Part shown: positions 1-64,000 of the stretch, piece by piece
How positions within the stretch are numbered: the first letter of the stretch is position 1
Layout: every line of letters starts with the position of its first letter
From: Escherichia phage EcS1
Sequence record: NC_055721.1
Strand: one strand, 5' to 3'
Length of the DNA: 64,000 nt
The notes under the pieces: model-generated
What the model saw: the letters and a program-made list of their open reading frames with translations, nothing else
Told to the model about the DNA's origin: nothing
Database searches by the model: none
Made by a program: the position numbers and the translations under genes

Positions 1-599
1 CTGGTGAAACAGATAAAGGCATTCTTGATTTAACTACTGTTGAAGACCCGTTAGCTGGACGTAAATTGTATCGTATGGTATGTGAAATCAATTCGCATAT
101 TCAAAGAACAACTTCTTATTCAGGAACTTATGTCGTTGCATCAACTCGTGTCGCTGCTGTATTAGCTTCTTCAGGTTGGTTAAAACATAAGCCAGAAGAT
201 GACCAATATCTGTCACCGGCTGCATATGGATTCTTGGCTAATGGTCTGCCACTTTATTGTGATGCAAGTTCACCATTAGATTATGTTATTGTTGGTGTTA
301 AAGAGGACTTTGGTGAACTAGAAATGGTTGGCTCATTGTTCTATGCGCCGTATACTGAAGGATTGGATTTAGAAGACCCTGAACACGTAGGTGCGTTTAA
401 GGTAATTGTTGACCCGGAATCTTTGCAACCATCTGTTGCATTACTGGTTAGATATGCTCTGTCAGCGAACCCTTATACAGTAGCTAAAAACGAGGCTGAT
501 GCTCGTATTATTGATGCTACTGATATGGATAAAATGGCAGGTCAAAGTGATATGTCTGTATTGCTTGGTGTTAAGTTACCGAAGTTAATTGCAGGCTAA
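1..599 (+). CDS. 24: Capsid protein of gp23/gp24 family, C-terminal fragment (5' end outside window); likely prohead vertex protein gp24
   Basis: Frame is open from window start; stop at 597-599; followed by convergent rnlB as in T4 (24 then rnlB). Cannot distinguish gp23 from gp24 by eye. Confidence 0.55.
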   Translation, partial: GETDKGILDLTTVEDPLAGRKLYRMVCEINSHIQRTTSYSGTYVVASTRVAAVLASSGWLKHKPEDDQYLSPAAYGFLANGLPLYCDASSPLDYVIVGVKEDFGELEMVGSLFYAPYTEGLDLEDPEHVGAFKVIVDPESLQPSVALLVRYALSANPYTVAKNEADARIIDATDMDKMAGQSDMSVLLGVKLPKLIAG

Positions 600-633
600 A
601 AAAAAAAGGGAACCATATGGTTCCCTTTTTTTG
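598..633. terminator. Bidirectional intrinsic terminator (A-run, GGGAACC-ATAT-GGTTCCC, T-run)
   Basis: Perfect 7-bp stem with 4-nt loop flanked by A10 and T8, between convergent genes 24-like and rnlB. Confidence 0.8.
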
Positions 634-636
634 TTT

Positions 637-1641
637 TTATACTACTTCATGCCATTTTTCACGAATGGTAGCCATTACTATTTGCTGAAGTTCTTTCTTA
701 ACTAAGTTCGGTTGGTCAGCATCGATAAGTACGATACCTTCACGTTCTGCTTCGACAAAAATATCTTGCATAGTAAGACCCATTACCTTACCGAAGTCTT
801 TAGCTGTCACTTCACCAATATGACTCAAAACGTTGGACACACGGTTCCAGGTACTATATTCAGCTAATGTAGACAGTGCAACCTTATCTTGGTCGCTTAA
901 TACCGCAGCCGGCTTAATAGGCTTATCAGATTTAGCCTTTTCACTGAACTTAGAGTTCTTACATTTAATAGCAACACGATTACCGTTAGCTAAAATCACT
1001 GGATAACAAGGCTTCAGAACATAGCCTTCTGCGATATTCTTTTCACCATGAGGCAAGAAACCAAAGTGAGCTATGTTAGCATATTCAATACCGTTGGCCA
1101 CAGCAAGTTCATTATAATGATTAACTACAGAATCAAAGTCATTAACTAACTGAGATAATTCTTCGAAAGAGCCACGAGCTATTAGTGGTGCTACTTTAAA
1201 ACCAAAGGTACAGCACATACGTTCAACCATGAAATCATCAGCATAAGTGCCTTCTTGGTCGTGTTCTGACTTAATTAAGATATCGAATACGTAGAAGTCT
1301 TTCTCACCGTAATCCATACCTTTTTGAATTCCACCACCTGCGAACTCGCCGAAAATTTGATACGAAGATGCTGTACCACAGATAGAGTCTTGAAGAAACT
1401 TAATAGACTTATCATATTTCTTCATAATAATTTCATGAGCAAAGAAACTTTCACCGGGCAGAATAGGTCCTGTCCGCTTACACGGAGTGACTGCGTCACG
1501 ACTAATAATTAGAGAGAAGTTTGTACCATGAATCTTTTCACGTGCTACCCATACGCCAGTGTCATTACCAGAGAAACGAATCTTCTCGATGAACTTACCG
1601 TTGTAATGATTCTCTAAAGAGGAGTACTTTTCAAATGTCAT
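637..1641 (-). CDS. rnlB: RNA ligase 2 (Rnl2)
   Basis: 334 aa, same length as T4 Rnl2; N-terminus and KIHGTNFS lysine-adenylation motif closely match T4 gp24.1 as recalled; position after gene 24. Confidence 0.9.
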
Positions 1642-1739
1642 AAATCACCATATTAAAATAATTAATCTTCTAGCCCCAGGCTTATAAATAGGCCTCTGAA
1701 CCATTATATCGAATATATCACATATATTCTTAAAGCATA

Positions 1740-2012
1740 TTAGAACTTAATTTCAACCCATTCGCCATCACGTTGACAACTACGCCATTTGGCTTCAATA
1801 CCTTCATCTTCGAGCCATTTAAGGAAAACGTCTTTATATTTCGAGAATTTTGAAACATTCTTCAAAGGATAATAATGGAATTCTCTGCGTCCTTGTTTAG
1901 CAACATCAGTGATACACTTTTCAAAGTCTTTTTTAAGTTCAGTGTATTCTGAACTTGAAATAGAATCGGCAATAGCACCATAGTAAGTAGCTAATTTAGT
2001 AGTACGTGTCAT
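1740..2012 (-). CDS. Hypothetical small protein (24.2/24.3-like position)
   Basis: ORF in track; probable start at internal Met (MTRTTKL); no recognisable motif. Confidence 0.4.
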   Translation of the reverse strand: MTRTTKLATYYGAIADSISSSEYTELKKDFEKCITDVAKQGRREFHYYPLKNVSKFSKYKDVFLKWLEDEGIEAKWRSCQRDGEWVEIKF

Positions 2013-2013
2013 T

Positions 2014-2265
2014 TTAGGCCTCGGTTTTGGATAAGGTAGCGTGTGCATTGATATTTTTAACCAATTTTTTGTGATGCAAAGTTGATGTAGTCATTCGCTT
2101 GCGATAAACAACTTTCTCGCGTGATTTGAATTTGATTTTAAGCTTTTCACCTTCAGCCCAATGTTTAGCAGCTTCTCGAGCTGAAATACCTAATTTTTCA
2201 GCTACATCACCAAATGTCATTTTTAAATCTTCAATCATTGTATAAATTTGAACAGCAATATTCAT
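2014..2265 (-). CDS. Hypothetical small protein
   Basis: ORF with GAGGTG RBS before internal ATG (MNIAVQ...). Confidence 0.4.
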   Translation of the reverse strand: MNIAVQIYTMIEDLKMTFGDVAEKLGISAREAAKHWAEGEKLKIKFKSREKVVYRKRMTTSTLHHKKLVKNINAHATLSKTEA

Positions 2266-2349
2266 AGTCACCTCATGTTTGTAGGTCAATTATACTCAAT
2301 ATTCTTATAGCATAAATACACTATATTTCATAATAAGAGGACACATCTT

Positions 2350-3687
2350 ATGGCTATTCCTTCAGTAACGATTACCCCAGTTAATGCCTCACCACAACTT
2401 GGTCAGACATTAACTATCAATTCAGTAGTTGAATTCGACCCAACAGATGTTTATACATCGTATAAATGGGAACTTTCTGGCGCAGATACAGGCGTTACTA
2501 CTGCAACATACACTAAAGCCAATATCACAAGTGCTGATGCTGGTTCTTACGTATTAAAAGTTATGCATGGTGTTGATGCAGGTTCTGCAACTGAAACCGC
2601 TTCAAGTCCTGCCGTTATTACTACTTTACCGGCAACAACTGTTTCTATTGTTTCAACCACTACTGACATTTATGTCGGTGATACATTAACTATTACTGCT
2701 ACCCCAACTGGTGTTCCTTCTGGCGCAACAGTAGGCGCATATGAATGGTCTAAAGGTGGTACTGTAGTTTCGGGCCAAACTACTTCTACATTGACTAAAA
2801 CAGTTGCGGCTGGCGATGCCGGTTCTTATACTGCTAAAGTATCTTATACTGTAACAGGCCAAGCACCAATTAAAACTGCTGCATCTAATGCTATCTCTGT
2901 TACTGTTGGACCTGCATTAGCATTTGCTACTAACCTTAATGCAACAGCTTCTGTATCAACAGGCCAAGCTCTTACCCTAACTGTAGCAGCATCCGGTGGT
3001 AAATCTCCATATACATATCAATGGAAGAAAGGAAGTGCTAACATAGGAACTAATTTAAATACATTTATAGTTCCTTCTGCGGATTCAACAACTGCAGGAA
3101 CTTATACTGTTGAAGTGACAGATGCTGCAAGTCATAAAATCACATCAGCTTCTTGTGTTGTTACAGTGGTGCCTGCTTTATCTTTGAGCACCGATTTGTC
3201 TGCGACTAAATCAGTTGTTTCAGGTAAAACTCTTACTCTAACTATTGTTGCAGCTAATGGCAAAACGCCTTATACATATCAATGGAAAAGAGCTGGCGTT
3301 GAAATCCCAAGTGAAACAGCTGCTACATTTACTAAATCTGCGTCACCAGCGGACGCAGGTACGTATACATGTGAAGTGACAGATGATAATAACGATAAAA
3401 TCACATCTAATACATGTGTTGTAACTGTTAGTTTATTGCCTGATTTAGAAGTTCTTTGGACTGTACATCCTATCCCATGGCGAGATACAAGTTTCACTCC
3501 GTTAGGTTATTGGGTATTAGATGAAATCTTACTTCAAAAAGCTGATGGCAAAGACTGGAAAACTGATTACGCTACTTATCATTACACAGAAGAAGTTCAA
3601 ACTATTTTAGAAGCATTTAATGCTATGGGTGAAGTTGAAATTCAAGACTCGCGTAATGGGTATATCCACAAAATGAGTTTAATTTAA
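2350..3687 (+). CDS. hoc: Hoc-like outer capsid decoration protein: four Ig-like repeats plus C-terminal capsid-binding domain
   Basis: Four ~90-aa repeats, the last two ending in AGTYTVEVTD / AGTYTCEVTD with internal YTYQWK (Ig-like signature); C-terminal ~80 aa (HPIPWRDTSF...) non-Ig domain; T4 hoc position. Confidence 0.7.
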   Translation: MAIPSVTITPVNASPQLGQTLTINSVVEFDPTDVYTSYKWELSGADTGVTTATYTKANITSADAGSYVLKVMHGVDAGSATETASSPAVITTLPATTVSIVSTTTDIYVGDTLTITATPTGVPSGATVGAYEWSKGGTVVSGQTTSTLTKTVAAGDAGSYTAKVSYTVTGQAPIKTAASNAISVTVGPALAFATNLNATASVSTGQALTLTVAASGGKSPYTYQWKKGSANIGTNLNTFIVPSADSTTAGTYTVEVTDAASHKITSASCVVTVVPALSLSTDLSATKSVVSGKTLTLTIVAANGKTPYTYQWKRAGVEIPSETAATFTKSASPADAGTYTCEVTDDNNDKITSNTCVVTVSLLPDLEVLWTVHPIPWRDTSFTPLGYWVLDEILLQKADGKDWKTDYATYHYTEEVQTILEAFNAMGEVEIQDSRNGYIHKMSLI

Positions 3688-3696
3688 GAAGGTTTT

Positions 3697-4194
3697 ATGG
3701 CTGATAAATGGACAACAGTTAACCCAATCCCGTGGCGAGATACAAGTTTTACGTATCTCCCTTACTGGCTTTACGATATTATAGTTAAAGCCTTTAAAGA
3801 CGGTAATGATTGGCGTGATTATTCTGAAACGAAATACAAATTAGAATTTGATACCTTGATTCAAGCATTCGAAGACTACGATGACATTTCAGTTATTGAA
3901 TCACGTAATGGTAATCTACATGATTTATCTAATTTTACACCAGTAACAATCACAGCTAAATCACCTGTGCCAGCTTTTAAAGTTGGTGACCCAGATTTAG
4001 TTATCAGCGCATTGTTCACAATTGATCCAGTTAAATTAGGGCAGCATGCAGTGTTATCTGTTGATGCTTCTGGACATGCTGTATTAAGCAGCAGTGCTGT
4101 ACCATCCGTTAAGGCTGTTTCGGCTGGGACAACTGTGGTGACATGTACTATTGGTGATGTATCAGAAACAATTAGTTTAGTTGTAACTGTATAG
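3697..4194 (+). CDS. Hoc-related protein with inverted architecture: N-terminal capsid-binding-like domain plus C-terminal Big_2-like Ig domain
   Basis: N-terminal 80 aa (NPIPWRDTSFTYLPYW...ESRNGNLH) paralogous to Hoc C-terminal domain (HPIPWRDTSFTPLGYW...DSRNGYIH); C-terminal part resembles a bacterial Ig-like group 2 domain. Confidence 0.6.
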   Translation: MADKWTTVNPIPWRDTSFTYLPYWLYDIIVKAFKDGNDWRDYSETKYKLEFDTLIQAFEDYDDISVIESRNGNLHDLSNFTPVTITAKSPVPAFKVGDPDLVISALFTIDPVKLGQHAVLSVDASGHAVLSSSAVPSVKAVSAGTTVVTCTIGDVSETISLVVTV

Positions 4195-4231
4195 CAAAAA
4201 GGGAGAGCTTACGCTCTCCCTTTTTTATTTT
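4195..4231. terminator. Bidirectional intrinsic terminator (GGGAGAGC-TTAC-GCTCTCCC with A/T runs)
   Basis: 8-bp GC-rich stem flanked by A5 and T-run between convergent hoc-related gene and inh-like gene. Confidence 0.8.
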
Positions 4232-4938
4232 ATAACTTGGAAACTTGAATTACGCGTTTCACGAACGCGAACTAACCCATCACGCTTAATGTAATATAAA
4301 AGACTTAATATCGTATCAATACCGTAGTGGTGTGGGAACGAATGCGGATTCACTTTCCATTCTGGGTTCTTTGTAATCCATTCATAAATCCACCAAGGTA
4401 GAGTTACATAAGTTAATCCACGTCCAATTTGAGCTAATGTAGGACTGAAATCTTTTGGAAGCTCAAATACCTTTTCAGATTCAATAATCTGTTCAATAGC
4501 TTTTTCAAGAGCAGGGAGATCTTCTTCAGTCATAGGCTTGGTTGGGATAGTTTCAATGCCTTCGCTATGAATAACTGTAACAACTTCACCAATTGGAGCT
4601 TGAATAGAGTTAATGATTTTAGCTTCAACGGAAGGAGCTCCGATAGAATCGATCAAAAGTGTCTTGGCTTCATCTTTAGCTTCATCTTTAAAAACAGAAG
4701 TGCCAGTGAGTTCATCATCAGCTTGAATCAAATCAGAGATACTCATTCCGCCAATATCTTCAGGCATTGGTTCAGAAGCAAGTTTTTTCATTTCTTCTGA
4801 CAAGTCAGCAACCATGTTATCAAATGACTTAGTTTTCTTTAAAGTTATGTTGAAAGTAAGAGCGTAGTCGGCCAGTTTTTCTTTGGCTTCTTTTTTGTCT
4901 AGCTCACGAAGTTCGTCAATATAAATTTTATCAATCAT
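4225..4938 (-). CDS. Hypothetical protein, possibly Inh (prohead protease inhibitor) by synteny
   Basis: 237 aa acidic protein at the T4 inh position (hoc-inh-uvsW); no motif verified. Confidence 0.4.
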   Translation of the reverse strand: MIDKIYIDELRELDKKEAKEKLADYALTFNITLKKTKSFDNMVADLSEEMKKLASEPMPEDIGGMSISDLIQADDELTGTSVFKDEAKDEAKTLLIDSIGAPSVEAKIINSIQAPIGEVVTVIHSEGIETIPTKPMTEEDLPALEKAIEQIIESEKVFELPKDFSPTLAQIGRGLTYVTLPWWIYEWITKNPEWKVNPHSFPHHYGIDTILSLLYYIKRDGLVRVRETRNSSFQVIK

Positions 4939-4953
4939 AGTATAGCCTCAGTG

Positions 4954-4961
4954 TATAAATA
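4954..4961 (+). promoter_or_regulatory. T4-type late promoter box TATAAATA upstream of uvsW
   Basis: Exact TATAAATA about 30 nt upstream of uvsW start; random matches are expected in AT-rich DNA, so the call rests on position. Confidence 0.5.
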
Positions 4962-4990
4962 TATCTATATTTATTACTTAGGAATCTCTC

Positions 4991-6490
4991 GTGGATATCA
5001 ATGTACATTTTGAAGATTATAGTCATGTTCTGATTGAATGCTCAGAGAGCATCTTCTTTGAACTAAGAGACTACTTTTCATTTGAAGCTGATGGCTTCAA
5101 ATTTAACCCACAATACAAATATGGTCATTGGGATGGACGAATTCGCCTTTTAGGTTATGACCGTCGTTTGCCATTTGGACTAGTTGGATTCATCGATAAA
5201 TTTGCTTCCAATATGGATTACAAAGTAGCAATTGACCCTAAAATCAATGAGAAAGAAGATATCGCTCGTGTTGATTTTGATAATTGGTTGAATGCTCTTG
5301 AAATTTATTCTGGGTCTACCAAGATTGAGCCACATTGGTACCAGAAGGACGCCGTGTACACTGGCCTGATGAATCGTAGAAACATTCTTAATTTACCTAC
5401 TTCCGCAGGTAAGTCATTGATTCAGGCGCTCCTGGCACGTTATTATGTTGAGAACTATGTTGGTAAGATTTTAATCATTGTTCCAACAACAGCTTTAGTT
5501 GATCAAATGATTGACGATTTTGTTGATTATCGTTTGTTCAATCGTAAGAATATGCTAGGCATTCGTGGTGGTACAGCTCGTGATTCTGACGCAGAGATTT
5601 ATGTTGCTACTTGGCAAACTGCTGTTAAACAACCTAAAGAATGGTTCAGTCAGTTTGGTATGATGATGAACGACGAATGTCATCTTGCTACAGGCAAAAG
5701 TATTTCATCTATTATTGCAGGCTTAAATAATTGTGCTTTCAAATATGGTCTTTCTGGTTCTTTAAAAGATGGTAAAGCCAATTTGATGCAATATGTAGGT
5801 ATGTTTGGTAATGTTTTTAAGCCTGTGTCAACATCACAGCTTATGGAAGATGGTCAAGTAACTGATTTGAAAATCAACTCTATTTTCTTACGTTACCCTG
5901 ATGAATTCTGTGCTCAAATGAAAGGCAAAGATTATCAGACAGAAATTAAGGTTATCCAAAAAGCTAAGAAACGAAATCTTTGGGTCTCTAAGCTTGCTGT
6001 TAAATTAGCTAAAAAAGAAGAGAACGTTTTCTTGATGTTCAAGAATGCCGAACATGGTAAAGAACTTTTCCAAATGGTTAAAGACCTTGAGCATAAAGAA
6101 GTATTCTTCGTAAATGGTGAAGTTGATACTGATACTCGTAATGCATTGAAAGTAATGGCTGAAAATGGCAAGGGTATTATTGTTGTCGCTTCATACGGCG
6201 TATTCTCTACCGGCATCAGTGTTAAAAACTTACATCATATTATTTTTGCACACCCGGTAAAATCAAAGATCATTGTGCTTCAGACTATTGGTCGTGTACT
6301 TCGTAAACACGTAAGTAAAACAACGGCTCAAGTCTGGGACATTATAGATGATATGGGTGTTAAACCTAAGTCTGCTAATGCTAAAAAGAAATATGTTCAT
6401 TTGAATTATGCATTAAAACATGCTCTTGAACGTATTCAACGTTATGCAGAAGAAAAATTCAATTATGTAATGAAACAGGTAGACTTATGA
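4991..6490 (+). CDS. uvsW: UvsW RNA-DNA and DNA-DNA helicase
   Basis: Close colinear match to T4 UvsW as recalled, including Walker A LNLPTSAGKS and DECH box; GTG start (VDINVHF vs T4 MDIKVHF). Confidence 0.9.
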   Translation: MDINVHFEDYSHVLIECSESIFFELRDYFSFEADGFKFNPQYKYGHWDGRIRLLGYDRRLPFGLVGFIDKFASNMDYKVAIDPKINEKEDIARVDFDNWLNALEIYSGSTKIEPHWYQKDAVYTGLMNRRNILNLPTSAGKSLIQALLARYYVENYVGKILIIVPTTALVDQMIDDFVDYRLFNRKNMLGIRGGTARDSDAEIYVATWQTAVKQPKEWFSQFGMMMNDECHLATGKSISSIIAGLNNCAFKYGLSGSLKDGKANLMQYVGMFGNVFKPVSTSQLMEDGQVTDLKINSIFLRYPDEFCAQMKGKDYQTEIKVIQKAKKRNLWVSKLAVKLAKKEENVFLMFKNAEHGKELFQMVKDLEHKEVFFVNGEVDTDTRNALKVMAENGKGIIVVASYGVFSTGISVKNLHHIIFAHPVKSKIIVLQTIGRVLRKHVSKTTAQVWDIIDDMGVKPKSANAKKKYVHLNYALKHALERIQRYAEEKFNYVMKQVDL

Positions 6491-6714
6491 TTGACTTCAA
6501 ACAATTTGTTCATGAAGCAGCAATCGAAACCTTTATGTCTAAAATAGGGTCTTGTATGACCCTTGATGGACTTAAAGAACTCGAAGGCTATTACAAGAAA
6601 CGTTCAGGTGAAACTGAATTAGGTGATTCAGACGACATCAGTATTCGTGATGCATTGGCAGGCAAGCGTACAGAGCTTGAGTCGATGGATGATGAAGAAG
6701 ATGAAGATTTTTAA
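6487..6714 (+). CDS. uvsW.1: UvsW.1 small acidic protein
   Basis: 75 aa, overlaps uvsW stop, same size and position as T4 UvsW.1. Confidence 0.7.
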   Translation: MIDFKQFVHEAAIETFMSKIGSCMTLDGLKELEGYYKKRSGETELGDSDDISIRDALAGKRTELESMDDEEDEDF

Positions 6715-6748
6715 TACAAAAAAGCCCCGACCATAAGGAAGGGGCAAA
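6715..6748 (-). terminator. Intrinsic terminator for minus strand (GCCCC...GGGGC stem followed by U-run on minus-strand RNA)
   Basis: 5-bp GC stem with 12-nt loop; T-run on minus strand; downstream of small minus-strand ORF. Confidence 0.5.
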
Positions 6749-6775
6749 ACCAACAAAGTGGCTATCAACACTAGA

Positions 6776-6940
6776 CTAAATTAAAAGTTGCGTTTCGTTC
6801 AATTGCTCTTGTGTGTCTTCAGTGACAGGCAATTCACACGCATAATTATAGCAAGGACCTGGATGAACCAGACCTTTGTCTGATTGAACAACCAATGCCG
6901 AATCGATTGGTGTTTTACAGACGACACAAATCTCAGACAT
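6776..6940 (-). CDS. Small Cys-containing protein (54 aa), not in ORF track
   Basis: ATG with GGAG RBS; MSEICVVCKT...PGPCYNYAC (CxxC...C....C); late promoter box upstream. Confidence 0.4.
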   Translation of the reverse strand: MSEICVVCKTPIDSALVVQSDKGLVHPGPCYNYACELPVTEDTQEQLNETQLLI

Positions 6941-6969
6941 AATTGTCTCCTTGGTTGTCGTTACATATC

Positions 6970-6977
6970 TATTTATA
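6970..6977 (-). promoter_or_regulatory. Late promoter box TATAAATA (minus strand)
   Basis: Plus-strand TATTTATA about 30 nt upstream of the 6940 start. Confidence 0.4.
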
Positions 6978-7188
6978 TTTGCTTTCTGGCTTTAGCTTTA
7001 AAGTCTCGCATATGCATGTCTATGCCCATTTGTGTTTCGTAGAAATACTCATCTATATACCCAGCAAACTTGCCTTTAATATAAAGAACATCTTCACCAC
7101 ACGGATGATCAGGTACAATACGGATATCTGAATCGGAAATTCCATGCTTTTTCTTTAAGAACTTTATCTCTTCTTCAAACTCTTCCAT
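6973..7188 (-). CDS. Hypothetical small protein (uvsY.-2-like position)
   Basis: 71-aa ORF immediately downstream of uvsY. Confidence 0.4.
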   Translation of the reverse strand: MEEFEEEIKFLKKKHGISDSDIRIVPDHPCGEDVLYIKGKFAGYIDEYFYETQMGIDMHMRDFKAKARKQI

Positions 7189-7622
7189 TACTTACCACCA
7201 GCTTCAAATACTCTGATATCAAGAATATGTTTAATGCTGAAACCACGAGCCTTTACAGCGTCCATAGCACTTGAACAGAATTCAAGCAGAATAGCCCAAT
7301 ATTGCAATTGAGTTTCTACTTTCAACACATTGCTGTCTGCCGACAGAACCATTTTCATTTCTGACTTCTCATATTGGTCCATACTCACAGCTTCACCTGG
7401 CTCACCACGACCGGTATAAAAATCCAATCGCTTCTTAAGCGCAGTCTTTTTCTGCGCTTCAATTCTTAATATCTCTTTTCGACAAGTCGAATGCAGACGC
7501 AACCACTTCCCGTATAAAACAGGATTATTAGCAGCTTCATACTGTAACTTGGTTGAATCTATCTTTAAATCCTTATCTAACTCATCTTGAAACGACTCTA
7601 ATTTAAACTCTAATCCACTCAT
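7188..7622 (-). CDS. uvsY: UvsY recombination mediator
   Basis: Strong match to T4 UvsY as recalled (IDSTKLQYEAANN, LRIEAQKK, YEKSEMK, SIKHI). Confidence 0.9.
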   Translation of the reverse strand: MSGLEFKLESFQDELDKDLKIDSTKLQYEAANNPVLYGKWLRLHSTCRKEILRIEAQKKTALKKRLDFYTGRGEPGEAVSMDQYEKSEMKMVLSADSNVLKVETQLQYWAILLEFCSSAMDAVKARGFSIKHILDIRVFEAGGK

Positions 7623-7679
7623 TAATGTTCCTTAGCAATAAACCCGTAACCCATTATACACACCTTCAAAAGAAAGCGT

Positions 7680-8078
7680 TTAACGAGCTGAATTACTAAG
7701 TTGAAGCTTGATTTGTTCAACGGTATCCGGGTTGTCTATAATACTAAATTGAACTGTCACAATAAGCGTATAACTATCATACAACGGTGTAACATCAACT
7801 AATAGTTTATCAATACGAGGTTCAAAGTTACGAATAGCAGATATGATATTACGCTGAGTTGTATCTGCTGTAAGTGGTGTCATGTTTTCAAAAAGCTGAT
7901 CAGACAACTCACATCCAAATTCTGGATTAAAGGGTCGAGACCCTTTACGAGTCGTAATAATGCCTAACAAACTGTTTTTAACTGCACGAGACCCAGTGGC
8001 TTTAGAAATATCGCGATCCCAAGCCATATTCATCTCGGGATCGATATCAGAGTATAATTGATTTATGTTTTTGATCAT
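7680..8078 (-). CDS. 25: Baseplate wedge protein gp25
   Basis: 132 aa, same length as T4 gp25; conserved LYSDIDPEM, LLGIITTRKGSRPF, PEFGC, DQLFENMTPLTAD. Confidence 0.9.
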   Translation of the reverse strand: MIKNINQLYSDIDPEMNMAWDRDISKATGSRAVKNSLLGIITTRKGSRPFNPEFGCELSDQLFENMTPLTADTTQRNIISAIRNFEPRIDKLLVDVTPLYDSYTLIVTVQFSIIDNPDTVEQIKLQLSNSAR

Positions 8079-8707
8079 TATAGTAGCTTAAAGAATTCTT
8101 TAAGTCCTTTAATTACATGAACACTGGTTTCGCCACATTCACATGAAATAGGCACTGCTAATACTACTTGTGGTTTTAATAGCATAGCGGTAATGTCTTT
8201 TAGTGCTTCACTAGAGATAGCAGCATAAAGATCATCTAATTCTAAATCTGAAAGATCATCTACTTTAATGACTGAACCATCAACATCAATGAACTCAATA
8301 CACTTAGCAACCATCATAGCCATATTAGAGTCATCAAAAAGTTTAGGGTATTTGAACTTGACCTTAAAGTTAGTGAATTCCCACACCAGGGGCTCAGAGG
8401 GAGCATCAATTTGTGCATGTGTAAAGTTAAGTGGCACCTCTTGTTCCCGCTTACAGGCACACACCCACGTATGCTCATGATTAACTTCACCTAATGAATG
8501 AGCCCAAAGTTTAATGACAAGCAATTCAGATTCTTGGCGATTAAGGTTATCAGCATCAGTACAGTTTTTAATCAGTTCTACGATGGCTAAGTCTAATGTT
8601 CCCTTAAGCTTTGCATGCATAAGGTCTTTATATTCTCTAAGAGTAAATGCTCGGCAATTAACCACTTTACCTGAGACATGTACTGTAAATTTATATTCAA
8701 AGTTCAT
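8078..8707 (-). CDS. 26: Baseplate hub protein gp26
   Basis: 209 aa at the T4 gene 26 position and size; start codon overlaps gp25 stop. Confidence 0.65.
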   Translation of the reverse strand: MNFEYKFTVHVSGKVVNCRAFTLREYKDLMHAKLKGTLDLAIVELIKNCTDADNLNRQESELLVIKLWAHSLGEVNHEHTWVCACKREQEVPLNFTHAQIDAPSEPLVWEFTNFKVKFKYPKLFDDSNMAMMVAKCIEFIDVDGSVIKVDDLSDLELDDLYAAISSEALKDITAMLLKPQVVLAVPISCECGETSVHVIKGLKEFFKLL

Positions 8708-8729
8708 AAAATAGTTCCTCTTATATGTG

Positions 8730-8741
8730 TATTTATAAATA
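8730..8741. promoter_or_regulatory. Overlapping divergent late promoter boxes (TATTTATAAATA) for gene 26 (minus) and gene 51 (plus)
   Basis: TATAAATA on plus at 8734-8741 and on minus at 8730-8737, in the 50-bp divergent intergenic region. Confidence 0.55.
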
Positions 8742-8757
8742 GATGAAAGGAGATACT

Positions 8758-9510
8758 ATGGCTAATATCGTACGTTGCAATTTGCCTGATGGTACTCATC
8801 GTTTCAAGCCGTTCACAGTCGCAGATTATCGAGATTTCTTGTTAGTTCGAAATGACATGAACACTAAATCAAAAGAAGAACAAATCGAATTGCTTGACGA
8901 TCTCTTAGATGATTATTTCGATGAATATCCTAAATCATGGCGCCCTTACATTTTTATTTCAGTTTTTACTTCATCTATCGGTAAAACAAAAATACCTGTA
9001 GCATATGAATGTTCTAAATGTGGTAACACAAAACGATTCATGATTAACCTGGCCCAACCGCCATTAACAGCTCCAACCATTGAATGCTCAGGTGTCAAAA
9101 TCAAATTCAAATACCCAAATGAATTCACTGATGACTTAGTCCAATTAGTCGCTGACAATATCGATTCAGTCGAAGACAGTGAAGCTGTTTATAAGTGGGA
9201 TGAACTTGATAATGAAACTAAAGTTCAAGTGATTGATTCTATTGATTACAAATCATTTGAAGCTCTTATCAAGAAAATGAAACCACTTTATATAGAAGTT
9301 AATTACGGCTGCTGTACAAAACACCAATATGTTTATGATTCATTAGTAGATGTATTTAAATTATTATTGAACCCAGATGAAGTCTTTTCTTTTTATCAAG
9401 TGAATCATCTTTTAGTTAAAAGTCATTATGACTTAAATTCTGTTATGAGTATGATTCCAATTGAAAGAAGTATTGCTTTATCATTAGTCGAAAAGGACCT
9501 TAAGAAATGA
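8758..9510 (+). CDS. 51: Baseplate hub assembly protein gp51
   Basis: Second ATG with AAAGGAG RBS; ~250 aa as in T4 gp51; synteny. Confidence 0.65.
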   Translation: MANIVRCNLPDGTHRFKPFTVADYRDFLLVRNDMNTKSKEEQIELLDDLLDDYFDEYPKSWRPYIFISVFTSSIGKTKIPVAYECSKCGNTKRFMINLAQPPLTAPTIECSGVKIKFKYPNEFTDDLVQLVADNIDSVEDSEAVYKWDELDNETKVQVIDSIDYKSFEALIKKMKPLYIEVNYGCCTKHQYVYDSLVDVFKLLLNPDEVFSFYQVNHLLVKSHYDLNSVMSMIPIERSIALSLVEKDLKK

Positions 9511-10715
9511 CCAAAACAGTCCAGATGGCTGGGTATCCTAATATTAGTATCAAGCTATATGAAAACTATGATGCTTGGCTTGAAAATAGATTTGTTGAAC
9601 TTGCTGCTACATTCACTACACTCACAATGAGAGATGGACTTTATGGAAACAATGAAGGCCTTCTTCAGTTCTATGATAACAAGAATCTCCATACTAAAAT
9701 GGATGGTGAACAAGTCATTCAGATTTCTGTAGCTAATGCTAACACTCAAAGAACATTATCTCGTATCTATGGATGTAAACACTTTGCTGTAGGTGTTGAC
9801 TCTAAAAGTGATAACATCATTACGATTCAATTAGCACCAATTCATATTTTAGAAGACTTGAAATTCTCAAGAACATTTTTTGCTAATGCCTCACAAAGTA
9901 TTAACGAAATGATTAACGTCATCTATCAAGACCGACCGTTAATTGCACCACCCGTTGAATCACTTAACATATATGTTCCTAAGGTTCCATGGTGTGGCAA
10001 TGTTCCTAAATACTATGACTTCGTTCGCGATACTGGGTTAGCTGTTGATTCTGACCAATTCGTTTTTGTTTGGGAAGATATCCAAGGCATCAGGTTCATG
10101 GATTATCAACAAATGACTGCTCAAGAAGCTAAAACATTTGTTGTTGGTGAACCAAGACTAATTGGACAATATGTTAATCAATTAGAAACACCTATCGCAT
10201 TTGACTTTGAATGGCTAACTAAAGCTAACCAACACACACGTAAGCCAATGACTAACGTTACGATATATGCTCATTCATTTATGGATAAAGAGGTTACTCG
10301 TATTGTTGTTGGTGAAGGACAAAATAGTGTATTAGTTTCACGTTCAGGTGCTTATGCTGAACAGATTTATCGTAACGGTTATGAAGAAGCATTGCGATTA
10401 GGAACAATGGCTCAATACGATGGTTATGCTCACGTGAAGGTATACGGTGACTTTGAATTATGCCCAGGTCAAAAATTAAACTTTGCTGATATTAAGAACC
10501 AATTCGTATCTGATTTTTATATTGATGAAGTGATTCATGAAATAAGCAATAATCAATCAATCACTAACATCTATGCATTTACAAATGGTAAGCCGATTAC
10601 ACCGGTAGAACCAATTAAGGTGAAAAATGAACTTAAAACTTATAATCCCGATGAAGACATTGAAACTGAATGGGAAGGACCTCAAGATCCCGAAACTGGG
10701 ACTGAAACACCATAA
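9507..10715 (+). CDS. 27: Baseplate hub protein gp27
   Basis: 402 aa; position and size as T4 gp27 (391 aa). Confidence 0.7.
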   Translation: MTKTVQMAGYPNISIKLYENYDAWLENRFVELAATFTTLTMRDGLYGNNEGLLQFYDNKNLHTKMDGEQVIQISVANANTQRTLSRIYGCKHFAVGVDSKSDNIITIQLAPIHILEDLKFSRTFFANASQSINEMINVIYQDRPLIAPPVESLNIYVPKVPWCGNVPKYYDFVRDTGLAVDSDQFVFVWEDIQGIRFMDYQQMTAQEAKTFVVGEPRLIGQYVNQLETPIAFDFEWLTKANQHTRKPMTNVTIYAHSFMDKEVTRIVVGEGQNSVLVSRSGAYAEQIYRNGYEEALRLGTMAQYDGYAHVKVYGDFELCPGQKLNFADIKNQFVSDFYIDEVIHEISNNQSITNIYAFTNGKPITPVEPIKVKNELKTYNPDEDIETEWEGPQDPETGTETP

Positions 10716-11169
10716 ACTAGTTCGTGATGTCCGCGGCCCAGATGAGAATCTTAAAATACTAATGGATTCTATATGTCCTGGTTTAACGGCTGCTGAAACA
10801 GATTTCGTTGCTCTTCATGTATTAGCATTTAATAATCGTTTGAAAGATGAAGTCACAATAGATGGCTTCACTTATAAATTGAATGACATTTATATTTGTC
10901 AACGATTAGAACAACAATTTGCTGGTCATACATTCTATTTCAGGTCTAATAAGCCATTTGAACAGTTCGGACCAGTCGATGATGTATTAGAGAAATGTTT
11001 CTTAAAAGTAGATAATTCTACCGAATGCCCTGATTTCATGGGTATGCCTGCATTTGTTTCTAAATGGGCTGATGATATTACTTCGACTGTAGCTATTCCT
11101 GGTCCTAATGGCCCTATCAAAGGAATAATACCTATTATGGACATTTTAAATGATTCAACCAAACAGTGA
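10627..11169 (+). CDS. 28: Baseplate hub distal subunit gp28 (start uncertain; overlaps gp27 3' end in another frame)
   Basis: 180-aa ORF at T4 gene 28 position; 89-nt overlap with gene 27. Confidence 0.55.
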   Translation: MNLKLIIPMKTLKLNGKDLKIPKLGLKHHKLVRDVRGPDENLKILMDSICPGLTAAETDFVALHVLAFNNRLKDEVTIDGFTYKLNDIYICQRLEQQFAGHTFYFRSNKPFEQFGPVDDVLEKCFLKVDNSTECPDFMGMPAFVSKWADDITSTVAIPGPNGPIKGIIPIMDILNDSTKQ

Positions 11170-12916
11170 TAAAACTACATTACGTCGTAAGAAAAAAATA
11201 GAAGATGGCGAACCTGAGCGTAAAGCTCAGGGGGCAGCATCAGATCAAACTGTTGTCCTTAATGATATATCTGCTAAATTAACCGACGTACAAGCAGCAA
11301 CTGAACTAATTTCAGATACGGTTGAAGCTAAAGGTAATCAAATATTAGGAAGCATTGATGGGCTTTCTAAAGGTCTAGAAAATGTAGAAGCGGCCTCAGA
11401 ATTAGCGGCTGAAGCTTCAGAGAAAACAACTGAACAAGTTTCTAAACTCAATGATGTTGCTTCAGCTATTTCAGATAAATTAGCTAAGCTTTCAGAGATG
11501 TTCGAGCATAAGCTTTTTGGTGCATCTGATTTTGTTGGCCCACAACCTTCAGCATCTCCTGATTCATCTTTACTTGAAGCAATTAAAGCTGCAATGCCTC
11601 TTGAAGTAATTCAGCCATCGTTGAATGAATTACTTGAAAAACTATTACCAGGAGGACAACCGCCAGAACCGCCAACTCCTCCACCTGAAGACCCTCCTGC
11701 AGAAGAGAAACCTTCTAAAGAAAAACCAGGTAAGAGTGAAGATTCTAAATTAGATGATTTGATTAAAATCACTAAAGGAGGATTCAAAGCTTCAGTAGGT
11801 GTGTCTGACAAAATTGCTGGTATGTTGTTCAAATATACATTGACAGCAGCAGCCGAAGCAGCTAAATTAGCCGGGATGATGTTTGCACTTATTTTAGGTA
11901 TTGATCTTATTAGAATTCATTTCAAATATTGGAGCGATTTGTTTAATAAGAGTTTTGAAGAGTTCTTTGCTAAAGCTGAAGAATGGGGACCTTTAATTCA
12001 ATCAGTTGTTGAGATGGCTAAAAATATTTCTACAATGTGGGACGAAAAGAATTGGTCTGGTCTTGCAGGTGCTATTATTAAAGGCATCGGTGATATTACT
12101 ATTGCATTAGCTGATTTAATGTTCTTAGGCATCACTAAAATTACGGCTGCAATGCTTCGTGCAATGGGTATGGATGATAAAGCCTTAACTGTAGAAGGTT
12201 ATGGTTTAGAACAATTCCAAAAATCAGGTGCAGTTCTTGATGAACAAGACCAAGATACTTTGGCTCGTTATCAAGATCGTAATATGCAAAAAGATACTAA
12301 GAAAAAAACTGAAACAGCTGAAAGGTACAAAAATAGCAAAGCGGCTCGTGAACAAGCAGTTAATTATGGGTCTCTGACAAAAGAAGAAGCTGCTCAAATC
12401 GAAGCTGGTACTTATGGCAAAGAGAATGAAATTGCTAATCTTCCTGAAGATCAACGTATTAAAGCTATCAAGGCTCGTAATGAAACTCAAGCTGCATTAA
12501 AACGTACTAATGATTTAACAGCGACAACTCGAAGCAGTGATACTTCGCGCATCGAAAATCTCGATAAATCTATTGACTCAATTGGTAAGCGTTTAGCTGA
12601 TCCTGCATTAGCTAAAACACCTAAGCTTCGTAAAGACATGGAAGGCGAATTAGGTAAATTAACGGCTGCAGTAGATAAGCTTAAAGCAGATGCTAAGGTA
12701 GCTCCAGCTCCGGTTGAAGAACAAGAAGATACTCAAAAATCTAATCGTATTGAACAACAGAAACGAGCTAATGAAGCAGCTAAAAATGCTCCAGCATCAA
12801 ATGCTCAAGTCACTAACAATACTGTTGTAAATAAGACTAGTAAAACCAATGTTACTGTGCCACCTACAAGTTCAACTCCTGCTCCAGGCATGGGTGGCTC
12901 ACGAAGGGTTAATTAA
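11150..12916 (+). CDS. 29: Tail tube tape-measure / baseplate hub protein gp29
   Basis: 588 aa (T4 gp29 ~590), Ala/Lys-rich coiled-coil-like composition; synteny. Confidence 0.7.
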   Translation: MIQPNSDKTTLRRKKKIEDGEPERKAQGAASDQTVVLNDISAKLTDVQAATELISDTVEAKGNQILGSIDGLSKGLENVEAASELAAEASEKTTEQVSKLNDVASAISDKLAKLSEMFEHKLFGASDFVGPQPSASPDSSLLEAIKAAMPLEVIQPSLNELLEKLLPGGQPPEPPTPPPEDPPAEEKPSKEKPGKSEDSKLDDLIKITKGGFKASVGVSDKIAGMLFKYTLTAAAEAAKLAGMMFALILGIDLIRIHFKYWSDLFNKSFEEFFAKAEEWGPLIQSVVEMAKNISTMWDEKNWSGLAGAIIKGIGDITIALADLMFLGITKITAAMLRAMGMDDKALTVEGYGLEQFQKSGAVLDEQDQDTLARYQDRNMQKDTKKKTETAERYKNSKAAREQAVNYGSLTKEEAAQIEAGTYGKENEIANLPEDQRIKAIKARNETQAALKRTNDLTATTRSSDTSRIENLDKSIDSIGKRLADPALAKTPKLRKDMEGELGKLTAAVDKLKADAKVAPAPVEEQEDTQKSNRIEQQKRANEAAKNAPASNAQVTNNTVVNKTSKTNVTVPPTSSTPAPGMGGSRRVN

Positions 12917-12924
12917 GGAATATT

Positions 12925-13983
12925 ATGGACATCAAAATTTTAGATGATTTCAAAGATAAGTTTGATTCACTTATTGGCGAAAAAACATCTGCCGGACAAA
13001 GTAAAGTTCAACCAATGAGAAAAACCATTAGCGCTCAATATCCGGCTGAGCGCGCCTCAGGCAATGATGGTATAGACGATTTACGCATTAACGATCTTTA
13101 TAAAAATGGGCTGTTATTTACAGCCTATGATTATAAATCAAGAACAACTCCTGATTTACGTTCAATGCGTTCATCTGTTATTGAAAGTGTTCGTAATAGT
13201 TTTGACCCTGTGAAAGGCACCACTGTTGGTGCCGGAACTCAATTCGATAAGAATCCTATTGCTAATATATTGTTACCACGTTCTAAATCTGACACCGATT
13301 CTATTTCGCATAAGTTCAATGATGTGGGTGAATCACTTATTACTCGTGGTGCAGGGACGGCCACTGGTGTTTTAAGTAATGTCGCTTCTACCACAGTATT
13401 TGGTGCCATTGAATCAATTACTCAAGGTTGGATGTCAGACCATGGTGAACAGATTTATAACACAGCACGTTCAATGTATGCTGGCCCTGATAATAGAAGC
13501 AAAGTATTCACGTGGGACTTAACCCCACGAAATGTTCAAGACTTAATTCAAATCATTAACATCTATGAGACCTTTAACTATTTCTCATATGGTGAAACAG
13601 GCAATAGTAATTTTGCTGCTGATTTGAAAGAACAGATTGACTCATGGTACAAAACCACATTCATTAATAATCTGACACCAACAGGAGCTGACACTTCAAA
13701 TACGATGATGGAACAAGTTACTTCGTTCTTGAGTAATGTCATTGTTGTGAGTAATCCAACAGTTTGGTTTATTCGTAACTTTGGTAAAACATCATCGTTT
13801 GACGGTCGCCCAGATGTGTTTGGGCCTTGTCAAATACAAAGTATAAGATTTGATAAGTCACCAAATGGTAATTTTAATGGATTGGCTATTGCTCCTAACT
13901 TACCAAGTTCATTCGTATTGGAAATCACTTTCCGTGAAATCTTGACATTGAACCGTGGAACTCTTTATAATGGAGCTCTATAA
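12925..13983 (+). CDS. 48: Baseplate tail-tube junction protein gp48
   Basis: 352 aa; synteny 29-48-54. Confidence 0.7.
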   Translation: MDIKILDDFKDKFDSLIGEKTSAGQSKVQPMRKTISAQYPAERASGNDGIDDLRINDLYKNGLLFTAYDYKSRTTPDLRSMRSSVIESVRNSFDPVKGTTVGAGTQFDKNPIANILLPRSKSDTDSISHKFNDVGESLITRGAGTATGVLSNVASTTVFGAIESITQGWMSDHGEQIYNTARSMYAGPDNRSKVFTWDLTPRNVQDLIQIINIYETFNYFSYGETGNSNFAADLKEQIDSWYKTTFINNLTPTGADTSNTMMEQVTSFLSNVIVVSNPTVWFIRNFGKTSSFDGRPDVFGPCQIQSIRFDKSPNGNFNGLAIAPNLPSSFVLEITFREILTLNRGTLYNGAL

Positions 13984-14948
13984 TGTTTACATTAGAAGAA
14001 TTTAAAAACCAAGCTGGGAATATAGATTTTCAGCGTACCAACCTTTTTAGTGTAGTCTTCGCGACTACACCATCAAGTAAATCACAACAACTGCTCGATC
14101 AATTTGGCGGCATGATATTCAACAACATTGCATTAGATTCTGATTGGTTAGGGTTAAAGCCTGGAGATATTACTCAGGCAGTAACGTCTATAGCCGTCGC
14201 TGGCGGTCAGCAATTGATTCGTAAGTCAGGTATAAGTAAATATCTGATTGGTGCGATGTCCAACAGGGTTGTGCAGAGCTTACTAGGTGAGTTCCAAGTA
14301 GGAACTTATCTTTTGGACTTCTTCAATATGGCATTCCCTACTTCAGGTTTAATGGTATCAGCAGTCAAATTGCCTGAGAACCAATTACAACATGAAATGG
14401 ATTTGAATCATAATGCGCCAAACATTAGAATCACTGGTCGTGATTATACTCCTTTGATTCTTACATTCCGTATGGACCCTGAAGCAAGTAACTTTCGTGC
14501 AATGCATGATTGGGTGAATGCAGTCCAAGACCCAGTAACAGGTTTACGAGCTTTACCTGAAGATGTTGAAGCTGATATTCAAGTTAACTTACACGCACGT
14601 AATGGTTTACCACATACCGTAGTAATGATGCAAGGGTGTGTGCCTGTGGGCGTAGGAGCCCCTGAATTAACTTATGATGGTGATAATCAGATAGCTATTT
14701 TCGATGTGACCTTCGCATACAGAGTGATGTCTGTTGGTGCTGTAGGACGTCAAGCCGCATACGATTGGTTAGAAGATAAAGCCATAAACGTTATAACTGG
14801 TATCAATGGCGATATGAGTATGAATTCATTACTTCCAAGATTAAGTCGCTTAGGCGGAGCAGGAGGTGGTATAAGTCAGATAGTTACTGGCGCAGGACGA
14901 GCTACAGGAGCATGGAATACTCAGTCGAGGATTTTAGGCGGGATATAA
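13983..14948 (+). CDS. 54: Baseplate tail-tube initiator gp54
   Basis: 321 aa (T4 gp54 320 aa); synteny. Confidence 0.7.
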   Translation: MFTLEEFKNQAGNIDFQRTNLFSVVFATTPSSKSQQLLDQFGGMIFNNIALDSDWLGLKPGDITQAVTSIAVAGGQQLIRKSGISKYLIGAMSNRVVQSLLGEFQVGTYLLDFFNMAFPTSGLMVSAVKLPENQLQHEMDLNHNAPNIRITGRDYTPLILTFRMDPEASNFRAMHDWVNAVQDPVTGLRALPEDVEADIQVNLHARNGLPHTVVMMQGCVPVGVGAPELTYDGDNQIAIFDVTFAYRVMSVGAVGRQAAYDWLEDKAINVITGINGDMSMNSLLPRLSRLGGAGGGISQIVTGAGRATGAWNTQSRILGGI

Positions 14949-14972
14949 AAAAAGGGAGAGCTAAGCTCTCCC
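14947..14972. terminator. Intrinsic terminator hairpin GGGAGAGC-TAA-GCTCTCCC preceded by A-run
   Basis: 8-bp stem; U-run on minus-strand RNA; between convergent gene 54 and minus-strand gene. Confidence 0.7.
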
Positions 14973-14980
14973 TTCAGGGT

Positions 14981-15292
14981 TTAGTTACGGAAACCAATGA
15001 AAGCTGGAATTTCAAGGAACAAACTTGTGAATTGCTCTTTACCTTCAAGAGATTTATGGAAGAACTTCACTGATACTGGGAATTCACCTTCAATTTTGCC
15101 ATGAAGGATACCGTCAACAATTGTTTCAGATTGTTCTTCTTTACCAAAGATTTCTTGAGGAATCATTAGAACATCATATTGCTCAGGTGATTTAAAAATC
15201 TGAGATGAGGCTTTTAATGCAAACTCATCAGAAATAGGAGTAACATTTTCAACAACGATTTCAGTTTGGTTAATACGTAAGATAGATTTCAT
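14981..15292 (-). CDS. Hypothetical protein (alt-downstream gene)
   Basis: 103-aa ORF with GAGGA RBS; own early-type promoter upstream. Confidence 0.45.
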   Translation of the reverse strand: MKSILRINQTEIVVENVTPISDEFALKASSQIFKSPEQYDVLMIPQEIFGKEEQSETIVDGILHGKIEGEFPVSVKFFHKSLEGKEQFTSLFLEIPAFIGFRN

Positions 15293-15320
15293 AATAAGTT
15301 CCTCATGTGATTGAGGTTCT

Positions 15321-15349
15321 ATAGTACCACATCCTTGTGGTGTTGTAAA
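15321..15349 (-). promoter_or_regulatory. Early sigma70-type promoter (-35 TTTACA, 17 bp, -10 TACTAT)
   Basis: Read on minus strand; matches T4 early promoter pattern; immediately upstream of 14981-15292 gene. Confidence 0.5.
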
Positions 15350-17413
15350 CTACCCTTGAATAAAACGTTCTGGGATTTCTTGGATGTCTATTAAAGAAGC
15401 TAAAAGAGCTAGTCCTTCTTTGTTAGGATTAGGCTTTGAAGCCTTCACAAATGAGGTAAAGTTCAATGGTTCAGAAGTGTCCATAGCAACAAGTTCACCA
15501 TTCTCAAACAATGCATCACCATCATACACTATAGTAGATTCTTCAATTTGTTCTGAAGTCATGATTTCAGCTTGAATGAACTTTTGGTTACTATATTGAA
15601 TACCGTCATTATAAGAAGCATCAGTTATAGAATTAATGGATACCATTGTTCCACGAGGTAAAATGATTTCCATTTCAGAAGGCATATTACTCAAATCACC
15701 AGGGAAGATGACGTTAATTTTATGACCACCATCAATAGCCCAACCAACTGTAACTCTGATATCATTTTCAAATTGGCCTGGCATATCTTTTGCTTCTTCG
15801 GAACCTGCATCAATGTTAAGTTCACTACGAACTTCTTCAGGAGCTAAACCAATAGCCGAATTTCCTTTCCAACCACCAAAGATGATAGGAGCTAATGAAG
15901 TAGAAACATAATTACGGAAATAGAATACACGGTTTTTAATCAATGATTCCCAAATAGGCTTACGTATAGTTTGAGAACGCCATAACGTAATATTTTCTGG
16001 GATGCGGTCACCACGTTCAAAAGCAGCATCAATTCCATCAATAGCTTCTAAGACTTCATAGCGATTCATTATATTGCTACTTTGCTCAGACCAACGGCCA
16101 AGCAAATAATCATTAATATCATGATAACCAGAACCAACATATTCTCTGATACCACGTTGCTCTTTTACTGGATATTGTAAAGGAGTACGAGAGCCAGCTA
16201 TACCATTAATATTATCTGATACGTTTTTGGCATAGTTTTGAAGTGATTCTTTGATGAACTTAGTTCTTAACATAGTCCATTCAGCTTGAGCACGTTCTTT
16301 TGACATGCCATAATTATCATCCAATTGTTTATCTATAAAATCTTCTTTAAAATCTTCAGTCATATCCATGCATAATTTAGCATATTCTTGCATACTTTTA
16401 ACAGAAGTTAAAGGAGCTTGACCTATATTTTTAATTAAAACTTCAGTCATTCGATCTGACATTCTAGCAATAGTATCTTCATCAATAAATCTTAAATTTT
16501 TTAATCTATAACCAATACCGTTGACGGCTCTTTCTGCTGATCTTGTTCTAGCAGCCTTAGAAGTTAGCACCAATTCTAATTCGCGTGCTTCTGGGACTAA
16601 ATTAGCAGTTGCCGGCTTATTAAACTTAGAAGCTCTGGCTTCAATTTCATCCCATTTAGGGTCACTAAATGAATCCGTAGCCATTGATTGGGATGCAGCT
16701 ACTTGTCGGCGCGAAACCTTAGTACGATTAATTACTGAACGATCTGAACGATCTTTTTCAATTTCAGCAATAGAACCAGCAAAAGCTTCATCTTTAGTTA
16801 CATTTTCGCCTGTTTTCTTAGAAACATACACATCGCCGACCTTAGATTCAACCTTAGTGTATAGCTCAGAATTGATTTCAGGGATGCCAGAGATATCCTC
16901 TAGACCACGAGACTTACGATAGATAAGAATATATGCGTGCTTTGAAGTAAATGTATAGAGCGCATCCAGGACTTTAAATTGACCACCTGTACGAGCCATT
17001 ACCAGACGTTGCATGATGCGTTGAACAGTTCGTTCTTGGCCTTTCATTTTCTTGGCCGGGAAACGGAACATCACAGCATCCATACGGTTCTTTTTAACTA
17101 CTGAATACACAGTGTCGAAGATAGTATTCAATGCACCTACAGGATCGGAACCTAATCCACCTTTAAGTTCAGCAGGTGTTCCTTTATCACTTAGTGACAT
17201 CAGAATAACGTGTGCGTATTTGTCGCCTTGTTTAATCTGTTTAGTCGCATCACCTTGAGACAAATATGAAACCATACGAGCAACTAGCTTATCATTACCT
17301 GGAACTTTAATAGACCAGAGTTGTGGAACTTTTGCTTTTGGGTTCAAATCAATGACTGGATATCCATTTTCGGATTCGCTGTCAAAAACTTCAACCAATA
17401 AATTATCAGTCAT
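15350..17413 (-). CDS. alt: Alt ADP-ribosyltransferase (packaged, modifies host RNA polymerase)
   Basis: 687 aa (T4 Alt 682); position between 54 and 30; ART-like STS (YVSTSL) and ExE (SEMEI) motifs. Confidence 0.75.
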   Translation of the reverse strand: MTDNLLVEVFDSESENGYPVIDLNPKAKVPQLWSIKVPGNDKLVARMVSYLSQGDATKQIKQGDKYAHVILMSLSDKGTPAELKGGLGSDPVGALNTIFDTVYSVVKKNRMDAVMFRFPAKKMKGQERTVQRIMQRLVMARTGGQFKVLDALYTFTSKHAYILIYRKSRGLEDISGIPEINSELYTKVESKVGDVYVSKKTGENVTKDEAFAGSIAEIEKDRSDRSVINRTKVSRRQVAASQSMATDSFSDPKWDEIEARASKFNKPATANLVPEARELELVLTSKAARTRSAERAVNGIGYRLKNLRFIDEDTIARMSDRMTEVLIKNIGQAPLTSVKSMQEYAKLCMDMTEDFKEDFIDKQLDDNYGMSKERAQAEWTMLRTKFIKESLQNYAKNVSDNINGIAGSRTPLQYPVKEQRGIREYVGSGYHDINDYLLGRWSEQSSNIMNRYEVLEAIDGIDAAFERGDRIPENITLWRSQTIRKPIWESLIKNRVFYFRNYVSTSLAPIIFGGWKGNSAIGLAPEEVRSELNIDAGSEEAKDMPGQFENDIRVTVGWAIDGGHKINVIFPGDLSNMPSEMEIILPRGTMVSINSITDASYNDGIQYSNQKFIQAEIMTSEQIEESTIVYDGDALFENGELVAMDTSEPLNFTSFVKASKPNPNKEGLALLASLIDIQEIPERFIQG

Positions 17414-17456
17414 AGTGTTACCTTTAGCAGTTTATTATATTCTAGTATTTATGCCC

Positions 17457-17476
17457 AAAAGGAGCCCGAAGGCTCC
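17457..17476 (-). terminator. UUCG-tetraloop hairpin (GGAGCC-UUCG-GGCUCC on minus RNA) with U-run
   Basis: Plus strand GGAGCCCGAAGGCTCC preceded by AAAA. Confidence 0.6.
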
Positions 17477-17671
17477 TTAAGCTGCAGATATTGGCAATAA
17501 CGTACGATAGACTTCAAAATACGGTGCTTTTTCATATGAGTCTAAAGTGTTATCTCTGAATTCACGATAAGCAGTCATATCAAAAAAATCAAGAATAATT
17601 TGAGAACAAGAGGTGGAAACATCTCCACCTTCTTTACGAGCGATAACAACTGTTTCTAAGTAAGCTTTCAT
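17477..17671 (-). CDS. Hypothetical small protein
   Basis: 64-aa ORF between ligase and alt. Confidence 0.35.
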   Translation of the reverse strand: MKAYLETVVIARKEGGDVSTSCSQIILDFFDMTAYREFRDNTLDSYEKAPYFEVYRTLLPISAA

Positions 17672-19182
17672 TTTATACCTGTTGTTTCAGTGAAATTACC
17701 AAACACTTCGTCAAAGGTATCAGCTTTAGTTTTATCAAAACGGAAGCCTTTAATAATCGGTAAGAAGATACCAACAGTACCATCTTTACGACCTTCAGAC
17801 GTTACCCAACCATTACATTCGCAGTCAGCAATACGTCCTACTAATTTACCTTCACGAGCCAGTTTCATTAGATATTCACGGTCCATCTCGTTACGAGCTT
17901 CGATTGGAATATCTACCCAGTCTTTTGTCTTCTTATCACGAACTCTTGTTGTGTCAGTAAAACCAGAACCACAATCAGATGTAATACGTCCACACGCAGA
18001 ACGAAGACGAACACCACCTAATTTGTTAGGCTCTTTAGAGTGCTCATAGTAATCTACTATTTCAAGAGCAATATCAATTACTTCTTTGAACTTAACTAAG
18101 TTCTTAGAGCGCTTGTTTTCCCAATAAGAACCCATGTTCTTCAGGATAATACCTTCAAGCTTCATATCTACATAACGTTTGTAGATTTTAGCTGCTTCGT
18201 CAAGATTATTAACCCAATGGTTCTCAATCAGAATAACAGAATCAAAGCCATGTAATACTAGAGCTTCATTAATCATTAACTCAAGAGCTTTGAAACGTAC
18301 GTCGTATTTGAAGCCTTTAATCTGACCTTCAGAATAAACTTCATCAAGTGGAACAAGGTCCCAAACCTGGAACTTCATGCCAGCAGCTTCATCAGAAGTA
18401 ATAGAACCCTTTAGAGATTTATTTGCTAGCCCATTAGAAGTACTACGGTCGACAACGGCTTCATCTGTTTCTTCATCACCAAATAAGAAGTCAAGAGATG
18501 TGTCAGAAGATTTTTTAGCCGGAGCATGATAAACTAACTCACCATCTACCATTACGCCATTAGGATGTTTCAGGCGTTCGTCTTTAGTCATAATCATCAG
18601 CTCACGAGCAAGCTTATTAAGACCTTGATATTCATTACCTGCACGACTAAAGAAAGTGACACCTTCATCACGAACTTCAGCGAAACAACGCGCACCATCA
18701 GCTTTTAATTGAGCATAAGCAGGGAACTTGATATGCTTTTTAATGAGCTTTTCATCATAAGCTGAAGCCAACATTTGCGGCTGTTCTGGAATTAAATTCT
18801 TCCAGACTTTATTCGCAATAGTAGGACCAGCACCACATTCAAGGTCACGCATCATTACGCGCCGCAATACTTCTTCTTCGCCTGGTTCTTTAAATTGAAT
18901 ATCACTAATAAGCATACCCAATTGACGGATAGCTTCATGACCACTGAATACTCGAGTAGCTAATTTAGTTTCAATGAAATCTAATGCGTCTGCTAAACTA
19001 CGCGAGCCACGACATTCAATAACGTCAGGCCACTTTTTGATACCATAGTTGAATCGTTTAGAATAAGCCATCAAGAATACACGACGCAAGAGGTCATTAT
19101 CTTTATTTGCTTCAATGATAGCTTGTTTTTCTTTAGTTGAATCAGTTGCTTTAACTTTATTGAGGATTGCTAAAATACTCAT
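17668..19182 (-). CDS. 30: ATP-dependent DNA ligase gp30
   Basis: 504 aa; KADGARC adenylation motif I (KxDG); T4 gene 30 position. Confidence 0.9.
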   Translation of the reverse strand: MSILAILNKVKATDSTKEKQAIIEANKDNDLLRRVFLMAYSKRFNYGIKKWPDVIECRGSRSLADALDFIETKLATRVFSGHEAIRQLGMLISDIQFKEPGEEEVLRRVMMRDLECGAGPTIANKVWKNLIPEQPQMLASAYDEKLIKKHIKFPAYAQLKADGARCFAEVRDEGVTFFSRAGNEYQGLNKLARELMIMTKDERLKHPNGVMVDGELVYHAPAKKSSDTSLDFLFGDEETDEAVVDRSTSNGLANKSLKGSITSDEAAGMKFQVWDLVPLDEVYSEGQIKGFKYDVRFKALELMINEALVLHGFDSVILIENHWVNNLDEAAKIYKRYVDMKLEGIILKNMGSYWENKRSKNLVKFKEVIDIALEIVDYYEHSKEPNKLGGVRLRSACGRITSDCGSGFTDTTRVRDKKTKDWVDIPIEARNEMDREYLMKLAREGKLVGRIADCECNGWVTSEGRKDGTVGIFLPIIKGFRFDKTKADTFDEVFGNFTETTGIK

Positions 19183-19402
19183 TAAATTCGTCCATCAGTT
19201 CGTTGAAGGTTTTGTGATATCTTACCATACCATCGATACTGCAAAGCCATAATTCATTCTGAGCTACACAGTCTTTGAATATTGGATTCGCCGAATTCGA
19301 GAATACATGGCTACCTGTTGCTCTTAAAAACTTAATAGGCGTTTGATAATATTCAGTTTCAAGAGTATCTTTTTGTAGACAATAATTATGAACGTTAAAC
19401 AT
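19157..19402 (-). CDS. Hypothetical protein (30.1-like)
   Basis: Small ORF downstream of ligase, start adjusted to avoid overlap. Confidence 0.35.
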   Translation of the reverse strand: MFNVHNYCLQKDTLETEYYQTPIKFLRATGSHVFSNSANPIFKDCVAQNELWLCSIDGMVRYHKTFNELMDEFNEYFSNPQ

Positions 19403-20241
19403 TACCAACGGTCCTTATCAAAAGTATAATGACATTTAAAGGGTCCAATTAATGGTTGAGCAAAGTCATGATCAACTATTTTAGGATGATTATTCATCCA
19501 TTCAGCTCGGAGTATAGAATCACCTTTACCAACATAAGACTTTCTTGCTTCTTCCATGATACCCATTCTCAACATGGCATCTTCCATAGAACTCATGATA
19601 TCCTTTACGGATTTAGAATTAAGTTCTTTAGCTAGATGTTCCCAATCATTAACAGCGTCATAAGATTTAAGATTAGGAGCAGTACGTTGACCACGTGGCA
19701 TGTGATACGAAACAACATCAGTTCCTTCAAATACTTTAACTGCAGATTCGATATGTGAACCAAGATCGTCTACATAGCAAACAACACGATCACCATATTT
19801 TTCTTTTACTTTTTCAAGCAGAACATCTTTTGATTCGTTGAAGTCGCAAACCATGATGTCTTTAAATGCACCTGGGAACAATGCGTTCAAATTGAATTGT
19901 CTATTCAAATGAGCGTCAACACTATTGCCTAATGCAGTCACGGCCACAAAGTCGTATTCTTTCTTAAGTTCATTAACCCATTTCACAGCATCATCATATG
20001 GCGCCAAATAACGAATGAAATCTGAGTTGTTATATTTCAAAAGAAGTTTAACGGCAAACTCTTCATCACATCCGAAGATTTCACCAGGCGGAACAAACTT
20101 ATCATCCACTAAAAAGTCTAAAATACCTTCAATAGGCAATTGATACTTCTGAGCGAAATAAGGCAGACCAGATTGCCATTTAACTAAGATGCCATCAACA
20201 TCTGTAGCAATTACTTTACGTTCTTTTTTCTGAGTCAGCAC
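19402..20241 (-). CDS. HAD-superfamily hydrolase-like protein (30.2-like)
   Basis: N-terminal VIATDVDGIL resembles HAD motif I (DxDG). Confidence 0.45.
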   Translation of the reverse strand: MLTQKKERKVIATDVDGILVKWQSGLPYFAQKYQLPIEGILDFLVDDKFVPPGEIFGCDEEFAVKLLLKYNNSDFIRYLAPYDDAVKWVNELKKEYDFVAVTALGNSVDAHLNRQFNLNALFPGAFKDIMVCDFNESKDVLLEKVKEKYGDRVVCYVDDLGSHIESAVKVFEGTDVVSYHMPRGQRTAPNLKSYDAVNDWEHLAKELNSKSVKDIMSSMEDAMLRMGIMEEARKSYVGKGDSILRAEWMNNHPKIVDHDFAQPLIGPFKCHYTFDKDRW

Positions 20242-20384
20242 GTTTTTGAGCCTCTAAAAAATAAATAGCGAAATTTGTTTTAGGGAAAGGATTGTTAGGA
20301 GCCGCAATCAATGATATCTCACCAAGAGCAAATCCACCTTTAATAGGCATAGTTACTTTTGGCCACACTAATGATGGCCAAGGA

Positions 20385-20585
20385 TTAGGCATCATATTGC
20401 ACCTCAAATACACCATAATTTGAAATGGCAACATTGACATGACAATACTCACCTTCATCAGTAAGAACTAAAGCCATAGCACCATTCGGTGAAACCTTCT
20501 CAATTTGATAAAGCTTCCCTTCAGTGAAAAGTTCATCATATGGAGGGAACACACGTTTAGCAAGCAGGTTCGTAGCAATCATCAT
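20385..20585 (-). CDS. Hypothetical small protein (30.3-like region)
   Basis: ORF only; overlapping alternative ORFs make gene structure uncertain. Confidence 0.3.
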   Translation of the reverse strand: MMIATNLLAKRVFPPYDELFTEGKLYQIEKVSPNGAMALVLTDEGEYCHVNVAISNYGVFEVQYDA

Positions 20586-20781
20586 TTGCAGCCTTTAAAA
20601 GGGTTAATTCTGATTCCATGTGAACAGATTCAGTACCATCTGACCATGAAACTTCATATGCTGGTTCAACCTTGTATTTCAGGATTCCAGGTGTATACAT
20701 TATAACCACACCCGGGATAAATCCTGAAATATGCTGAACTGGGGTTCCTAGTTCAAATTTCACTTTATAACCTTGACCCAT
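20557..20781 (-). CDS. Hypothetical small protein
   Basis: ORF only. Confidence 0.3.
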   Translation of the reverse strand: MGQGYKVKFELGTPVQHISGFIPGVVIMYTPGILKYKVEPAYEVSWSDGTESVHMESELTLLKAANDDCYEPAC

Positions 20782-20926
20782 TCTGGGAATTCGATGAAAT
20801 CAGGAGCGTCAATTTCACAAATCATCATACCTGCATTCACAGTAATATTACCTACTTCAATCATAGGATTTGATTGAAGGCTTTGTGATAAGCGTTTTGC
20901 ATCAGAAACTTGCACGAAAAGAATCA

Positions 20927-21376
20927 TTATTTCACCCCATAAGAAACGAAAGCTTCGCCAGTCTTTTTGACCACAATAACTCGTACACCATCAGAAGCAT
21001 TTCTGAGTTGACTTACCGCAAAGTCTTTAGCTTCTTGTTCAGTAAAAGGACCATTTGGTAGAGGCAGATTGCTTTTGCTTGTAGGAATAGTGATAGTCCA
21101 GAAATCTTGTTCAGTATCAACACGAATAAACTTCTTAGATATTTCATTCTGTAAGAACATACACCAAACGTTGTCGAACTCGCCTTCATTTGCTTTGAAG
21201 GTGCCTTTATCAGTACGAACTGCAATGATGTTTCCATCCTTATCTAGTTCAGCAACTTCAAACTCACCGAAACCTATTAAACGTTTCCATGCAGAAGCAA
21301 AGCCTGCACTACGGTCTTCCATGAATTGTTTACCAGCTTCAGTCCATTTGTAAACGATTTTTTCAGACGTCAACAT
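20927..21376 (-). CDS. Hypothetical protein
   Basis: Start at internal ATG (MLTSEK) preceded by GAGGAAATTG RBS and a UUCG hairpin. Confidence 0.45.
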   Translation of the reverse strand: MLTSEKIVYKWTEAGKQFMEDRSAGFASAWKRLIGFGEFEVAELDKDGNIIAVRTDKGTFKANEGEFDNVWCMFLQNEISKKFIRVDTEQDFWTITIPTSKSNLPLPNGPFTEQEAKDFAVSQLRNASDGVRVIVVKKTGEAFVSYGVK

Positions 21377-21394
21377 AACAATTTCCTCAGAGTA

Positions 21395-21408
21395 GGGCCC
21401 GAAGGCCC
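21395..21408 (-). promoter_or_regulatory. Intercistronic UUCG-tetraloop hairpin (GGGCC-UUCG-GGCCC)
   Basis: Plus strand GGGCCCGAAGGCCC between stop at 21417 and start at 21376. Confidence 0.6.
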
Positions 21409-21416
21409 ATTTTAGA

Positions 21417-21779
21417 TTAGATAGTGAATTCAGATGAAACGATATCCCATAATGCTTCACGCTGCTCATCAGTAGTTTTCATACTTAACACATGACGCAA
21501 CCATAACTTAACTAACATTTTGCGATTAGAACCGTTCCAAGATGGATGAGTACCTAAATCTCGAGTACGAACATCATCATGAAAACCAACTTTAATTACT
21601 GAACCTTTCAAAGAAACATCCAGCGTAATCCCGTTTTCGAAAGCAACATGAACATAGTTATCTTCCCAATACATGTTGATATCACACACTGTACCGTTTT
21701 CATGTTTCCATAAACATACAGTAGAAACATCCCATGCATTAGCTTTAACATATTTACGTTCGAAGTTTAAGTAGTTCAT
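21417..21779 (-). CDS. Hypothetical protein
   Basis: ORF; start placed at Met downstream of the promoter at 21811-21839. Confidence 0.4.
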   Translation of the reverse strand: MNYLNFERKYVKANAWDVSTVCLWKHENGTVCDINMYWEDNYVHVAFENGITLDVSLKGSVIKVGFHDDVRTRDLGTHPSWNGSNRKMLVKLWLRHVLSMKTTDEQREALWDIVSSEFTI

Positions 21780-21810
21780 TTTGTTATCCAAGTTTGCTGA
21801 TTGAGTGTAC

Positions 21811-21839
21811 ATAATACCACACTCAATCAGCGTTGTAAA
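21811..21839 (-). promoter_or_regulatory. Early promoter (-35 TTTACA, 17 bp, -10 TATTAT) embedded in 13-bp inverted repeat
   Basis: Arms GCTGATTGAGTGT (21796-21808) and ACACTCAATCAGC (21819-21831) flank the -10. Confidence 0.5.
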
Positions 21840-21842
21840 CAC

Positions 21843-22346
21843 TTAGAACGAACTTTTTACTACTTGTGGTTCTTTAACGAGTTTGAAACGAGAAATGCCT
21901 TTAAAAACAATAACTTCATCATAAGTATTTTCATGAAGCCATGCTGCAGCCCACTCTTCTGCTTGTTTTTCGCTCAAGTTTTTCGCACGAATCAAGAAAT
22001 CGGTATCTTCTTCTCTAGCAACAAGACAACCATAGTCTAAATCTTCTAGAACTGGTTCAACTTCTTTTTCTGGCTCGTAGTCTTTAACTTCTGTGAAGTA
22101 CTGGTATTCGTTTCCATAAATCCAGCAATCACCATACCCTTGTCTTGAGAACTGTCCAAGTTCATCTAAACGATAAAGCTCTTTCTTACCATCAAAGCTG
22201 ATTTTTAGAACATCAGTGTTATTAACTAGTTCAGTAATCATAAACGGTTTATTGCTGAGATAGTTTGCAACTGCAGTATTGATAGTAGGCGCTTCTTCAA
22301 CAAATTCAGCCGCGTCAGCTAGTTTGTACCAGTGGTTTAATTCCAT
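21843..22346 (-). CDS. Hypothetical protein
   Basis: 167-aa ORF preceded by UUCG hairpin and GAGGAAATT RBS. Confidence 0.45.
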   Translation of the reverse strand: MELNHWYKLADAAEFVEEAPTINTAVANYLSNKPFMITELVNNTDVLKISFDGKKELYRLDELGQFSRQGYGDCWIYGNEYQYFTEVKDYEPEKEVEPVLEDLDYGCLVAREEDTDFLIRAKNLSEKQAEEWAAAWLHENTYDEVIVFKGISRFKLVKEPQVVKSSF

Positions 22347-22361
22347 AATTTCCTCAAAGTA

Positions 22362-22375
22362 GGGCCCGAAGGCCT
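22362..22375 (-). promoter_or_regulatory. Intercistronic UUCG-tetraloop hairpin
   Basis: Plus strand GGGCCCGAAGGCC between adjacent minus-strand genes. Confidence 0.55.
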
Positions 22376-22380
22376 AGTTA

Positions 22381-22746
22381 TTAAGCGATTGTGGTCCAGT
22401 TATCTAAATTGATAACACCTTTATCTTTCATTTGTTGAATCAATGCTTCAGCACGAGTACGACCATTTTCATACCATGTGCAATCTTCATCATCATAAGT
22501 CTCAGAACGAATGCGACCTAAGATGACAGTTTTCAGAACATATTCTTCACCAGTAAACCAGTTAGTCAAACGAATTTTCCAAGAGAAATCATCTGACTGA
22601 CCATCAGGAGTCATGCAATAAACCAGTTCAAATTGCTCCATAGATAATCCCCACTGAAGTTCTTTAACTGATTGAGCTTTGTAGCCATCATGATCTTTGC
22701 ATTTGATGAAAGCGTTCAGATTAATAGTTTTCATTTTATTCTCCAT
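22381..22746 (-). CDS. Hypothetical protein
   Basis: ORF; start at ATG 22746 or 22734 (GGAG RBS); promoter upstream. Confidence 0.4.
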   Translation of the reverse strand: MENKMKTINLNAFIKCKDHDGYKAQSVKELQWGLSMEQFELVYCMTPDGQSDDFSWKIRLTNWFTGEEYVLKTVILGRIRSETYDDEDCTWYENGRTRAEALIQQMKDKGVINLDNWTTIA

Positions 22747-22763
22747 TTGTTGATTGAGTGTAC

Positions 22764-22791
22764 ATCTTAACACAATCCTAGGAGAAGTAAA
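22764..22791 (-). promoter_or_regulatory. Early promoter (-35 TTTACT, 16 bp, -10 TAAGAT)
   Basis: Minus-strand reading; initial transcribed sequence shares TGATTGAGTGTACA with promoter at 21811. Confidence 0.45.
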
Positions 22792-22795
22792 CACC

Positions 22796-22990
22796 TTATT
22801 TTACATGACTGAATTCTACATCAGACCAGATGCCGAAAGGCGGAAGATTAGGTTCTTCTTTAAAGGCTAACTTTTTGACATCAGTCCAAGGCCAACAGCA
22901 AACTTCGTGCTCGTATAACCAGCATGTTCCTTGCAAAGGACTCTCAGGATGCATTTCTATAATTTTATAAACCAAAGTTTTCTTGAACAT
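22796..22990 (-). CDS. Hypothetical small protein
   Basis: Start moved to internal ATG with GAGGTG RBS; the track start lies inside the terminator hairpin. Confidence 0.35.
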   Translation of the reverse strand: MFKKTLVYKIIEMHPESPLQGTCWLYEHEVCCWPWTDVKKLAFKEEPNLPPFGIWSDVEFSHVK

Positions 22991-23015
22991 ATTCACCTCA
23001 TACAGATACAAAAAT

Positions 23016-23033
23016 GGGAGACCGAAGTCTCCC
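23016..23033 (-). terminator. UUCG-tetraloop terminator (GGGAGAC-UUCG-GUCUCCC then AUUUUUGU)
   Basis: Plus GGGAGACCGAAGTCTCCC; member of a dispersed repeat family. Confidence 0.7.
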
Positions 23034-23038
23034 ATAAC

Positions 23039-23218
23039 TTATGCTACAGCTCGCGGCTTTCCAAAACGAGAAGCATCGTCGCGTAACACGGCTCGTGCAC
23101 GACGCATAATCTTCTCAACTGTCTGATTAATACGCTTGTTCGACCCACGCTTATATTTCGCGCGTTTAGAGGTACCAACTACTTCTTTAACTGCTTGTTT
23201 CTTAGCTTGCTTAGCCAT
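23039..23218 (-). CDS. Small highly basic protein (59 aa; MAKQAKKQAVKEVVGTSKRAKYKRGSNKR...), not in ORF track
   Basis: ATG to TAA ORF verified by manual translation; Lys/Arg-rich; followed by terminator. Confidence 0.4.
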   Translation of the reverse strand: MAKQAKKQAVKEVVGTSKRAKYKRGSNKRINQTVEKIMRRARAVLRDDASRFGKPRAVA

Positions 23219-23539
23219 TTTATTCTTCCAATCTTGGAGTAAAGTTAGCTCTATGACTTACGGTTTCCCTGCATAGAGCCGTTTTCTGTTTGGTCATTTC
23301 ATGGCAGACCTACCAGAAGGTTTCGTTTATTTTACGTCTAGATAACCTACAACTACGACATCATACTACTTCTATCTGTTGCACACCGTTAGCTGGCCAT
23401 AGGCTGGGTCCGGGTCAGATTTCTCTGGGATAGAATATACATCAATGACTGTATAGGCCATGAGGTCACTCGGATTGTGAATCATTGTCCATCCGGTAAC
23501 ATGCCCTTGCCGTAATATGAACAAGTCCTCAAGGGGTAC

Positions 23540-23788
23540 TTATTTCAAAGTCACGATGAAGTGACGGACTGCTTTACGAGCTGCAGAACACAATGGCTTA
23601 GCATATTTCAGTTCATCTTGAATAGCCAGTTCAGTAGCCAAAGCTTTCTGAGAAGGATTCAGATGTTTGAAATATTCCAGGATGTCGAGAGCTTCAGCTT
23701 TAACATCAATGGAAGCACCATAGTTATCATGGCCTGCATTCCAGGATTTACGTTGGATGTCGAGAATAGATTTGATTAGTTCTTGCAT
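23540..23788 (-). CDS. Hypothetical 82-aa protein, possibly RIII (lysis inhibition accessory) by size and position next to gene 31
   Basis: 82 aa as T4 RIII; adjacent to 31; sequence identity not verified. Confidence 0.4.
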   Translation of the reverse strand: MQELIKSILDIQRKSWNAGHDNYGASIDVKAEALDILEYFKHLNPSQKALATELAIQDELKYAKPLCSAARKAVRHFIVTLK

Positions 23789-23901
23789 TATAGAGCCTCA
23801 ATATGAGGTAAAAATTAGGAGACAATCATCGGTTAACTAAGGTCCGACTGCCATTATCTCCACATAGAAGTGATCCTGTTAATGGTCACCACTTCATAAA
23901 T

Positions 23902-24255
23902 TTATTTATACACTACGCCTAACGACTTATAATGCGCAGCTACAAATTTTTGTTTTACTTCTTTAGGTTGTTTAATACCTAAAGCAACAAGTGGATGAAT
24001 CACGTTTTTAAACGTTGGGTTACTTGCAAGATAAGGAACCAAATCACCTACTTCAATGAAACCAGTTGGAACTTCATCGCCAATGGAATGAACTTCCATT
24101 ACTTCTGGTAATTGACCTTGTGTTTCTTTGCCTAAAAAGATTCCAGATTCAGATGTTTTATCATCACCTGCTTGGGACGGTTCAGAGACAAAAATAATGT
24201 GCTCACCTAGAGCTTTAATTGGGAGTTCCATTTTATTACCTGTTTGGTAGACCAT
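23902..24255 (-). CDS. 31: Co-chaperonin gp31 (GroES-like, capsid folding)
   Basis: Matches T4 gp31 as recalled (LPIKALGE, VSEPSQAGD, HPLVALGIKQPKEVKQKFV, HYK). Confidence 0.85.
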   Translation of the reverse strand: MVYQTGNKMELPIKALGEHIIFVSEPSQAGDDKTSESGIFLGKETQGQLPEVMEVHSIGDEVPTGFIEVGDLVPYLASNPTFKNVIHPLVALGIKQPKEVKQKFVAAHYKSLGVVYK

Positions 24256-24287
24256 GAGTAAATAATATCACTCATGGTCTAAAGCAT

Positions 24288-24611
24288 TTAACCAACAAAC
24301 TTAACCAGATGTTCCATCTTCATTCCATTAAAGGAAACCAGTTTGTCGATGCTAAAGCCACGCCATTGTTTGATTTCAGTATCAAATGCTGGAACCATAT
24401 CTACAGCTTCTTTACGAGGCTTACTAGGATTCACATAGCTTTCATAGATTGCAGGGTCAACCAGTTTACCAATTACATCTTTATCACGAGAAGCTTTCAT
24501 TACACGCATGGTGCCATCAGCTTTTTCAAAGACTACTTCAGAAGTACCCATTGCCAGTTTAGTTTTCAAGACTTCACGCAGAGCTACTTTTTGATCTTCA
24601 GTTAATTTCAT
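24288..24611 (-). CDS. Hypothetical protein (31.1-like)
   Basis: 107-aa ORF between cd and 31. Confidence 0.4.
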   Translation of the reverse strand: MKLTEDQKVALREVLKTKLAMGTSEVVFEKADGTMRVMKASRDKDVIGKLVDPAIYESYVNPSKPRKEAVDMVPAFDTEIKQWRGFSIDKLVSFNGMKMEHLVKFVG

Positions 24612-25163
24612 TTATTCGATTCCACAAAAGTTTTCAATTCGATTCCAGTCAAGAGACTTCAAATTAGTACGAGAATATTCGATGACTTCAAGACCTGAAT
24701 CACGTAAGATGTCATCCCAATTATCAGGAGAACGATCATATTTTTCAGCATAAACAACTTTCTTAATACCTGACTGAGCAATAGCTTTAGAACAATCAGG
24801 ACAAGGAGAAGCTGTTACGTACATCGTGGCGCCATCAATAGACGAGCCATTACGAGCAGCAAACAAAATAGCATTCAATTCAGCATGGATTTCATTACGA
24901 GCAGACCAAGAACTATGGGCTACTCGATGTTCTGCTTTAAGACCTACTCGATGATGGCGTTCACCTGGAATAAGTTTACCTTTACCTAACCAACCTTGTT
25001 CTGCAGCATGGTCACAACAGTTTACACCACCAGATGGAGTGCCATTATAGCCAGTAGAAATGATGCGACCATTCTTTTCAATGACCGCACCTACCTTCCA
25101 AGAACAACATTTAGATTCTTGAGAAATCAGATATGCAATCTGAAGATAAGTGCTAGATTTCAT
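24612..25163 (-). CDS. cd: dCMP deaminase
   Basis: Zinc-binding cytidine/dCMP deaminase motifs HAE (VHAELNAI) and PCPDC. Confidence 0.85.
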   Translation of the reverse strand: MKSSTYLQIAYLISQESKCCSWKVGAVIEKNGRIISTGYNGTPSGGVNCCDHAAEQGWLGKGKLIPGERHHRVGLKAEHRVAHSSWSARNEIHAELNAILFAARNGSSIDGATMYVTASPCPDCSKAIAQSGIKKVVYAEKYDRSPDNWDDILRDSGLEVIEYSRTNLKSLDWNRIENFCGIE

Positions 25164-25507
25164 TAAATCACCAAGTAAGTTGAGCGTTTAGTAGAAACCA
25201 ATTTTAGTCCTTCAATTGGTTCGACAATATTCTTTACAGTACCAATTGTGATGAATTCTGCATCTTTAAAACGATTCTTTTTATCGTTAAAGACTGTACC
25301 CATGTATTGGTAACCTAATTCTACGCCATGATTGTTTACAGCAATCAATACTGCATCATATTCTTCATCAGGGACCATTGAGACTGCGTGGTCCATACGC
25401 AGTTCGGTTAACACTTCATCGATGCCTTTTTGAGATACTTCACCACGTATACCAATCAAGTTCGCACGAAGAATTTTATCAATCTTTTCTTTTAGCATAT
25501 TGATCAA
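25163..25507 (-). CDS. Hypothetical protein downstream of and overlapping DAHP synthase gene
   Basis: 114-aa ORF overlapping the DAHPS 3' end by 29 nt; no confident motif. Confidence 0.4.
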   Translation of the reverse strand: MINMLKEKIDKILRANLIGIRGEVSQKGIDEVLTELRMDHAVSMVPDEEYDAVLIAVNNHGVELGYQYMGTVFNDKKNRFKDAEFITIGTVKNIVEPIEGLKLVSTKRSTYLVI

Positions 25508-26489
25508 TCTCTGTTAGAGTTTTAACTGTTTGTTCCCAGCCGATGCAAGCATCAGTCACTGAAACACCATACTTCATGTCACGAGAAATTTTCTGAGAAC
25601 CTTCGTTCAGATGAGATTCTATCATAAAACCTTTAACTAATTGGAAACCTGCTTTCAATACTTCTTTAGCTACGCCTGGTTGACGCGTGAAGTCTTTTTC
25701 ACTGTTCGAGTGTGAGCAGTCAACCATAACTGATTGGTTCACACCTGCGTGATACAGGTCGTCTAAGACATCAACAATATCGTCTTCATGATAGTTAGGA
25801 CCCTTATCACCGCCACGTAGAACGATGTGAGTGTTCTTATTGCCTACGGCATGAACGATACCTACGTTTCCGTTGTTATCCATACCTAAGTAACGGTGTG
25901 GGAACGCAGCAGATTTCATAGCATCAATAGCTACTTGAGCAGAACCATTTGTTCCATTCTTGAAGCCAACACACATAGGCAGACCTGAAGCGATTTCACG
26001 GTGTGTCTGTGATTCAGTCGTACGAGCGCCGATAGCAACCCATGAGAAAATACCACTAAGATACTTAATCGTGAATGGGTCAAGCACTTCAGTCGCTAAT
26101 GGAAGGCCAATATCTAAAAGGTCTAAACATAAACGACGAGCACAATGAAGACCATAGTTCAAGTCAAATGTGTCGTTCAAATGTGGGTCATTTACATAAC
26201 CTTTCCAACCTACAGTCGTACGAGGCTTTTCAAAATAAACACGCATAACTAACAATACGTCAGGCAATTGTTTTTGCAATTCAGCCAGACGTTGGCCATA
26301 TTCTAAAGCAGCTTTAGGGTCATGAATAGAACATGGACCCACTACAACAAGCTTACGATGGTTTTCGCCACACATAATGCGATTAACTTCTTCGCGATGT
26401 TTTTCTACTTGTTCTTTATGTCCTGCATGAAATGGAAGTTCACGAGCAAGTTCATTAGGCGAATACAACTGTTCTACAACCAAATTCAT
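25479..26489 (-). CDS. 3-deoxy-D-arabino-heptulosonate-7-phosphate (DAHP) synthase, class I (AroG/AroF/AroH-like)
   Basis: Colinear with E. coli AroG as recalled: GPCSIHD, MRVYFEKPRTTVGWKG, GARTTESQTHRE, GFKNGT, ILRGG, ESHLNEG, TDACIGWE. Confidence 0.9.
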   Translation of the reverse strand: MNLVVEQLYSPNELARELPFHAGHKEQVEKHREEVNRIMCGENHRKLVVVGPCSIHDPKAALEYGQRLAELQKQLPDVLLVMRVYFEKPRTTVGWKGYVNDPHLNDTFDLNYGLHCARRLCLDLLDIGLPLATEVLDPFTIKYLSGIFSWVAIGARTTESQTHREIASGLPMCVGFKNGTNGSAQVAIDAMKSAAFPHRYLGMDNNGNVGIVHAVGNKNTHIVLRGGDKGPNYHEDDIVDVLDDLYHAGVNQSVMVDCSHSNSEKDFTRQPGVAKEVLKAGFQLVKGFMIESHLNEGSQKISRDMKYGVSVTDACIGWEQTVKTLTEIDQYAKRKD

Positions 26490-26719
26490 TAAATTTCCCC
26501 AAAGATATTATGCATTTCTACAAGCCCGTCACGAGCATGTAATAATTGTGTGTGTTTAGACTTATGACCTTGCTGAACAGAAATAATTACAGCACTAGGC
26601 ACTAATGGGTCCTGGCGAAGAACTACTTCTGCACCAGGGATACGATTCGCAATTTCTTGAGCAAAGTTCTGAACTTTAGTCATGAACTCTTCACGAGTAA
26701 TAGGAGTATCTGAAATCAT
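26489..26719 (-). CDS. Hypothetical small protein
   Basis: ORF, start adjusted to internal Met. Confidence 0.35.
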   Translation of the reverse strand: MISDTPITREEFMTKVQNFAQEIANRIPGAEVVLRQDPLVPSAVIISVQQGHKSKHTQLLHARDGLVEMHNIFGEI

Positions 26720-26720
26720 T

Positions 26721-27182
26721 TTAACCCCAGTAGAACGAATAGCGTACAAAGAGCTTTTCACTTAAATCAAGTTCAAGATCAAAGTCTACTTTAAAGGAGG
26801 AATAAGTAACATCTAATTTAAAGTTAGTATCTTTAAGCAGAATATTCAGTACACCTGCAACTTCACCATGAATTTGTGCCTGAGTTCCAGGCTCATTAAT
26901 GTTTTCATAGAGATGATTAGAAATAACCTGTTTAACAACCAGTTCTAAGACTTCAGTGTAACGTGGGAACTGAGAAGACTTATCTTCATCCATAAAGCTA
27001 TTAATGAATTCCAGAGCTTGGTTTAAATTCACATGACCTGAATAAAAGCGTTCACGTGTTGTACGGTTAATAGCTACAATATAAGCTTTATCAACTGATG
27101 CTGTTTCATCAATATTAAAAGCAAATTTATTTTGCTTTTCTACAAGTGATTTAGCACCATATAAGGTTTCAAAGGTAATCAT
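26721..27182 (-). CDS. Hypothetical protein
   Basis: 153-aa ORF in the cd.x-like variable region. Confidence 0.4.
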   Translation of the reverse strand: MITFETLYGAKSLVEKQNKFAFNIDETASVDKAYIVAINRTTRERFYSGHVNLNQALEFINSFMDEDKSSQFPRYTEVLELVVKQVISNHLYENINEPGTQAQIHGEVAGVLNILLKDTNFKLDVTYSSFKVDFDLELDLSEKLFVRYSFYWG

Positions 27183-27382
27183 AGGTAATTTTCCTCTACG
27201 TATTTGAATACGCTTTTGTGTGTAAAGTGTCCACCATCAACAGTCTCTTCAGTATCGTAATCACGAATATCTAAAGCAACACCGTCTTCATTATGATGGA
27301 CAACAAAGATGAAACATTTACGTTCTTCGATTTCTTCAATCAAATCGTAGAGCTCACTAATATCTTCTAAATAGTCACACAT
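27179..27382 (-). CDS. Hypothetical acidic small protein
   Basis: 67-aa ORF overlapping pseT stop. Confidence 0.35.
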   Translation of the reverse strand: MCDYLEDISELYDLIEEIEERKCFIFVVHHNEDGVALDIRDYDTEETVDGGHFTHKSVFKYVEENYL

Positions 27383-28281
27383 TAAAAGTCACCATGAGCC
27401 ACTTGCCAACATTCAACACCGATACGACGCCACATTTCTACTACCTGTGCACGGTCATCGACAGCCAGAACTACATCATAATCTTGGACAATATCGTTCC
27501 AGAAGATTTCTTCTTTCACAACGTCATCTTTACGTGGGTCGCCTTGCTTGCGCTGGAAATGCTTTTCAGTCTGAATCATGTTTTCGTTTAGCCAATTGAT
27601 AGTAGCCACACGATGTTTCAGAGGCTCATCTTTGTTACCTGATTCACGTCCAGAGACGGTAAGGATTTTAAACCCTTGTTGTTGCAGCAATTTAAGAAGC
27701 AGTACAACCATCTCACGAGGAGTATCGTCACAGAGCTTATCAAGGTCGTAAGGAGAGCGGTGTTCGTTATCGGCTAATGTTCCATCAAGGTCAAAGATAA
27801 CCGCTTGAGGGCGCCCTTCAGGATAATCAGCGGATACATATTTCATTGGAACAGACATCTTAGCGTACATAGAACGTAAGACATCAATTGGAACAGCCTT
27901 TTCACCACGATACTGGTTACGTTTCAGAAGCTCGGTCCATGGAATATCAAAACGTTCGATTTCAAGCTTAGTTTCATGTTTAACAGAGAATTCTTGCCAC
28001 ACTTTCAGAGTAGTAGGGTTCAAGTTCGTATCGGCAATGATTACGCCTTTACATCCATCAAGAGCTAACAATGTTTGAGCTGAAGAGAATTGTACTTTAG
28101 AGACAGCTTTCTCTTTTTGCTTTGTATATTTGTATTGGTTACGATATTCGAGCCCAAACAACTTTTCACGGAAGTCATCACGTGACAGGATATAGAAGCC
28201 AGGGTTCTTAGCAACATATTCATTAGCCCAAGTAGTTTTACCTGAACCTGGAGCACCTTGAGTCAAAATAATCTTTTTCAT
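27382..28281 (-). CDS. pseT: Polynucleotide kinase / 3'-phosphatase
   Basis: Near-colinear with T4 Pnk as recalled: P-loop GAPGSGKTT, phosphatase DLDGTLA, C-terminal VVEMWRRIGVECWQVA. Confidence 0.9.
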   Translation of the reverse strand: MKKIILTQGAPGSGKTTWANEYVAKNPGFYILSRDDFREKLFGLEYRNQYKYTKQKEKAVSKVQFSSAQTLLALDGCKGVIIADTNLNPTTLKVWQEFSVKHETKLEIERFDIPWTELLKRNQYRGEKAVPIDVLRSMYAKMSVPMKYVSADYPEGRPQAVIFDLDGTLADNEHRSPYDLDKLCDDTPREMVVLLLKLLQQQGFKILTVSGRESGNKDEPLKHRVATINWLNENMIQTEKHFQRKQGDPRKDDVVKEEIFWNDIVQDYDVVLAVDDRAQVVEMWRRIGVECWQVAHGDF

Positions 28282-28490
28282 TCTTTCACCAATGATTTAA
28301 TAAAGTCTTGGAGTTCTTTAGAAGCACGACCCCAGTTTTCATGATATCTTAAAGTATGCGCTTCTAAAATAGAAGCCATTTTATGAGAATCACATGATTG
28401 CTGTCGTTCTAGGTGCCGGCCATAAATTGTTGCTCTGACTTCTGATTCATAAATCAGCCCACGAAGTTGCTCTAGATGTTCAAGAGTCAT
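28278..28490 (-). CDS. Small protein, member of a tandem paralogous family (P3)
   Basis: Shares MTLE.., GL(F/I).(A/E), G.H.., MAS with 28480-28662 ORF. Confidence 0.4.
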   Translation of the reverse strand: MTLEHLEQLRGLIYESEVRATIYGRHLERQQSCDSHKMASILEAHTLRYHENWGRASKELQDFIKSLVKE

Positions 28491-28662
28491 TAGTCACCTG
28501 TAGCTCTACAAAAGTCATTAAGGCGGTTCTAGCCGAGCTTGCCATGCCGTATAGCTCTTGAACACGTGAGCTACGCATATGCAAACCTAAATTCAAAGCG
28601 CGTTGTGCCTGTTCATAAGCTTCAAACAGCCCTTTCCATACGTTATATTGTTCAAGAGTCAT
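28480..28662 (-). CDS. Small protein, tandem paralog (P2)
   Basis: See P3; overlapping start/stop arrangement. Confidence 0.4.
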   Translation of the reverse strand: MTLEQYNVWKGLFEAYEQAQRALNLGLHMRSSRVQELYGMASSARTALMTFVELQVTNDS

Positions 28663-28898
28663 AGTTTGTCAATCTCATTGAATATATTAAGCAAAGTTTT
28701 GTTAAGTTCGTATTCACTTAAATCGATTTCTTCAATTCCGTCTTTACGGCTAATAGACCCAGACCGAATACGATTAGTGGTTATCTGATTAACCCCGCCT
28801 GTGCATTTTGCACTTTCACATAAAGAGTACATCTTTGCTTTTAATTGAGTTTTTAGGTCCGGCGAATTAATCATATGTACAAAATCAAGACCAGTCAT
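28659..28898 (-). CDS. Hypothetical small protein
   Basis: 79-aa ORF. Confidence 0.35.
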   Translation of the reverse strand: MTGLDFVHMINSPDLKTQLKAKMYSLCESAKCTGGVNQITTNRIRSGSISRKDGIEEIDLSEYELNKTLLNIFNEIDKL

Positions 28899-29064
28899 AA
28901 CTTAATTCCTTATACAAAGCTTCGCGAGCAGCCTTAAGTTCTTTGGCTGATTCATATGCACATTTATCGTCGATTAATGACATTGCAACTTGTGTCTGAC
29001 GTTGACCATGTAGTTTGGCTTTGAGTTCATAAGCTGCAAACAAATCTTTCAATTTATCATTCAT
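28885..29064 (-). CDS. Small protein, tandem paralog (P1; 59 aa, not in ORF track)
   Basis: Manually translated: MNDKLKDLFAAYELKAKLHGQRQTQVAMSLIDDKCAYESAKELKAAREALYKELSYDWS; resembles P2/P3. Confidence 0.4.
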   Translation of the reverse strand: MNDKLKDLFAAYELKAKLHGQRQTQVAMSLIDDKCAYESAKELKAAREALYKELSYDWS

Positions 29065-29558
29065 ACGTCAAGTTCCTTATACAAGTCTTCACGAGCTTCT
29101 TTCAGAATTTTACCTGTTTCGCGTAAGAATGGTTCTACTTTTTCACCAGTAACGCGTCCAGAATTAACTAATGATAAATGACGACCATGACGTAAAGCAG
29201 CTTGTTCAAAGGCATGAACAATACTACGCTTACGGTCTCGTTCAAGGACTTCTTCTTCGAAGATAGGATAGTCATTAACAGAAGACATAATGGAGTACCA
29301 ATCGCGTAAAGGAATCTGAGTTTCTTCGTTCAGTTCAAATGTACGATCTACTGTATCACTATTAGGCGAATAGTATTCTACACGATGGACCATATCGCCA
29401 CCGTCTGTGAGATGCCAGATATAACAAAATGTTGCTTTCTTTTCAAGAGGTGTACGAATACAAGAACCAAGCTGCATAAGCTTACGAAGCTCAGCATTTT
29501 TGATTTTGGTAAGACGTTCAGGTGAAGAGACAAAACTGTTATAACGTGGAGCAGCCAT
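29061..29558 (-). CDS. Hypothetical protein (pseT.1-like position)
   Basis: 165-aa ORF; GAGGA RBS; preceded by UUCG hairpin. Confidence 0.4.
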   Translation of the reverse strand: MAAPRYNSFVSSPERLTKIKNAELRKLMQLGSCIRTPLEKKATFCYIWHLTDGGDMVHRVEYYSPNSDTVDRTFELNEETQIPLRDWYSIMSSVNDYPIFEEEVLERDRKRSIVHAFEQAALRHGRHLSLVNSGRVTGEKVEPFLRETGKILKEAREDLYKELDV

Positions 29559-29587
29559 AATAATATCCTCAAATTTAATTATCCCAT

Positions 29588-29603
29588 AGAGCCCGAAGGC
29601 TCT
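29588..29603 (-). promoter_or_regulatory. Intercistronic UUCG-tetraloop hairpin (AGAGCC-UUCG-GGCUCU)
   Basis: Plus AGAGCCCGAAGGCTCT. Confidence 0.55.
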
Positions 29604-29760
29604 AAGATTTTAAAATCAGTTTAATAGCTTTATATGCAAAGATTAATATCATACCAAATGCTATTAAGCCAGTCATACCACTAGCACAACCAACGCTGCA
29701 ACGCATGCAAGCAGAGCAACAACCAATCCTGCACAAAACAATGTAGCGCCTAAAGTCATT

Positions 29761-30057
29761 TTACTTTTCACACTTCACTTCCTTCAAAGGAGCTCGATAA
29801 TAACAAATGACACCGTTAGCATCTTTTACATAACGATTAACGTCATTCAACCATACTCTAAATTCCTGTGATTCATTATATGGCATTCCTACGAAAGCAA
29901 CACCATCAATCACTTTAACTTGCCATTGACCTGTCCAAGGTTTAATCGGGTCAGGCCAACTTGGGTCAACACGTTGCACAGGTTGTAGCTCAGGGACACT
30001 CTGGGAGCATCCAACCAAAAAGATAGATAAACATATGGCTAGAGATTTAAGTTTCAT
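29761..30057 (-). CDS. Outer-membrane spanin lipoprotein (o-spanin; T4 pseT.3 equivalent)
   Basis: Signal peptide with lipobox LVGC; overlaps the upstream i-spanin gene; position next to pseT. Confidence 0.7.
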   Translation of the reverse strand: MKLKSLAICLSIFLVGCSQSVPELQPVQRVDPSWPDPIKPWTGQWQVKVIDGVAFVGMPYNESQEFRVWLNDVNRYVKDANGVICYYRAPLKEVKCEK

Positions 30058-30410
30058 CTGGTCGCCTCCTGCATATCCTGAGCGAACTTATTGAAGCTGT
30101 CATTGATTTGTTTCTCAACCAATTTAGGCTTCTTAGCTACTGTATCACTTCTTTTTGCGTCTGTAAACATCTTAGCATCAGACGTATCTCTTGCTAGACG
30201 ATTTGCCTTACGTTCATCATCTAAAGCACTAAGACGAGTGAATCCATCTTTCAAATCTGTTATCTGCTTATCTTGTTCTTTAACAGTTTGTTCAACATGA
30301 GTTAAAGATTCTTTTAAGTTATCGATACGGGCTTCTTGAATCTTTACAAAAGCAAAGACACTAAGAACACCTAGTATCAACAACATGTATCCACCATTTA
30401 TAGTAGGCAT
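30054..30410 (-). CDS. Inner-membrane spanin (i-spanin; T4 pseT.2 equivalent)
   Basis: N-terminal TM helix followed by charged coiled-coil-like region; 4-nt overlap with the o-spanin gene. Confidence 0.7.
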   Translation of the reverse strand: MPTINGGYMLLILGVLSVFAFVKIQEARIDNLKESLTHVEQTVKEQDKQITDLKDGFTRLSALDDERKANRLARDTSDAKMFTDAKRSDTVAKKPKLVEKQINDSFNKFAQDMQEATR

Positions 30411-30904
30411 AATTTAACGATTGTCTCAAAGATATCGTCTTGAGTCATATTGTTGATAAGAATATGATGGGGTGAATCAGAAGCTGAAATCTTAAAGCAA
30501 GTTTCAACCATTGAAGCCATTTCGTCAGCAGTTAAACGAGAATGCTGGATTCCAAGACGATGATTACCATAGATTGGGTCAACAATAATGTAACATTTGT
30601 TGCCACTCAGATGGACATTAGGCTGGCTGATGTTAATGAACACTTCAGCGCCATATTTACCCAACTGGTTTTCAAGGAAGCTCTTCATTTCTTCTACTGC
30701 GTCAGGCATAGCATCACGACGAGCTTCAGTGACTTTGTTGTTGTATTCTTTTTGCTTTTTACGTTTAGAAAGATTACGTGCCATGGCAATACGAAGATCG
30801 GTGATGTAACCAATAGTCTTAGAACCTTTAAAGATACTGATTCCATCATGACGATCACCGTATTGAGCCATAACCATTTCATTTGTAATAAGTTGCATAT
30901 TCAT
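30398..30904 (-). CDS. alc: Probable Alc (host transcription shutoff protein) by synteny and size
   Basis: 168 aa from ATG 30904 (T4 Alc 167 aa); between rnlA and spanins as in T4; sequence not verified. Confidence 0.45.
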   Translation of the reverse strand: MNMQLITNEMVMAQYGDRHDGISIFKGSKTIGYITDLRIAMARNLSKRKKQKEYNNKVTEARRDAMPDAVEEMKSFLENQLGKYGAEVFINISQPNVHLSGNKCYIIVDPIYGNHRLGIQHSRLTADEMASMVETCFKISASDSPHHILINNMTQDDIFETIVKLCLL

Positions 30905-30933
30905 TTTAATATCCTCATTTTGTTGGTAGGAGA

Positions 30934-30962
30934 ATCTTATCACAACAAAATGAGGATGTAAA
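30934..30962 (-). promoter_or_regulatory. Early promoter (-35 TTTACA, 17 bp, -10 TAAGAT) inside 13-bp inverted repeat
   Basis: Arms CCTCATTTTGTTG (30913-30925) and CAACAAAATGAGG (30943-30955); the downstream arm contains the alc SD (GAGG). Confidence 0.55.
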
Positions 30963-32135
30963 CTACTCTTGTTCGATTACAATTTCTTTCTTATATTCGT
31001 CTGGAACGAAGAACTTGTGATTCTTGTTAAAAGCTTCGTTAAGCTGTGGAATTAACTTATCTAGGTCTAAACCACCTGTGAACGCTTTCATCAGAATTGG
31101 GAACAGATAAGAACGGTCTGCATCTTTAAAGATTGTTTGAGCAGAGATAGCGAAGTCTTTACGGTCACGACCAGCTAGTTGCTTATAAGTTGTTTGAACT
31201 AAGTCTAATGCATGACGCAAGAACTCTAAATGAATAGTTTCAAACTTATCAATCTTAGTGATAGCCCATTCATCGCCTGCGAACATAGAACGAAGGTCAT
31301 CAGAACCACCAGACACGACAGATTCGAAGAGAGCTTCGTTTTTAGTGATGGAATCTTTAGTACGATGCAAAGCAACATACCAATCAGTTTTGAGCTTAAA
31401 GTTCAAACCGTTTTCCATTACAAAAACATAACCTTCTACACCTTCTTTGGCGCGAATGCCAGGCACAAATCGTTCATCGGCAGGAACATTAAATGCTTCT
31501 ACCAAATGAGGACGAAGCATTGCATCTTTAAACAATTCTTCATATGGAACATATTCACCAGTCTTATTTTCACGAACATTCAGAAGAATCAGGTCACGTT
31601 TACTATAAGCCAGAACGATACGGTTATCTGGTGCAACGTATTCCATGTTACAAGTGAAGCCATCTTTAGTAAGTTGAGTCACACGTTTCAAGAATTTTTC
31701 ATAACGTGGACCATTGATAACTTGTAGTGCTGCATAAGCTTGTTCAGAAGAAATAGAAGCCTTAGACTTCAAGAACAGTTGGTCGTTATCTACAAAGCTA
31801 GAGATTAGAGAACCATCAGCCTTATCCATCATCAATTTGATTTTAGTAAGGTCCAAGTTCATGGTAAATGGAGTTTCATCTAAGTTAAAGAATTTTTCCA
31901 TCGGACGAGCTGCAATACGAGTAGGCTTACCATCGACCATTTCAAACATAATGCCGCGGCACTCTAGAGCGTCAGGCAGAAGCCAATCAGAGTAAGATGC
32001 ATAGTTATAACTGAAGATACGATACTCACCACCAAACGGCGTCTGGTAGTCACGGAAATAGAATTTAGACTGGTCTTTTGGGTCAGTCAATTTCATCAGG
32101 TTTTTGTACAAATCATGTTCTTGTTTAGTAATCAT
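30963..32135 (-). CDS. rnlA: RNA ligase 1 (tRNA repair)
   Basis: Matches T4 gp63 as recalled: YRIFSYNYASYSDWLLPDALECRGIMFEM, RPMEKFFNL, adenylation motif KADGSL. Confidence 0.9.
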   Translation of the reverse strand: MITKQEHDLYKNLMKLTDPKDQSKFYFRDYQTPFGGEYRIFSYNYASYSDWLLPDALECRGIMFEMVDGKPTRIAARPMEKFFNLDETPFTMNLDLTKIKLMMDKADGSLISSFVDNDQLFLKSKASISSEQAYAALQVINGPRYEKFLKRVTQLTKDGFTCNMEYVAPDNRIVLAYSKRDLILLNVRENKTGEYVPYEELFKDAMLRPHLVEAFNVPADERFVPGIRAKEGVEGYVFVMENGLNFKLKTDWYVALHRTKDSITKNEALFESVVSGGSDDLRSMFAGDEWAITKIDKFETIHLEFLRHALDLVQTTYKQLAGRDRKDFAISAQTIFKDADRSYLFPILMKAFTGGLDLDKLIPQLNEAFNKNHKFFVPDEYKKEIVIEQE

Positions 32136-32545
32136 TTCTTAACCTTGTGCTGGACATTCCAGGGTGGATTGAATAGTTTAATGAACATCGGTTCTTCAAG
32201 GTCCATAGTGGCAACGGACATTGTGCCTAATTCGTTTGTCATGCTCAAATTAAAACATTGACGTGCGTAGAAGTCTACTTTCTTGTTATCCATCAAAGCT
32301 TCATGAATAAACACTGATTTAGTAGAATCACTAGTTGGATTGCTTCGATTTATAGCTGTACGATAATAATTGATTCGTTTACGTAAGTTTTTTGTCTTAC
32401 CAATATACACTAATTCATCATCTACAGCAATTGCATAGATTACGTTTGATTTATTTGGAACTGAAAGTAGTTCAATTTCTCCATTATTATTCATTTCGAG
32501 TGAAGCATATTTTATAAAAGAAAATTCATCTGCGAATGGTTTCAT
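32132..32545 (-). CDS. denA: Endonuclease II
   Basis: Near-colinear with T4 DenA as recalled (VIYAIA..DELVYIGKTKNLRKRINYYRTAINR, YARQCFNLSMTNELGT, FIKLFNPPWN). Confidence 0.85.
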   Translation of the reverse strand: MKPFADEFSFIKYASLEMNNNGEIELLSVPNKSNVIYAIAVDDELVYIGKTKNLRKRINYYRTAINRSNPTSDSTKSVFIHEALMDNKKVDFYARQCFNLSMTNELGTMSVATMDLEEPMFIKLFNPPWNVQHKVKK

Positions 32546-32554
32546 TACGATAAA

Positions 32555-32568
32555 GGGGCCGAAGCCCC
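32555..32568 (-). promoter_or_regulatory. Intercistronic UUCG-tetraloop hairpin (GGGGC-UUCG-GCCCC) between nrdB and denA
   Basis: Plus GGGGCCGAAGCCCC. Confidence 0.55.
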
Positions 32569-32573
32569 ATCCT

Positions 32574-33752
32574 TTAGAGATATTTACGGAAGTCGGTTAG
32601 AACGCTCTCGTCTACGTCGTTATCAATCTGTGCTACAAGATAAGAAGACAAATCGACTTCTTGTGGAGCAGACTGAACCATATCACTATTTAAGTATTCG
32701 CGAATCCAAGATAATGGATGACGTACAGGAGCATCCTTAATTGGACAAGGGAGTCCACAAGAATTCATACGTGATACTGTGAGGTAGTCAATAAAGTCGC
32801 TCAGGATTTTAACGTTTAACCCAGGCATACCACCATTACGGAACAAGTGGACGGCCCACTCTTTTTCCTGGCGGTTGACTTCCATGAAAATATCTACTGC
32901 TTCTTGTTCACACTCTTTAGCAATTTCTACCCATTCATCACCGTCAGTACCCATCTGCCATTGACGAATAATGAATTGGGTCCCTTTAAGGTGAAGCTGT
33001 TCATCACGGGCAATGAACTTCATAATCTTACTGTTGCCTTCCATGATTTCCATATTCTTATGGAAGTTGAAAGTACAAGCGAAAGATACATAAAAACGTA
33101 TTGCTTCAAGGGCATTGATAACATGCATGCACAAATAGAGCGCTTTCATCAAGTTGTGTTTAGCAATTTCTTCAGATTGTTCAGCAACACAGTATGAATC
33201 ATAATCGTTACCTTGGACTTTATACCACTTTGTTTCTTCTTTAGCATTTTCCCACAAGCGGGTTTTAGTCAGAACATCATCATAATAAACACCAATAGAT
33301 TCTGCACGTTTCATGATGGCTTCATCAAGAACGATTTCATCAAAAATCTTAGTTGGATCATTAAACAGGTTACGCATTATGTGTGTATATGAACGAGAGT
33401 GAATTGTTTCACTGAACGTCCAGGTCTGGTTCCAAGTATCAAGACTTGGGTCAGAAATCAGAGCAGATAATACTGCTGCTGGTGCACGACCTTGGATGGT
33501 ATCAAGCAATGATTGATACTTCAGGTTGTTGATGAATATTTCTTTTTGGTGTTCTGGGAGCTTTTCATATTGAGCACGGTCCATCATCAGGTTAACTTCT
33601 TCAGGCCGCCAAAAAAACGATAACTGCTTTTCAATTAGGTCTTCAAATGTTTTATGATGCTGGATGTCATAACGGGCAATACTTAGTCCTGAACCCAAGA
33701 ACATTGGTTCATTCAAGACATCTACTTGTTCTTTATTAAAAACTGTACTCAT
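32574..33752 (-). CDS. nrdB: Ribonucleotide reductase small subunit (class Ia), uninterrupted
   Basis: 392 aa (T4 NrdB 388); ferritin-like composition; adjacent to nrdA; no intron gap. Confidence 0.85.
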   Translation of the reverse strand: MSTVFNKEQVDVLNEPMFLGSGLSIARYDIQHHKTFEDLIEKQLSFFWRPEEVNLMMDRAQYEKLPEHQKEIFINNLKYQSLLDTIQGRAPAAVLSALISDPSLDTWNQTWTFSETIHSRSYTHIMRNLFNDPTKIFDEIVLDEAIMKRAESIGVYYDDVLTKTRLWENAKEETKWYKVQGNDYDSYCVAEQSEEIAKHNLMKALYLCMHVINALEAIRFYVSFACTFNFHKNMEIMEGNSKIMKFIARDEQLHLKGTQFIIRQWQMGTDGDEWVEIAKECEQEAVDIFMEVNRQEKEWAVHLFRNGGMPGLNVKILSDFIDYLTVSRMNSCGLPCPIKDAPVRHPLSWIREYLNSDMVQSAPQEVDLSSYLVAQIDNDVDESVLTDFRKYL

Positions 33753-33937
33753 AAGGTGTAAGTCCTGTTTAGCATTTCAGGTGTCATTATTTGGGCTTTG
33801 CGTTCTTGTTCCATCTTTTCAGACAATTTAGCAAACGAGCGTTTTAATCGTTTAGTATATTCAGCTTTAAATTCAGGGTCTTTTAAAAGAAGATGATATG
33901 CTTCAATATCATAGTCAATCATTTTTAACTTCCTCAT
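33749..33937 (-). CDS. Hypothetical small protein between nrdA and nrdB
   Basis: 62-aa ORF. Confidence 0.35.
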   Translation of the reverse strand: MRKLKMIDYDIEAYHLLLKDPEFKAEYTKRLKRSFAKLSEKMEQERKAQIMTPEMLNRTYTL

Positions 33938-34118
33938 ATCTGAAATCTACGCTAGTGTATTCTTTAGGTGCAAAGGCTGTACCAATCCTGATACCTTCTA
34001 GCATATTGTATAATGCAGAATGTTCGTTACGTTTGATTGGTACAGATTTTAATTTTGCTATGGTAAATAAACGCTCATTTTGTCGTGAAAATTTGATATA
34101 GATTTTGTATTCTTTCAT
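33915..34118 (-). CDS. Hypothetical small protein between nrdA and nrdB
   Basis: 67-aa ORF. Confidence 0.35.
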   Translation of the reverse strand: MKEYKIYIKFSRQNERLFTIAKLKSVPIKRNEHSALYNMLEGIRIGTAFAPKEYTSVDFRYEEVKND

Positions 34119-34156
34119 TTTGTTTTTCTCAGAAGGACATCCGTGTCCTCATTATA

Positions 34157-36418
34157 TCAAAGTTTACAAGAAGAGCAATCTTCTTCTTTTGGAACTTCGA
34201 TTTCATAATCATCAGTACCAGAACCATCACGAGTATTATGATAGTAAGCTGTCTTACCACCGAAGTACCACAGATGAAGCATATCATCCATCATGACTGA
34301 CATCGGAACCTTACCTTTAGGGTAGTTCTGTGGGTCATAGTACATGTTAGTAGAAATAGACTGACATACGAATTTCTGCATAATTGCTACTTGATTCAAG
34401 TAACCTTTATTACCAGATTTCGCTAACTTCCAAGCATAATCATAAAGATCAACATTAGTATCAACATTAGGCACAACTTGGTTAAAGGAACCTTCTTTCG
34501 ATTCTTTAACACTTACAGGCCCACGTGGCGGCTCGATACCATTAGTGCTATTTGATACCTGGCTCGAAGATTCACAAGGCATGAGCGCGGATAAGGTACT
34601 GTTACGGATACCGTAACTTCTGAGGTCTTCCCGCAACTGTTCCCAGTCACAAACGTACGATGGGGCTGCGAGTTGGTCAATCTTTTTATTGTACCAGTCG
34701 ATAGGTAACTCGCCTCTAGACCAACGAGTGTCTGAATAATACTCGCAATGGCCTTTTTCTTTCGCTAATTTGACTGATGCTCTGATGAGTGCATATTGAA
34801 GTCTTTCCATCATTTCGTGAGTTAAATCGTTTGCATCATTATATGATGCAAAGTTATCAGCTAACCAAGCAGCATAGTTCGTGATACCAACACCGAGTGC
34901 ACGACGTTTTTTAGCTTTCAAAGCTTCCGGGACAGGATAACCTTGATAGTCTAATAAATTATCTAAAGCACGAACTTGTACTTCGGCTAATTCGTTAATT
35001 TCGTCTTGGTTCTGCCAATCGAAGTTACCGAGTACATAAGCAGATAAAGTGCAAAGTGCGATTTCTGGGTCTTCACCACCAACGTCTTTAGTAGGAAGCG
35101 CGATTTCACAGCACAAGTTTGATTGCTTAACCGTAGCCACATCACGAATAAAAGGACCATACTCACCGACGTTATCTACAAAGTAAGGGTAAATACGAGC
35201 CGTACCTGAACGTTCAGTAAAGAACAATTCGAAGAGCTCGCGAGCTTTAATTCGTTTCTTACGAACCGTAGGATCTTTTTCTAAAGCTTCATAGAAATTA
35301 CGGAACTTCAGAGGGTCAGCAAAATACGCTTCGTAAAGTTCGCCTTTCATGATGTCAGGACTGAACAACGTGATGTAATCATTTTTAACCAAACGTTCAA
35401 ACATCAGGTCATTAATCTGAACACCATAGTCTAGATGACGAATACGGTTTTCATCTACACCTTTGTTGTTCTTCAGAACTAACAGGTTTTCCACTTCAAG
35501 ATGCCATATCGGATAATACAACGTTGCTGCACCACCACGTACGCCACCTTGTGAACAACTCTTCACTGCGGTTTGGAAATGTTTCCAGAATGGAATCACC
35601 CCAGTATGTTTGACTTCACCATGACCAATCTTAGAACCTTCAGCACGAATCATACCACCATTAATACCAATACCAGCACGTTTACTGATATAACGAATAA
35701 TAGCTTCTGCACCTTTGTTAATTGATGTCAGTGAATCACCACTTTCAATAACAACACAAGAACTAAACTGACGAGTTGGAGTACGAACACCTGCCATAAT
35801 AGGAGTAGGCAACGAAACCTTACGAGTTGAAACAGCATCATAAAAACGAACTACGTTCTTAATACGATGTTCACCATCATCTTGGTGCAAACACATACCG
35901 ATAAGCATGAATGCAAATTGAGGCGTTTCATAAATCTTGCCAGTTGAACGATCTTTGACTAGGTATTTTTCGATTAACTGCATCGTACCAGCATAAGTGA
36001 ATTCAAAGTCACGGTCGTGTTTGATTTGAGATTCAAACAACTGGATTTCTTCTGCAGACCATTTGCTTAGGATTTCGGTGTCATAAAGACCTGCGTTAAC
36101 TACTGAAGAGATGTGGTCGATAAACCGAGGTGGTTCGAATTGATTGAAAACATCTTTACGAAGACCAAACATAGCTAGATTACTTGCTACATATTGATAA
36201 TCTGGTTCGTCAACTGTAATACGGTTAGCAGCAACTTTAATAACTGCTTTATGAATTTCTTTAGTGGTCATTCCATCACGCAGATGACTTTTAACTTCTT
36301 CATAAAGGTCATAAGGGTTAACGGCTATAGATGTACTTGCGCACGACCATTCAAGGACTTGGATGATTTTACTTGGTGTAAAATCTTGACTAACGCCTGA
36401 ACTTTTTATTACTTGCAT
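34157..36418 (-). CDS. nrdA: Ribonucleotide reductase large subunit (class Ia)
   Basis: Start at MQVIKSSGVSQ (T4 NrdA starts MQLINVIKSSG); active-site NLCCEI; ~753 aa. Confidence 0.9.
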   Translation of the reverse strand: MQVIKSSGVSQDFTPSKIIQVLEWSCASTSIAVNPYDLYEEVKSHLRDGMTTKEIHKAVIKVAANRITVDEPDYQYVASNLAMFGLRKDVFNQFEPPRFIDHISSVVNAGLYDTEILSKWSAEEIQLFESQIKHDRDFEFTYAGTMQLIEKYLVKDRSTGKIYETPQFAFMLIGMCLHQDDGEHRIKNVVRFYDAVSTRKVSLPTPIMAGVRTPTRQFSSCVVIESGDSLTSINKGAEAIIRYISKRAGIGINGGMIRAEGSKIGHGEVKHTGVIPFWKHFQTAVKSCSQGGVRGGAATLYYPIWHLEVENLLVLKNNKGVDENRIRHLDYGVQINDLMFERLVKNDYITLFSPDIMKGELYEAYFADPLKFRNFYEALEKDPTVRKKRIKARELFELFFTERSGTARIYPYFVDNVGEYGPFIRDVATVKQSNLCCEIALPTKDVGGEDPEIALCTLSAYVLGNFDWQNQDEINELAEVQVRALDNLLDYQGYPVPEALKAKKRRALGVGITNYAAWLADNFASYNDANDLTHEMMERLQYALIRASVKLAKEKGHCEYYSDTRWSRGELPIDWYNKKIDQLAAPSYVCDWEQLREDLRSYGIRNSTLSALMPCESSSQVSNSTNGIEPPRGPVSVKESKEGSFNQVVPNVDTNVDLYDYAWKLAKSGNKGYLNQVAIMQKFVCQSISTNMYYDPQNYPKGKVPMSVMMDDMLHLWYFGGKTAYYHNTRDGSGTDDYEIEVPKEEDCSSCKL

Positions 36419-36437
36419 TTTTGTCCCATATTGTGAA

Positions 36438-36445
36438 TATAAATA
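36438..36445 (+). promoter_or_regulatory. Late promoter box TATAAATA upstream of GIY-YIG endonuclease gene
   Basis: Exact box 26 nt upstream of ATG 36471, followed by GAGGAG RBS. Confidence 0.5.
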
Positions 36446-36470
36446 CCAAAATATAGAGGAGTTACCCCAC

Positions 36471-37229
36471 ATGAAATCAGGCATTTATAGAATAATTAAC
36501 ATTAATAATAACAAATCTTACGTTGGCAGCACTATAGACTTCCAAGCAAGATGGAAACGACATTTTTCGGATTTGAAGAACGGGTGTCATTCTTCAATCA
36601 AACTCCAACGTTCATACGATAAACATGGTAAAGATTCATTCGTTTGTGAAATAGTTGAGCAGACTCCATATGATGAATCTATAATTTCATTAGAAGATTA
36701 TTATATCATCTATTTTGATTCAAAACAAAACGGATATAATATTGCTAACGCAGCATTTGGCGACACTTTATCGCACCACCCTAACAAAGAAGAAATATTT
36801 AAGAAAATAAGCATTTCTCTTAGAGAAAACAATGAAAAACTTTCTGAAGAAGAAAGGAAAAATAAATTTGGAAGTAAAAGTTGTAAGAAAGGTAAAAGCT
36901 ACGAAGAATTTTACGGAGCTAAAAAGGCTCAAGAAATAGGTCTTAAACTTTCAGAAAGCAATTATAATAGACAAATGTCTGGAACTAATAATCCATTCTT
37001 TGGTAAGACACATAGTGACGAAGTTAGAAAGAGAATTTCTGCCACACAGAAAGGACGTAAGAAACCTCATGTTAAATTAAGTATAGAAGGAACTATTTAT
37101 CAATCAGTGGCAGAAGCAATGAAAGCCACAAATCTTTCTCGTAAAGTTATAGAAAGACGTTGTGGCTCTGAATTATTCATAGATTGGTTTAGACTTCATA
37201 TAGCCATTTTACCTTTAATTGGAGGGTGA
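36471..37229 (+). CDS. Free-standing GIY-YIG homing endonuclease (I-TevI/Seg-like)
   Basis: N-terminal GIYRIININNNKSYVGST...RWKRH GIY-YIG module; repeated basic NUMOD-like linker (GKTHSDEVRKRIS); opposite strand to flanking td and nrdA; 3' end overlaps td 3' end. Confidence 0.85.
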   Translation: MKSGIYRIININNNKSYVGSTIDFQARWKRHFSDLKNGCHSSIKLQRSYDKHGKDSFVCEIVEQTPYDESIISLEDYYIIYFDSKQNGYNIANAAFGDTLSHHPNKEEIFKKISISLRENNEKLSEEERKNKFGSKSCKKGKSYEEFYGAKKAQEIGLKLSESNYNRQMSGTNNPFFGKTHSDEVRKRISATQKGRKKPHVKLSIEGTIYQSVAEAMKATNLSRKVIERRCGSELFIDWFRLHIAILPLIGG

Positions 37230-38059
37230 CTTTCATAATTTTTCAAAACAAAGTCTTCATGCATTGTCATTTCAGTTACCCAAGTCAATTGAGCATGAGT
37301 TGTAGACACGTCAAAGTTAGAAGGTAGACCTTTGATTTCTAACTGACACAGCTCTTTAGGTTCACGTCGTAGAATTTCTTTACACTGTTCTACATGGTTC
37401 AAATAGATGTGTGTATTGCCGCCTGAGAACACTAAGTCACCTGGAATAAGATTACACATCTTCGCTACGATATGCACAAGAGCGGCGTATGACGCAATAT
37501 TAAATGGCAATCCTAAGAACACGTCAACACTTCGTTGATACCATTGCAAGTCTAGGTGGCCTTCACGCACGTTGAACTGATAGAACATATGACAAGGTGG
37601 AAGAGCCATCTTATCAATTTCAGCTGGGTTCCATGCTGAAACAATTTGACGACGATCATTAGGCATAGCCTTGATACGCTCAATTGTTTTAATTACCTGG
37701 TCGACGCCACCGAAATCTCGCCATTGCTTCCCATAAACAGGACCAAGTTCGCCACCAGAATAGCCAAGGTCTTTTGCTTGGTTTTCATAGTTATCGTCCC
37801 AAATAGTGTTACCGTCAAGATAAGAACCATGTGTACGGAATCGAAGGTCATTGACATTTGTAGAACCAGACAAGAACCACAGAAGCTCAGAGATACAGGC
37901 TTTCCATGCTAATTTCTTAGTCGTTACAGCTGGAAAACCTTTAGTCAGGTCCCAGCGTAGTTTAGTACCGAACAATGCTATCGTACCAGTTCCAGTACGA
38001 TCATCAGTTTCATAACCATTAGTCAAAATGTGTTGAATCAGATGTTGATATTGCTTCAT
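37196..38059 (-). CDS. td: Thymidylate synthase, uninterrupted
   Basis: 287 aa (T4 Td 286); conserved active-site region LPPCHMFYQF; no intron. Confidence 0.9.
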   Translation of the reverse strand: MKQYQHLIQHILTNGYETDDRTGTGTIALFGTKLRWDLTKGFPAVTTKKLAWKACISELLWFLSGSTNVNDLRFRTHGSYLDGNTIWDDNYENQAKDLGYSGGELGPVYGKQWRDFGGVDQVIKTIERIKAMPNDRRQIVSAWNPAEIDKMALPPCHMFYQFNVREGHLDLQWYQRSVDVFLGLPFNIASYAALVHIVAKMCNLIPGDLVFSGGNTHIYLNHVEQCKEILRREPKELCQLEIKGLPSNFDVSTTHAQLTWVTEMTMHEDFVLKNYESHPPIKGKMAI

Positions 38060-38469
38060 TAATAATTCTCTTGTAAAGGATAAAAGAGGATTTCACGTCC
38101 ATTCTTTTCGAATCGACCAATCATGATAACAGAATCAGAAGTATACTCTATATTTCCTAAAGCAGAGGCCTTTACAAGTTGTCCGTAATGAGGACAAACT
38201 TTCATACGTCCTTGGTCGAATACACCTGGACCACCTGCATAACAATAGAAATAGTCAGAACCACCACGAATAGCTTCTACGGCTACTTCTATTTTGTAGA
38301 TTCCATGTTCAAAAATATCAGCGGCATATCGTTGTGGGTCTTTTTTATATTCAGCAATTGTTGGTGCTGAAATCAAAGGACATAATGGCCAGTTCTTTTG
38401 TTCTTCACGTTTAAGTAATGTTAGGAGCATAATGTTCTTCCAGTGGATTGATATAAACTTCTGAGCCAA
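38059..38469 (-). CDS. Hypothetical protein, tandem paralog of 38411-38758 (frd.x-like); start uncertain
   Basis: C-terminal 80 aa align with upstream paralog (HGIYKIEV...IGRFEKNGREILFYPLQENY vs HGIYRVEI...TGRFYKIGSEVYINPLEEHY). Confidence 0.45.
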   Translation of the reverse strand: MAQKFISIHWKNIMLLTLLKREEQKNWPLCPLISAPTIAEYKKDPQRYAADIFEHGIYKIEVAVEAIRGGSDYFYCYAGGPGVFDQGRMKVCPHYGQLVKASALGNIEYTSDSVIMIGRFEKNGREILFYPLQENY

Positions 38470-38758
38470 TTTTGTAGAATCGACCAGTGATAACCATCAC
38501 AGGACCATTCTCTGAATCATTATAAGTCACATTACCTGCAGCATGACCTAAGAACCATGTTTTAGTAGAAGTGCCGATATAAACAGGCTCATTGCCTTTA
38601 TTGTTATACATGCAGCAGTCTTTAGACCATTGGTACAATTCATTGACTGGAATTTCTACACGATAGATTCCATGCTCGTGACGCCAATTCTTCCAGACTT
38701 TTTGTTTCTTGTCTGCTTCAAGAAGAGTTAAGTTATACCCCAGTTTTGACATATACAT
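38411..38758 (-). CDS. Hypothetical protein, tandem paralog (frd.x-like)
   Basis: See above. Confidence 0.45.
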   Translation of the reverse strand: MYMSKLGYNLTLLEADKKQKVWKNWRHEHGIYRVEIPVNELYQWSKDCCMYNNKGNEPVYIGTSTKTWFLGHAAGNVTYNDSENGPVMVITGRFYKIGSEVYINPLEEHYAPNIT

Positions 38759-39341
38759 CCTCGCTGATATTTGTTACTGCATCAATATGATAATAGTGAG
38801 ATTCTTTAAACAAGAAACCAGAGTCTTCGCGCGCTGGAGCAACAATAAAGCTCATTGGCAATTGAGTGTCAGAGTTCACCCTGTGACGTTTACGGATAGA
38901 GGTTTGTATTACCTTATCTGAGAATGGATAAGCTTGCTGAAGTAGTCCTGCACCACCTATCACTGAATATACACCTTCTTCACGACTAAAGATAGCATTG
39001 AAATCAGCATTAGGGCTAGAAACTTGAAGTTCATGACCGTTCAGGAATTTATCGAATTGATAGTCACTTATATAAAAGTGAGCCAATGAGCCATCTTGAG
39101 TTGTAGGATAGTCACGAGACAAATCGCAAACAACTACATGAGGGCGTCCTACTAGTGGCTTAGGGAAACTAGAAAACGTCTTAGCTCCCATAATTAAAGT
39201 AGTGCCTTCAGTACGAGCTTTAAAGTTTTTAAGGTCTTGAGGAATATGGCCCCATGGTAACCCACCATTTATTCCAAATGCAAATTCATTTTCGCCTGAA
39301 ACAGTTTTAGTCCCAGCATAAGCATAAATTAATTGAATCAT
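38733..39341 (-). CDS. frd: Dihydrofolate reductase
   Basis: DHFR signature GINGGLPW; start at MIQLIYAYA; position upstream of td. Confidence 0.85.
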   Translation of the reverse strand: MIQLIYAYAGTKTVSGENEFAFGINGGLPWGHIPQDLKNFKARTEGTTLIMGAKTFSSFPKPLVGRPHVVVCDLSRDYPTTQDGSLAHFYISDYQFDKFLNGHELQVSSPNADFNAIFSREEGVYSVIGGAGLLQQAYPFSDKVIQTSIRKRHRVNSDTQLPMSFIVAPAREDSGFLFKESHYYHIDAVTNISEDVYVKTGV

Positions 39342-39574
39342 TGATTTTCCCACCATTCAATAGCTTTTTTAACATCACAAAAATAATCAGAATTAATGCA
39401 ACCACCGAATTCATCGTATAGGCACACTTCAATGAAACTAAGGCGTAAATGACAATCTGATTCATGCATAGCTTGTTCTGCATGCATCTCAAAAATAGAT
39501 AAATCTGATGATGTGAATGCACAATGGAGAAGATAATTATGGTCTTCGCCTTTGTATGAAATTGTTGTAATCAT
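39338..39574 (-). CDS. Hypothetical small protein
   Basis: 78-aa ORF. Confidence 0.35.
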   Translation of the reverse strand: MITTISYKGEDHNYLLHCAFTSSDLSIFEMHAEQAMHESDCHLRLSFIEVCLYDEFGGCINSDYFCDVKKAIEWWENQ

Positions 39575-39774
39575 CGACGTACCTCTTCAGCCATTTCTTC
39601 GAGAGCAGGGATTAGTTTGCGGGAGAATTCAATATTAGGGCCGCGGCCTATACGAGAAAAGAAGCCTGAAGTCATTTCTTTATGAGCCTGACGCATTGCA
39701 TCGCGTACCAATAAGACTCCTTCAGCACGAGCATCTTTAAGCAGTTTATCAAGTTCTTCTTTACTAATTTCCAT
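39571..39774 (-). CDS. Hypothetical small protein
   Basis: 67-aa ORF. Confidence 0.35.
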   Translation of the reverse strand: MEISKEELDKLLKDARAEGVLLVRDAMRQAHKEMTSGFFSRIGRGPNIEFSRKLIPALEEMAEEVRR

Positions 39775-39868
39775 AGCCTTGCCTCATTCCACATTGAATA
39801 CACTTGCCACCAGCGAACATAAGTCCACACCCACAATACTTACATTCCCAATCAGTCAGAATTCTCAT
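39764..39868 (-). CDS. Candidate zinc-ribbon mini-protein (34 aa; CxxC-x10-CxxC), not in ORF track
   Basis: Manually translated MRILTDWECKYCGCGLMFAGGKCIQCGMRQGYGN; ATGA overlap with upstream stop and 11-nt overlap with downstream start. Confidence 0.3.
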   Translation of the reverse strand: MRILTDWECKYCGCGLMFAGGKCIQCGMRQGYGN

Positions 39869-40143
39869 TTTGTTTTCTTAGCAATTTTCCAGGCAGCTTT
39901 GAAAGCTTCGACTTCTTCAATTTCAATCCAAAAACCAGAACCAAAGCCATCGTCATAACAAGGACAGCCGTCGCAATAGTCTTCCCAAGTAAGATCACGA
40001 CCGCCAAGAGAAGAACCAGTTTCCATTGCACGCAGACGAATTTCAGCAGCTTCAATAGCTTCAGGGTCGTTACCTTCAATAGTGAAGTACCATTTTCCAC
40101 GATATTCATTACCTAAGTTGATTGAGTTACGTTTAAGTTTCAT
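39865..40143 (-). CDS. Hypothetical small protein
   Basis: Start at ATG 40143 with GGAG RBS downstream of promoter 40170-40198. Confidence 0.4.
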   Translation of the reverse strand: MKLKRNSINLGNEYRGKWYFTIEGNDPEAIEAAEIRLRAMETGSSLGGRDLTWEDYCDGCPCYDDGFGSGFWIEIEEVEAFKAAWKIAKKTK

Positions 40144-40169
40144 TTTATTCTCCTTGTTGGTGTAGAAGC

Positions 40170-40198
40170 ATAATACCATACCTCTACACCGTTGTACA
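40170..40198 (-). promoter_or_regulatory. Early-type promoter (-10 TATTAT, -35-like TGTACA) flanked by inverted repeat GGTGTAG/CTACACC
   Basis: Cassette nearly identical over ~45 bp to the one at 58003-58042. Confidence 0.45.
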
Positions 40199-40537
40199 CT
40201 ACTTATTGAAAGTCTTTTTGATCAATGCAATCATTTCTTCTGCATTGCCTTCGTAGACAGTCAAAGTTATCGACTCATCTTTTATTTTTTCAAAGTATTT
40301 GAATTCACCTTGTGCTAGTTCAAAGTAAGGGACAAAACCACCTGAACCTGCAACTTGCCCATTGGCAAACTCGATTTCATCTACATAAAGGTCATAATCA
40401 CATTTACTAACATTTCGAACAGTGAACCAACCACCATTCTTATCGATCAAACGAACCATTTCATTGTTACAATGAGCATTTTCCATGAAAGCTGAGGTGC
40501 ACTCTTCTTTCAAGCGATATTTTTTATCAACTTGCAT
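40199..40537 (-). CDS. Hypothetical protein
   Basis: 112-aa ORF. Confidence 0.4.
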   Translation of the reverse strand: MQVDKKYRLKEECTSAFMENAHCNNEMVRLIDKNGGWFTVRNVSKCDYDLYVDEIEFANGQVAGSGGFVPYFELAQGEFKYFEKIKDESITLTVYEGNAEEMIALIKKTFNK

Positions 40538-40539
40538 TT

Positions 40540-40770
40540 TTATTCACCTGATTCAACAATTGTATCAAAAAGTTCTTCAATCATTTCTGGGTACATGCCA
40601 ACACAGTACTCACGGTTTAGATAAAGATTGATAGTACGACGGTCACCTTCAATAGTGATTTCCATACTGTAACCATTAGTAACACATTCAACTTCTTTAA
40701 GATTGTACTTATCAAGACAAGTCTCTTTGAAATAAGCATAATCGTAGATATCAATAGTTACTTTAGCCAT
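40540..40770 (-). CDS. Hypothetical small protein
   Basis: 76-aa ORF with GAGGAAAAC RBS; early promoter upstream. Confidence 0.4.
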   Translation of the reverse strand: MAKVTIDIYDYAYFKETCLDKYNLKEVECVTNGYSMEITIEGDRRTINLYLNREYCVGMYPEMIEELFDTIVESGE

Positions 40771-40800
40771 TTTGTTTTCCTCACTTGTTTGTAGGAAAAC

Positions 40801-40829
40801 ATCTTACCACATCTAAATGAGGTTGTAAA
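40801..40829 (-). promoter_or_regulatory. Early promoter (-35 TTTACA, 17 bp, -10 TAAGAT)
   Basis: Immediately downstream of gene 32 terminator. Confidence 0.5.
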
Positions 40830-40842
40830 CAGATACAAAAAT

Positions 40843-40860
40843 GGGAGACCGAAGTCTCCC
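40843..40860 (-). terminator. UUCG-tetraloop terminator after gene 32 (GGGAGAC-UUCG-GUCUCCC then AUUUUUGU)
   Basis: 34-bp sequence identical to the element at 23002-23035. Confidence 0.7.
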
Positions 40861-40867
40861 ATCATTA

Positions 40868-41773
40868 TTACATACCTGCTAACAGAGCATCTAAGTCGTC
40901 TTCATCAGCACCACTTGGTGTGGTATCACGAGATTGGACATTAGTACGAGCTGTATCAGTAAAGTCTTTCATATCTTGGTCGAAGGCATCAAGTGAATCA
41001 CCGATTGCATCAGCCTGAGCAGAAGCTTTAGCGGCAGCACCACCAAGTGCAGCGATACCAAATACTTGTTCAAATTTCTTCTGGTTTACATCCAGAGTTT
41101 TGAACTTATCTTTAGAAGTCAGTTCGCTCAAATCAGACATATTGTCATTGAGGAATGTCTGGAACGTTTCGTCGTTGATATTAGGGATTTCAGATTGACC
41201 TAAGAATTTAGAGTCATCATAGTTCTTGAAATCACCGACTTTCTTAGTTTTCAGTACGAAGTTCGCACCATCGAAAGGACATGTCACATCGACTGGAGTT
41301 TCACCGATAGAGGTATCAACTTCAACCATTGCTGTGATTTTGTCGTATACTTTCTGACCAAAACGGAACTTGAATACTTTACCTTCTGTTTCTGGGTTAG
41401 CTTTATCTTGAACAACCAAGATGTTAGCCCAGTATGAAGTCTTACGCTTCAGGAGTTGGTATTCAGGCTTATTCGTATTGTACGAATCATTTTTAGACAG
41501 ATATTGGCAAACTGGACAGTTATCAAAGTCACCATGAGTAGAAGTACAGTTTTCGATGTACCATTTACCATTTTTCTTGAAACCGTGATTCACCAGCTTA
41601 GCAAACGGAAGACCTTCATCACCTTTACCTGGAAGGAAACGAATAACAGCCATGCCATTACCGTTGTCGTCTTTCAATTTCCATTCATTCTTATCGTCAG
41701 AAGAGAAACCTTGACCACCTTTCAGAGAAGCCAGTTGTGCTTGAAGAGCTGCAGGATCTTTACGCTTGAACAT
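40868..41773 (-). CDS. 32: Single-stranded DNA-binding protein gp32
   Basis: 301 aa as T4 gp32; near-colinear ([45 protein letters not shown]). Confidence 0.9.
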
Positions 41774-41849
41774 ATTTTATTACCTTATTTAAATTAACAG
41801 TTTATTTTATTAGTTGATGTGACATAATGCCTCACATCTGGCATACTGA

Positions 41850-41857
41850 TATTTATA
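41850..41857 (-). promoter_or_regulatory. Possible late promoter box TATAAATA (minus) upstream of gene 32
   Basis: Exact 8-mer ~77 nt upstream of start; could be chance. Confidence 0.3.
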
Positions 41858-41858
41858 A

Positions 41859-42512
41859 TCAGATTTTGCAACTCTTGATAGTTTGTATAAAGAGCGTTTT
41901 AGCTTCCAAGGGATTAATATTCAAAATCTTCTTGTAAGCTTTCAATTTAATCGAATAATTCGACCAAACTAAATCAGTAGACAGTTCGTCATGTTTATCT
42001 ATTATATCCAAAAAAGAATCAAGCAAAATAAACGTTTCAAAACTGATAACGTTTGATTGGAGAAGCTTGAAGATATAACTCGAGCTGACGTTCTTATTAT
42101 ACACAAATAATTCGTTAAGCGAATTGGTTTCAACTTTCTGAGCGAAGTAATACATGTTCTTAATATCATCTTCGAACACGGTTTTAACTCGTTTCAGTTT
42201 ACCAATATATTCACGATAAAATACTAACGCGTCAGCATCACTGATGTCGCCAATCCATGCATCTTGGTTAGCAACCAAGTTACTCATGAATATTAATGTT
42301 AGTTCTTTAAGAGTGTATTTGTCAGCTAGTTTTTCAAAGAAATACTTGTCACGACGTTTGTTATAGGCTGCGTCAGAAATTCGCATGGTCCAATTATACT
42401 TTATAACGTCGTAACGACCATTAAAGTGCTGTTTGAGCATCAAATACAACATATAAACTGATTTACCATTTATATGTCGTGTATTATTAGGAGGCATGCG
42501 AATTTGAATCAT
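41859..42512 (-). CDS. 59: Helicase loader gp59
   Basis: 217 aa as T4 gp59; strong match (GKSVY.LYLM.KQH.NG.YDVIKYNW, ANQDAWIGDISDADALVFYREYIG). Confidence 0.9.
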   Translation of the reverse strand: MIQIRMPPNNTRHINGKSVYMLYLMLKQHFNGRYDVIKYNWTMRISDAAYNKRRDKYFFEKLADKYTLKELTLIFMSNLVANQDAWIGDISDADALVFYREYIGKLKRVKTVFEDDIKNMYYFAQKVETNSLNELFVYNKNVSSSYIFKLLQSNVISFETFILLDSFLDIIDKHDELSTDLVWSNYSIKLKAYKKILNINPLEAKTLFIQTIKSCKI

Positions 42513-42817
42513 AGCAAGAAATCCAGGGTATTTGTTCGTTGAGTACGAGCCATAGATGGACGAAGAAGATTATCGTCAATGGCTTCGCTCATAATTTTAT
42601 CAATTATACCAGTCGGAATGAATCGAGCAAATTGACCTTCTGGAACAGAGTTTTCTTCAAGCCAGGCAGTCGTTACTTCAAGATAAGAAGAACCGGTTTT
42701 AGCAACCAGTTTTTCAATATCGAAGCCATTTTGTTGTTTATCTAAAGAAGTATTGATATCATCTTTAGTAATAGGGGCGCCAGCCCCATCATCATTTAGC
42801 AGGGAAAATTGAGTCAT
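42509..42817 (-). CDS. 33: Late transcription co-activator gp33
   Basis: Start at MTQFSL as in T4 gp33; conserved C-terminus (LEENS.PE.QFA.FIP.GII.KI.SEAID.NLLRPS...TNTLDFLL). Confidence 0.8.
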   Translation of the reverse strand: MTQFSLLNDDGAGAPITKDDINTSLDKQQNGFDIEKLVAKTGSSYLEVTTAWLEENSVPEGQFARFIPTGIIDKIMSEAIDDNLLRPSMARTQRTNTLDFLL

Positions 42818-43082
42818 ACAGTTCAACAACCTCTTCTTTCTCAGATTCAAAACGATCACGTGTACCTTTGTGATGCAGAGAGAACACTTGGCCAAACATT
42901 TTACCGTCTACACCAAGTTCTTTCTTAGCTCGAGTTTTGATTTCTTTAATTTGGTCGCCATAAGCTTCCATTTTCAATTTAATATCAGAAGCTTCTTTAA
43001 CCATTTTAGCCAAGTCAGCACCATGGACAGCTTCGTCAAATTCAACTTTAAATTCTTTCTTTTCTTTAACTTCTTTAGACAT
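42792..43082 (-). CDS. dsbA: Double-stranded DNA-binding protein DsbA
   Basis: Matches T4 DsbA as recalled (EFDEA.HG.DLAK..KEASD.KLK, ELGVDGKMF, EEVVELYD). Confidence 0.8.
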   Translation of the reverse strand: MSKEVKEKKEFKVEFDEAVHGADLAKMVKEASDIKLKMEAYGDQIKEIKTRAKKELGVDGKMFGQVFSLHHKGTRDRFESEKEEVVELYDSIFPAK

Positions 43083-43090
43083 TATTCACC

Positions 43091-44032
43091 TCAAAAATCA
43101 TTCAGATTATTCATTAATTTAGATAGACCAGATTTCACGAAGTAAGAATAAATTCGTGAACGTGGTGGGACCTTGTAGCTATTATAACGTTCCATAATTA
43201 AAGCTTTAATGTCAGGACGAATGAAATCCATATCGATAAGAATACGGTTTTCTTTAAATCGTTCGAACTGAACAGGAGTCAATAGAGATTCAATTTTTTC
43301 TAAGTCATAATAATGTTCAGCGATATCTTCAAGTTCTTTTTGCTTAGTAGGAGGAGTACGTTCACCTTCCACTTTAGTCAACCAGAAATCACCACGAACT
43401 TTGATACTTGCGACGTTATCTTTCTTATCGCCTTTAACTACTTTAGTTACACAATCGAGTAATGGAGAACCAGTTTTAGATTTTACCCATTTCTTGAACA
43501 TTGGTGCCCATTGCTTCAGATTAGGCAATTTATGTAACTGAGTGAAGTCACCATCTGATGAACAAACTACAACTGGATGGCCAAGGAAAGTCAAATATTG
43601 AGACAAGATAGCAATATGATCATCAGCCTCTATTGTGTCAATATTCATGACAATATAAGGCATATATTTTTCAAGTTCATCAACTACTATATGTAGAGCT
43701 TCAAATAAACCAGCCCAATCAAACATGGACTCTTCACGGTCCAATGCGCGGTTTTTCTTATAGTAGTGAGCTTCTTGACGGCGCCAATACCCTGATTTAG
43801 AGTTATCAACACACACAATAAGATGTTCATAGCCTTGTTTACGGAACATCATTTTATTCTTACGCATAGATTGCAGAACTAAATGACGTAACATAGGAAC
43901 AGTTACTTTTGGAAATTTATTAGCTTCACCAAATTCAGTGAATGCAGCAGCCATAATAATCTGACTGAAGTCCATAAGGACAAAACCTTCTTTAGGACGA
44001 TCTTCTTCAGGAAGTAAAAAATCTAAACTCAT
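43091..44032 (-). CDS. rnh: RNase H / 5'-3' flap exonuclease
   Basis: 313 aa (T4 Rnh 305); position between dsbA and 34. Confidence 0.75.
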   Translation of the reverse strand: MSLDFLLPEEDRPKEGFVLMDFSQIIMAAAFTEFGEANKFPKVTVPMLRHLVLQSMRKNKMMFRKQGYEHLIVCVDNSKSGYWRRQEAHYYKKNRALDREESMFDWAGLFEALHIVVDELEKYMPYIVMNIDTIEADDHIAILSQYLTFLGHPVVVCSSDGDFTQLHKLPNLKQWAPMFKKWVKSKTGSPLLDCVTKVVKGDKKDNVASIKVRGDFWLTKVEGERTPPTKQKELEDIAEHYYDLEKIESLLTPVQFERFKENRILIDMDFIRPDIKALIMERYNSYKVPPRSRIYSYFVKSGLSKLMNNLNDF

Positions 44033-44093
44033 TTCAATGAACCCTGTTCAATTAGTCAACTCAGTTATTCTAACATGTCATATGGACAGCGTT

Positions 44094-44101
44094 TATAAAT
44101 A
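44094..44101 (+). promoter_or_regulatory. Late promoter box TATAAATA for gene 34
   Basis: Exact box ~32 nt upstream of ATG 44133. Confidence 0.55.
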
Positions 44102-44132
44102 ACTCTATACTCTAGACCTAAGGAAAATTAAT

Positions 44133-47100
44133 ATGGCCGATATTTTAAAACCTGCTTTCCGTGCCACATCCGGCCTTGATGCAGGTGGCGATAAAGTTAT
44201 CAACGTTGCGAAAGCTGATTTCGACGTTTTAAGTGATGGTGTTAACGTTGATTTCTTCATTGAAGAAAACACCATCCAAGAATATATTGAAACACGTGCA
44301 TACCGTCAAAACTTTGCTGTTATGTTTGATGGACGTATCTGGACTGCTAAAGCTGATATTGCTTCACCTTCAGGGCCATTCCAAGAAGCACGTTGGACTG
44401 CATTACGTACTGACCCAAAATGGAAATATGTTACTTCAGGGGCGAACAATGCTCTTAATTCAGGCGATACCATTTCTGTTACTACTGAATTAGGCGATGT
44501 TGGATTCATTTTACCAAATGATCCACAAGATGGCGACACCATTGTAATTAAAGATGTCGGTGCGAAGGTTGGTTACAATTCACTTAAAGTAAAAGTATCA
44601 AACCAACAGATCGTTAATTTAGGTAACAAAGTAAATGAACTTCTGATTACCAAACCACGTTCAGAAAACGTGTTTATTTTTAGTAATCGTTTATGGTATT
44701 TTTATGCTGCTGAAGAAAGTATTCATGCAACTCAAATCACTGTAGCAAATAACGAATATCGTGCATCGGCTAGTGAACGTATCTTCCGTACTCACTCAGC
44801 GCCAGGTGCAATCATTGTTGTTCTGCCTAAATACGCAAACAATGGTGATATCATTTATTTCACTGACCTTGATGGGTTAGCTCCGTTACAACATTTAATT
44901 GTTAAGACATTTGATAACACTTCAAGTATTGGTAAAGCTGGACAATATCAGATTGAATCACGTACTTCGGCCGATGGCTTAGTTATCTACGATGCATCTA
45001 CTAAAGTATGGAAGATTTGGGACGGCGATATCAGACAACGTCTTCGTATTATTCGTGATGACGTAAATCTGTTAGCCAATGAAAGTGTCATGGTTTTTGG
45101 TGTTAATAACTCAGTTCAAAAAACAATTAACATTAAATTACCTGCTGGCGTTGCGATCGGTGATAAAGAACGTATCGCAATGAACTATATGCGTAAAGGT
45201 CAGAAAGTAATTATTACCGCTGCAACTGGCGATAAAATTGCTACTTCTAAAACTTTGCTTCAGTTCCCTAAACGTTCTCAGTATCCACCTGATGTTGAAT
45301 GGGTTAAAGTCGATTCATTAGAATTTGATGGTACCATTGATTATGTTCCTATTATGGAATTATCTTATGTGGAAGATGGTGCTGAAAAGTATTGGGTTGT
45401 TTCTACTAATGATCCGACAGTAGAACGTGTTGATGCAACTAGTGATGCTAATAGACAACGTTTAGGTGTTATTGCTCTGGCAAGCCAGGCGCAAGCTAAT
45501 GCGAACCATGAACAGACTCCTGAAAAAGAATTAGCTATTACTCCAGAGACTTTAGCTAACAGAACAGCTACTGAAACTCGTCGTGGTATAGCACGTGTAG
45601 CAACAACAGCTGAAGTTAATAAATTAACGACTGACACTTATGCTGATGATACTATTATTACACCTAGAAAGTTAAATGAACGTTCAGCTACTGAAACTCG
45701 TCGTGGACTTGCTGAAATTGCAACTCAGCCTGAAACTAATGCCGGAACAGATGATACAGTCATTATAACGCCGAAAAAACTAGAAGCACGTCGTGCAACT
45801 GAAACTATGGCTGGTATTGCGCCTTTAGTTGTTTCAGGTGGTATTCCAGGTATTGACCGTGATACTGTAGGAACTGGCATTTACGAACGTACTGAACATA
45901 CTCGTCAAGTAACGCCTAAGACCTTGTTTGAAAATAAGGCTACTCAGACGGCGCAAGGTGGTGTTTGGATGGCAACTGGCAATGAAACTATTGCTGGGGT
46001 AGTTGATACTCCTGCGATGCCTCTAGCTGTGTCTCCTGAACAACTACATAAAAAGACTGCTACTGAAACTCGTATTGGTTTTACCGAAATTGCTACACAA
46101 CCGGAAACTGATGCTGGGACTGATGACTTCAGATTCATTACGCCTAAGAAATTAAATAACCGTAATGCTACCGAAACTTTGACAGGTATATCGCGTGTCG
46201 CGACACAAGTGGAATTTGATGCTGGTACTTTAGATAATGTTATTTCAACTCCGTTGAAAATTAAAACTAGATTTAATGATACCGCTCGTACTTCTGTTAT
46301 CCCAGCCAGTGGTTTAACTGAATCAGGAACTCTCTGGAACCATTATACACTGGATATTCGAGAAGCATCTGAAACACAACGTGGTACAGCTCGTTTAGCG
46401 ACTCAACTTGAAGTAAATACTGGTACAGATGATAAAACAATTGTTACTCCTTTAAAACTTCATAGCAAAAAAGCTACTGAATCTTCTGAAGGTATTATCC
46501 AAGTAGCAACTCAGGCTGAAACAGTTACAGGCACATCTCCAACTAAAGCAATATCGCCTAAGAACTTCAAATATGTTGTTCAACAAGAAACGACTTGGGA
46601 AGCAAGTCCAACCACTCGTGGTTTTGTTAAGATTTCTGAAAATGCTATTACTTGGGTAGGTAATAATACAGCTGGGTCTACTAAACCATTAGACCAATAT
46701 GTGAAATCTGGGTATGCTATTTCTCCATATGAGTTGAATAAAACTCTGGCTAATTATTTGCCATTAATGGCTCAAGCTGAAGATTCACGTAATTTAGATG
46801 GACTTGATTCACTTCAATTCATCCGTCGTGATATCGACCAAACTGTGAATGGCAAATTAACTCTGACCAAAGAGTTAGTGACTTCTGCTGCTATTACTTC
46901 AACTGCCGCTGCAACATTTGATTCAGTATTAAGTATCAAAACAGTGACAATTGGTAATAATACAGGTAATGCTATTTTCAATATGGCTGGGACCACGAAC
47001 CCATGGGCTATTTCTGCATTATCATCTAAAGATACTATTGAATTCAAGTCTGGTACTTCAGCTAATGCTTTAGTATTGAATAAGAATGGTGATACAACAA

Positions 47101-47909
47101 TTGCTGGACAAATTACTGCACCGAATATCAATATAACTTCAGCATATAAAATGAATGGTGTTAACATCATTGCTGCTGAAACAATTGGTTCAACTCCAGT
47201 AGTTGCAATTGGTTCGACTACCCAAAAGATGGCTGTTAAAAGTGTTGATGCTGCTAATATCGATGTATACGATAAAGACTCACCATCTGCGCCGTATAAG
47301 ATATTAACATCTAAAAATGCTGTGGATATTGTAGGTCAAAACTTCGTTAAGAAGATTGGCGATACAATGTCTGGACGTTTAACTATTAATGCCGCGATGT
47401 CTGTTATCATGGACCAAGACAAAGCTATGGGTGCATTGACTGCCGAAACAATAGGTACTTGGTCAACCGAAATAACTAAACAAGCATTGTATAACACTTT
47501 GCCTGGTTATGTCGTTCCAGTATTTGTTAAAGATGACCAAGGACAAAGCACTCCTATTGTAGAAAGTTATACCGAAGTTAAGTCAATCGGTACAATGTCT
47601 CAATTTGGTGTATCGTCAGCTTACACGTATCGTATTTGGACTCCTCGTCCTCAAACGGTTCAAGCTAACCATAGTCCAGTTTCAATGTATACTCAGATTT
47701 GGGATTCAGCTCGTAACGTATGGGGTCAATGGTCTCGTATGTTCACCTCTGAAGCGCCTCCAACGGCTGCTGACATTGGTGCTGTTTCTACTGCTGGTTC
47801 TGCATTCGATAACCTGACAATACATAAGTGGCTTCAGATTGGCAATGTTCGTATTGAGCCAGATGATGTTACTCGTACAGTTAAATTCACTTGGATTGAT
47901 ACTCCATAA
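44133..47909 (+). CDS. 34: Long tail fibre proximal subunit gp34
   Basis: 1258 aa; N-terminus (RATSGLDAGGDKVINVAKAD) and repeated RxATETxxG(I/V)A motifs match T4 gp34. Confidence 0.9.
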   Translation: MADILKPAFRATSGLDAGGDKVINVAKADFDVLSDGVNVDFFIEENTIQEYIETRAYRQNFAVMFDGRIWTAKADIASPSGPFQEARWTALRTDPKWKYVTSGANNALNSGDTISVTTELGDVGFILPNDPQDGDTIVIKDVGAKVGYNSLKVKVSNQQIVNLGNKVNELLITKPRSENVFIFSNRLWYFYAAEESIHATQITVANNEYRASASERIFRTHSAPGAIIVVLPKYANNGDIIYFTDLDGLAPLQHLIVKTFDNTSSIGKAGQYQIESRTSADGLVIYDASTKVWKIWDGDIRQRLRIIRDDVNLLANESVMVFGVNNSVQKTINIKLPAGVAIGDKERIAMNYMRKGQKVIITAATGDKIATSKTLLQFPKRSQYPPDVEWVKVDSLEFDGTIDYVPIMELSYVEDGAEKYWVVSTNDPTVERVDATSDANRQRLGVIALASQAQANANHEQTPEKELAITPETLANRTATETRRGIARVATTAEVNKLTTDTYADDTIITPRKLNERSATETRRGLAEIATQPETNAGTDDTVIITPKKLEARRATETMAGIAPLVVSGGIPGIDRDTVGTGIYERTEHTRQVTPKTLFENKATQTAQGGVWMATGNETIAGVVDTPAMPLAVSPEQLHKKTATETRIGFTEIATQPETDAGTDDFRFITPKKLNNRNATETLTGISRVATQVEFDAGTLDNVISTPLKIKTRFNDTARTSVIPASGLTESGTLWNHYTLDIREASETQRGTARLATQLEVNTGTDDKTIVTPLKLHSKKATESSEGIIQVATQAETVTGTSPTKAISPKNFKYVVQQETTWEASPTTRGFVKISENAITWVGNNTAGSTKPLDQYVKSGYAISPYELNKTLANYLPLMAQAEDSRNLDGLDSLQFIRRDIDQTVNGKLTLTKELVTSAAITSTAAATFDSVLSIKTVTIGNNTGNAIFNMAGTTNPWAISALSSKDTIEFKSGTSANALVLNKNGDTTIAGQITAPNINITSAYKMNGVNIIAAETIGSTPVVAIGSTTQKMAVKSVDAANIDVYDKDSPSAPYKILTSKNAVDIVGQNFVKKIGDTMSGRLTINAAMSVIMDQDKAMGALTAETIGTWSTEITKQALYNTLPGYVVPVFVKDDQGQSTPIVESYTEVKSIGTMSQFGVSSAYTYRIWTPRPQTVQANHSPVSMYTQIWDSARNVWGQWSRMFTSEAPPTAADIGAVSTAGSAFDNLTIHKWLQIGNVRIEPDDVTRTVKFTWIDTP

Positions 47910-47917
47910 GAGGTATT

Positions 47918-49066
47918 ATGTCTAATATTATGGCTGGTTTCGGTAATGGATTTGTCGAAACCCAAATCATATCAGAAAATAATGCTGTAAGATATAAACT
48001 GTCAATAGCGGCCGGACTTAAAAAGTCCGTGCCTGCTATAGGTTATGTTTTATTGCAAGATAAACCGTTAGGCCCGCAAGAGAGTCCTCCTGGATTAACC
48101 GTTAGAGAATTTAATGTTGCAACAAATACAATTGCATCATCTAAATTATTTGAATTTAAAAATGGTGAAGCAGGCGGAGCTTCTCAAGCATTTGTGGATT
48201 ATATTACGGCCTTATCTTCTAAACCTAATGTAATTGTTATTCTTACATCAGGTGATAGATTATATTCTAATGCGGCAATTGATACATGGTTTTTAAATGC
48301 ATCAGCAACAAGTTGGCCAGGCACATGGAGGTGTTCTAAATTCCCATGCTCTTACGTTGCTTTTTATTCTCCACTTTATAAAAAGATAGTTCAAGAACAT
48401 GCTACTTATAGCGATGATATTTTAAGACAGGAAGATGTCAGAGCTCAATTAGAAATTGTTTATGATAAGTTCAATGATATAGGCGCTACTGGATTTTCTA
48501 AACGTTCTATAGAAGACCCTACTGAATATTCAAGTAGCACTGAGTTTGACTTTGTACGATATCCTATCGGTGCGCCTATTATCGCACCAATGGCTGACTA
48601 TTCATTGAGAGCTGGTTCAAAGGTAAAGGTATCGTTTGAATTATATGCTTCAGCCGATTTATTAGCTACAGGTCAAACAGTCCGTATTAGTTTTCGTTGG
48701 TTTAAAGATACCGCTATTCTTACGTCTCAGACGAATGAGGTGGCACTCGGACAAGCCGATAGATGGATAAAGTACGAACGGGTTCTAGATGTCCCTGCCA
48801 CCGCTGACGGCTTCACAATCATTGTTTCTAGATATCCTCGACAACCTGAACCTGGGCTTGGAGCTATCAAGAATTTAATTATGACAGAAGTCTCAAGACA
48901 AGATGAAGCATTAACTCGTCCTGCTGAATTTGGTGTCAATGGTATAAGAATGAACAAAGCTATAGATGGAACTGTGTCTGAATTGTTGATTCTTGCTGAT
49001 ACTAGCGATGATCCGTCAGGACAAGTTGAATCAGTTGAGTTCAGAGAACTTAAGAAAGATGTATAA
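47918..49066 (+). CDS. 35: Long tail fibre hinge protein gp35
   Basis: 382 aa; synteny 34-35-36-37. Confidence 0.7.
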   Translation: MSNIMAGFGNGFVETQIISENNAVRYKLSIAAGLKKSVPAIGYVLLQDKPLGPQESPPGLTVREFNVATNTIASSKLFEFKNGEAGGASQAFVDYITALSSKPNVIVILTSGDRLYSNAAIDTWFLNASATSWPGTWRCSKFPCSYVAFYSPLYKKIVQEHATYSDDILRQEDVRAQLEIVYDKFNDIGATGFSKRSIEDPTEYSSSTEFDFVRYPIGAPIIAPMADYSLRAGSKVKVSFELYASADLLATGQTVRISFRWFKDTAILTSQTNEVALGQADRWIKYERVLDVPATADGFTIIVSRYPRQPEPGLGAIKNLIMTEVSRQDEALTRPAEFGVNGIRMNKAIDGTVSELLILADTSDDPSGQVESVEFRELKKDV

Positions 49067-49070
49067 TATT

Positions 49071-49088
49071 GGGAGACTTCGGTCTCCC
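49071..49088 (+). terminator. UUCG-tetraloop hairpin (GGGAGAC-UUCG-GUCUCCC then AUUUUAG) after gene 35
   Basis: Same repeat family as 54632; directly followed by late promoter box. Confidence 0.6.
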
Positions 49089-49095
49089 ATTTTAG

Positions 49096-49103
49096 TATAA
49101 ATA
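49096..49103 (+). promoter_or_regulatory. Late promoter box TATAAATA for gene 36
   Basis: Exact box ~25 nt upstream of ATG 49128. Confidence 0.55.
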
Positions 49104-49127
49104 CGCTTATTAATAAGGGGACCCAAT

Positions 49128-49775
49128 ATGGCCGATTTAAAAGCTAGTTCTACAGTTGGAGGAGCCGTTATTTGGCACCAAGGAAACTTCCCGTTGTTCC
49201 CAACTGGTGACTCTCTTCTCTACAAAACATATAAAGTTTATTCTGAAAAGGATAAGCCGCAAGCAGTAGATAATGACTTTGTTTCAAAAGCAAACGGAGG
49301 CGATTATCTTAAAAGTGTTAACTACACTGAAGGTTTAACATTAAATGATTCTGCTGGGTATAAAGTTAAATTTGGCAAGCCTATTTCTACAGACCCAAAT
49401 ATAATCTATACAGCTTCACTTCAAATCCAATCTCCATTTGGGTTAGAAACCGCGGCTGGGCAGCCATTCATTATATTTGACCCAACAACTGAACCGACTA
49501 CACCTCGTTTAACTGTAATGGGTAAAGTAATTGCTGGGCAATTGTGGGATACTAATACACGTGTATACTCACCTATAAACCCGCCAAAACCAGTTGATGT
49601 TGGATTAGGCAATGTAACTAATGATGCTCAAGTTAAAAAAGCTGGTGATACAATGACAGGTCTTTTAACTGCACCCAATTTTATTTCATCAAATATTGCA
49701 TCTCGTTCTGATCATGTGCCTCAATATGGACAAGTAATTGCTAAAAACACTGAAATAGATTTTGGCACTTATTGA
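49128..49775 (+). CDS. 36: Long tail fibre distal subunit gp36
   Basis: 215 aa (T4 gp36 221); synteny. Confidence 0.7.
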   Translation: MADLKASSTVGGAVIWHQGNFPLFPTGDSLLYKTYKVYSEKDKPQAVDNDFVSKANGGDYLKSVNYTEGLTLNDSAGYKVKFGKPISTDPNIIYTASLQIQSPFGLETAAGQPFIIFDPTTEPTTPRLTVMGKVIAGQLWDTNTRVYSPINPPKPVDVGLGNVTNDAQVKKAGDTMTGLLTAPNFISSNIASRSDHVPQYGQVIAKNTEIDFGTY

Positions 49776-49807
49776 TCATAAATAAAGATATCGAATAAGG
49801 AAAAACT

Positions 49808-52741
49808 ATGGCCGATTTATCAAGAATTAAATTTAAACGCTCTTCTGTCGCAGGTAAACGTCCATTACCTGCCGATATCGCTGAAGGCGAATTAGCGATT
49901 AACTTAAAAGATCGTATGATCTTTACAAAAGATGACCAGAATATGATTGTCGATTTAGGCTTTGCTAAAGGCGGCAATGTTGATGGCAATATTAACCAAG
50001 TTTCTGGTAACTTTAAAACAGCAGGTAATGTTGAAGGTAAAAACTTTGATATCACAGATACTGCTAAATTTAATAATTCGACAAAAACAAAATATCTTAC
50101 TATTGGAACAGAAAGTGAACCTGTTTTAAATGGTGTATATCGTTATTGGGGTTCAGCTACCCGTGGTTCTGTCCATGAATTTGGCTTCGCTGATTCCACA
50201 TATGGTATGTATGTTCAGAAGTCTCCTACAGGTGATGTAGATGCTGCTATAAATGGTAAACTTAATGTTGCAAGTACTATAACAGGTAAATGGGACCTTA
50301 AATTAGAAGGTCCAACACAACATGTAGTTCATACCAACTGGGGCGACATGACATCTAGATCGATGTTTATTGATGCTCGTGGTACAGTTGCTGATAATGT
50401 GAATTATTCATTTTCTACAGGAACTTCTGCAGGTGCCTCTAAGAATGTTATTCTTACAATGCGTGAAGTTAAAACAACTGGTGCCTTGAGAACACAAATC
50501 AATGGTCAAACATACATCAATGGTAATGGTACCCAAGATTTTAACCCATTAATTTTTGTGGGACCAAATAATAAATCAATCATTAACCGAATTGCCGACG
50601 GTAAATATTATATGTTGGCTGGCGAAGGTGATGCCTTCGGTGCAGACCGCCCATTTGTTTACGATTATGCGACTGGTTTAGTTTCAAGTGGAACTAATTT
50701 CTCTATTAATAAAACAGGGACTAGAATAACAGTTGGGACCATTGATACAACTGCCATAGGAACTGGTATTTCAATAGGTGACGGCGGTACAGGTATCACA
50801 TATAATGGCACCGGTAATATGGCATTAATGTCTGCTGGTAATGAATTTTTAAATATTGGTTTCAGTAATAGAATAACATCATTACGCCAATTCCGTTTAG
50901 TCGTTCCTTTAGATAATATCCCTACAAATAATTCTATTTTAACTGTTGATACTTCTCTTGATGGTAATGCTAATCAAGGTGATGGTATGACTCATATCGG
51001 ATATCTTGATGTAGACAAAAAGTTTAGTCATTTTTTCAGAGGAACTGGTACAACATATGTTAGTTCTGATGGTGGTCTTTATGTCCAGAAATTAACTACA
51101 TTAGCAGGTGCATTAAATGTTTCAGGCATAACTAATATTGGTGTTGCAGGAAATGCAAATTTAAACATTGGTGATAATGATACTGGATTCACTTCAGGTG
51201 GCGATGGTATCTTGAATTTAAGAGCCAATAGTGTGAATACAATGCAATTCCAGTATAATGTTATTACAGCTCACCAACAATTTAGACTTAATCAAGGTAG
51301 CGAAACTTCATATAAAGCTTATGGAGTTTACGATTCTACAAGTTTAGCCCAGTGGGCTGCTACTCCTGAAACAGCTAATGGTGTAAACCATTTACGTAAA
51401 ATGCGTGGACATAGTGCAGCAACTATTTTCCATGAAATTGCTGCTGGTAATGAAATATCTTGGTGGCATGGTAATGGACCTGAAAATAAAATATTTTCAT
51501 TTAATGGTGCTAATGGCGGTACTCTTTATGTGGGTGGAGAAAGTAGCTTTTCTCAATATCGTGCTGATGGTAATATCTTAGGTCCTACTTGGACCAATGG
51601 AAATCTGAAAGTTCATATTGATACCTTTGTGCCTAAATCTGGCGCTATAATGATCGGGGACTTAGCTTCTCCTTCATTTATTTCTATGAATGGTTCTTTA
51701 ATTACTAAAGGAGCTAATACTGCTAGTAATTGTCATGTTTGGTTCCAAAATTCAGATGGTACTGAACGCGGTGTTCTTTGGGGATCCCCTGATGGCATGA
51801 TGAATCTTAGAGCTAACAATGTAAGCCAGACCACATGGAAAATTGGTGCTGGCATGATTCTGATGCAAGATACTGTTACCGGTTCTGAACGTGCTTTGAT
51901 TCGTGGTACTGTTGATGGTGGTGGTCATGTAGATTGGAGAAACCGCTCTTCAGGACTTCAATTAGATTGCCCTAATTCAGATACATCAGCATATAACGTT
52001 TGGAAAGCTACTAAATGGGGTGCAAACCATTTAGCCGCAATGGATGTTCATGCAGCTAATGGTGACATGAATGGTGTTACTACTCGTTTAATAAATGGTA
52101 ATCATGTATTCACTTTTGGTGGACCTTCATTTACAGCCCCAGGAACTATATCAGCACCTAATGTTACTTCAACAGGCAGCCTTTATGCAGCTGATCATGT
52201 TTACGCAGGCAACACATCATCTTATCTTCGTAATGATGGCATGATTGCTGGTCCTGTATGGGGTGGGCAGATAGATAATTGGATTTCTAGTAACTTTGCT
52301 CGTAAAAACCAGGCAGAAACATTCCAAGGTAATGTAAACGTAAATGGTGACTTGAACCAGGCTTCAGATTCGTTCTCATTATATTGTCGTGACCTTTATG
52401 TACGTTCTGATATAAGAGTTAAAAAAGACCTGAAACGTTTTATCAAACCTTCTGAAACCTTATCTAAACTTGGTGGATACTTGTATCTCCAGAAGAAAGG
52501 ACAAAATGAAGATGGTTCTGATAAATATATCCAGTCAGCTGGTTTAATTGCTCAGGAAGTTCAAGACGTATTACCTGAATTAATTTCAGTAGATGATACA
52601 GATGAAGCTCTTCTTCGTTTGAACTATAATGGTATCATTGCTTTAAATACAGCAACCATTAATGAACATACTGAAACAATAGCTACTCTGACAGCATTAG
52701 TTGAAAAACTAACAGCTCGTTTAGAAAAATTGGAAAAATAA
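49808..52741 (+). CDS. 37: Long tail fibre distal subunit gp37 with C-terminal intramolecular chaperone (peptidase S74-like) domain
   Basis: N-terminus matches T4 gp37 (KRS.AG.RP....AEGELAINLKDR.IFTKDD...I.DLGFAKGG); C-terminal ~111 aa begin with SDIRVKKD autoprocessing-like motif. Confidence 0.85.
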   Translation: MADLSRIKFKRSSVAGKRPLPADIAEGELAINLKDRMIFTKDDQNMIVDLGFAKGGNVDGNINQVSGNFKTAGNVEGKNFDITDTAKFNNSTKTKYLTIGTESEPVLNGVYRYWGSATRGSVHEFGFADSTYGMYVQKSPTGDVDAAINGKLNVASTITGKWDLKLEGPTQHVVHTNWGDMTSRSMFIDARGTVADNVNYSFSTGTSAGASKNVILTMREVKTTGALRTQINGQTYINGNGTQDFNPLIFVGPNNKSIINRIADGKYYMLAGEGDAFGADRPFVYDYATGLVSSGTNFSINKTGTRITVGTIDTTAIGTGISIGDGGTGITYNGTGNMALMSAGNEFLNIGFSNRITSLRQFRLVVPLDNIPTNNSILTVDTSLDGNANQGDGMTHIGYLDVDKKFSHFFRGTGTTYVSSDGGLYVQKLTTLAGALNVSGITNIGVAGNANLNIGDNDTGFTSGGDGILNLRANSVNTMQFQYNVITAHQQFRLNQGSETSYKAYGVYDSTSLAQWAATPETANGVNHLRKMRGHSAATIFHEIAAGNEISWWHGNGPENKIFSFNGANGGTLYVGGESSFSQYRADGNILGPTWTNGNLKVHIDTFVPKSGAIMIGDLASPSFISMNGSLITKGANTASNCHVWFQNSDGTERGVLWGSPDGMMNLRANNVSQTTWKIGAGMILMQDTVTGSERALIRGTVDGGGHVDWRNRSSGLQLDCPNSDTSAYNVWKATKWGANHLAAMDVHAANGDMNGVTTRLINGNHVFTFGGPSFTAPGTISAPNVTSTGSLYAADHVYAGNTSSYLRNDGMIAGPVWGGQIDNWISSNFARKNQAETFQGNVNVNGDLNQASDSFSLYCRDLYVRSDIRVKKDLKRFIKPSETLSKLGGYLYLQKKGQNEDGSDKYIQSAGLIAQEVQDVLPELISVDDTDEALLRLNYNGIIALNTATINEHTETIATLTALVEKLTARLEKLEK

Positions 52742-52746
52742 GAGAA

Positions 52747-52760
52747 GGGGCTTCGGCCCC
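52747..52760 (+). promoter_or_regulatory. UUCG-tetraloop hairpin (GGGGC-UUCG-GCCCC) between gene 37 and first gp38-like gene
   Basis: Plus GGGGCTTCGGCCCC. Confidence 0.55.
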
Positions 52761-52772
52761 TTAAGGATTAAT

Positions 52773-53273
52773 ATGGCAGTAACAGGTCCTTGGATAGGTA
52801 GTTCAGCCGTAGCTGAAACAGGCCAAAGATGGTTAATTAATGCAGCAACAGCATTAAGATTAGGAACTCCGTTTTGGGCTTCTTCATTATCTGGAAGATC
52901 ACGATCATTCTTTATAACAGTAGGTCAATATACAGCTTATGCTATATTAGCTGGTGAACCTGATTATAGAGGTGCCGGTGGTGTCATGTATAATAACAAA
53001 AACACTAGCCTACAAAATAGCCCTTTTGGTGCTCTTGATGCAAATGGTATATGGGGTGGTGCGACTCGAATAGAAGTAGTAAGAAGTAGAGTTTCAACGT
53101 TTGGACAAATCATTGGTAATCTTGAACAAAGAAATCTCATTTTAAATATAGGCGGAACTAATTTTCAATTCAATTATACAAATGGGTATTGGGAATGTAC
53201 AGACCCTAATGGATTATATGATTTTTTAGGAGCAAGAATTGGTTGGCGATTAGAATGTATTCCTCAAAACTAA
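52773..53273 (+). CDS. 38: gp38-like tail fibre adhesin (T2-type), paralog A
   Basis: N-terminus MAVTGPWIGSSAVAETGQRW resembles the conserved gp37-attachment N-terminus of T2-type gp38 as recalled; immediately downstream of 37. Confidence 0.6.
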   Translation: MAVTGPWIGSSAVAETGQRWLINAATALRLGTPFWASSLSGRSRSFFITVGQYTAYAILAGEPDYRGAGGVMYNNKNTSLQNSPFGALDANGIWGGATRIEVVRSRVSTFGQIIGNLEQRNLILNIGGTNFQFNYTNGYWECTDPNGLYDFLGARIGWRLECIPQN

Positions 53274-53415
53274 GTTATTAATTTATCCTTTTAATAAATA
53301 AACCTATACCACATTTTGGGTTTCATCAAAATGGGACAATTTTTTATTTATTACGCCGCGCGCAACGATGCTCACACATCGCCGCTACCGTGGCCTTTTA
53401 AAAGAGGCTAAATCA

Positions 53416-53934
53416 ATGGCAATTGCAGGTCCGTGGATAGGAAGCTCTGGTGTCGCAGAGACTGGTAAAAGATGGATGCAAGAAATTGGTGCTGCAGTAA
53501 GAATGCCGGCTCCATTCTGGGCATCTAATTTAGGTGGTAGAAGTGTTTATAATATATCATTTGGTGTCTATGAACGTATGTATAATAATGTGCGTTATAG
53601 AGGTCAATGGGGCGTTGGTTGGAGTTATCCTTTTTCTAAACCTTCTGGGTATGGTAATGTCGGGGGTAGTTTTGAAGGTAATGCATTTGGGACACTTGTT
53701 GCAATAGGCTCATCACTAGCTGATAACAGGGGTGGTAACGTATTATCTATCCAAAATGGGCCTGTAACTAATTTAACCCTTACTACAGATGACGGCGCTG
53801 TGTTTTATTTTAATAACACAGAGCGTTTTGATAGTGGTTATCGACAATATGATTGTACTGACAGGGCTGCATTATATAATTATCTAAATGCTCGTGTAGG
53901 ACAAACCCGACAAGGATTAGTTACTAGACGATAA
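53416..53934 (+). CDS. gp38-like tail fibre adhesin, paralog B
   Basis: Start at MAIAGPWIGSSGVAETGKRW with AAGAGG RBS; shares N-terminal ~45 aa and C-terminal CTD...LY.(F/Y)L.AR(I/V)G with paralog A; central region divergent. Confidence 0.55.
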   Translation: MAIAGPWIGSSGVAETGKRWMQEIGAAVRMPAPFWASNLGGRSVYNISFGVYERMYNNVRYRGQWGVGWSYPFSKPSGYGNVGGSFEGNAFGTLVAIGSSLADNRGGNVLSIQNGPVTNLTLTTDDGAVFYFNNTERFDSGYRQYDCTDRAALYNYLNARVGQTRQGLVTRR

Positions 53935-53966
53935 GCATAAATACCTCAGTAAAAAGAGGAATTTAT

Positions 53967-54626
53967 ATGGCCACTCCAAGAACACCAATCCCAATAGCAG
54001 ATATTCTATTTGGTGTTCTGGACAGACTCTTCAAAGACAACGCCACAGGACGAGTTCTAGCTTCTAGAGTTCTAACTGTGATTATCTTATTCATTTTATG
54101 CCTAATTTGGTACAGAGGCGATGCGTTCATGCAGACTTATAAAGAGTCTCGTTATGATACGTATTCTGAAGTACTTCAAAAGGATCGTGATGTTAAATTT
54201 GAGACTTCTGCTCTAGAACAACTTCAAATAGTGCATGTATCAAGCGGTGCTGATTTTTCAGCGATATATTCATTTAGACCTAAAAATTTAAATTACTTTG
54301 TGGATTTAATAGCGTACGAAGGGAGACTTCCATCTACAGTTAATGAAAAAAACTTAGGTGGATATCCAGTAGATAAGACTTCAGGGGAGTATTCAGCTCA
54401 TTTGAATGGTGCGTATTTTACATCATCAATAGAGTATGTTTTCTTGCCAACGAAGAAGAAAAATGAAGAATTAAAATATATGTTTTCTTGCCCATATTTT
54501 AATTTAGATAACGTTTATTCAGGAACTGTTTCAATGTACTGGTATTCTGGTAAACCACACATCGTTGATTCAAGATTAAACGCTATCTGTCAACAGGCTG
54601 CTCGTACTTTAGGCAGAGCTAGATAA
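53967..54626 (+). CDS. t: Holin T
   Basis: 219 aa; near-colinear with T4 holin T as recalled (DILFGVLDRLFKDNATG.VLASRV, LEQLQIVH.SS.ADFSA.YSFRPKNLNYFVD.IAYEG.LPST, CPYFNLDN.Y.GT..MYWY). Confidence 0.9.
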   Translation: MATPRTPIPIADILFGVLDRLFKDNATGRVLASRVLTVIILFILCLIWYRGDAFMQTYKESRYDTYSEVLQKDRDVKFETSALEQLQIVHVSSGADFSAIYSFRPKNLNYFVDLIAYEGRLPSTVNEKNLGGYPVDKTSGEYSAHLNGAYFTSSIEYVFLPTKKKNEELKYMFSCPYFNLDNVYSGTVSMYWYSGKPHIVDSRLNAICQQAARTLGRAR

Positions 54627-54631
54627 TATTT

Positions 54632-54649
54632 GGGAGACTTCGGTCTCCC
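54632..54649. terminator. UUCG-tetraloop terminator between convergent t and asiA
   Basis: GGGAGACTTCGGTCTCCC followed by ATTTTAG. Confidence 0.65.
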
Positions 54650-54652
54650 ATT

Positions 54653-54925
54653 TTAGTTTGCATTATGCATCGCTAGATGGCGATAAATGTCTTCGAAACC
54701 TTCATTAAACTCTTCAACTAGACTCAAACGTTCTTCATCAGTGAGTCCATCAATCATCTTCTTAAAGTTAGCAAGATTCAATTCACGTCCATGCTCATTA
54801 CGCAACCCAAGTTCATTCAAAAATGCAATAAATGTTTCACGTTTCTCGAGAATGTCTTCACAAGAAGTTTTAATCAGAATAGAAGCAACAGTAATAATTT
54901 CACGAACGATTTCAATTTTCAACAT
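54653..54925 (-). CDS. asiA: Anti-sigma70 factor AsiA
   Basis: 90 aa as T4 AsiA; matches (VREIITVASILIK, FIAFLNE.G, L..EFNEGFE..YR.L). Confidence 0.9.
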   Translation of the reverse strand: MLKIEIVREIITVASILIKTSCEDILEKRETFIAFLNELGLRNEHGRELNLANFKKMIDGLTDEERLSLVEEFNEGFEDIYRHLAMHNAN

Positions 54926-54965
54926 TATTTTTCCTACGACTTAAATGGAGTATTTCAATAGAACT

Positions 54966-54994
54966 ATTCTATCATGTTATAATTGGATTGTAAA
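54966..54994 (-). promoter_or_regulatory. Early promoter for asiA (-35 TTTACA, 17 bp, -10 TAGAAT)
   Basis: Minus-strand reading upstream of asiA start. Confidence 0.5.
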
Positions 54995-55315
54995 CCCGTT
55001 ATCTTGAACTACCGCTTCAATGAATCGCATCGCGTTCAGAAGTTCCGATGCTGTTTCTGATTTAATTTCAAAGTCAGTGTTAATCTTGCCTAGAAGAACA
55101 TTTTTGTATTCACCAATAGACTTCATACAATTAAACCGATTGATGACATCATTAGCTGCTACGTACGCAGGAACGTTGGCTGCGACAGTTTTCTTTAGAC
55201 TGAATACAATACTATATGTCGTCTTAATAGCTTCAAAGGTGCGGCAATAGTGCTCGTAGACATTACGTTCTAATTCGAGTTTAGACTCGAGGACATTCTC
55301 AAGATTATGACTCAT
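54977..55315 (-). CDS. Hypothetical protein (arn region of T4 map)
   Basis: 112-aa ORF. Confidence 0.35.
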   Translation of the reverse strand: MSHNLENVLESKLELERNVYEHYCRTFEAIKTTYSIVFSLKKTVAANVPAYVAANDVINRFNCMKSIGEYKNVLLGKINTDFEIKSETASELLNAMRFIEAVVQDNGFTIQL

Positions 55316-55590
55316 AGATAATCCTCAAAATCGCAGACTTGAATTTCATGTTCAATCATAGCAACAACTTCAGCTTCACTTATTGTTGATGTGGTTATCA
55401 CGACAGTAATTGTGCCATTATCCCACAAGTAGACTAACCAATCAGGTCCAGCAGAATCTTTTAAACGCGCATCGAGTTCATCCATTAAACCAGACATAGT
55501 ATAACTATTAATGTCGTTTTTCTCAATGACTTTCTTTATAAGTTCACATTCATAAATGAATGCTTGTGCTTGATATCGTTGTTTAATCAT
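55312..55590 (-). CDS. Hypothetical small protein
   Basis: 92-aa ORF, overlapping start/stop with neighbours. Confidence 0.35.
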   Translation of the reverse strand: MIKQRYQAQAFIYECELIKKVIEKNDINSYTMSGLMDELDARLKDSAGPDWLVYLWDNGTITVVITTSTISEAEVVAMIEHEIQVCDFEDYL

Positions 55591-55853
55591 TTCAAGTTAT
55601 CCTTCAAGTATTGGTTAAATTCGTTAAACGCTACTTCAAGTGAAGATGAATCACGAGAAATGAAACGAAAACCACCTGCTGTAAACTCTAGTTCTTCAAT
55701 AAAGACATGATGGTCATCCCAGACCTTTTTGCGAGCATTAGCAACAACACTTGTGTTATGGAAGATGCTAGAGCGAGCATAGCCAGCAATAACTTCTTTA
55801 GATGTAAAATTGTAGACATATTCTACTTTAACTTCTTCAGGATTAAATTTCAT
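55587..55853 (-). CDS. Hypothetical small protein
   Basis: 88-aa ORF. Confidence 0.35.
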   Translation of the reverse strand: MKFNPEEVKVEYVYNFTSKEVIAGYARSSIFHNTSVVANARKKVWDDHHVFIEELEFTAGGFRFISRDSSSLEVAFNEFNQYLKDNLK

Positions 55854-55960
55854 TTAATTTACCTTTGTGCTTCTGTTTACGTTTAGATTCTTCTTGTGTT
55901 TTCTTTTTATTTTTATGAACAGAAGCACGATTAAAATCATTTTTAGCAACCCAGTTTCTT

Positions 55961-56248
55961 TCATTCATTTTCAATTTTCTCAAGTTTTTGTTCAAGGCGT
56001 TTAATCATATCAGCAGTCATTTGGATATAAAGTTCCATAAGCAAAGGCTTTAACTGACCGTTAATAGGTGGAGTAAATGGACAAACATAATCAGTTTCTA
56101 ATAATTGTTTAGCTAAGCTCGAATCACAGAATTGGAACCCAGCTTGATTAGCATATTCACCCCAACCTTCTTTCATCATTTCAATAGCTCGTTTCAGAGC
56201 ATTGATTTGATTGTTCAGAGCATCGATTTGAAGAAGTTTAATGTTCAT
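55961..56248 (-). CDS. Hypothetical small protein
   Basis: 95-aa ORF. Confidence 0.35.
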   Translation of the reverse strand: MNIKLLQIDALNNQINALKRAIEMMKEGWGEYANQAGFQFCDSSLAKQLLETDYVCPFTPPINGQLKPLLMELYIQMTADMIKRLEQKLEKIENE

Positions 56249-56589
56249 TAGTAAAGGTCCTCGCTGAATAACATTGTTTCAGGTCCGCATCGATCAATTT
56301 TAACCTGACCTGCGTGTGTAGCAATAACCATAGCTTCTTCACGAGTCCAATAGTTTGAATATTGGTCAATGAAACCTTGATTAGGTTCAACAACATGACG
56401 TGTCTTGATAATACCTTTCAAAGCAGTCAAAATAGGATGATGTTCTTTAGAGTAATGTCTGACACATGGTATAACTAAAGGCTCACCATTTTGAAGTTCA
56501 TAACGGTTTGCAGCGCTTACAATACGACGTTGATATTTCTCATCATTGTTCCAATGAGCTACTTGCCAACAGATTTCAGGGATACTCAT
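56248..56589 (-). CDS. Hypothetical protein
   Basis: 113-aa ORF. Confidence 0.35.
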
Positions 56590-56945
56590 TTAAACCAACC
56601 TTTAATTTTCTGCCACATAGACTTAGGTTCGCGAATACCAATCTGCTTAATGTCAGGAGTATTGTTCAATGCTTCACGCATCACAATAGTAAGTTTCTCA
56701 TTATGAATTTTTATAGCACCTGAAACGAATGAAGAAATAGCAGCCATGAAGTTATCACGTCGCCCAATTAATGAATCGCATTTAGTACTACGAATACAAG
56801 CATAAGAATTGTCTAAGTTCTTCATACGAGTAATTTCACCAAGATATTCACCTTTATACCAAATATCCCAGACTTTATCACCCCATTTATCGATACGAGT
56901 TTCAGCACAGCGACGAAGTTCGTTAATGATTTCAAGTTTATTCAT
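56586..56945 (-). CDS. Hypothetical protein
   Basis: 119-aa ORF. Confidence 0.35.
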
Positions 56946-56959
56946 GATATTTTCCTCAA

Positions 56960-57595
56960 TTAAGCCAGAACTTTAAGCATAGTTTGAACTTCAACCAATG
57001 AAGCAGTAGAAGTTGTGTCGATGTAAACGTTTTTGCCACCAATTTTAGTTGCAAAACCTGCATCAGAGAAAGCTTTAACCAGAGCTTCATCCATATTGTA
57101 ACCAAAGATACGAACCTTACCATCACGACGAACTTCGATCTGACGAATACCTTTAGTACGTTTGACCAAGCGAACTTCTAAGTTACTACGGTTTTCAGCG
57201 ATTTCTTTAACTTCAAATTCAGCGGCTTCCATTGCAACTTTAACTTCATCAGCCATTTTAGTCATTTCTGAAGTCACACCACGAGCACTACGTGTTTTAC
57301 GTACTTTAGTTAACTCAGGTTTTTCTTCGGCTGCATAGATGTCAGCAGCTTTGTTGATGATATCCATACCATCTTCAGTTACCATCAAACCATCAGCCGA
57401 TTTTTCGATGAAACCTTTTTTAATCAGAACACCAATGTTAGAGTTCACTGAAGAAGCATTAATTGTTTCAGCCAGGTTTTCACGGATTTCAGCTGAAGTG
57501 ATGAAGTTCTGCTTAACAACTTGAGTCAAGATTGCAGCAGTTTTTTCGTTCAGAGAATCTTCGGAAGCTTTGATGATATAAGTAATTTTAGACAT
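56960..57595 (-). CDS. motA: Middle-transcription activator MotA
   Basis: Start MSKITYIIKAS (T4 MSKVTYIIKAS); conserved NSNIGVLIKKG and C-terminal IFGY.M region. Confidence 0.9.
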   Translation of the reverse strand: MSKITYIIKASEDSLNEKTAAILTQVVKQNFITSAEIRENLAETINASSVNSNIGVLIKKGFIEKSADGLMVTEDGMDIINKAADIYAAEEKPELTKVRKTRSARGVTSEMTKMADEVKVAMEAAEFEVKEIAENRSNLEVRLVKRTKGIRQIEVRRDGKVRIFGYNMDEALVKAFSDAGFATKIGGKNVYIDTTSTASLVEVQTMLKVLA

Positions 57596-57638
57596 TTGAA
57601 ACTCCATTATGTTTTAATCAATTTGTTGGTGTAGGAGT

Positions 57639-57667
57639 ACTATACCATGTTTTGATGCTGTTGTAAA
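57639..57667 (-). promoter_or_regulatory. Early promoter for motA (-35 TTTACA, 17 bp, -10 TATAGT)
   Basis: Minus-strand reading; preceded by GAGCTCTT/AAGAGCTC hairpin at 57679-57698. Confidence 0.55.
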
Positions 57668-57709
57668 CACTTTATTTTGAGCTCTTTTTCAAGAGCTCTG
57701 GTAAAATGC

Positions 57710-57973
57710 TTATGCGTTATACTGTTTTGTTACTTCGTTTTGAATCGCTTTATGGTTTACTCTGAATTGTTCAGCTGTATTAACTGCAAAACCTGCAAGT
57801 GATGAAATGTTAGAACGAAGACCGGTTACTTCAAGAGAAATCATATCTTTTGAAACTGATTTGCTTTCACCAAATGTAAGTGTGAAGTTTTCAGCAGTGT
57901 CTGAATTAATTTTTTTGCAAAGAACCAGTAAAGTAACAGTGATTTCGTTTACGTTATCGTTAAAAGTATTCAT
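57710..57973 (-). CDS. Hypothetical small protein
   Basis: Start at internal ATG with GGAG RBS downstream of promoter. Confidence 0.35.
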   Translation of the reverse strand: MNTFNDNVNEITVTLLVLCKKINSDTAENFTLTFGESKSVSKDMISLEVTGLRSNISSLAGFAVNTAEQFRVNHKAIQNEVTKQYNA

Positions 57974-58013
57974 TTTGTATCTCCAGTTTGTTTCATTTTG
58001 TTGGTGTAGAAGC

Positions 58014-58042
58014 ATAATACCATGTTCCTACACCGTTGTACA
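58014..58042 (-). promoter_or_regulatory. Early-type promoter cassette (duplicate of 40170-40198) with GGTGTAG/CTACACC inverted repeat
   Basis: ~45 bp near-identical to 40151-40198. Confidence 0.45.
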
Positions 58043-58044
58043 TA

Positions 58045-58698
58045 CTAAAGTGAAAAAGATTTGCAAAGTTTCCACTGAATTTCTGCATAAGCATATTTGT
58101 AGCCTAAATCCATCATTTCACTGATGAAGTAAGACTTGTTATCACGATTCAATGTATAAAGTCCTACAGCCAATTTAGTAGGCTTAGCAACACGTTTCAC
58201 TTCACCGCCAAAGTTAGGTGAAGAAGGCTTTTGAGAACGTGGTAGTTCTTGGTTAGTGAAAGCAGCTACATCGAATTCTGATTCTTGACGAGTATGGCCA
58301 GCATTAATCATCCAAGATTCATTGAACCCAAAACGACCTTTTATTGGCAGTTTAGCACGAGCATGTTTGTCACCAAGCTCAAGAGCTTTAGCACGCCATA
58401 CTTTATCGTGTCCATGACCTTCAGTTAATGCATGAGCTAGTTCATGAAGAATAATTTCTTCAACACATTCAGCTGGGATAGCAAAGAACCAATGCGCTTG
58501 AAAAGCAATTAGCTTTTTGCGATAGCTGCAATGAGCAATTTCATGTTTACGAGTAGAAGAAACTATTTTGAAGTCCCATCCATCTAAACCGTGTTGCTTA
58601 CACTTGGCTTCAAAGAAACCTTTAGCTGAATCCACTGAGTGGAATAAAACTCCATTGTGATAAAAAGCTTTGGAAGCGATACGTTCGATAAGATTCAT
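58045..58698 (-). CDS. Putative zinc metallopeptidase-like protein (HExxH motif; SprT/Wss1-like)
   Basis: ILHELAHALTEGHGHD contains HExxH plus downstream His; family assignment tentative. Confidence 0.4.
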   Translation of the reverse strand: MNLIERIASKAFYHNGVLFHSVDSAKGFFEAKCKQHGLDGWDFKIVSSTRKHEIAHCSYRKKLIAFQAHWFFAIPAECVEEIILHELAHALTEGHGHDKVWRAKALELGDKHARAKLPIKGRFGFNESWMINAGHTRQESEFDVAAFTNQELPRSQKPSSPNFGGEVKRVAKPTKLAVGLYTLNRDNKSYFISEMMDLGYKYAYAEIQWKLCKSFSL

Positions 58699-58726
58699 TT
58701 TGTTTCTCCATGTTGGTAGGATTGCT

Positions 58727-58754
58727 ATCTTATCATGTCTAGAGCAAAAGTAAA
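58727..58754 (-). promoter_or_regulatory. Early promoter (-35 TTTACT, 16 bp, -10 TAAGAT)
   Basis: Upstream of ATG 58698 (GGAG RBS). Confidence 0.45.
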
Positions 58755-58869
58755 CAGCCAATAAAAATATTTTTGGATGCGTAGGACAACGCCAGGGAGA
58801 TTTAATTTGAGAGGATGTAGAAACATAAAAGGGGCCCCTTTCGGAGTCCCTGCGCGTATCTGGCTAACC

Positions 58870-60243
58870 TTATTTGATTTCTTTAAGGTCTTTGGTGTAT
58901 TCAGTAACGACATCAGTCGTCTTCCAATACTCATGTTCTTCTTTTTTAGCTTTAGCTTCAAGTGCAAGCTTCTTGGCTTCATCAGAAGTAATATGATAGA
59001 TGTTCATTGCAACAAGTTTATCAGCATAATCAGGCCAAGTCTGAGAGACTTCTTCTAACAACTCTTTACGAGTCTTGCCTTGTAATACGATCTTACCATC
59101 AATAACTGTTTTAATGAATTGAGCCTTAGCCAAAGCTAATTTAAAGGCTTCTTCAGTTTCACAGATTTTAAGGTCAATACGTTTTTGAATATAAACTTTA
59201 CGAACATCGACGAATCGACGAATCAAATCAGAAGCACATGTGAATTCTTCTAATTTACCCTTCTCATTAATTACTGTAATGTTCTGGGTACGTCGTTCAA
59301 CAAGCCCAAAGTCTTTCATGATTTTTTCATGTCGTTGTTCTTCATCTTCACTAAGAATATATTCTTTACGAAGTTTAACCTTGAAGCCAAAACCGGTTTT
59401 AGAACAATCATCATCATATGTAATGAAACCAGCATCTTCAAGTGGGTCAAGAATCTTGGTTACATATTTTTCACGGTCCCACTTATATGGAACTTCACTG
59501 ATATAAAGCTGAGTTCGTGAAGTGAATTTATACTTACCACGAATTTCATATTTACCTGGCTCAGTTGTAATAACTTCACCTTCGAATCGTGGGAAAACCA
59601 CATCAGGTTCTTTATTCAACTTACCTTTAAGAGCTAGTTTAGTACACTCAACAACAGATGCTAAACCATGCGGCATGATGTTAGTAGCATACCCTGTAGC
59701 GATACCAGACACACCATTCAAAAGAACAGTTGGAATCACAGGCAAATAAAAACGTGGTGGGATATGTTCTTTATCTTCGTGTTCAGGAGCATATTCAGAG
59801 TCTTTATAAATGTGATAGAAGTTCTCTGAAACTCGCCCGAAAATATAACGTGATGCTGCCGCTTCTTGAACTAATCGAGAACCAAAGTTACCTTCGCCAT
59901 CTAGCATTGGAAGATTATTGTTCCAATCGTTCGCCATTAATGCGCCTGCATCTTGGGCTGAACCTTCGCCATGGTGATAACCCAAGTCGGCTACGCCACC
60001 TGCAATAGAAGCAAGTTTATGGAACTTAGTTTTATTACCACGAGCTAAATCTAATGCACGATGGACCACAAATCGTTGGACTGGTTTAAAGCCATCAATC
60101 ATATTAGGAATGGCCCGGTTTTCAACCGTATACATTGCATAAGCTAAGGCTTCGTTATCGATAATACTTTTTAGACCACGAATATTCAATGAATCTAAAG
60201 TATCTGTTGTTTGCTTAAAAACAATATCTAAAATATCTGCCAT
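58870..60243 (-). CDS. 52: DNA topoisomerase II medium subunit gp52
   Basis: 457 aa (T4 gp52 442); GyrA/ParC-like N-terminal region; position after motA. Confidence 0.8.
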   Translation of the reverse strand: MADILDIVFKQTTDTLDSLNIRGLKSIIDNEALAYAMYTVENRAIPNMIDGFKPVQRFVVHRALDLARGNKTKFHKLASIAGGVADLGYHHGEGSAQDAGALMANDWNNNLPMLDGEGNFGSRLVQEAAASRYIFGRVSENFYHIYKDSEYAPEHEDKEHIPPRFYLPVIPTVLLNGVSGIATGYATNIMPHGLASVVECTKLALKGKLNKEPDVVFPRFEGEVITTEPGKYEIRGKYKFTSRTQLYISEVPYKWDREKYVTKILDPLEDAGFITYDDDCSKTGFGFKVKLRKEYILSEDEEQRHEKIMKDFGLVERRTQNITVINEKGKLEEFTCASDLIRRFVDVRKVYIQKRIDLKICETEEAFKLALAKAQFIKTVIDGKIVLQGKTRKELLEEVSQTWPDYADKLVAMNIYHITSDEAKKLALEAKAKKEEHEYWKTTDVVTEYTKDLKEIK

Positions 60244-60378
60244 TTTAAAATCCTAGTAATGAACCGATGTTTAGTATAACATCAAATAAGAATAGCATAA
60301 TAGAAATAACTCCATAAGATATCCCTATACATATTGCCAAAAAGAGCACCACAAGGGTGTCCATAATAGTTGTTAGTT

Positions 60379-60537
60379 TCATGAATTAGCGTGTCTAATC
60401 CAACCACAGAAAGAAGAAATAACCCAAACGATTAAGAATCCACCAATTGCAAAGGCCGAAGGAACCCATGCACCAGCGAAATACATTGTTGTCATAATGA
60501 TAGCTAAAATAAATTCAAGAAAATAAATTAAGACCAT
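60379..60537 (-). CDS. Small hydrophobic membrane peptide (52 aa), one of four tandem tiny ORFs (ac-like region)
   Basis: Manually translated MVLIYFLEFILAIIMTTMYFAGAWVPSAFAIGGFLIVWVISSFCGWIRHANS; not in ORF track. Confidence 0.3.
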   Translation of the reverse strand: MVLIYFLEFILAIIMTTMYFAGAWVPSAFAIGGFLIVWVISSFCGWIRHANS

Positions 60538-60661
60538 GATTAATCCTTGATACTTAGTAAGAGAATCAATGCCAAAGAACCTTGAGCTACACTTTGCGAA
60601 ATTACAGTAGCTTCACCAGTATGAAGAGTCCAGAAACATAGACCAGCCCAAATGCAAGCAC

Positions 60662-60825
60662 AAATACCTTTTACCATTTAATCACCCCACAGAGAATAGC
60701 TAGACGTTCGAAGCCGATAAATGCAACACTAAAACAAATAACGGCAACAACGGTAGAAGTAACTGGGAGACCTGCCCATAAGAAGGTTCCCATACAAGTC
60801 ATAACGGCTGTCATAAAAAGATAGC
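60662..60825 (-). CDS. Small hydrophobic membrane peptide (~54 aa)
   Basis: Manually translated MLLGYLFMTAVMTCMGTFLWAGLPVTSTVVAVICFSVAFIGFERLAILCGVIKW; coordinates approximate. Confidence 0.3.
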
Positions 60826-60848
60826 CTAATAGCATTATATCTCGCATA

Positions 60849-61310
60849 TTAACTCTGCAGAATAAAGTTAAAATTATCGCCTAACATCAAGTTCATTTCT
60901 GTGATGTTCTGATATTCTTCATTATGGCGACGAGTGAAAGCTAAAGCCAATTGACCTTTGCCAAAACCAGTAGTCAATGGTTTCATTTTTTCGATTGGTA
61001 GATAAAGCACTTCATACAGAACACCATTGTAGTGCATGGTACGGTTTGCTTGGCTACGGTCAGAACGAATGTTACTAAGTACACCACGGAAGCCATGACC
61101 AGAACGTTGACGACCAATTGCAAAACGAGCAGCAACTTGACGATAACCCATAGCGCCTTTAACAACAAAATAAAAACCAGGCTGAGCTAGCACTTCATTA
61201 TCTACATAACCAACTGTTTCGCCATTACGGATAAAACAAACAGTAGTAGCGCCAACATCTTTCAGAATATCACGGGTCATATTTGTACGGGTCATATTTG
61301 TACGGGTCAT
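60849..61310 (-). CDS. ndd: Nucleoid disruption protein Ndd
   Basis: Matches T4 Ndd as recalled (PGFYF, KMKPLTTGFGKGQLALAFTR identical, NFKF.LQ); start at first ATG after GAGGAA RBS, inside a 15-bp tandem repeat. Confidence 0.85.
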   Translation of the reverse strand: MTRTNMTRTNMTRDILKDVGATTVCFIRNGETVGYVDNEVLAQPGFYFVVKGAMGYRQVAARFAIGRQRSGHGFRGVLSNIRSDRSQANRTMHYNGVLYEVLYLPIEKMKPLTTGFGKGQLALAFTRRHNEEYQNITEMNLMLGDNFNFILQS

Positions 61311-61313
61311 ATT
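61272..61313 (-). repeat. In-frame 15-bp tandem repeat (ACGGGTCATATTTGT x2.8) encoding MTRTN-MTRTN-MTRD at the ndd 5' end
   Basis: Two perfect copies plus 12-bp partial copy; each unit carries an ATG on the coding strand. Confidence 0.85.
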
Positions 61314-61452
61314 AATTTCCTCAATAAGTTTAAGTTTTATACTCCACGGACATTTTAACATGTCCGGTTTAAAGCTTACCACCATCCAAAGTACTGTGGA
61401 GCCATTAGTCCAATTAAAAAGAAACCAATCATCATTAAAATACGGTCATAAT

Positions 61453-61641
61453 TCATTTGTTAGCCCCATTCCAGATAACTTCTACGACTGATTTTAAACC
61501 TTCTTTTTGAACAGCATCAACAAGATTGTATGCAACCCAACCTTGGAAAGCCCATGAAGCCAAAATCGCTACAAGTACAAAACCAAAGAACCACGGGAAC
61601 ACTTTAGAAATCCATGAACCTTGACGATTAAGTTTACGCAT
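61453..61641 (-). CDS. Small membrane protein (ndd.x-like)
   Basis: 62-aa ORF with central hydrophobic helix (WFFGFVLVAILASWAF). Confidence 0.35.
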   Translation of the reverse strand: MRKLNRQGSWISKVFPWFFGFVLVAILASWAFQGWVAYNLVDAVQKEGLKSVVEVIWNGANK

Positions 61642-61791
61642 ATTTTCCTCAGAAATAGTAATTAAAAGTTATCCAGAATAAATCCCAACACAACACTGTA
61701 ACAGCAGTTAAAGATAGTGCTAAGCAAACTAAGATGTTTCGAAGCCAAATCTTTAAAGTTTTCATAAGTACTCCCATGTTTGTGTAGGAGT

Positions 61792-61820
61792 ACTATACCA
61801 TGTTAATCAGACGTTGTAAA
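61792..61820 (-). promoter_or_regulatory. Early promoter (-35 TTTACA, 17 bp, -10 TATAGT) overlapping 3' end of denB-like gene
   Basis: Cassette similar to motA promoter; drives tiny TM ORF at ~61649-61765. Confidence 0.45.
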
Positions 61821-62444
61821 CACCTTACATGCACATGAGTCTTCCCAGCCCCAATCAACACGTCCTGAGATATACCAACCAGTGAAATTACTCTTTGCAA
61901 CTAATCCGGCTTCCTTTTTGAATGCCATCTTGTCTGCAAGTACGTAAGGGATAAGCCTGTACGCGCCAGGACCCATCTTCTCAACACGGAATATAATTAT
62001 AACGTCTGATACAGAGAATTCAATGAACGGCCCCAGGTTAATCCCATAACCACCTGGATATCGTCCGAACTGACCAGTTGTACATCCTACCCACTGTTTC
62101 TGACCTATACGTTCAGGGTTCAACATACTTGTCTTAACTTCAACTCGCAATCCAGAATACTTAGGATGAGCCAGCACATCGTATGCATACGTGTAAGGGT
62201 CTTTGAGATTTTCGCCACCATGATTAATGTAGCCATCAAGATGGTCAGCTACATAACGTTCGGCAATGATAGCTGGGATACAACGATCAGTAACTTCTTC
62301 GAGGTCTTGTTCAGGGTCTTGAGACATCGAATAACGAACAGTGTCTTTAATCTTTACTTTATCTTCAGGACTCAAATCCTTGACCGTGAAAGTCTGTGTC
62401 TTCAATTCGCTCAATCGGACCCAGCCCGGATTCGTCAGTTCCAT
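61803..62444 (-). CDS. Hypothetical protein, possibly endonuclease IV (DenB) by synteny; start uncertain
   Basis: Position between ndd and rIIB as T4 denB; N-terminal 80 nt overlap with upstream ORF. Confidence 0.35.
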   Translation of the reverse strand: MELTNPGWVRLSELKTQTFTVKDLSPEDKVKIKDTVRYSMSQDPEQDLEEVTDRCIPAIIAERYVADHLDGYINHGGENLKDPYTYAYDVLAHPKYSGLRVEVKTSMLNPERIGQKQWVGCTTGQFGRYPGGYGINLGPFIEFSVSDVIIIFRVEKMGPGAYRLIPYVLADKMAFKKEAGLVAKSNFTGWYISGRVDWGWEDSCACKVFTTSD

Positions 62445-62706
62445 AAGTTACTTCACCTGTATCAAGTTTAACACATTTAACATAGATAACGCCGTAATAG
62501 ATTCGGTCGTCATGATTTAGTTTGTTACGATCTAATGCATCGATTTCTTCATCAGTTAAACCAACAAATAAATCTTTAACTACAAGAATACCATCATACT
62601 TCTCATCAAAAATCACATCTTTACAATATACGATATCTGCTTTATGATTACCATGAAGGAAAATCTTATTGATTTTCTTATCGCCTTCATTCATATAATT
62701 AATCAT
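62365..62706 (-). CDS. Hypothetical protein
   Basis: 113-aa ORF. Confidence 0.35.
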   Translation of the reverse strand: MINYMNEGDKKINKIFLHGNHKADIVYCKDVIFDEKYDGILVVKDLFVGLTDEEIDALDRNKLNHDDRIYYGVIYVKCVKLDTGEVTYGTDESGLGPIERIEDTDFHGQGFES

Positions 62707-62736
62707 TTGACCTCAATAAGGGCCGAAGCCCTTTAT

Positions 62737-62937
62737 TTAGAAATTTGCAATACGATCATCAAGACAATTTTCGTAAGCTTGCATTGCATCAAGCTGTAGC
62801 TGCATACGAATTCGTTCTTGTGGATTAACATTATCAAATGCAGCTGAAGCTACAAAGGTCATCAGTGCACGAACTTTAATATTAAGTTCATCACGTTCTT
62901 CTACTACACGCTGTTGATATGGAGCAAACATAAACAC
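62737..62937 (-). CDS. Hypothetical small protein
   Basis: 66-aa ORF flanked by UUCG hairpins. Confidence 0.3.
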   Translation of the reverse strand: MFMFAPYQQRVVEERDELNIKVRALMTFVASAAFDNVNPQERIRMQLQLDAMQAYENCLDDRIANF

Positions 62938-62974
62938 CTCTAAATGAAGAAGGAGACCGAAGTCTCCTTATGAA

Positions 62975-63976
62975 TTATAATGAACCAGCTTTGAAAGCTT
63001 CTGTTTTATCTTCAAGAACCAGATAACCCGTGGTACGCATTTTAGCATTGTGGTAATCAATGGGGATACTTACAACATCACGTGGGTGGACTTTAACAGA
63101 CACGACTTTGTTATTCGCACAGCCACCATAACTACCAAGGTAAGATTTAGAACAAACATGCAGACCATGAGAACAAGTACGGTTATCGTCTTCATCAACT
63201 TGGTTACGTGGAACGCTCAGAGTTTTACCTGGGCTATTGTCCATCTTACCGGTGTAGATATCTTTATAGTCTTCAGCTACTTTCTTCCAAGCGATGAAGT
63301 AACCATCAGCAGTGATTTGAATATCATTAGCTTCTAGGAAATCGTACAGACGATAAACAGCTTTACGGCTTGGGTTCAACATCAAGTTTTCAAGGAATGG
63401 CAACAAGAAGGTGAATTCTTTGCCTTCTTCCATCAGAGTCAGAATACGCTTAGTCAGACCAGAATCGATAGCTAGATCTTTATAAGTCAGTTCACCATCT
63501 TCAATTTTAACGTTACCTTTAACGAAGGCCTTTACAGCGCGTTCAACGTTAATCAGGTCAAGTGCAGCTTGAATATCACCATCAACCAGTTTCTGTAGAG
63601 CTTGTTTGAAATTAGGATGATCTTTATCTGCGTTCCAAGTTTCACGACCCTGAGAGATAGAGATGAACTTAGAGTTAGCATTCCAGATGAATTCAGGAGC
63701 ACGAGTAGCTAGATGATTTTTAAGTTTAGTTATGTCAACAGAACCATTCAAATAAACTGTGGTTGAAGCCGCTTTAGTCAAGGCTTCTTTAATCAAAGTT
63801 TTACCCGATTTGATTTCTACTTTAGTCAGAGTAGGTTCAACTTCTTTAATAACACGACGAATAGTGTCAGGCGATACACCATAATCACGAGCCAATTCAG
63901 ATTTATTTTTCAGACCTGACTTAAAGGTCTTCACGATTTTTGCTTTTTCGGTTTTAGAAAGAATTGATACAGCCAT
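62975..63976 (-). CDS. rIIB: rIIB lysis-inhibition / rapid-lysis protein
   Basis: Matches T4 rIIB as recalled (VSPDTIRRV, FLENL..NPS.KAV.RL.DFL.ANDI.IT.DGYF.AWK, CS.GLHVCSKSY, VKVHPRDVVSIPIDY..AKMRT). Confidence 0.85.
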   Translation of the reverse strand: MAVSILSKTEKAKIVKTFKSGLKNKSELARDYGVSPDTIRRVIKEVEPTLTKVEIKSGKTLIKEALTKAASTTVYLNGSVDITKLKNHLATRAPEFIWNANSKFISISQGRETWNADKDHPNFKQALQKLVDGDIQAALDLINVERAVKAFVKGNVKIEDGELTYKDLAIDSGLTKRILTLMEEGKEFTFLLPFLENLMLNPSRKAVYRLYDFLEANDIQITADGYFIAWKKVAEDYKDIYTGKMDNSPGKTLSVPRNQVDEDDNRTCSHGLHVCSKSYLGSYGGCANNKVVSVKVHPRDVVSIPIDYHNAKMRTTGYLVLEDKTEAFKAGSL

Positions 63977-64000
63977 TATATTTACCTTTAGTAGGGGCTC

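Follow-up and report, generated by a model that had tools for sequence, protein, structure and literature searches.

The S and L genes between frd and td of Escherichia phage EcS1: anciently diverged paralogues of a small phage protein family with a predicted OB-like fold

Gene content of the frd-td locus

Escherichia phage EcS1, a member of the genus Kagamiyamavirus (Tevenvirinae), carries two small genes, here termed S (short type) and L (long type), between frd and td. The window analysed comprises 64,000 nucleotides of the EcS1 genome (NC_055721.1), to which all EcS1 coordinates refer. The four genes are encoded on the minus strand in the order frd, S, L and td. The upstream neighbour of S, frd (38733-39356; Pfam DHFR_1, E 4e-21), codes for a dihydrofolate reductase (DHFR), while td (37196-38059; Pfam Thymidylat_synt, E 5e-97), the downstream neighbour of L, codes for a thymidylate synthase (TS). 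With both flanking genes supported by Pfam, the position between frd and td assigned to the two ORFs in the original prediction is upheld, and S and L together fill positions 38059-38758 exactly.

S (38411-38752/38758, minus strand) lies directly after frd and codes for a protein of 113-115 amino acids. Its start codon is likely the ATG at 38752 (MSKLGY...), rather than that at 38758, as judged from the sequence context; a GAGG Shine-Dalgarno sequence lies 6 nt before the former ATG and the orthologous proteins begin with MSKLGY. L (38059-38430, minus strand) codes for 123 amino acids from the ATG at 38430, which is the likely start and agrees with that of the NCBI protein, while translation is unlikely to begin at the TTG at 38469 given in the ORF list. 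The 123-amino-acid protein is identical over its full length (100% identity, 100% coverage) to KNT65_gp191, a hypothetical protein of Escherichia phage EcS1. The frd and S frames overlap by 20 nt when counted from the ATG at 38752 (20-26 nt across both candidate starts), S and L overlap by a further 20 nt, with the start of L lying within the end of S, and the stop codon of L shares one base with the start codon of td (TAATG). In a consensus scan of the frd-td interval, neither promoter-like nor terminator-like sites were seen on the coding strand.

Further upstream on the minus strand are gene 59 (41859-42512), gene 32 (40868-41773), frd.3 (40540-40770), frd.2 (40199-40537) and frd.1 (39865-40179; DUF5417), while two small overlapping ORFs of 78 amino acids (39338-39574) and 67 amino acids (39571-39774), also on the minus strand, are found directly upstream of frd. 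Neither of these ORFs has a match in a Pfam scan, and in related phages the spot upstream of frd is occupied by assorted small hypothetical genes. A strong terminator-like hairpin with a 10-bp stem (40840-40863, minus strand; GGGAGACTTCGGTCTCCC, followed by a T-run) is located just downstream of gene 32 and upstream of the frd.3-frd-td block.

On the other side of the locus, a free-standing GIY-YIG homing endonuclease of 252 amino acids (36471-37229, plus strand), with Pfam matches to GIY-YIG, NUMOD3 and the I-TevI DNA-binding domain, is encoded antisense between td and nrdA (34157-36484, minus strand), and its 3'-terminal 34 nt overlap with those of td. The site between nrdA and td is likewise occupied by a homing endonuclease in phiR1-RT, by the same gene split into two ORFs in Gravdalen and by an unrelated small ORF in CBH8. 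The longest nrdA ORF begins at 36484, and an internal methionine (MQVIKSSGVSQDF...) looks, by similarity to T4 NrdA, like the true N-terminus. If nrdA begins at this methionine, the 22 codons at 36418-36484 (minus strand) are probably an untranslated leader, and a short divergent intergenic region would be left facing the homing endonuclease gene.

Paralogy, family membership and distribution of S and L

S and L are real protein-coding genes of EcS1 and represent paralogues of ancient divergence within a single small family, and it is virtually certain that they are truly paralogous. The two proteins share 27% identity over 106 columns in a BLASTP comparison (E 1e-8), and their Smith-Waterman score of 83 compares with 26.3 +/- 4.4 (maximum 58) for 1000 shuffles of L (z = 12.8). 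In the family alignment, 31 of the 96 aligned positions are identical. The similarity is thus significant, and the paralogy proposed in the original prediction is confirmed both by these statistics and by a common PHROG profile. The motifs on which that prediction was based are present in both proteins, as HGIYRVEIPVNE and GRFYKIGSEVYINPLEEHY in S and as HGIYKIEVAVEA and GRFEKNGREILFYPLQENY in L. The similarity had been assigned to a conserved C-terminal domain of ~80 amino acids, which understates it; homology extends over the whole length, since the shared stretch includes an N-terminal strand motif, LTLLE..QK.W, common to S and L. The main difference between the two is an L-specific insert of ~21 amino acids forming two helices (PTIAEYKKDPQRY), which follows the N-terminal strand.

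Both genes show low ratios of non-synonymous to synonymous substitution when compared with their Winklervirus orthologues in Erwinia phage Gravdalen and Serratia phage CBH8 (82-83% amino acid identity, dS ~0.8-1.0). The dN/dS values of S (0.09-0.10) and L (0.13-0.14) compare with 0.09 for td and 0.24-0.26 for frd, so that S and L are constrained as strongly as td. It is vanishingly improbable that the similarity of the two proteins reflects chance or low complexity, or that the ORFs are unexpressed. Such a reading is favoured by nothing but the low pairwise identity (27%), while chance similarity is ruled out by the alignment statistics and runs counter to the assignment of S and L to the same PHROG. 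The low dN/dS in the called frames and the conservation of the genes in more than 600 phage records argue against non-coding ORFs, and the confident fold predicted with AF2 (see below) argues against both. The ORFs on the plus strand were also considered as possible genes, and were rejected as they are short and dN/dS favours the minus-strand frames.

PHROG 1928, annotated as 'unknown function', is the family to which S and L belong; the matches are near full-length and the members occupy the same genomic position. Residues 8-110 of S align with profile positions 3-123 of 126 (E 7e-25), and residues 12-135 of the 136-amino-acid L ORF with positions 2-122 of 126 (E 6e-34). Members of this family include RB32 ORF229c, S16 gp154 and gp155, phiR1-RT Gp236, PG7 gp188 and gp189, and PEi20 ORF-252 and ORF-253. 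S and L therefore add two members to an already catalogued but uncharacterised family, the homologues of which are all named 'hypothetical' in their sources and carry no Pfam domain. In an alignment of 68 sequences, W14, Y45, G105 and K109 (L numbering) are invariant, while G43, F107 and G111 each deviate in one of the 68; EcS1 S and L each carry all seven residues.

The spacing between the conserved Trp and Gly is bimodal across these 68 sequences, with 7-10 residues in the S type and 26-45 in the L type. The sole intermediate spacing (19) is found in P0051, a protein of 206 amino acids with an extra C-terminal tail of ~100 amino acids that lacks annotation. In a neighbour-joining tree, most of the S sequences form one clade nested among the L sequences. 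The two ORFs had been interpreted as the product of a local duplication within a nucleotide-metabolism operon. A duplication indeed took place, but it was not local to EcS1; the S and L subtypes recur across several genera, so that the duplication predates these genera and a recent event within EcS1 is ruled out.

When 1.84 billion representative proteins were searched with a profile, 53 representatives were retrieved at E <= 0.001, nearly all of 95-148 amino acids, among which P0052 and P0053 look spurious. In this search and in two large protein searches, only short hypothetical phage proteins were found, bacterial homologues and informative fusions being absent, and in the searches performed here the family was seen solely in Straboviridae phages and unclassified metagenome contigs. 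Using tblastn, 119 phage records were found to contain L-like sequences and 612 to contain S-like ones, the matches listed all being T4-like phages of enterobacteria and their relatives. A search for related loci based on an L-only alignment gave 14 loci, most of them in phages already represented here.

Besides the genus of EcS1, at least seven Tevenvirinae genera contain S and L subtypes in the frd-td interval, with the Marfa-like phages counted in. A pair is present in Winklervirus (Gravdalen and CBH8), Karamvirus (PG7), Kanagawavirus (PEi20), Gelderlandvirus (S16) and Moonvirus (Moon), as well as in Roskildevirus (Cronus), where the order is reversed. Single copies of the L type are found in Tegunavirus phiR1-RT and in Marfa, and of the S type in Jiaodavirus Kpn6N and Tequatrovirus RB32. 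Two-copy enterobacterial phages always contain one S and one L. Copy number at the frd-td site ranges from none, in T4, to three. In T4, no match to the family HMM was found among the ORFs of a 10-kb region (138000-148000), and the frd and td genes themselves overlap. One metagenome contig (L032, 2541-3602) has three copies in tandem between frd and td, in the order L, S, S, while another (L031, 601-1432) contains two copies of the L type.

The single copy of RB32 (L012, 2474-2890) is annotated as 'flanked by 9 bp repeat'. In an alignment of the RB32 frd end and td start with the T4 frd/td junction, the repeat, TAAATGAAA, is present at both borders of the gene and the T4 junction is fused exactly at it. 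The two phages therefore differ by a clean loss or gain of the gene where stop and start codons meet.

A family member is located directly after frd in nearly every locus examined. Among the divergent representatives with contig context, eight of nine follow frd immediately or follow a paralogue in that position. This position is kept even where the neighbouring frd product shares only 28-50% identity with that of EcS1 (28-33% in some contigs), and is also seen in Providencia phage PSTRCR_127 (Gualtarvirus), outside the Tevenvirinae. Where extra unrelated small ORFs are present, they separate the family member from td, and the member stays adjacent to frd. The only member found away from frd is P0024 (contig L034, 3001-3420), which is preceded by a PnuC-like NMN transporter gene and faint matches to DksA/TraR zinc fingers, with the contig ending right after it. 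In contig L010 (2905-7138), in which the family member is P0051, td is split by a GIY-YIG/I-TevI-like gene in a manner resembling the T4 td intron, and nrdA is seemingly interrupted by a DUF7487 ORF.

Predicted fold and pairing

A model of L was built with AF2 from a 16-sequence alignment, with a mean pLDDT of 91 and a pTM of 0.83. As assigned with DSSP, the modelled L protein comprises an N-terminal strand (2-8), the two helices of the L-specific insert (25-30 and 32-38), strands at 43-50, 54-56, 61-64 and 75-78, a helix at 82-90 and strands at 94-96, 100-110 and 113-118. The elements follow the order b1-b2-b3-helix-b4-b5, which is that of the OB fold, with the N-terminal strand in addition. 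S, as modelled in a fusion with L, shows the same order of strands and helices without the insert. On the basis of these models, S and L are each probably a compact, OB-like five-stranded barrel.

Foldseek searches of the PDB with the modelled structure returned mostly OB folds, including OBody, RPA14/32, Stn1-Ten1 and domain I of RuvA. Superposition on solved OB folds gave scores of Z <= 4.4 and TM ~0.3-0.4, and L is read here as a predicted OB-like barrel without a close solved relative. In the BFVD viral structure library, the matches were all to uncharacterised members of the family. No match was found in a profile search of PDB sequences (E up to 10), an NCBIfam scan of S, L and 16 family members gave nothing meaningful, and a Pfam search with 16 family members (E up to 10) gave only three scattered chance hits. 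In particular, the Pfam and PDB profile searches gave no match to the SSB, RPA or tRNA-anticodon-binding families, again at E up to 10. The Pfam scan of S and L also revealed no nuclease motifs (GIY-YIG, HNH or LAGLIDADG), which the scan is able to detect, as the neighbouring ORF at 36471-37229 matches GIY-YIG. The possibility that the two genes are remnants of a homing endonuclease was rejected on these grounds.

Known OB-fold heterodimers such as RPA32/RPA14 and Stn1/Ten1, and homo-oligomers of small OB proteins such as PriB, SSB and YgiW, bear no detectable sequence relationship to S and L and give marginal structural scores. S and L differ from them in the extra N-terminal strand with its invariant Trp and, in L, in the two-helix insert. 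Dimerisation of RPA32/14 is mediated by a C-terminal helix; S and L have no C-terminal helix of this kind.

Pairing of S with L was modelled as a single chain of 266 residues, S-(GGGGS)6-L, from 15 paired rows, each containing the S and L proteins of one phage. Both halves keep their fold, and the 30-residue linker is disordered (pLDDT 33-38). The pTM is 0.71, a single value for a tethered construct in which tethering can bias the packing. A back-of-envelope calculation for 266 residues gives an expected pTM of ~0.46 for independent domains and ~0.76 for rigidly docked ones, so that the value obtained suggests, indirectly, a defined arrangement of S and L. A pairing of the two proteins also fits the genomic data, since each two-copy enterobacterial phage carries one gene of each type. 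By these lines of evidence, the chances that S and L form a heterodimer are roughly even.

Possible roles of the S and L proteins

Literature searches yielded no characterisation of the family beyond an HHpred result and a toxicity screen for phiR1-RT. The single L-type orthologue of this phage, Gp236, had 'no significant hits' in HHpred (PMC6893735 supplement). In the E. coli toxicity screen, where the cut-off was set at 0.4, g236 reached a relative CFU of 0.401, and the four proteins confirmed as toxic did not include it (PMC6893735).

The best explanation for the observations above begins with expression. S and L are probably translated from the frd-td mRNA in a coupled fashion, as suggested by the overlap of the four frames from frd to td and the lack of promoter and terminator consensus sites between them, and their amounts would thus be tied to those of DHFR and TS. 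The two proteins would then probably form a heterodimer, in the manner of many OB-fold pairs, and the pair would probably represent a small, non-catalytic binding or adaptor module which serves the enzymes of thymidylate synthesis. Such a module might hold DHFR and TS together, or might tie both to another partner, for example single-stranded nucleic acid. It would be accessory and dispensable, rather than essential, since T4 lacks the gene. Taken as a whole, with the mechanism included, this explanation is tentative and falls somewhat short of an even chance, while a functional link of S and L to DHFR and TS, considered by itself, is possible but doubtful. The link is suggested by the persistent place after frd, the overlapping frames and selection equal to that on td. 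However, the gene order of T4-like phages is strongly conserved by descent, so that adjacency to frd is weak evidence of a shared function, and both the different neighbourhood of P0024 and the tolerance of the frd-td interval for gene gain and loss count against it.

The T4 dNTP synthetase complex is a multienzyme complex which includes Frd, Td, NrdAB and others and is reported to interact with gp32. S and L lie in the same gene block as components of this system (gp32, frd.3-frd.1, frd, td and nrdA) and are linked to frd and td by the overlaps, but they contain no enzyme motif and T4 has neither gene. As the complex was characterised in T4, S and L cannot be a required part of it. The suggestion in the original prediction that the two proteins are accessory factors of dNTP synthesis is accordingly favoured by the adjacency to frd, the overlapping frames and the strong purifying selection, and disfavoured by the absence of the gene from T4.

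S and L may instead represent a single-stranded nucleic-acid-binding OB-fold protein or pair which acts independently of DHFR and TS. Its targets would be intermediates of DNA replication or recombination, or else mRNA, for instance the frd-td message, the translation of which it might regulate. The structural neighbours are nearly all OB folds that bind ssDNA or RNA (SSB, PriB, RPA, Teb1, Stn1/Ten1 and the anticodon-binding domains of tRNA synthetases), and genes 32 and 59 are 2 kb away from the gene cluster. The b4-b5 hairpin region of OB folds borders the usual ligand face, and the most conserved motif of the family, GRFxKxG, would place Arg, Phe and Lys on this hairpin in the models. Most members are mildly basic, although several, including EcS1 L (pI 6.1), are acidic or neutral, and a net charge of this order (pI mostly 6-9.6) is atypical of avid nucleic-acid binders. 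The low structural scores and the lack of sequence matches to the SSB, RPA and anticodon-binding families even at permissive thresholds also argue against a role in nucleic-acid binding, and OB folds bind proteins and sugars as well. This alternative is considered unlikely.

The variable presence of the genes raises a different prospect, namely that S and L serve as accessory genes in host interaction or counter-defence, with a place after frd that is an inherited, insertion-tolerant spot unrelated to nucleotide metabolism. T4 has no copy, RB32 one and other phages up to three; the gene was cleanly gained or lost at the 9-bp repeat distinguishing RB32 from T4, unrelated small ORFs share the frd-td interval, homing endonucleases are found nearby and P0024 occurs in another context. 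The narrow range of the family, seen here only in Straboviridae and unclassified metagenome contigs with 53 representatives among 1.84 billion proteins, is also consistent with such a role. Conversely, no PADLOC model was matched, the sole hit being at chance level (JetA, E 0.072, in one of 16 members), and the orthologue g236 is not clearly toxic to E. coli (PMC6893735). The genes are under selection as strong as that on td and are kept after frd across very divergent phages, whereas the other small ORFs of the interval come and go. A host-interaction or counter-defence function is accordingly a minority reading and judged rather unlikely.

The most specific form of the DHFR/TS-linked explanation is that the S-L pair, as an OB-fold heterodimer produced in concert with DHFR and TS, represents a new non-catalytic subunit of phage thymidylate synthesis, which would bridge DHFR and TS or tether both to gp32-coated ssDNA at the replication fork. 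Although this form is improbable, a bridging function, if true, would parallel, without covalent linkage, the fused DHFR-TS enzyme found in protozoa, and bridging or tethering would explain the retention of the gene directly after frd across the Straboviridae. If S and L bind such partners, the RB32-like phages that carry the gene and T4, which lacks it at the 9-bp-repeat junction, would provide a natural test system. The analysis replaces the reading of a recent local duplication and provides a family found in the sequences of over 600 T4-like phages with a predicted OB-like fold, two subtypes and a likely heterodimeric state. Should S and L bind DHFR, TS or ssDNA, an organising subunit would be added to the long-debated dNTP-synthesising complex of these phages.

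Follow-up and report, generated by a model that had tools for sequence, protein, structure and literature searches.

The 34-codon open reading frame between frd.1 and a 67-aa gene (hereafter the mini-ORF) is, as comparison with its relatives indicates, a real T4-like phage gene that codes for protein, and it is under purifying selection. Its product is MRILTDWECKYCGCGLMFAGGKCIQCGMRQGYGN, with cysteines at positions 9, 12, 23 and 26 in a CxxC-x10-CxxC arrangement; judging by their invariance and by a structural model, these four residues most likely coordinate a single Zn2+ as the two knuckles of a zinc ribbon. The best overall explanation, towards which we lean rather than settle, is a genuine T4-like gene whose Cys4 zinc-ribbon mini-protein would be made by coupled early expression and would serve as a non-enzymatic binding module. 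The gene lies in the window, the whole 64-kb stretch of DNA that was analysed, which is Winklervirus-like T4-like phage DNA of the Straboviridae.

A sequence-only reading of the window had picked out the mini-ORF, together with a 54-aa cysteine-containing, a 59-aa basic and a 41-aa basic ORF, as small genes missed through a length cutoff. All four are present on the minus strand where that reading had placed them (Table 1), the mini-ORF with the spacing it described, and all have conserved frames that match established families. The mini-ORF is unannotated relative to an ORF track of at least 60 aa, but in several relatives it is annotated as a hypothetical protein. The earlier finding is correct but ordinary, because the four ORFs belong, as their family matches indicate, to already catalogued T4-like families below the 60-codon cutoff.

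Table 1. Positions of the mini-ORF, its neighbours, predicted expression signals and other small ORFs in the window
Feature	Position	Strand	Family or remark
Mini-ORF, Cys4 zinc-ribbon protein	39764..39868	-	34 aa; phrog_17317
CKYC-x10-CIQC core of mini-ORF, two zinc knuckles	39791..39844	-	conserved DW motif ahead
67-aa gene downstream of mini-ORF	39571..39774	-	phrog_8520
78-aa gene	39338..39574	-	phrog_3183
frd, dihydrofolate reductase	38733..39356	-	conserved syntenic anchor
Frd.1, 92 aa	39865..40143	-	Pfam DUF5417, E = 2.1e-50, profile 1-90 from Met at 40143
Second promoter-like site, just upstream of frd.1	40170..40198	-	TGTACA-N17-TATTAT, TG-extended; consensus match only
Frd.2 homolog	40199..40537	-	Pfam FRD2
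Frd.3 homolog	40540..40770	-	Pfam Phage_FRD3, E = 1.3e-31
Predicted PeSL-type element, directly after gene 32	40801..40863	-	likely start of mini-ORF transcription unit
Gene 32, ssDNA-binding protein	40868..41773	-	upstream boundary of cluster; annotation of relatives
Homing endonuclease ORF, region near frd	36471-37229	+	GIY-YIG/NUMOD3/I-TevI DNA-binding
UvsY.-2 homolog, 54 aa, four Cys (CxxC ... Cx4C)	6776..6940	-	Pfam DUF2685, phrog_1043
gp30.9 homolog, 59 aa, basic	23039..23218	-	phrog_1427, E = 7.7e-29
41-aa basic protein	55843..55968	-	Pfam DUF7230, phrog_1359; upstream of arn slot

Small conserved genes below the 60-codon cutoff

Homologues of the mini-ORF were sought by tblastn on a phage collection, with a degenerate DNA pattern on IMG/VR and by an exhaustive HMM search. 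Tblastn returned matches in 291 phage records, 284 of them intact (at least 80% covered), and the carriers span at least ten T4-like genera, among them Winklervirus, Marfavirus, Jiaodavirus, Gelderlandvirus, Krischvirus, Kanagawavirus and Mosugukvirus. Conservation of the frame in relatives, on which the sequence-only reading had been staked beforehand, is therefore found in about 284 phage genomes of many genera. In PHROGs v4 the protein matches phrog_17317 with E = 3.5e-19 and 69 bits, residues 1-31 aligning to positions 1-31 of 31 in the profile. It is never fused to another domain, being represented among 1.84 billion proteins by three representatives only, of 30-32 aa. The exact 34-aa protein was not found in a collection of 15 billion proteins, while the DNA in one IMG/VR contig is identical to the window copy. 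The last three codons (YGN) are confined to the lineage of the window, relatives being 30-32 aa long, and the window protein carries a fifth cysteine at position 14. Within the window, searched in six frames, the mini-ORF is the sole instance of CxxC-x5-20-CxxC, of which mononucleotide shuffles hold 0.27 on average.

Selection acts on the encoded peptide. Among 15 unique nucleotide versions no stop occurs in the mini-ORF frame, while each of the other five frames is interrupted in 5 to 15 of them, and the variable sites at codon positions 1, 2 and 3 number 19, 12 and 29 of 30, respectively. Mean pS is 0.67 versus a pN of 0.18 (pN/pS 0.27), the median dN/dS is 0.14, and all ten nucleotide differences between the CHI14 and S16 copies are synonymous. 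Twelve diverse members all retain C9, C12, C23 and C26, with Cys codons that switch synonymously; I3, L4, D6, K10, G13, L16 and G20 are also invariant in the phrog_17317 mini-proteins, and W7 has a conservation of at least 90%, RB49 having Y instead. Other positions vary within limited sets, namely C/S/G/A/E at 14, A/L/V/I at 19, I/F/P/L at 24 and Q/K/N/H at 25. The Cys4 core is kept in RB49 and in Pectobacterium phage PM2, the C-terminal sequences of which differ. An explanation of the conservation by RNA structure was rejected, the structure score over the mini-ORF being z = 0.08 and the consensus structure empty; an Rfam search of the window likewise gave no match. For the C-terminal MRQG, conservation is a confounded measure, since its codons also serve as the Shine-Dalgarno of the downstream gene.

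The mini-ORF is absent from T4 and its copy in Yersinia phage phiR1-RT is decayed; from these genomes it is dispensable in some lineages. Public records name its homologues 'hypothetical protein' (Vettismorki, pzk-kv8, S16 gp156.2, Pectobacterium PM2_260 and RefSeq RB49p237) or by automated labels, one of which reads 'zinc finger Ran-binding domain-containing protein', and the gene is left blank in X20, KPV15, PEi26 and GenBank RB49. Literature searches brought up no functional study of the phrog_17317 mini-protein, and database entries assign it no function.

The 54-aa ORF scores 90.1 bits on DUF2685 (cutoff 25; E = 1e-25) and covers the T4 uvsY.-2 CDS at 79% identity in tblastn. Homologues of the 59-aa ORF occur in 1,003 phage records, including phiR1-RT g210, labelled 'gp30.9', which is 100% identical over residues 15-56; the UUCG terminator hairpin that follows the ORF is the same as that after gene 32. 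The 41-aa ORF matches DUF7230 with 39 bits (cutoff 27), overlaps the upstream gene by 8 nt and has homologues in 1,181 phage records, such as PP01_259, the small ORF that T4-type phages carry between arn.1 and arn. Starting instead from a TTG at 55995 would lengthen the protein to 50 aa, but the family profiles begin at the ATG-encoded Met. Intact copies of each of the three occur in some 1,000 to 1,200 phage records, and these include annotated genes (T4 uvsY.-2, phiR1-RT gp30.9 and PP01_259). The adjacent 88-aa ORF at 55587-55853 was considered as Arn, a label that was dropped because no Pfam or PHROG family matched. Ribosome-binding sites, which together with coupling had been claimed as support for the small ORFs at large, are strong for the 54-aa ORF only (AAGGAG with a 6-nt spacer); that of the 59-aa ORF (GGAAG) is moderate or weak, and those of the 41-aa ORF and the mini-ORF (ctaagaaaacaaaATG) are weak. 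Seven or more additional ORFs of under 60 aa in the window match PHROG families, and about a dozen real, conserved genes of these 64 kb are concealed by the 60-codon cutoff. Nothing here is unexpected for a T4 specialist.

Gene neighbourhood and predicted expression signals

The genes are ordered 32, frd.3, frd.2, frd.1, mini-ORF, 67-aa gene, 78-aa gene and frd, and the mini-ORF with the two genes that follow it forms a three-gene insert between frd.1 and frd that T4 is without. T4 Frd.2 is reported to be an early protein, not essential under laboratory conditions, with a predicted LSm-like fold (PMC12152347). The mini-ORF and frd share a strand and lie no more than about 680 nt apart in 21 of 21 loci; frd is situated 0 to about 680 nt downstream in 20 of these, the two genes abut directly in four, and RB49 has the sole copy downstream of frd. 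ATGA overlaps had been described at both ends of the mini-ORF. That at the 5' end exists and involves the Frd.1 stop (39865-39868), but the 3' overlap is one of 11 nt (ATGGAAATTAG), because the downstream 67-aa gene starts at 39774, inside the mini-ORF. The stop/start junction reads TATG in the window versus TAATG in relatives, a change that adds the Y-G-N tail and leads to the 11-nt overlap. Tail and overlap are located at a module junction, and mosaic junctions between modules fall at the start as well as at the end of the mini-ORF, in a recombination-prone region of variable gene content and predicted early-type promoters.

A PeSL is defined as a stem-loop, an early promoter TTTACW-N17-TAYWAT, a Shine-Dalgarno and a start codon (PMC4122927). 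The predicted element directly after gene 32 has the corresponding parts, consisting of a UUCG-tetraloop terminator hairpin (40863-40840) and an early-type promoter TTTACA-N17-TAAGAT (40829-40801), followed by GAGG and an ATG at 40770. Promoter-like sites number 14 in the region versus 11.5 expected from shuffles, and a search of the coding strand from 39700 to 41000 gave no late or MotA-type promoter motifs. The early timing of mini-ORF transcription is read from consensus promoter matches only.

It is proposed that the mini-ORF is transcribed from one or more early-type promoters downstream of gene 32 and that, its own Shine-Dalgarno being weak, most of its translation would come from termination-reinitiation at the ATGA shared with Frd.1. 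The M-R-Q-G codons of the mini-ORF form the Shine-Dalgarno (GAGGCAAGG) of the 67-aa gene, and the conserved 3' end ATGAGGCAAGGnTAATG provides the downstream gene with both its Shine-Dalgarno and its start; the last codons (ATG AGG CAA GG.) may supply a Shine-Dalgarno for whichever gene follows. Taken jointly, early promoters, ATGA reinitiation and provision of the next Shine-Dalgarno make up a scheme that is reasonably probable.

Predicted fold and candidate function of the mini-protein

The zinc-ribbon call of the sequence-only reading is supported by the two CxxC knuckles, the four invariant cysteines and an AlphaFold2 model of moderate confidence (mean pLDDT 77) with short strands. The predicted fold is a small zinc ribbon that appears closest to RanBP2/NZF-type fingers: the best Foldseek matches are fingers of ZRANB2 (ZnF2, the top match), TRABID (NZF1), Nup153, RanBP2, RYBP and TAB2, with TM scores of 0.5-0.67. 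The phrog_17317 profile aligns collinearly with the RanBP2-type finger of RBM10 (E = 0.0064), and its matches in the library of 1.84 billion proteins include multi-RanBP2-finger proteins, one with an RRM domain. The RanBP2-type pattern W-x-C-x2-C-x10-C-x2-C occurs in every repeat of the PF00641-positive proteins examined and also in the mini-ORF (DWECKYC-x10-CIQC). A viral fold search in BFVD returned phrog_17317 relatives and uncharacterised viral zinc ribbons only. With Pfam at E up to 10, the sole match of the window protein is DZR_6 (15 bits versus a cutoff of 23.4), and PF00641 (gathering score 27 bits) is absent. None of the 12 members reaches a gathering score, the best being DZR_6 (E = 1.9e-4) and Zn_ribbon_3 (0.0034). 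Below threshold, Zn_ribbon_3 is matched by 9 of the 12, DZR_6 by 5 and, weakly, A2L_zn_ribbon by 4; PF00641 is absent among the 25 families listed out of the 32 matched for these members. In hhalign, RanBP2-type repeats score 97.5% and a bacterial DZR-type ribbon 96.9%, both sets having been pre-selected by similarity to the query, and specific RanBP2 homology is not established because the two scores are almost equal.

The mini-peptide has no space for a catalytic site, and its proposed part is that of a binding module without enzymatic activity. Through the hydrophobic loop conserved between its knuckles (L16-hydrophobic-x-hydrophobic-G20-G21) it would bind a partner from host or phage, a protein more probably than an RNA, and it may be an accessory factor in host adaptation rather than part of core replication. 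Loop, protein partner and accessory role, taken jointly, form a tentative proposal that is rather doubtful as a whole. Both the proposed loop and the favouring of a protein over an RNA derive from a model of 34 residues. A further-reaching proposal, that the protein is a stand-alone phage counterpart of the largely eukaryotic RanBP2/NZF finger whose loop binds and neutralises a specific host factor, for example a defence or takeover target, at an early stage of infection, and that its gene is a 96-nt cassette recombining between T4-like genera via its conserved ends, is unlikely.

Several other explanations have been weighed against the binding module. An ssRNA-binding RanBP2-type finger (as in ZRANB2, RBM5 and RBM10, or FUS-like) with a part in phage mRNA metabolism, perhaps together with the LSm-like Frd.2/GoF-family protein, would agree with the RBM10 alignment, the top Foldseek rank of ZRANB2 ZnF2, the multi-finger proteins in the large library and the four basic as against two acidic side chains of the peptide, and Frd.2, predicted to be LSm-like (PMC12152347), is encoded two genes upstream. 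[quoted passage not shown] N14 and N24 are missing from them as well, Frd.2 is not consistently adjacent to the mini-ORF among relatives, and T4 retains Frd.2 without it; RNA binding is consequently held to be improbable. Zinc ribbons recur as modules that bind RNA polymerase, itself a frequent target of T4-like early proteins, so that a ribbon reprogramming host transcription early, as a mimic of Rpo12/RPB12 or in the manner of Fin or RbpA, has also to be considered. Two public labels point this way ('DNA-directed RNA polymerase' for VAC36 UEP19393.1 and 'DNA-directed RNA polymerase II subunit' for DAH85589.1), as do Rpo12 as top PDB sequence match (E = 0.0036), a weak RbpA match and the weak A2L_zn_ribbon matches of 4 of 12 members. 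Yet the Rpo12 match consists of two stretches of 8-14 residues in swapped order (query 22-29 on 7-14 and 4-17 on 22-35), and the 'DNA-directed RNA polymerase' label was rejected because of this lack of collinearity. In addition, the 7-kDa subunit family is absent from the Pfam matches of the window protein and from the families listed for the 12 members, polymerase subunits rank below RanBP2/NZF fingers in Foldseek, and bacterial RNA polymerase is not known to have a slot for an Rpo12 subunit. A polymerase-binding role is thus very unlikely.

A role as rubredoxin-like Fe(Cys)4 redox partner of the adjacent enzymes of nucleotide synthesis (Frd, Td, NrdAB) could account for the CxxCG in both knuckles, as in rubredoxins, for weak rubredoxin matches (E about 1-4) and for the tight linkage to frd in 21 of 21 loci, even in RB49 with the ORF on the opposite side of frd. 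It is nonetheless highly improbable, given that rubredoxins have an inter-knuckle spacing far longer than 10 residues and are not among the top fold matches, that the same pathway runs in T4 without the mini-ORF, and that synteny in a vertically inherited region is weak evidence of a functional link. The idea that the mini-ORF is the leftover zinc finger of a degraded I-TevI/Seg-type homing endonuclease, kept as a recombination hotspot or junction, draws on the endonuclease genes nearby (in the window and, as I-TevI and SegG, in T4), on the linker finger of I-TevI, CKCGVRIQTSAYTCSKC, which is matched weakly (E = 0.26 when 6 kb were searched), and on the mosaic junctions at both ends. Its probability is remote in view of the strong purifying selection on the peptide across genera, the constant presence of an own start and stop, never within a larger protein, and the absence of I-TevI among profile-versus-PDB matches at E up to 10. 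Scarcely credible, finally, is a peptide that is only a by-product of a frame kept open by its coupling signals, the ATGA start and the Shine-Dalgarno of the next gene. The weak Shine-Dalgarno of its own and the double use of the 3' end by the downstream gene would suit such an origin, but signals at the ends cannot explain invariant cysteines with synonymous codon switching, the seven further invariant residues (I3, L4, D6, K10, G13, L16 and G20) or 29 of 30 variable third versus 12 of 30 second positions, and RB49 and PM2 retain the Cys4 core despite their differing C-termini.

As a 31-aa Cys4 protein under purifying selection in about 280 phages, the proposed binding module is a cheap and tractable target for function discovery, since it can be chemically synthesised, and a role in host takeover or counter-defence would add it to the list of phage micro-proteins. 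Annotation of the gene across public T4-like genomes is inconsistent, being blank, hypothetical or, in at least one, 'DNA-directed RNA polymerase', which is unsupported here.

Comparison with known systems

The nearest relatives are the members of phrog_17317, a family with a 31-position profile that includes S16 gp156.2 (AGE48209.1), RB49p237 (NP_891808.1), Vettismorki XPP59234.1, pzk-kv8_77 and Pectobacterium PM2_260. The window copy shares with them the Cys4 spacing, the DW motif, the frd.1-frd position and the strand, but differs in its length (34 aa versus 30-32), its TATG junction and its fifth cysteine.

RanBP2/NZF fingers (PF00641; ZRANB2, RBM10, Nup153, TRABID, TAB2 and MDM4) resemble the mini-protein in their size of about 30 residues and in the Asp before the Trp, and appear to be its best fold neighbours. 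They are domains of large eukaryotic proteins, whereas the phage mini-protein stands alone. Unlike the RNA-binding fingers of this type it is without the RNA-contact arginines. Ubiquitin-binding NZF fingers carry as their signature Thr-Phe right after the second Cys and a hydrophobic residue at 25, in place of which the mini-proteins have an invariant G13, C/S/G/A/E14 and Q/K/N/H25. The same CxxC-x10-CxxC is found in bacterial ribbons of the Zn_ribbon_3, DZR and Zn_Ribbon_1 types, for example the N-terminal triple ribbons of a DUF805 membrane protein, which have with the mini-protein the common pattern [KR]YCxxCG...L...CxKCGxRQ (hhalign 96.9%). These short bacterial ribbons, however, are domains of larger proteins without the N-terminal ILTDW, and the Pfam matches lie below gathering scores.

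Small early accessory genes of T4 are described, in the account of Arbiol et al. 2010 that is cited in Comeau et al. 2014 (PMC4122927), as lying in hyperplastic regions flanked by PeSL elements. The mini-ORF is like these genes in being small, in its variable neighbours, in the predicted terminator and early promoter upstream and in the module junctions at its boundaries; it is unlike the PeSL-flanked genes in that the junctions fall at the conserved start and end of the ORF itself and not at immediately flanking PeSL elements.

The mini-ORF in the frd cluster

The window derives from a T4-like phage whose closest published genomes, at ~85% nucleotide identity, are those of Winklervirus phages, including the Erwinia phages Gravdalen and Vettismorki and the Serratia phages X20 and CHI14. 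It keeps the T4 order 32, frd.3, frd.2, frd.1, frd, but where T4 has a 71-nt gap between frd.1 and frd, three small genes are inserted. The first is the mini-ORF, encoding MRILTDWECKYCGCGLMFAGGKCIQCGMRQGYGN, and the CxxC-x10-CxxC spacing described by the sequence-only reading is confirmed. It holds the sole CxxC-x5-20-CxxC motif in the six frames of the window (0.27 expected from shuffles). Upstream, Frd.1 carries a three-Cys cluster, C-D-G-C-P-C, with a similar CDGCP in T4 Frd.1 (tblastn). Beyond frd, a free-standing 252-aa homing endonuclease gene (GIY-YIG, NUMOD3 and I-TevI DNA-binding domains) lies between td and nrdA on the opposite strand, overlapping each by a few codons.

Features of the window and their family matches
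Feature	Coordinates	Strand	Match or remark
UvsY.-2 homolog	6776-6940		Pfam DUF2685, 90 bits (cutoff 25)
55-aa ORF	20760-20927	-	phrog_5769, E = 3.5e-24
gp30.9 homolog	23039-23218		phrog_1427, E = 7.7e-29
59-aa ORF	28885-29064	-	C-terminal third of phrog_4482 only
28-aa hydrophobic ORF	29673-29759	-	phrog_26334, E = 1.4e-4
nrdA	34157-36484	-	
Homing endonuclease gene	36471-37229	+	
td	37196-38059	-	
Dihydrofolate reductase (frd)	38733-39356	-	
78-aa gene, between 67-aa gene and frd		-	phrog_3183
67-aa gene, first after mini-ORF	starts at 39774	-	phrog_8520
Mini-ORF, 34 codons	39764-39868	-	phrog_17317
Frd.1	39865-40143	-	Pfam DUF5417, E = 2.1e-50
Second promoter-like site, before frd.1	40198-40170	-	
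Frd.2	40199-40537	-	Pfam FRD2
Frd.3	40540-40770	-	Pfam Phage_FRD3, E = 1.3e-31
Early-type promoter, after hairpin	40829-40801	-	TTTACA-N17-TAAGAT, then GAGG Shine-Dalgarno and Frd.3 start
UUCG-tetraloop hairpin and T-run, directly after gene 32	40863-40840	-	
Second copy of this UUCG terminator hairpin, after gp30.9	23010-23032	-	
Gene 32 ssDNA-binding protein	40868-41773	-	
88-aa ORF, arn slot	55587-55853	-	
DUF7230 ORF	55843-55968		Pfam DUF7230, 39 bits (cutoff 27); phrog_1359
Four consecutive hydrophobic mini-ORFs, abutting or overlapping (58, 45, 52, 45 aa)	60245-60847	-	phrog_5941, 2501, 9347, 3595

The mini-ORF is a gene. It is matched by tblastn in 291 phage records (284 with coverage of at least 80%) from Winklervirus, Marfavirus, Jiaodavirus, Gelderlandvirus, Krischvirus, Kanagawavirus, Mosugukvirus and other genera, and phrog_17317 matches it over its full length (E = 3.5e-19). 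Selection was assessed on 15 distinct nucleotide versions, taken from annotated genomes and from 11 IMG/VR loci that a degenerate-pattern search had picked out. The sequence-only reading would have been abandoned had related phages lost the frame; none of the 15 versions contains a stop, so the proposal stands. Each of the other five frames is interrupted in 5 to 15 of the versions. Variable sites number 19, 12 and 29 of 30 at codon positions 1, 2 and 3, mean pS is 0.67 against a pN of 0.18 (pN/pS 0.27; median dN/dS 0.14), and all 10 nucleotide differences between the CHI14 and S16 copies are synonymous. The four cysteines do not vary, nor do I3, L4, D6, K10, G13, L16 and G20. RNA structure offers no competing explanation: the fold z-score is 0.08, and for 10 relatives RNAalifold gives no consensus pairing. 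The exact 34-aa sequence is absent from a collection of 15 billion proteins, and the product is a new sequence variant within a catalogued family.

Junctions and distribution

ATGA-type overlaps had been proposed at both ends, which holds only for the 5′ end, where the mini-ORF ATG overlaps the Frd.1 TGA. Since its Shine-Dalgarno sequence is weak (ctaagaaaacaaaATG), the mini-ORF would most plausibly be translated by termination-reinitiation at this overlap. In relatives the 3′ end reads ...ATG AGG CAA GGn TAA TG, with the stop overlapping the next start; because the M-R-Q-G codons are spelled in this way, they supply a GAGG/AAGG Shine-Dalgarno for the next gene. In the window and in a 175,437-bp IMG/VR contig (identical over the 405 bases compared, the ORF plus 150 on each side) the junction is GGCTATGG, as against GGCTAATG in relatives; this removes the stop, appends three codons (YGN) and makes the overlap 11 nt. 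Identity to X20 is 90% upstream of and within the mini-ORF and 21%, that is unrelated, downstream. In CHI14 the upstream flank is X20-like (96%) and the downstream flank unrelated, and the mini-ORF itself is S16-like (89% to S16 versus 74% to X20). The 3′ junction is also a module boundary, and the mini-ORF is a conserved island with both ends apparently acting as recombination joints.

At each of the 21 loci examined the mini-ORF shares the strand of frd. Its distance downstream of frd.1 is 0-550 nt, and relative to frd it ranges from directly adjacent to ~680 nt upstream, except in RB49, where it is immediately downstream of frd. T4 has no trace of it. Only 48 Escherichia-phage records carry it (RB49-like among the matches listed), versus 413 that match the surrounding 8 kb. 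The Yersinia phage phiR1-RT ORF retains MKILTDCGCKYCGGGLLF and lacks the second CxxC, and is a decayed copy; the mini-ORF is dispensable in some lineages. This remnant (positions 1165-1299 of the phiR1-RT locus) directly follows a peptide-like string, 'YFYTNKENKM', and the window has 'LCFYTNKENKM' ahead of the Frd.1 start (compare 40144-40179), the string being a translated conserved promoter/RBS segment (...CTTCTACACCAACAAGGAGAATAAAATG). Since it precedes Frd.1 in one case and the remnant in the other, frd.1 appears to have been deleted in phiR1-RT, joining the regulatory segment straight to the remnant.

Transcription signals and other small ORFs

The hairpin and predicted promoter downstream of gene 32 match the description of the PeSL (promoter-early stem-loop) elements of T4-like hyperplastic regions, which have the PST/T4-type promoter consensus TTTACW-N17-TAYWAT (PMC4122927). 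The promoter-like site before frd.1 sits within an inverted repeat, GGTGTAGAGG ... CTTCTACACC (40150-40198, minus strand), so that a stem-loop would enclose its -10 element, and the site may represent a further PeSL-like element of another type. Neither late (TATAAATA) nor MotA-box motifs were found on the coding strand at 39700-41000. Amber mutants of T4 frd.2, which belongs to the same cluster, plate equally on non-suppressing and suppressing hosts, so the gene can be dispensed with in the laboratory (PMC12152347). From this whole context we infer early, accessory expression of the mini-ORF. The same intrinsic terminator, ATGGGAGAC-TTCG-GTCTCCCAT with a T-run, follows the stops of gene 32 and gp30.9, and the early-type promoter trails only the former copy. 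Translation of the hairpin gives a spurious 'GDFGLPFLYL' in the listed ORFs 40758-40865 and 22796-23035 (there at the N-terminus); the true start of the latter is probably an internal ATG giving MFKKTLVY...

The three further small ORFs named by the sequence-only reading lie at the coordinates it gave, belong to known families and are ordinary known genes. The UvsY.-2 homolog, with four cysteines (CxxC ... Cx4C), is matched in 1,219 phage records, including the annotated T4 uvsY.-2 CDS; the gp30.9 homolog in 1,003, its phiR1-RT copy being annotated gp30.9; and the DUF7230 ORF in 1,181, its homolog PP01_259 being a small CDS between arn.1 and arn. The ribosome-binding-site support claimed for these genes is uneven, strong at the UvsY.-2 homolog (AAGGAG) and weak at the mini-ORF. 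That sub-60-aa genes were missed is upheld, but the list was incomplete: a survey of gaps on the coding strand gave at least seven more with PHROG matches, among them the four at 60245-60847. Their omission reflects a length cutoff, not biology. That run of four, none of which reaches 60 aa, looks like a set of small membrane-protein genes. The 59-aa ORF, given its partial match, may be a fragment or have a non-ATG start further upstream. Directly downstream of the DUF7230 mini-gene, in the T4-type arn (anti-McrBC) slot, the 88-aa ORF is without a match in Pfam or PHROG at E <= 0.001; an ORFan may thus have taken the place of arn.

Possible function and fold

Homologs are annotated as 30-32-aa hypothetical proteins in Vettismorki (XPP59234.1), pzk-kv8 (pzk-kv8_77), S16 (gp156.2), Pectobacterium phage PM2 (PM2_260) and RefSeq RB49 (RB49p237), and are left unannotated in X20, KPV15, PEi26 and GenBank RB49. 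Automated naming has labelled three records, as 'DNA-directed RNA polymerase', as 'DNA-directed RNA polymerase II subunit' and as 'zinc finger Ran-binding domain-containing protein'. The first belongs to the 31-aa homolog of Klebsiella phage vB_KpnM-VAC36 (UEP19393.1; positions 800-895 of that locus). Its sole basis found was a non-collinear, knuckle-level likeness to Rpo12; the label is therefore doubtful and looks like over-annotation.

A literature search found no experimental function for the family. The protein could, tentatively, be a non-enzymatic module that early in infection binds a macromolecule of the host or of the phage, more likely a protein; that it is a portable, stand-alone RanBP2/NZF-like finger neutralising a host factor is unlikely. 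The family conserves ILTDW in its N-terminal part and, between the two knuckles, a hydrophobic loop, L16-(M/W/L/Y)-x-(A/L/V/I)-G-G. Competing accounts make it a binder of RNA polymerase, a rubredoxin-like redox carrier linked to frd/td/nrd, a relic of a homing-endonuclease finger, a mere coupling spacer or an RNA binder. For the last, RNA-binding RanBP2 fingers contact guanines through R19 and R20, according to PMC6384913, whose numbering (C12-C26) is that of the phage protein, the register being taken from the RBM10 substitutions it describes. The phage family has A/L/V/I at 19 and an invariant G20 and lacks N14 and N24, and RNA recognition of the ZRANB2 type is therefore unlikely. The ubiquitin-binding motif of NZF fingers is Thr-Phe, which is also absent from the family.

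An AlphaFold2 model of the protein (12-sequence alignment) has a mean pLDDT of 77 and short strands. Foldseek against the PDB gave no significant E-values (0.3-6), and the top of its list is mostly RanBP2/NZF-type fingers (ZRANB2 ZnF2, TRABID NZF1, Nup153, RanBP2, RYBP, TAB2) with TM 0.5-0.67 and rmsd ~2.3 Å over 23-33 columns. The RanBP2-type finger of RBM10 aligns collinearly with the family profile over 27 of 31 positions (E = 0.0064), and MDM4 and ZRANB2 are also among the profile's matches. An exhaustive search of 1.84 billion representatives returned only three true family members, each of 30-32 aa, and the mini-ORF is therefore never fused to a larger protein; it also returned long multi-repeat proteins, six of them multi-RanBP2-finger by Pfam. 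The Pfam matches of the family itself are generic and sub-threshold (Zn_ribbon_3 in 9 and DZR_6 in 5 of 12 members). Caution over the RanBP2 label is needed because PF00641 is missing from the matches listed and hhalign places a bacterial DZR-type ribbon of equal spacing almost level (96.9% versus 97.5% for RanBP2-type). Specific homology is thus not established, and the mini-ORF protein is best regarded as a zinc ribbon of a generic, two-knuckle kind, with the RanBP2/NZF fingers as its closest neighbours in structure.

Follow-up and report, generated by a model that had tools for sequence, protein, structure and literature searches.

The last 64 kb of the genome of Escherichia phage EcS1 (the window, 64,000 nucleotides in full) carry two nearly identical segments on the minus strand, here called copy 1 and copy 2. 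Copy 1 lies between a gene of the FRD2 family and a gene of the DUF5417 family. The stop codon of the FRD2 gene adjoins the -35 element, and the whole intergenic space at copy 1 is thus made up of the cassette. Its features, with start sites placed here and below at the usual 7-nt distance from the -10 element, are the following:

40199-40537, minus strand: FRD2-family gene upstream of copy 1
40154-40198, minus strand: identity block, TGTACAACGGTGTAGAGGTATGGTATTATGCTTCTACACCAACAA, the same as 57998-58042 at 41 of 45 bases
40193-40199, minus strand: -35 element, GTGTACA (family consensus GTTTACA)
40177-40190, minus strand: hairpin 5' arm, GGTGTAGAGGTATG, with the perfect Watson-Crick part GGTGTAGA at 40190-40183
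40170-40178, minus strand: extended -10 element, TGGTATTAT, with the hexamer at 40175-40170
40159-40172, minus strand: hairpin 3' arm, TATGCTTCTACACC, with the perfect part TCTACACC at 40166-40159
40141-40163, minus strand: predicted leader, ACACCAACAAGGAGAATAAAATG, with the Shine-Dalgarno (SD) sequence GGAG at 40153-40150 and ATG at 40143-40141
39865-40143, minus strand: gene that copy 1 would serve, DUF5417 family, 92 aa (Pfam E 5.8e-48; orthologs found)

The 5' arm lies inside the promoter spacer, upstream of the predicted start, and the 3' arm includes the predicted start A at 40163. In the upstream sequence, examined for an A-rich UP element around -40 to -52, copy 1 has CAAAAAG. Copy 2 lies behind a SprT-like gene and is followed by a short module that ends at the promoter of motA:

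57998-58042, minus strand: identity block, TGTACAACGGTGTAGGAACATGGTATTATGCTTCTACACCAACAA
58037-58043, minus strand: -35 element, ATGTACA; the 96%-identical cassette of Edwardsiella phage PEi26 has GTTTACA
58028-58034, minus strand: hairpin 5' arm, GGTGTAG, in the spacer
58014-58022, minus strand: extended -10 element, TGGTATTAT
58003-58009, minus strand: hairpin 3' arm, CTACACC, with the predicted start A at 58007
57981-58050, minus strand: predicted read-through fold, an outer helix around the inner hairpin (-19.9 kcal/mol, z -4.0)
57710-57973, minus strand: gene that copy 2 would serve, an 87-aa ORFan found in EcS1 only
57639-57698, minus strand: downstream boundary of the ORFan module, a hairpin GAGCTCTTGAAAAAGAGCTC (57698-57679) and then the motA early promoter
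56960-57595, minus strand: motA (Pfam MotA_activ and MotCF)

In the outer helix of copy 2, CTTTAGT (58050-58044), from the end of the SprT-like gene, pairs with ACTGGAG (57987-57981), which contains the SD. Upstream of this copy there is a T-rich stretch, TCTTTTTCAC, and no clear A-rich element. The ORFan belongs to no Pfam or PHROG family, a tblastn search against phage genomes gave no match, and the sole match in a protein database search was EcS1 gp162 itself (100%); because the database returns EcS1 alone, the donor of this cargo could not be traced. The motA early promoter consists of GTTTACA at 57668-57662 and TGGTATAGT at 57647-57639, and the same boundary is seen in PEi26.

The two identity blocks, offset by 17,844 nt, consist of an exact 26-mer, four mismatches and an exact 15-mer; the mismatches (40180-40183 versus 58024-58027) are transitions in every case. 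A repeat search of the window recovers the pair and clusters it with sites at 57624, 61777 and 54951. The initial annotation, which reported a near-identical pair of minus-strand promoter cassettes about 18 kb apart, is thus borne out by self-comparison, even though its second interval (58001-58048) was a few bases off. The elements that it described are likewise present in both copies: a -10 box, a -35-like TGTACA, and the repeats GGTGTAG(A) and (T)CTACACC bracketing the -10; the related TATAGT cassettes that it pointed to are confirmed as well, at motA (-10 at 57644-57639) and at 61797-61792. Its term "duplicated" understates the case, for EcS1 has at least one more strict copy outside the window, and relatives have 3-9 places that match the 79-nt cassette. 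The layout common to both copies is (G/A)TGTACA, a 17-nt spacer, TGGTATTAT, GCTTCTACACCAACA and, in a short leader, GGAG and ATG.

Several observations identify these cassettes as promoters. A scan with the pattern GTTTACA-N17-TG-TAnnnT gave 10 matches in the window; every one is on the minus strand and precedes the start of an ORF, and 1.8 +/- 1.2 would be expected by chance on both strands of composition-matched random sequence; in Serratia phage X20, 33 of 36 matches fall on the gene strand. The matches are followed by an SD and ATG 20-37 nt past the predicted start, and GGAG and ATG lie within 23-37 nt at copies 1 and 2. Promoter-site prediction describes both copies as sigma-70-like with a TG. 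A generic sigma-70 scan of two 1.5-kb regions showed no enrichment over shuffled sequence (6 versus 4.7 and 3 versus 4.7), so that the T4-specific pattern is the only informative scan. The elements fit the early consensus published for T4, namely GTTTAC, TGn and -10 (PMC2988021, PMC1524935): at an exact spacing of 17 nt, the -35 of copy 1 agrees with GTTTACA at 6 of 7 positions and that of copy 2 at 5 of 7, and their counterparts in phages PhiKpNIH-6 and PEi26 have GTTTACA itself. These results support placing both copies, together with the cassettes at motA and 61.8 kb, among the sigma-70 early promoters of T4-like phages as members of a single co-regulated class. There is thus nothing unusual in the two segments taken alone, which are conserved early promoters of a T4-like phage; in a poorly annotated clade, the consensus of the cassette can serve to predict early transcription units.

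Further early promoter cassettes in the window are of interest for their secondary structure, one of them with the layout of the promoter-early stem-loops (PeSLs) of Arbiol et al. (2010, PMC2839356) and Comeau et al. (2014, PMC4122927):

61767-61821, minus strand: related cassette, GTTTACA-N17-TATAGT, with an 8-bp hairpin
40801-40863, minus strand: UUCG-tetraloop terminator of gene 32, then an early promoter, the classic PeSL layout
30911-30963, minus strand: early promoter of the alc ortholog, with the 15-bp perfect repeat ATCCTCATTTTGTTG / CAACAAAATGAGGAT and the SD in the 3' arm (z -4.2)
21796-21840, minus strand: early promoter with the 13-bp perfect repeat GCTGATTGAGTGT / ACACTCAATCAGC bracketing the -10 (-27.4 kcal/mol, z -5.9)

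In the 61.8-kb cassette, AGTACTCC (61794-61787) pairs with GGAGTACT (61774-61767), covering the SD; in the promoter behind the gene 32 terminator, the spacer CCTCATTT is able to pair with the SD region AAGTGAGG.

The inverted repeat is not private to the two sites: a recurrent, covarying hairpin around the -10 is found in EcS1, phage X20, T4 and uncultured T4-like phages. Copy 1 has a predicted fold of -20.4 kcal/mol (z -3.5), close to that of copy 2. Across 51 unselected promoters, 70-nt windows have a mean z of -1.98, as against -0.26 for random windows (p 2.7e-6). Six or more contiguous Watson-Crick pairs in one register, with the dyad centered on bases 1 and 2 of the -10, are seen in 11 of the 51, and in 0-1 for each of the other registers, counts that are not fully independent as hairpin promoters are often related by descent. 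In the preferred register 48.7% of positions pair, compared with 42.4 +/- 1.3% after shuffling (none of 500 shuffles reached 48.7%) and 28-37% in slid registers; the preference was replicated in 215 de-duplicated IMG/VR matches. The arms are unrelated between promoters (GCTGATTGAGTGT, ATCCTCATTTTGTTG, AGTACTCC, GGTGAGAGTCT, TAGGGTCA and others) and yet retain their complementarity. This holds even at the orthologous DUF5417 junction of another clade, where the variants of the unrelated arms AGGGCTATAG / CTATAGCCCT (z about -5) differ by changes to G.U pairs only. Two kinds of pairing by the promoter spacer are seen in EcS1, X20, T4 and metagenomic T4-like contigs: with the first bases to be transcribed, as in copies 1 and 2, or with the SD. 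In line with the latter form, 8 of 51 promoters have CTCC or CCTC where the spacer begins, compared with 2.1% in the background (p 1e-5); seven of these eight precede an SD, and in all seven the spacer matches its type, GGAG or GAGG.

The evidence that the structure is one of RNA rather than DNA is thin. Single mismatches in the interior of six hairpins comprise five G.T and no A.C; over all 14 positions of the fixed register a hand tally finds the two about equal, but the promoter consensus dictates several of the A.C positions, and thus only interior mismatches flanked by pairs are informative. Of 18 hairpin promoters, 15 fold more stably as sense RNA than on the antisense strand, with a weaker bias in the same direction in promoters that have no hairpin, and in the X20 ortholog of copy 1 it is the antisense strand that is more stable (-18.3 versus -15.4). 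Three of the four transitions between the EcS1 copies preserve pairing with the unchanged 3' arm. A search of the whole window against Rfam at gathering thresholds returned no family. The hairpins were also considered as terminators and rejected as such: no U-tract follows on either strand at either copy, and a single plus-strand terminator-like match in the motA promoter is within chance expectation. We also asked whether a promoter has either a separate upstream stem-loop or an overlapping one. No fixed-register hairpin promoter is among those with the eight strongest upstream hairpins, but mean energies hardly differ (-4.3 versus -5.4 kcal/mol), and we estimate that this exclusivity is not significant. 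A reading as N4-type or single-strand hairpin promoters was likewise rejected, the elements being ordinary duplex -35 and -10 boxes. The wrapping of the -10 box in a hairpin is a widespread and apparently undescribed habit of T4-like phages; we found no account of a hairpin or dyad symmetry at T4 early promoters in the literature, although the older T4 literature may hold one.

We favor, at a probability of about 0.6, an explanation in which both segments are conserved copies of the early-gene promoters of a T4-like phage, belong to one old promoter-leader subfamily as paralogs, and carry a hairpin that would form in read-through RNA only. The anatomy, family, conservation, covariation and predicted folds of the cassettes are its basis, and from these we infer the start site, the read-through RNA and the effect of the hairpin. 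The cassettes would be read on the minus strand by the host sigma-70 RNA polymerase, copy 1 serving the DUF5417 gene and copy 2 the ORFan. Each fills its intergenic space with a GTTTACA-like -35, a 17-nt spacer, the extended -10 TGGTATTAT, the conserved start region CT-A-CACCAACA, and a short A/C-rich leader that has GGAG and ATG. The inverted repeat would be the stem, its 5' arm in the spacer and its 3' arm over the first transcribed bases. RNA begun at the promoter would stay open, because the 5' arm is absent from it, whereas RNA reading through from upstream promoters would fold into a hairpin of 12-14 bp and about -20 kcal/mol whose loop contains or adjoins the -10 sequence.

The age of the two copies bears directly on this explanation. 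Copy 1 is found at the same FRD2/DUF5417 junction in Winklervirus phages, and its counterpart in the Marfavirus phage PhiKpNIH-6 has identical 14-nt arms, even though the flanking genes are only about 76% identical. Copy 2 shares 96% identity over 77 nt with the cassette behind the SprT-like gene of PEi26. Each copy thus corresponds to a cassette of 93-96% identity at the same locus in another genus, and their likeness reflects conserved paralogy and no recent duplication; the copies would be alike since the subfamily is old and under purifying selection. A recent duplication or gene conversion within the genome, giving direct repeats that delete or circularize the 17.8-kb interval from gene 32 to motA, is accordingly very improbable. 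In its favor, the copies form direct repeats, identical over blocks of 26 and 15 nt, T4-type recombination can use patches of less than 50 bp, and mini-circles form between PeSL cassettes of this kind (PMC2839356). Moreover, the unusual -35 TGTACA and TGGTATTATGC are common to the two EcS1 copies, while TGTTACTATAC stands in the X20 ortholog of copy 1, and GTTTACA in the PEi26 cassette that corresponds to copy 2. Such sharing does not, however, require gene conversion between the copies, as TATTATGCTTC is also present in the PhiKpNIH-6 ortholog of copy 1. The deletion between the copies that the initial annotation envisaged is not supported as a viable one: the interval holds the holin gene along with the essential genes 32, 59, 33, 34-38 (tail fiber), asiA and motA, and it is intact and syntenic in four of four relatives examined, so that the deletion product would not be a viable phage.

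The inverted repeat itself admits other readings, one of which takes GGTGTAG-N18-CTACACC as an operator, where a dimeric protein of the phage or host sits across the -10 and switches a subset of promoters off or on. Such a binder could be the unknown factor that ends early promoter activity minutes after infection, a shut-off whose mechanism reviews give as unknown (PMC2988021, PMC3014915). A repeat straddling the -10 would be an effective site for a repressor, the three copies in EcS1 and those in other genera have the same arms, and the dyad axis is fixed relative to the -10 in many promoters. Nevertheless, this repeat is common to the GGTGTAG subfamily only; other promoters of the family, including the orthologous locus in another clade, keep the symmetry in the same register with unrelated arms, which no one sequence-specific protein could read. 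Arms that vary while complementarity is kept point to nucleic-acid structure, and not to a sequence-specific protein site. Furthermore, the 3' arm of the subfamily is the conserved start region of the family, the substitutions in the stem are biased to G.U-compatible changes that are meaningless for the recognition of duplex DNA, the fixed register has a simpler explanation in that AUGGUAUUAU self-pairs through G.U, and no candidate protein was identified. We therefore consider an operator quite unlikely, and of the co-regulated regulon with a shared operator suggested earlier we retain the regulon, as one sigma-70 early class, but not the operator.

A palindrome acting in DNA is also unlikely. 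Extrusion of a hairpin or cruciform under supercoiling would bare the -10 and allow fast opening, or would create a structure-specific recombination site; consistent with this, the dyad centers on the first two bases of the -10, where promoter melting begins, some promoters have perfect arms of 11-15 bp, and Arbiol et al. speculated that PeSL stem-loops are recombination targets (PMC2839356). Against it, the bias of G.T over A.C and the wobble-only variants favor the sense-strand RNA, and the stems are long only when G.U pairs are allowed. As DNA, the EcS1 copies have just 7-8 perfect pairs and loops of 16-18 nt. Short stems with loops of this size extrude poorly, given the energetics of cruciforms. 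Finally, the repeat might have no function, the consensus sequences of spacer and start region being complementary by chance; after all, CTACACCAACA is the consensus throughout the family, and ACGGTGTAG is found repeatedly in the subfamily. This reading, hardly credible in our view, is disfavored by the covariation: complementarity persists when both arms become unrelated sequences, is specific to one register, and comes with fold energies far beyond those of shuffled sequences.

If the inverted repeat is, as we favor, a hairpin of read-through RNA, it would mark such transcripts and cause them to be handled differently from promoter-proximal ones. The two recurrent forms at T4-like early promoters, in which the spacer pairs with the start region or with the SD, would do so in different ways. 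At copies 1 and 2 the hairpin would most likely be an intercistronic structure, a barrier to decay or processing or a means of damping ribosome loading immediately 5' of the SD, although this is a guess. From SD to AUG, copy 1 has a predicted unpaired probability of 0.89 in the read-through RNA and 0.78 in the promoter's own transcript, and is thus not occluded; for copy 2 the values are 0.47 and 0.78, a partial effect that comes via the outer helix. At the neighbors whose spacer pairs with the SD, the hairpin would directly block translation. The promoters at 30939 and 40806 indeed have lower predicted SD accessibility in the read-through RNA and would sequester the SD, whereas at 61797 accessibility is alike in both transcripts (0.29 versus 0.33) despite a predicted hairpin that covers the SD.

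A wider claim, that T4-like early promoters are systematically placed inside hairpins and that the spacer serves as an "anti-leader" for the SD or, in the fixed register, for the first transcribed bases, is possible but doubtful. Were it true, each gene would have two mRNAs, open from the immediate-early promoter and folded from read-through, and its expression would depend on the short time for which early promoters remain active. The design might also take part in the unexplained early shut-off or in RegB/RNase E-dependent decay of early mRNA.

Among the closest known systems are the T4 early promoters, sigma-70 promoters of the form UP/-35/TGn/-10 with the consensus GTTTAC ... TGnTATAAT (Wilkens and Ruger, reviewed in PMC2988021; for T4-like phages, PMC1524935). 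The EcS1 copies share with them the GTTTAC-like -35, the 17-nt spacing and the TG-extended -10, as well as a position directly before early ORFs on the early-gene strand, many copies per genome and a consensus that extends beyond the core hexamers. They differ in that both have an imperfect -35 (GTGTACA and ATGTACA), and in that the start and leader region, CTACACCAACA, is far more conserved in the clade of EcS1, Winklervirus, Kanagawavirus and Marfavirus than in the promoter matches from the first 50 kb of the T4 genome. The published description of T4 early promoters, as considered here, includes no hairpin across the -10.

The cassettes are also comparable to PeSLs, being conserved composites of early promoter, stem-loop, SD and start codon, and they fit the PeSL promoter consensus of PST and T4, TTTACW-N17-TAYWAT. 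Both copies end, as PeSLs do, with an SD and start codon. However, the stem-loop of a PeSL is a terminator just upstream of the promoter, whereas that of the EcS1 copies encloses the -10, lacks a U-tract and has its 5' arm in the spacer; an upstream terminator is absent from both copies and present at the neighbors 40863-40801 and 57698-57639. This refines the PeSL concept, in that stem-loop and promoter can be superimposed where intergenic space runs out. The module of copy 2 (cassette, ORFan, hairpin and next promoter) behaves according to the PeSL model: the slot between the SprT-like gene and motA holds the 87-aa ORFan in EcS1, a 58-aa ORF in PEi26 and a 51-aa ORF in Entb_45, and is empty in four Winklervirus phages; the small ORF varies between phages and the flanking cassettes are conserved. 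At copy 1 no swapping of ORFs is seen, and the neighboring genes are conserved. As far as sequence comparison goes, local swapping at copy 2 agrees with the model of PeSL shuffling in the literature and is a concrete case of an ORFan swapped between conserved cassettes, which would double as patches of homology for modular ORF exchange; the variable ORF lends some local support to such cassettes as recombination sites in general.

The third parallel is with the inhibitory leader hairpins with an internal promoter at T4 genes e, soc, 49 and I-TevI (PMC3014915). The logic is the same, with a promoter in the region of the 5' strand, so that transcripts from upstream fold and promoter-proximal ones do not. 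In both EcS1 copies the 5' strand is indeed upstream of the predicted start, in the spacer (40190-40177 and 58034-58028), and at the promoters at 30939, 40806 and 61797 the spacer pairs with the SD exactly as in the T4 hairpins. At copies 1 and 2, unlike in T4, the 3' arm is the start region and not the SD or AUG; the ribosome site of copy 1 is open and that of copy 2 only partially sequestered. The T4 genes use internal late promoters (TATAAATA) and are silenced early by their hairpins, whereas both EcS1 copies are of the early type, and the temporal polarity would therefore be reversed. Thus, if the hairpin does separate the two kinds of transcript, it would offer a simple means of keeping small early genes to the opening minutes of infection, and a mechanism described for a few late genes (e, soc, 49 and I-TevI) would extend to the immediate-early class.

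The two promoter segments that the initial annotation had described as near-identical are a real pair: in the correct register, 40154-40198 (copy 1) aligns with 57998-58042 (copy 2) at an offset of 17,844 nt, with 41 of 45 bases identical in the form of an exact 26-mer, four transitions, and an exact 15-mer. The EcS1 genome record (Tevenvirinae, Kagamiyamavirus) comprises 175,437 bp, the window being its last 64 kb, and both copies with identical flanks are also present in an IMG/VR contig of EcS1. The copies and their neighbors are as follows.

39865-40143, minus: DUF5417 gene
40154-40198, minus: copy 1, read as GTGTACA-AC-GGTGTAGA-GGTA-TGGTATTAT-GCT-TCTACACC-AACAAGGAGAATAAAATG
40199-40537, minus: FRD2-family gene
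40868-41773, minus: gene 32
56960-57595, minus: motA
57710-57973, minus: 87-aa ORFan
57998-58042, minus: copy 2, read as ATGTACA-AC-GGTGTAG-GAACA-TGGTATTAT-GCTT-CTACACC-AACAAAATGAAACAAACTGGAGATACAAAATG
58045-58701, minus: SprT-like gene

The -10, the -35-like TGTACA, and the 7-bp inverted repeat of the initial annotation are all found, the repeat reaching 8 bp in copy 1, as are both of the related TATAGT cassettes that it had listed. The sole protein-database match of the 87-aa ORF is EcS1 gp162 (100% identical); it belongs to no Pfam or PHROG family, and tblastn against phage genomes returned no match.

Both segments are T4-type early promoters; the initial annotation was right to read them as promoters. 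A search with GTTTACA (up to two mismatches), N16-18, and TAnnnT, with a bonus for TG, recovers 10 sites on the minus strand of the window, every one just ahead of an ORF start, and none on the plus strand, against a chance expectation of 1.8 +/- 1.2 for both strands summed in composition-matched random sequence. In the complete genome of Serratia phage X20, the same pattern yields 33 sites on the early-gene strand and 36 in all. The elements agree with the published T4 early consensus, namely GTTTAC at -36 to -31, TGn, and the -10 (PMC2988021, PMC1524935). The ungapped alignment of 51 sites drawn from EcS1, X20, and the first 50 kb of T4 has the consensus GTTTACAAC...TGGTATnAT..T.CTACA..AA.AA, and its portion past the -10 (CTACA..AA.AA) indicates that conservation in the clade of EcS1 continues past the start site and reaches the leader. 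The intergenic region as a whole makes up the cassette. Placed by the usual 7-nt distance from the -10, the predicted transcription start is the A of CT-A-CACC (40163 in copy 1 and 58007 in copy 2), which would give A/C-rich leaders of 20 nt and 34 nt, respectively. The promoters of both copies may rely mainly on the extended -10. Another recurrent spacer, CCACAAGGA(T/C)GTGG, is common to early promoters of EcS1, X20, and T4 (window 15326; X20 16297, 27188, and 126122; T4 2434) and is a small hairpin in itself, with the TG of the extended -10 at its end.

The likeness of the copies is an old, conserved paralogy, not recent copying. The closest annotated relatives of EcS1 in the phage collection are Winklervirus phages, at ~83-87% DNA identity (Serratia X20, CHI14, and LC53; Erwinia Vettismorki and Virsaitis27). 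Four Winklervirus phages, and CHI14 as well, have the copy 1 cassette at their FRD2/DUF5417 junction; the counterpart in the Marfavirus PhiKpNIH-6, GTTTACATCGGTGTAGAGGTATAGTATTATGCTTCTACACCAACAAGGAG, has both 14-nt arms identical to those of EcS1, while the coding DNA beside it is only ~76% identical. Two Kanagawavirus phages have counterparts of the 79-nt copy 2 cassette directly 3' of their SprT-like gene, with an identity of 96% for Edwardsiella phage PEi26 and 90% for Enterobacter phage Entb_45. A strict subfamily pattern recovers a third EcS1 copy, outside the window, and further copies in CHI14, PEi20, and uncultured contigs; X20 has three (6888, 48527, and 149153). These counterparts at the same loci in other genera, together with the further copies, place the pair in a small multi-copy subfamily. 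This GGTGTAG subfamily is under purifying selection, and the pair on its own is conserved and ordinary for a T4-like phage. The third EcS1 copy, GTTTACAATGGTGTAGGAACGTGGTATTATGCTCCTACACCAACAAGGAG (GGTGTAG...CTACACC; contig IMGVR_UViG_2974737508_000001), lies ahead of an ORF starting MLTKIV and has its apparent ortholog at X20 position 48527. ATGTACA, the -35 of copy 2 (58037-58043, minus), differs at two positions from the GTTTACA that the 96%-identical cassette of PEi26 retains; the -35 is GTGTACA in copy 1 and its Winklervirus orthologs and GTTTACA in the Marfavirus ortholog.

Recombination between the copies had been suggested to delete the interval between them. A viable 17.8-kb deletion is not expected, as it would lose gene 32, 59, 33, dsbA, rnh, 34-38, the holin gene, asiA, and motA; X20, Vettismorki, Virsaitis27, and LC53 all retain the gene 32-motA block intact and in synteny. 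The copy 2 locus shows exchange of the kind described for PeSLs, the promoter-early stem-loop cassettes of T4-like phages (PMC2839356, PMC4122927). Winklervirus phages have one promoter only between the SprT-like gene and motA; in EcS1 the SprT-like gene is followed by the cassette, the 87-aa ORFan, a GAGCTC hairpin, a second promoter, and motA. In PEi26 and Entb_45, both boundaries are nearly base-for-base as in EcS1, and the enclosed ORFs, of 58 aa and 51 aa, are unrelated. Copies 1 and 2 themselves fall outside the PeSL definition because their stem-loop overlaps the promoter instead of preceding it. The classic layout is seen at two sites nearby.

40863-40801, minus: gene-32 UUCG terminator and promoter
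57698-57639, minus: hairpin and motA promoter

The UUCG-tetraloop terminator (GGGAGAC-UUCG-GUCUCCC and a U-run) occurs three times. The minus-strand occurrences (23002-23035 and 40829-40862) match exactly over 34 nt, and one of these two lies immediately 3' of gene 32; the plus-strand one (49057-49090) lies 3' of the gp35 gene, and after it comes a late-promoter-like TATAAATA near 49096. Other repeats in the window include six diverged 68-nt units, spaced 108-306 nt, in the proximal tail-fiber gene (gp34 ortholog; 45567-46540, plus) and 261-nt tandem repeats at 2960-3428 (plus) in a 445-aa ORF (2350-3687), possibly Ig-like domain repeats.

The inverted repeat had also been proposed to be a shared operator. 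That reading is not supported, and the repeat is a structure instead: in many other early promoters, too, the spacer just past the -35 holds the 5' arm of a repeat, with arms of unrelated sequence.

Window promoter 21816, minus: GCTGATTGAGTGT / ACACTCAATCAGC, 13 bp
Window promoter 30939, minus: ATCCTCATTTTGTTG / CAACAAAATGAGGAT, 15 bp
Window promoter 40806, minus: CCTCATTT / AAGTGAGG
Window promoter 61797, minus: AGTACTCC / GGAGTACT
X20 (among others): TTGGTGTAGGAG / CTCCTACACCAA; GGTGAGAGTCT / AGACTCTCACC; TAGGGTCA / TGACCCTA; GAGAGGGCAT / ATGTCCTCTC; ATCCTCATTTG / CAAATGAGGAT
T4: CTGACAAGACTA / TAGTCTTGTCGG; GGGACC / GGTCCC

There are two recurrent hairpin forms, in which the spacer pairs either with the SD (form A) or with the bases just past the -10 (form B). 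In form A the spacer opens with an anti-Shine-Dalgarno sequence: CTCC or CCTC falls within the first 11 spacer bases in 8/51 promoters versus a 2.1% background (p ~1e-5), and seven of these eight precede an SD, whose type (GGAG or GAGG) the anti-SD matches in all seven. Form B, to which both copies belong, has a fixed register, with paired positions summing to 1 when the first base of the -10 hexamer is 0. At least six contiguous Watson-Crick pairs in this register are found in 11 of the 51 promoters, the other registers from -4 to +11 having 0 or 1. In the unselected alignment, pairing cells amount to 48.7% versus 42.4 +/- 1.3 after shuffling (0/500 shuffles reach the observed value); sliding the partner by 1-3 columns brings them down to 28-37%. 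The alignment has a covariation score of 0.254 versus 0.187 +/- 0.014. The same register is preferred in an independent set, drawn from 120 IMG/VR stretches and comprising 215 promoter-like sites after de-duplication: seven sites have runs of at least six pairs, against 0-3 in other registers and five in one, and the arms are new again (e.g., TTATGGTAGGACT / AGTCCTACCATAA). The register is fixed because G.U pairs make the extended -10, AUGGUAUUAU, self-complementary, so that the stem between spacer and start region can extend almost to a tetraloop. EcS1 21796-21840 and X20 134026 may be the same locus with spacers pairing with different leader parts: the 13-bp arm of the former pairs with the start region, its SD looking weak (TTGGATAAC), and in the latter TTCTCC pairs with the SD GGAGAA.

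The sense RNA of copy 1 is predicted to fold into a 14-bp stem that includes three G.U pairs and is capped by a GUAU loop (-20.4 kcal/mol, z -3.5), and that of copy 2 into an interrupted 13-pair stem with an outer helix (-19.9 kcal/mol, z -4.0). Across the 51 promoters, 70-nt windows have a mean z of -1.98 relative to shuffles, 45% being below -2, as against -0.26 and 6% for random windows on the same strands (Mann-Whitney p 2.7e-6). As the level at which this structure acts, sense-strand RNA is favored over DNA by several lines of evidence, none of them decisive, the counts being small and the cassettes related by descent. Three of the four transitions between the copies retain pairing with the unchanged 3' arm (A-U->G.U, G.U->A-U, and U.G->C-G), and both 3'-arm changes between the alc promoters of X20 and EcS1 yield G.U pairs. 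At the orthologous FRD2/DUF5417 junction, IMG/VR contigs belonging to a second clade (165-173 kb; 80% protein identity) carry a 12-bp hairpin in a different register with unrelated arms, AGGGCTATAG / CTATAGCCCT (z -4.6 to -5.5), whose variants AGGGTTATGG and AGGGCTATGG differ solely by changes yielding G.U pairs. Among interior single mismatches flanked by pairs in distinct fixed-register stems, five are G.T, none A.C, and one other. Sense RNA is stabler than antisense in 15/18 hairpin promoters (mean difference -3.1 kcal/mol) and in 161 versus 84 cases among the remaining promoters (mean -0.8); against RNA, the X20 ortholog of copy 1 is stabler on the antisense strand. Inside the motA promoter, 57627-57647 (plus) is a terminator-like hairpin, TGGTGTAG-GAGTA-CTATACCA, followed by TGTTTTG; its one mismatch is a G.T on the antisense strand, which sets it apart from most other cases.

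With the 5' arm located upstream of the predicted start, the promoter's own transcript cannot form the hairpin, which would form in RNA reading through from upstream promoters. In the early and middle gene clusters of T4, read-through of this kind is the norm (PMC2988021). At the form A promoter 40806, the predicted unpaired probability of the SD..AUG region is 0.20 in read-through RNA versus 0.69 in its own transcript. The ribosome site of copy 1 is open in both RNAs (0.89 versus 0.78), and that of copy 2 is partly closed in read-through RNA (0.47 versus 0.78) because the outer helix pairs the end of the SprT-like gene (CUUUAGU) with ACUGGAG. Neither copy has a U-tract 3' of its hairpin, so neither hairpin is a canonical terminator. 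Our best guess is that these two hairpins would punctuate read-through RNA. They might do so as a decay or processing barrier beside the A-rich leader and its GGAG, which within a Shine-Dalgarno sequence is a known type of RegB target (PMC3014915), or alternatively by obstructing ribosome loading just 5' of the SD.

A search of the more recent T4 literature found no prior description of a hairpin enclosing the -10, and we regard its novelty with caution. With its two forms and fixed register, the design is a variant of known ones, namely PeSLs and hairpins with internal promoters. In T4 e, soc, 49, and I-TevI, a hairpin conceals the ribosome site, and a late promoter is embedded in its 5' strand (PMC3014915); the same logic would apply here, the parallel being close for form A but not for copies 1 and 2.
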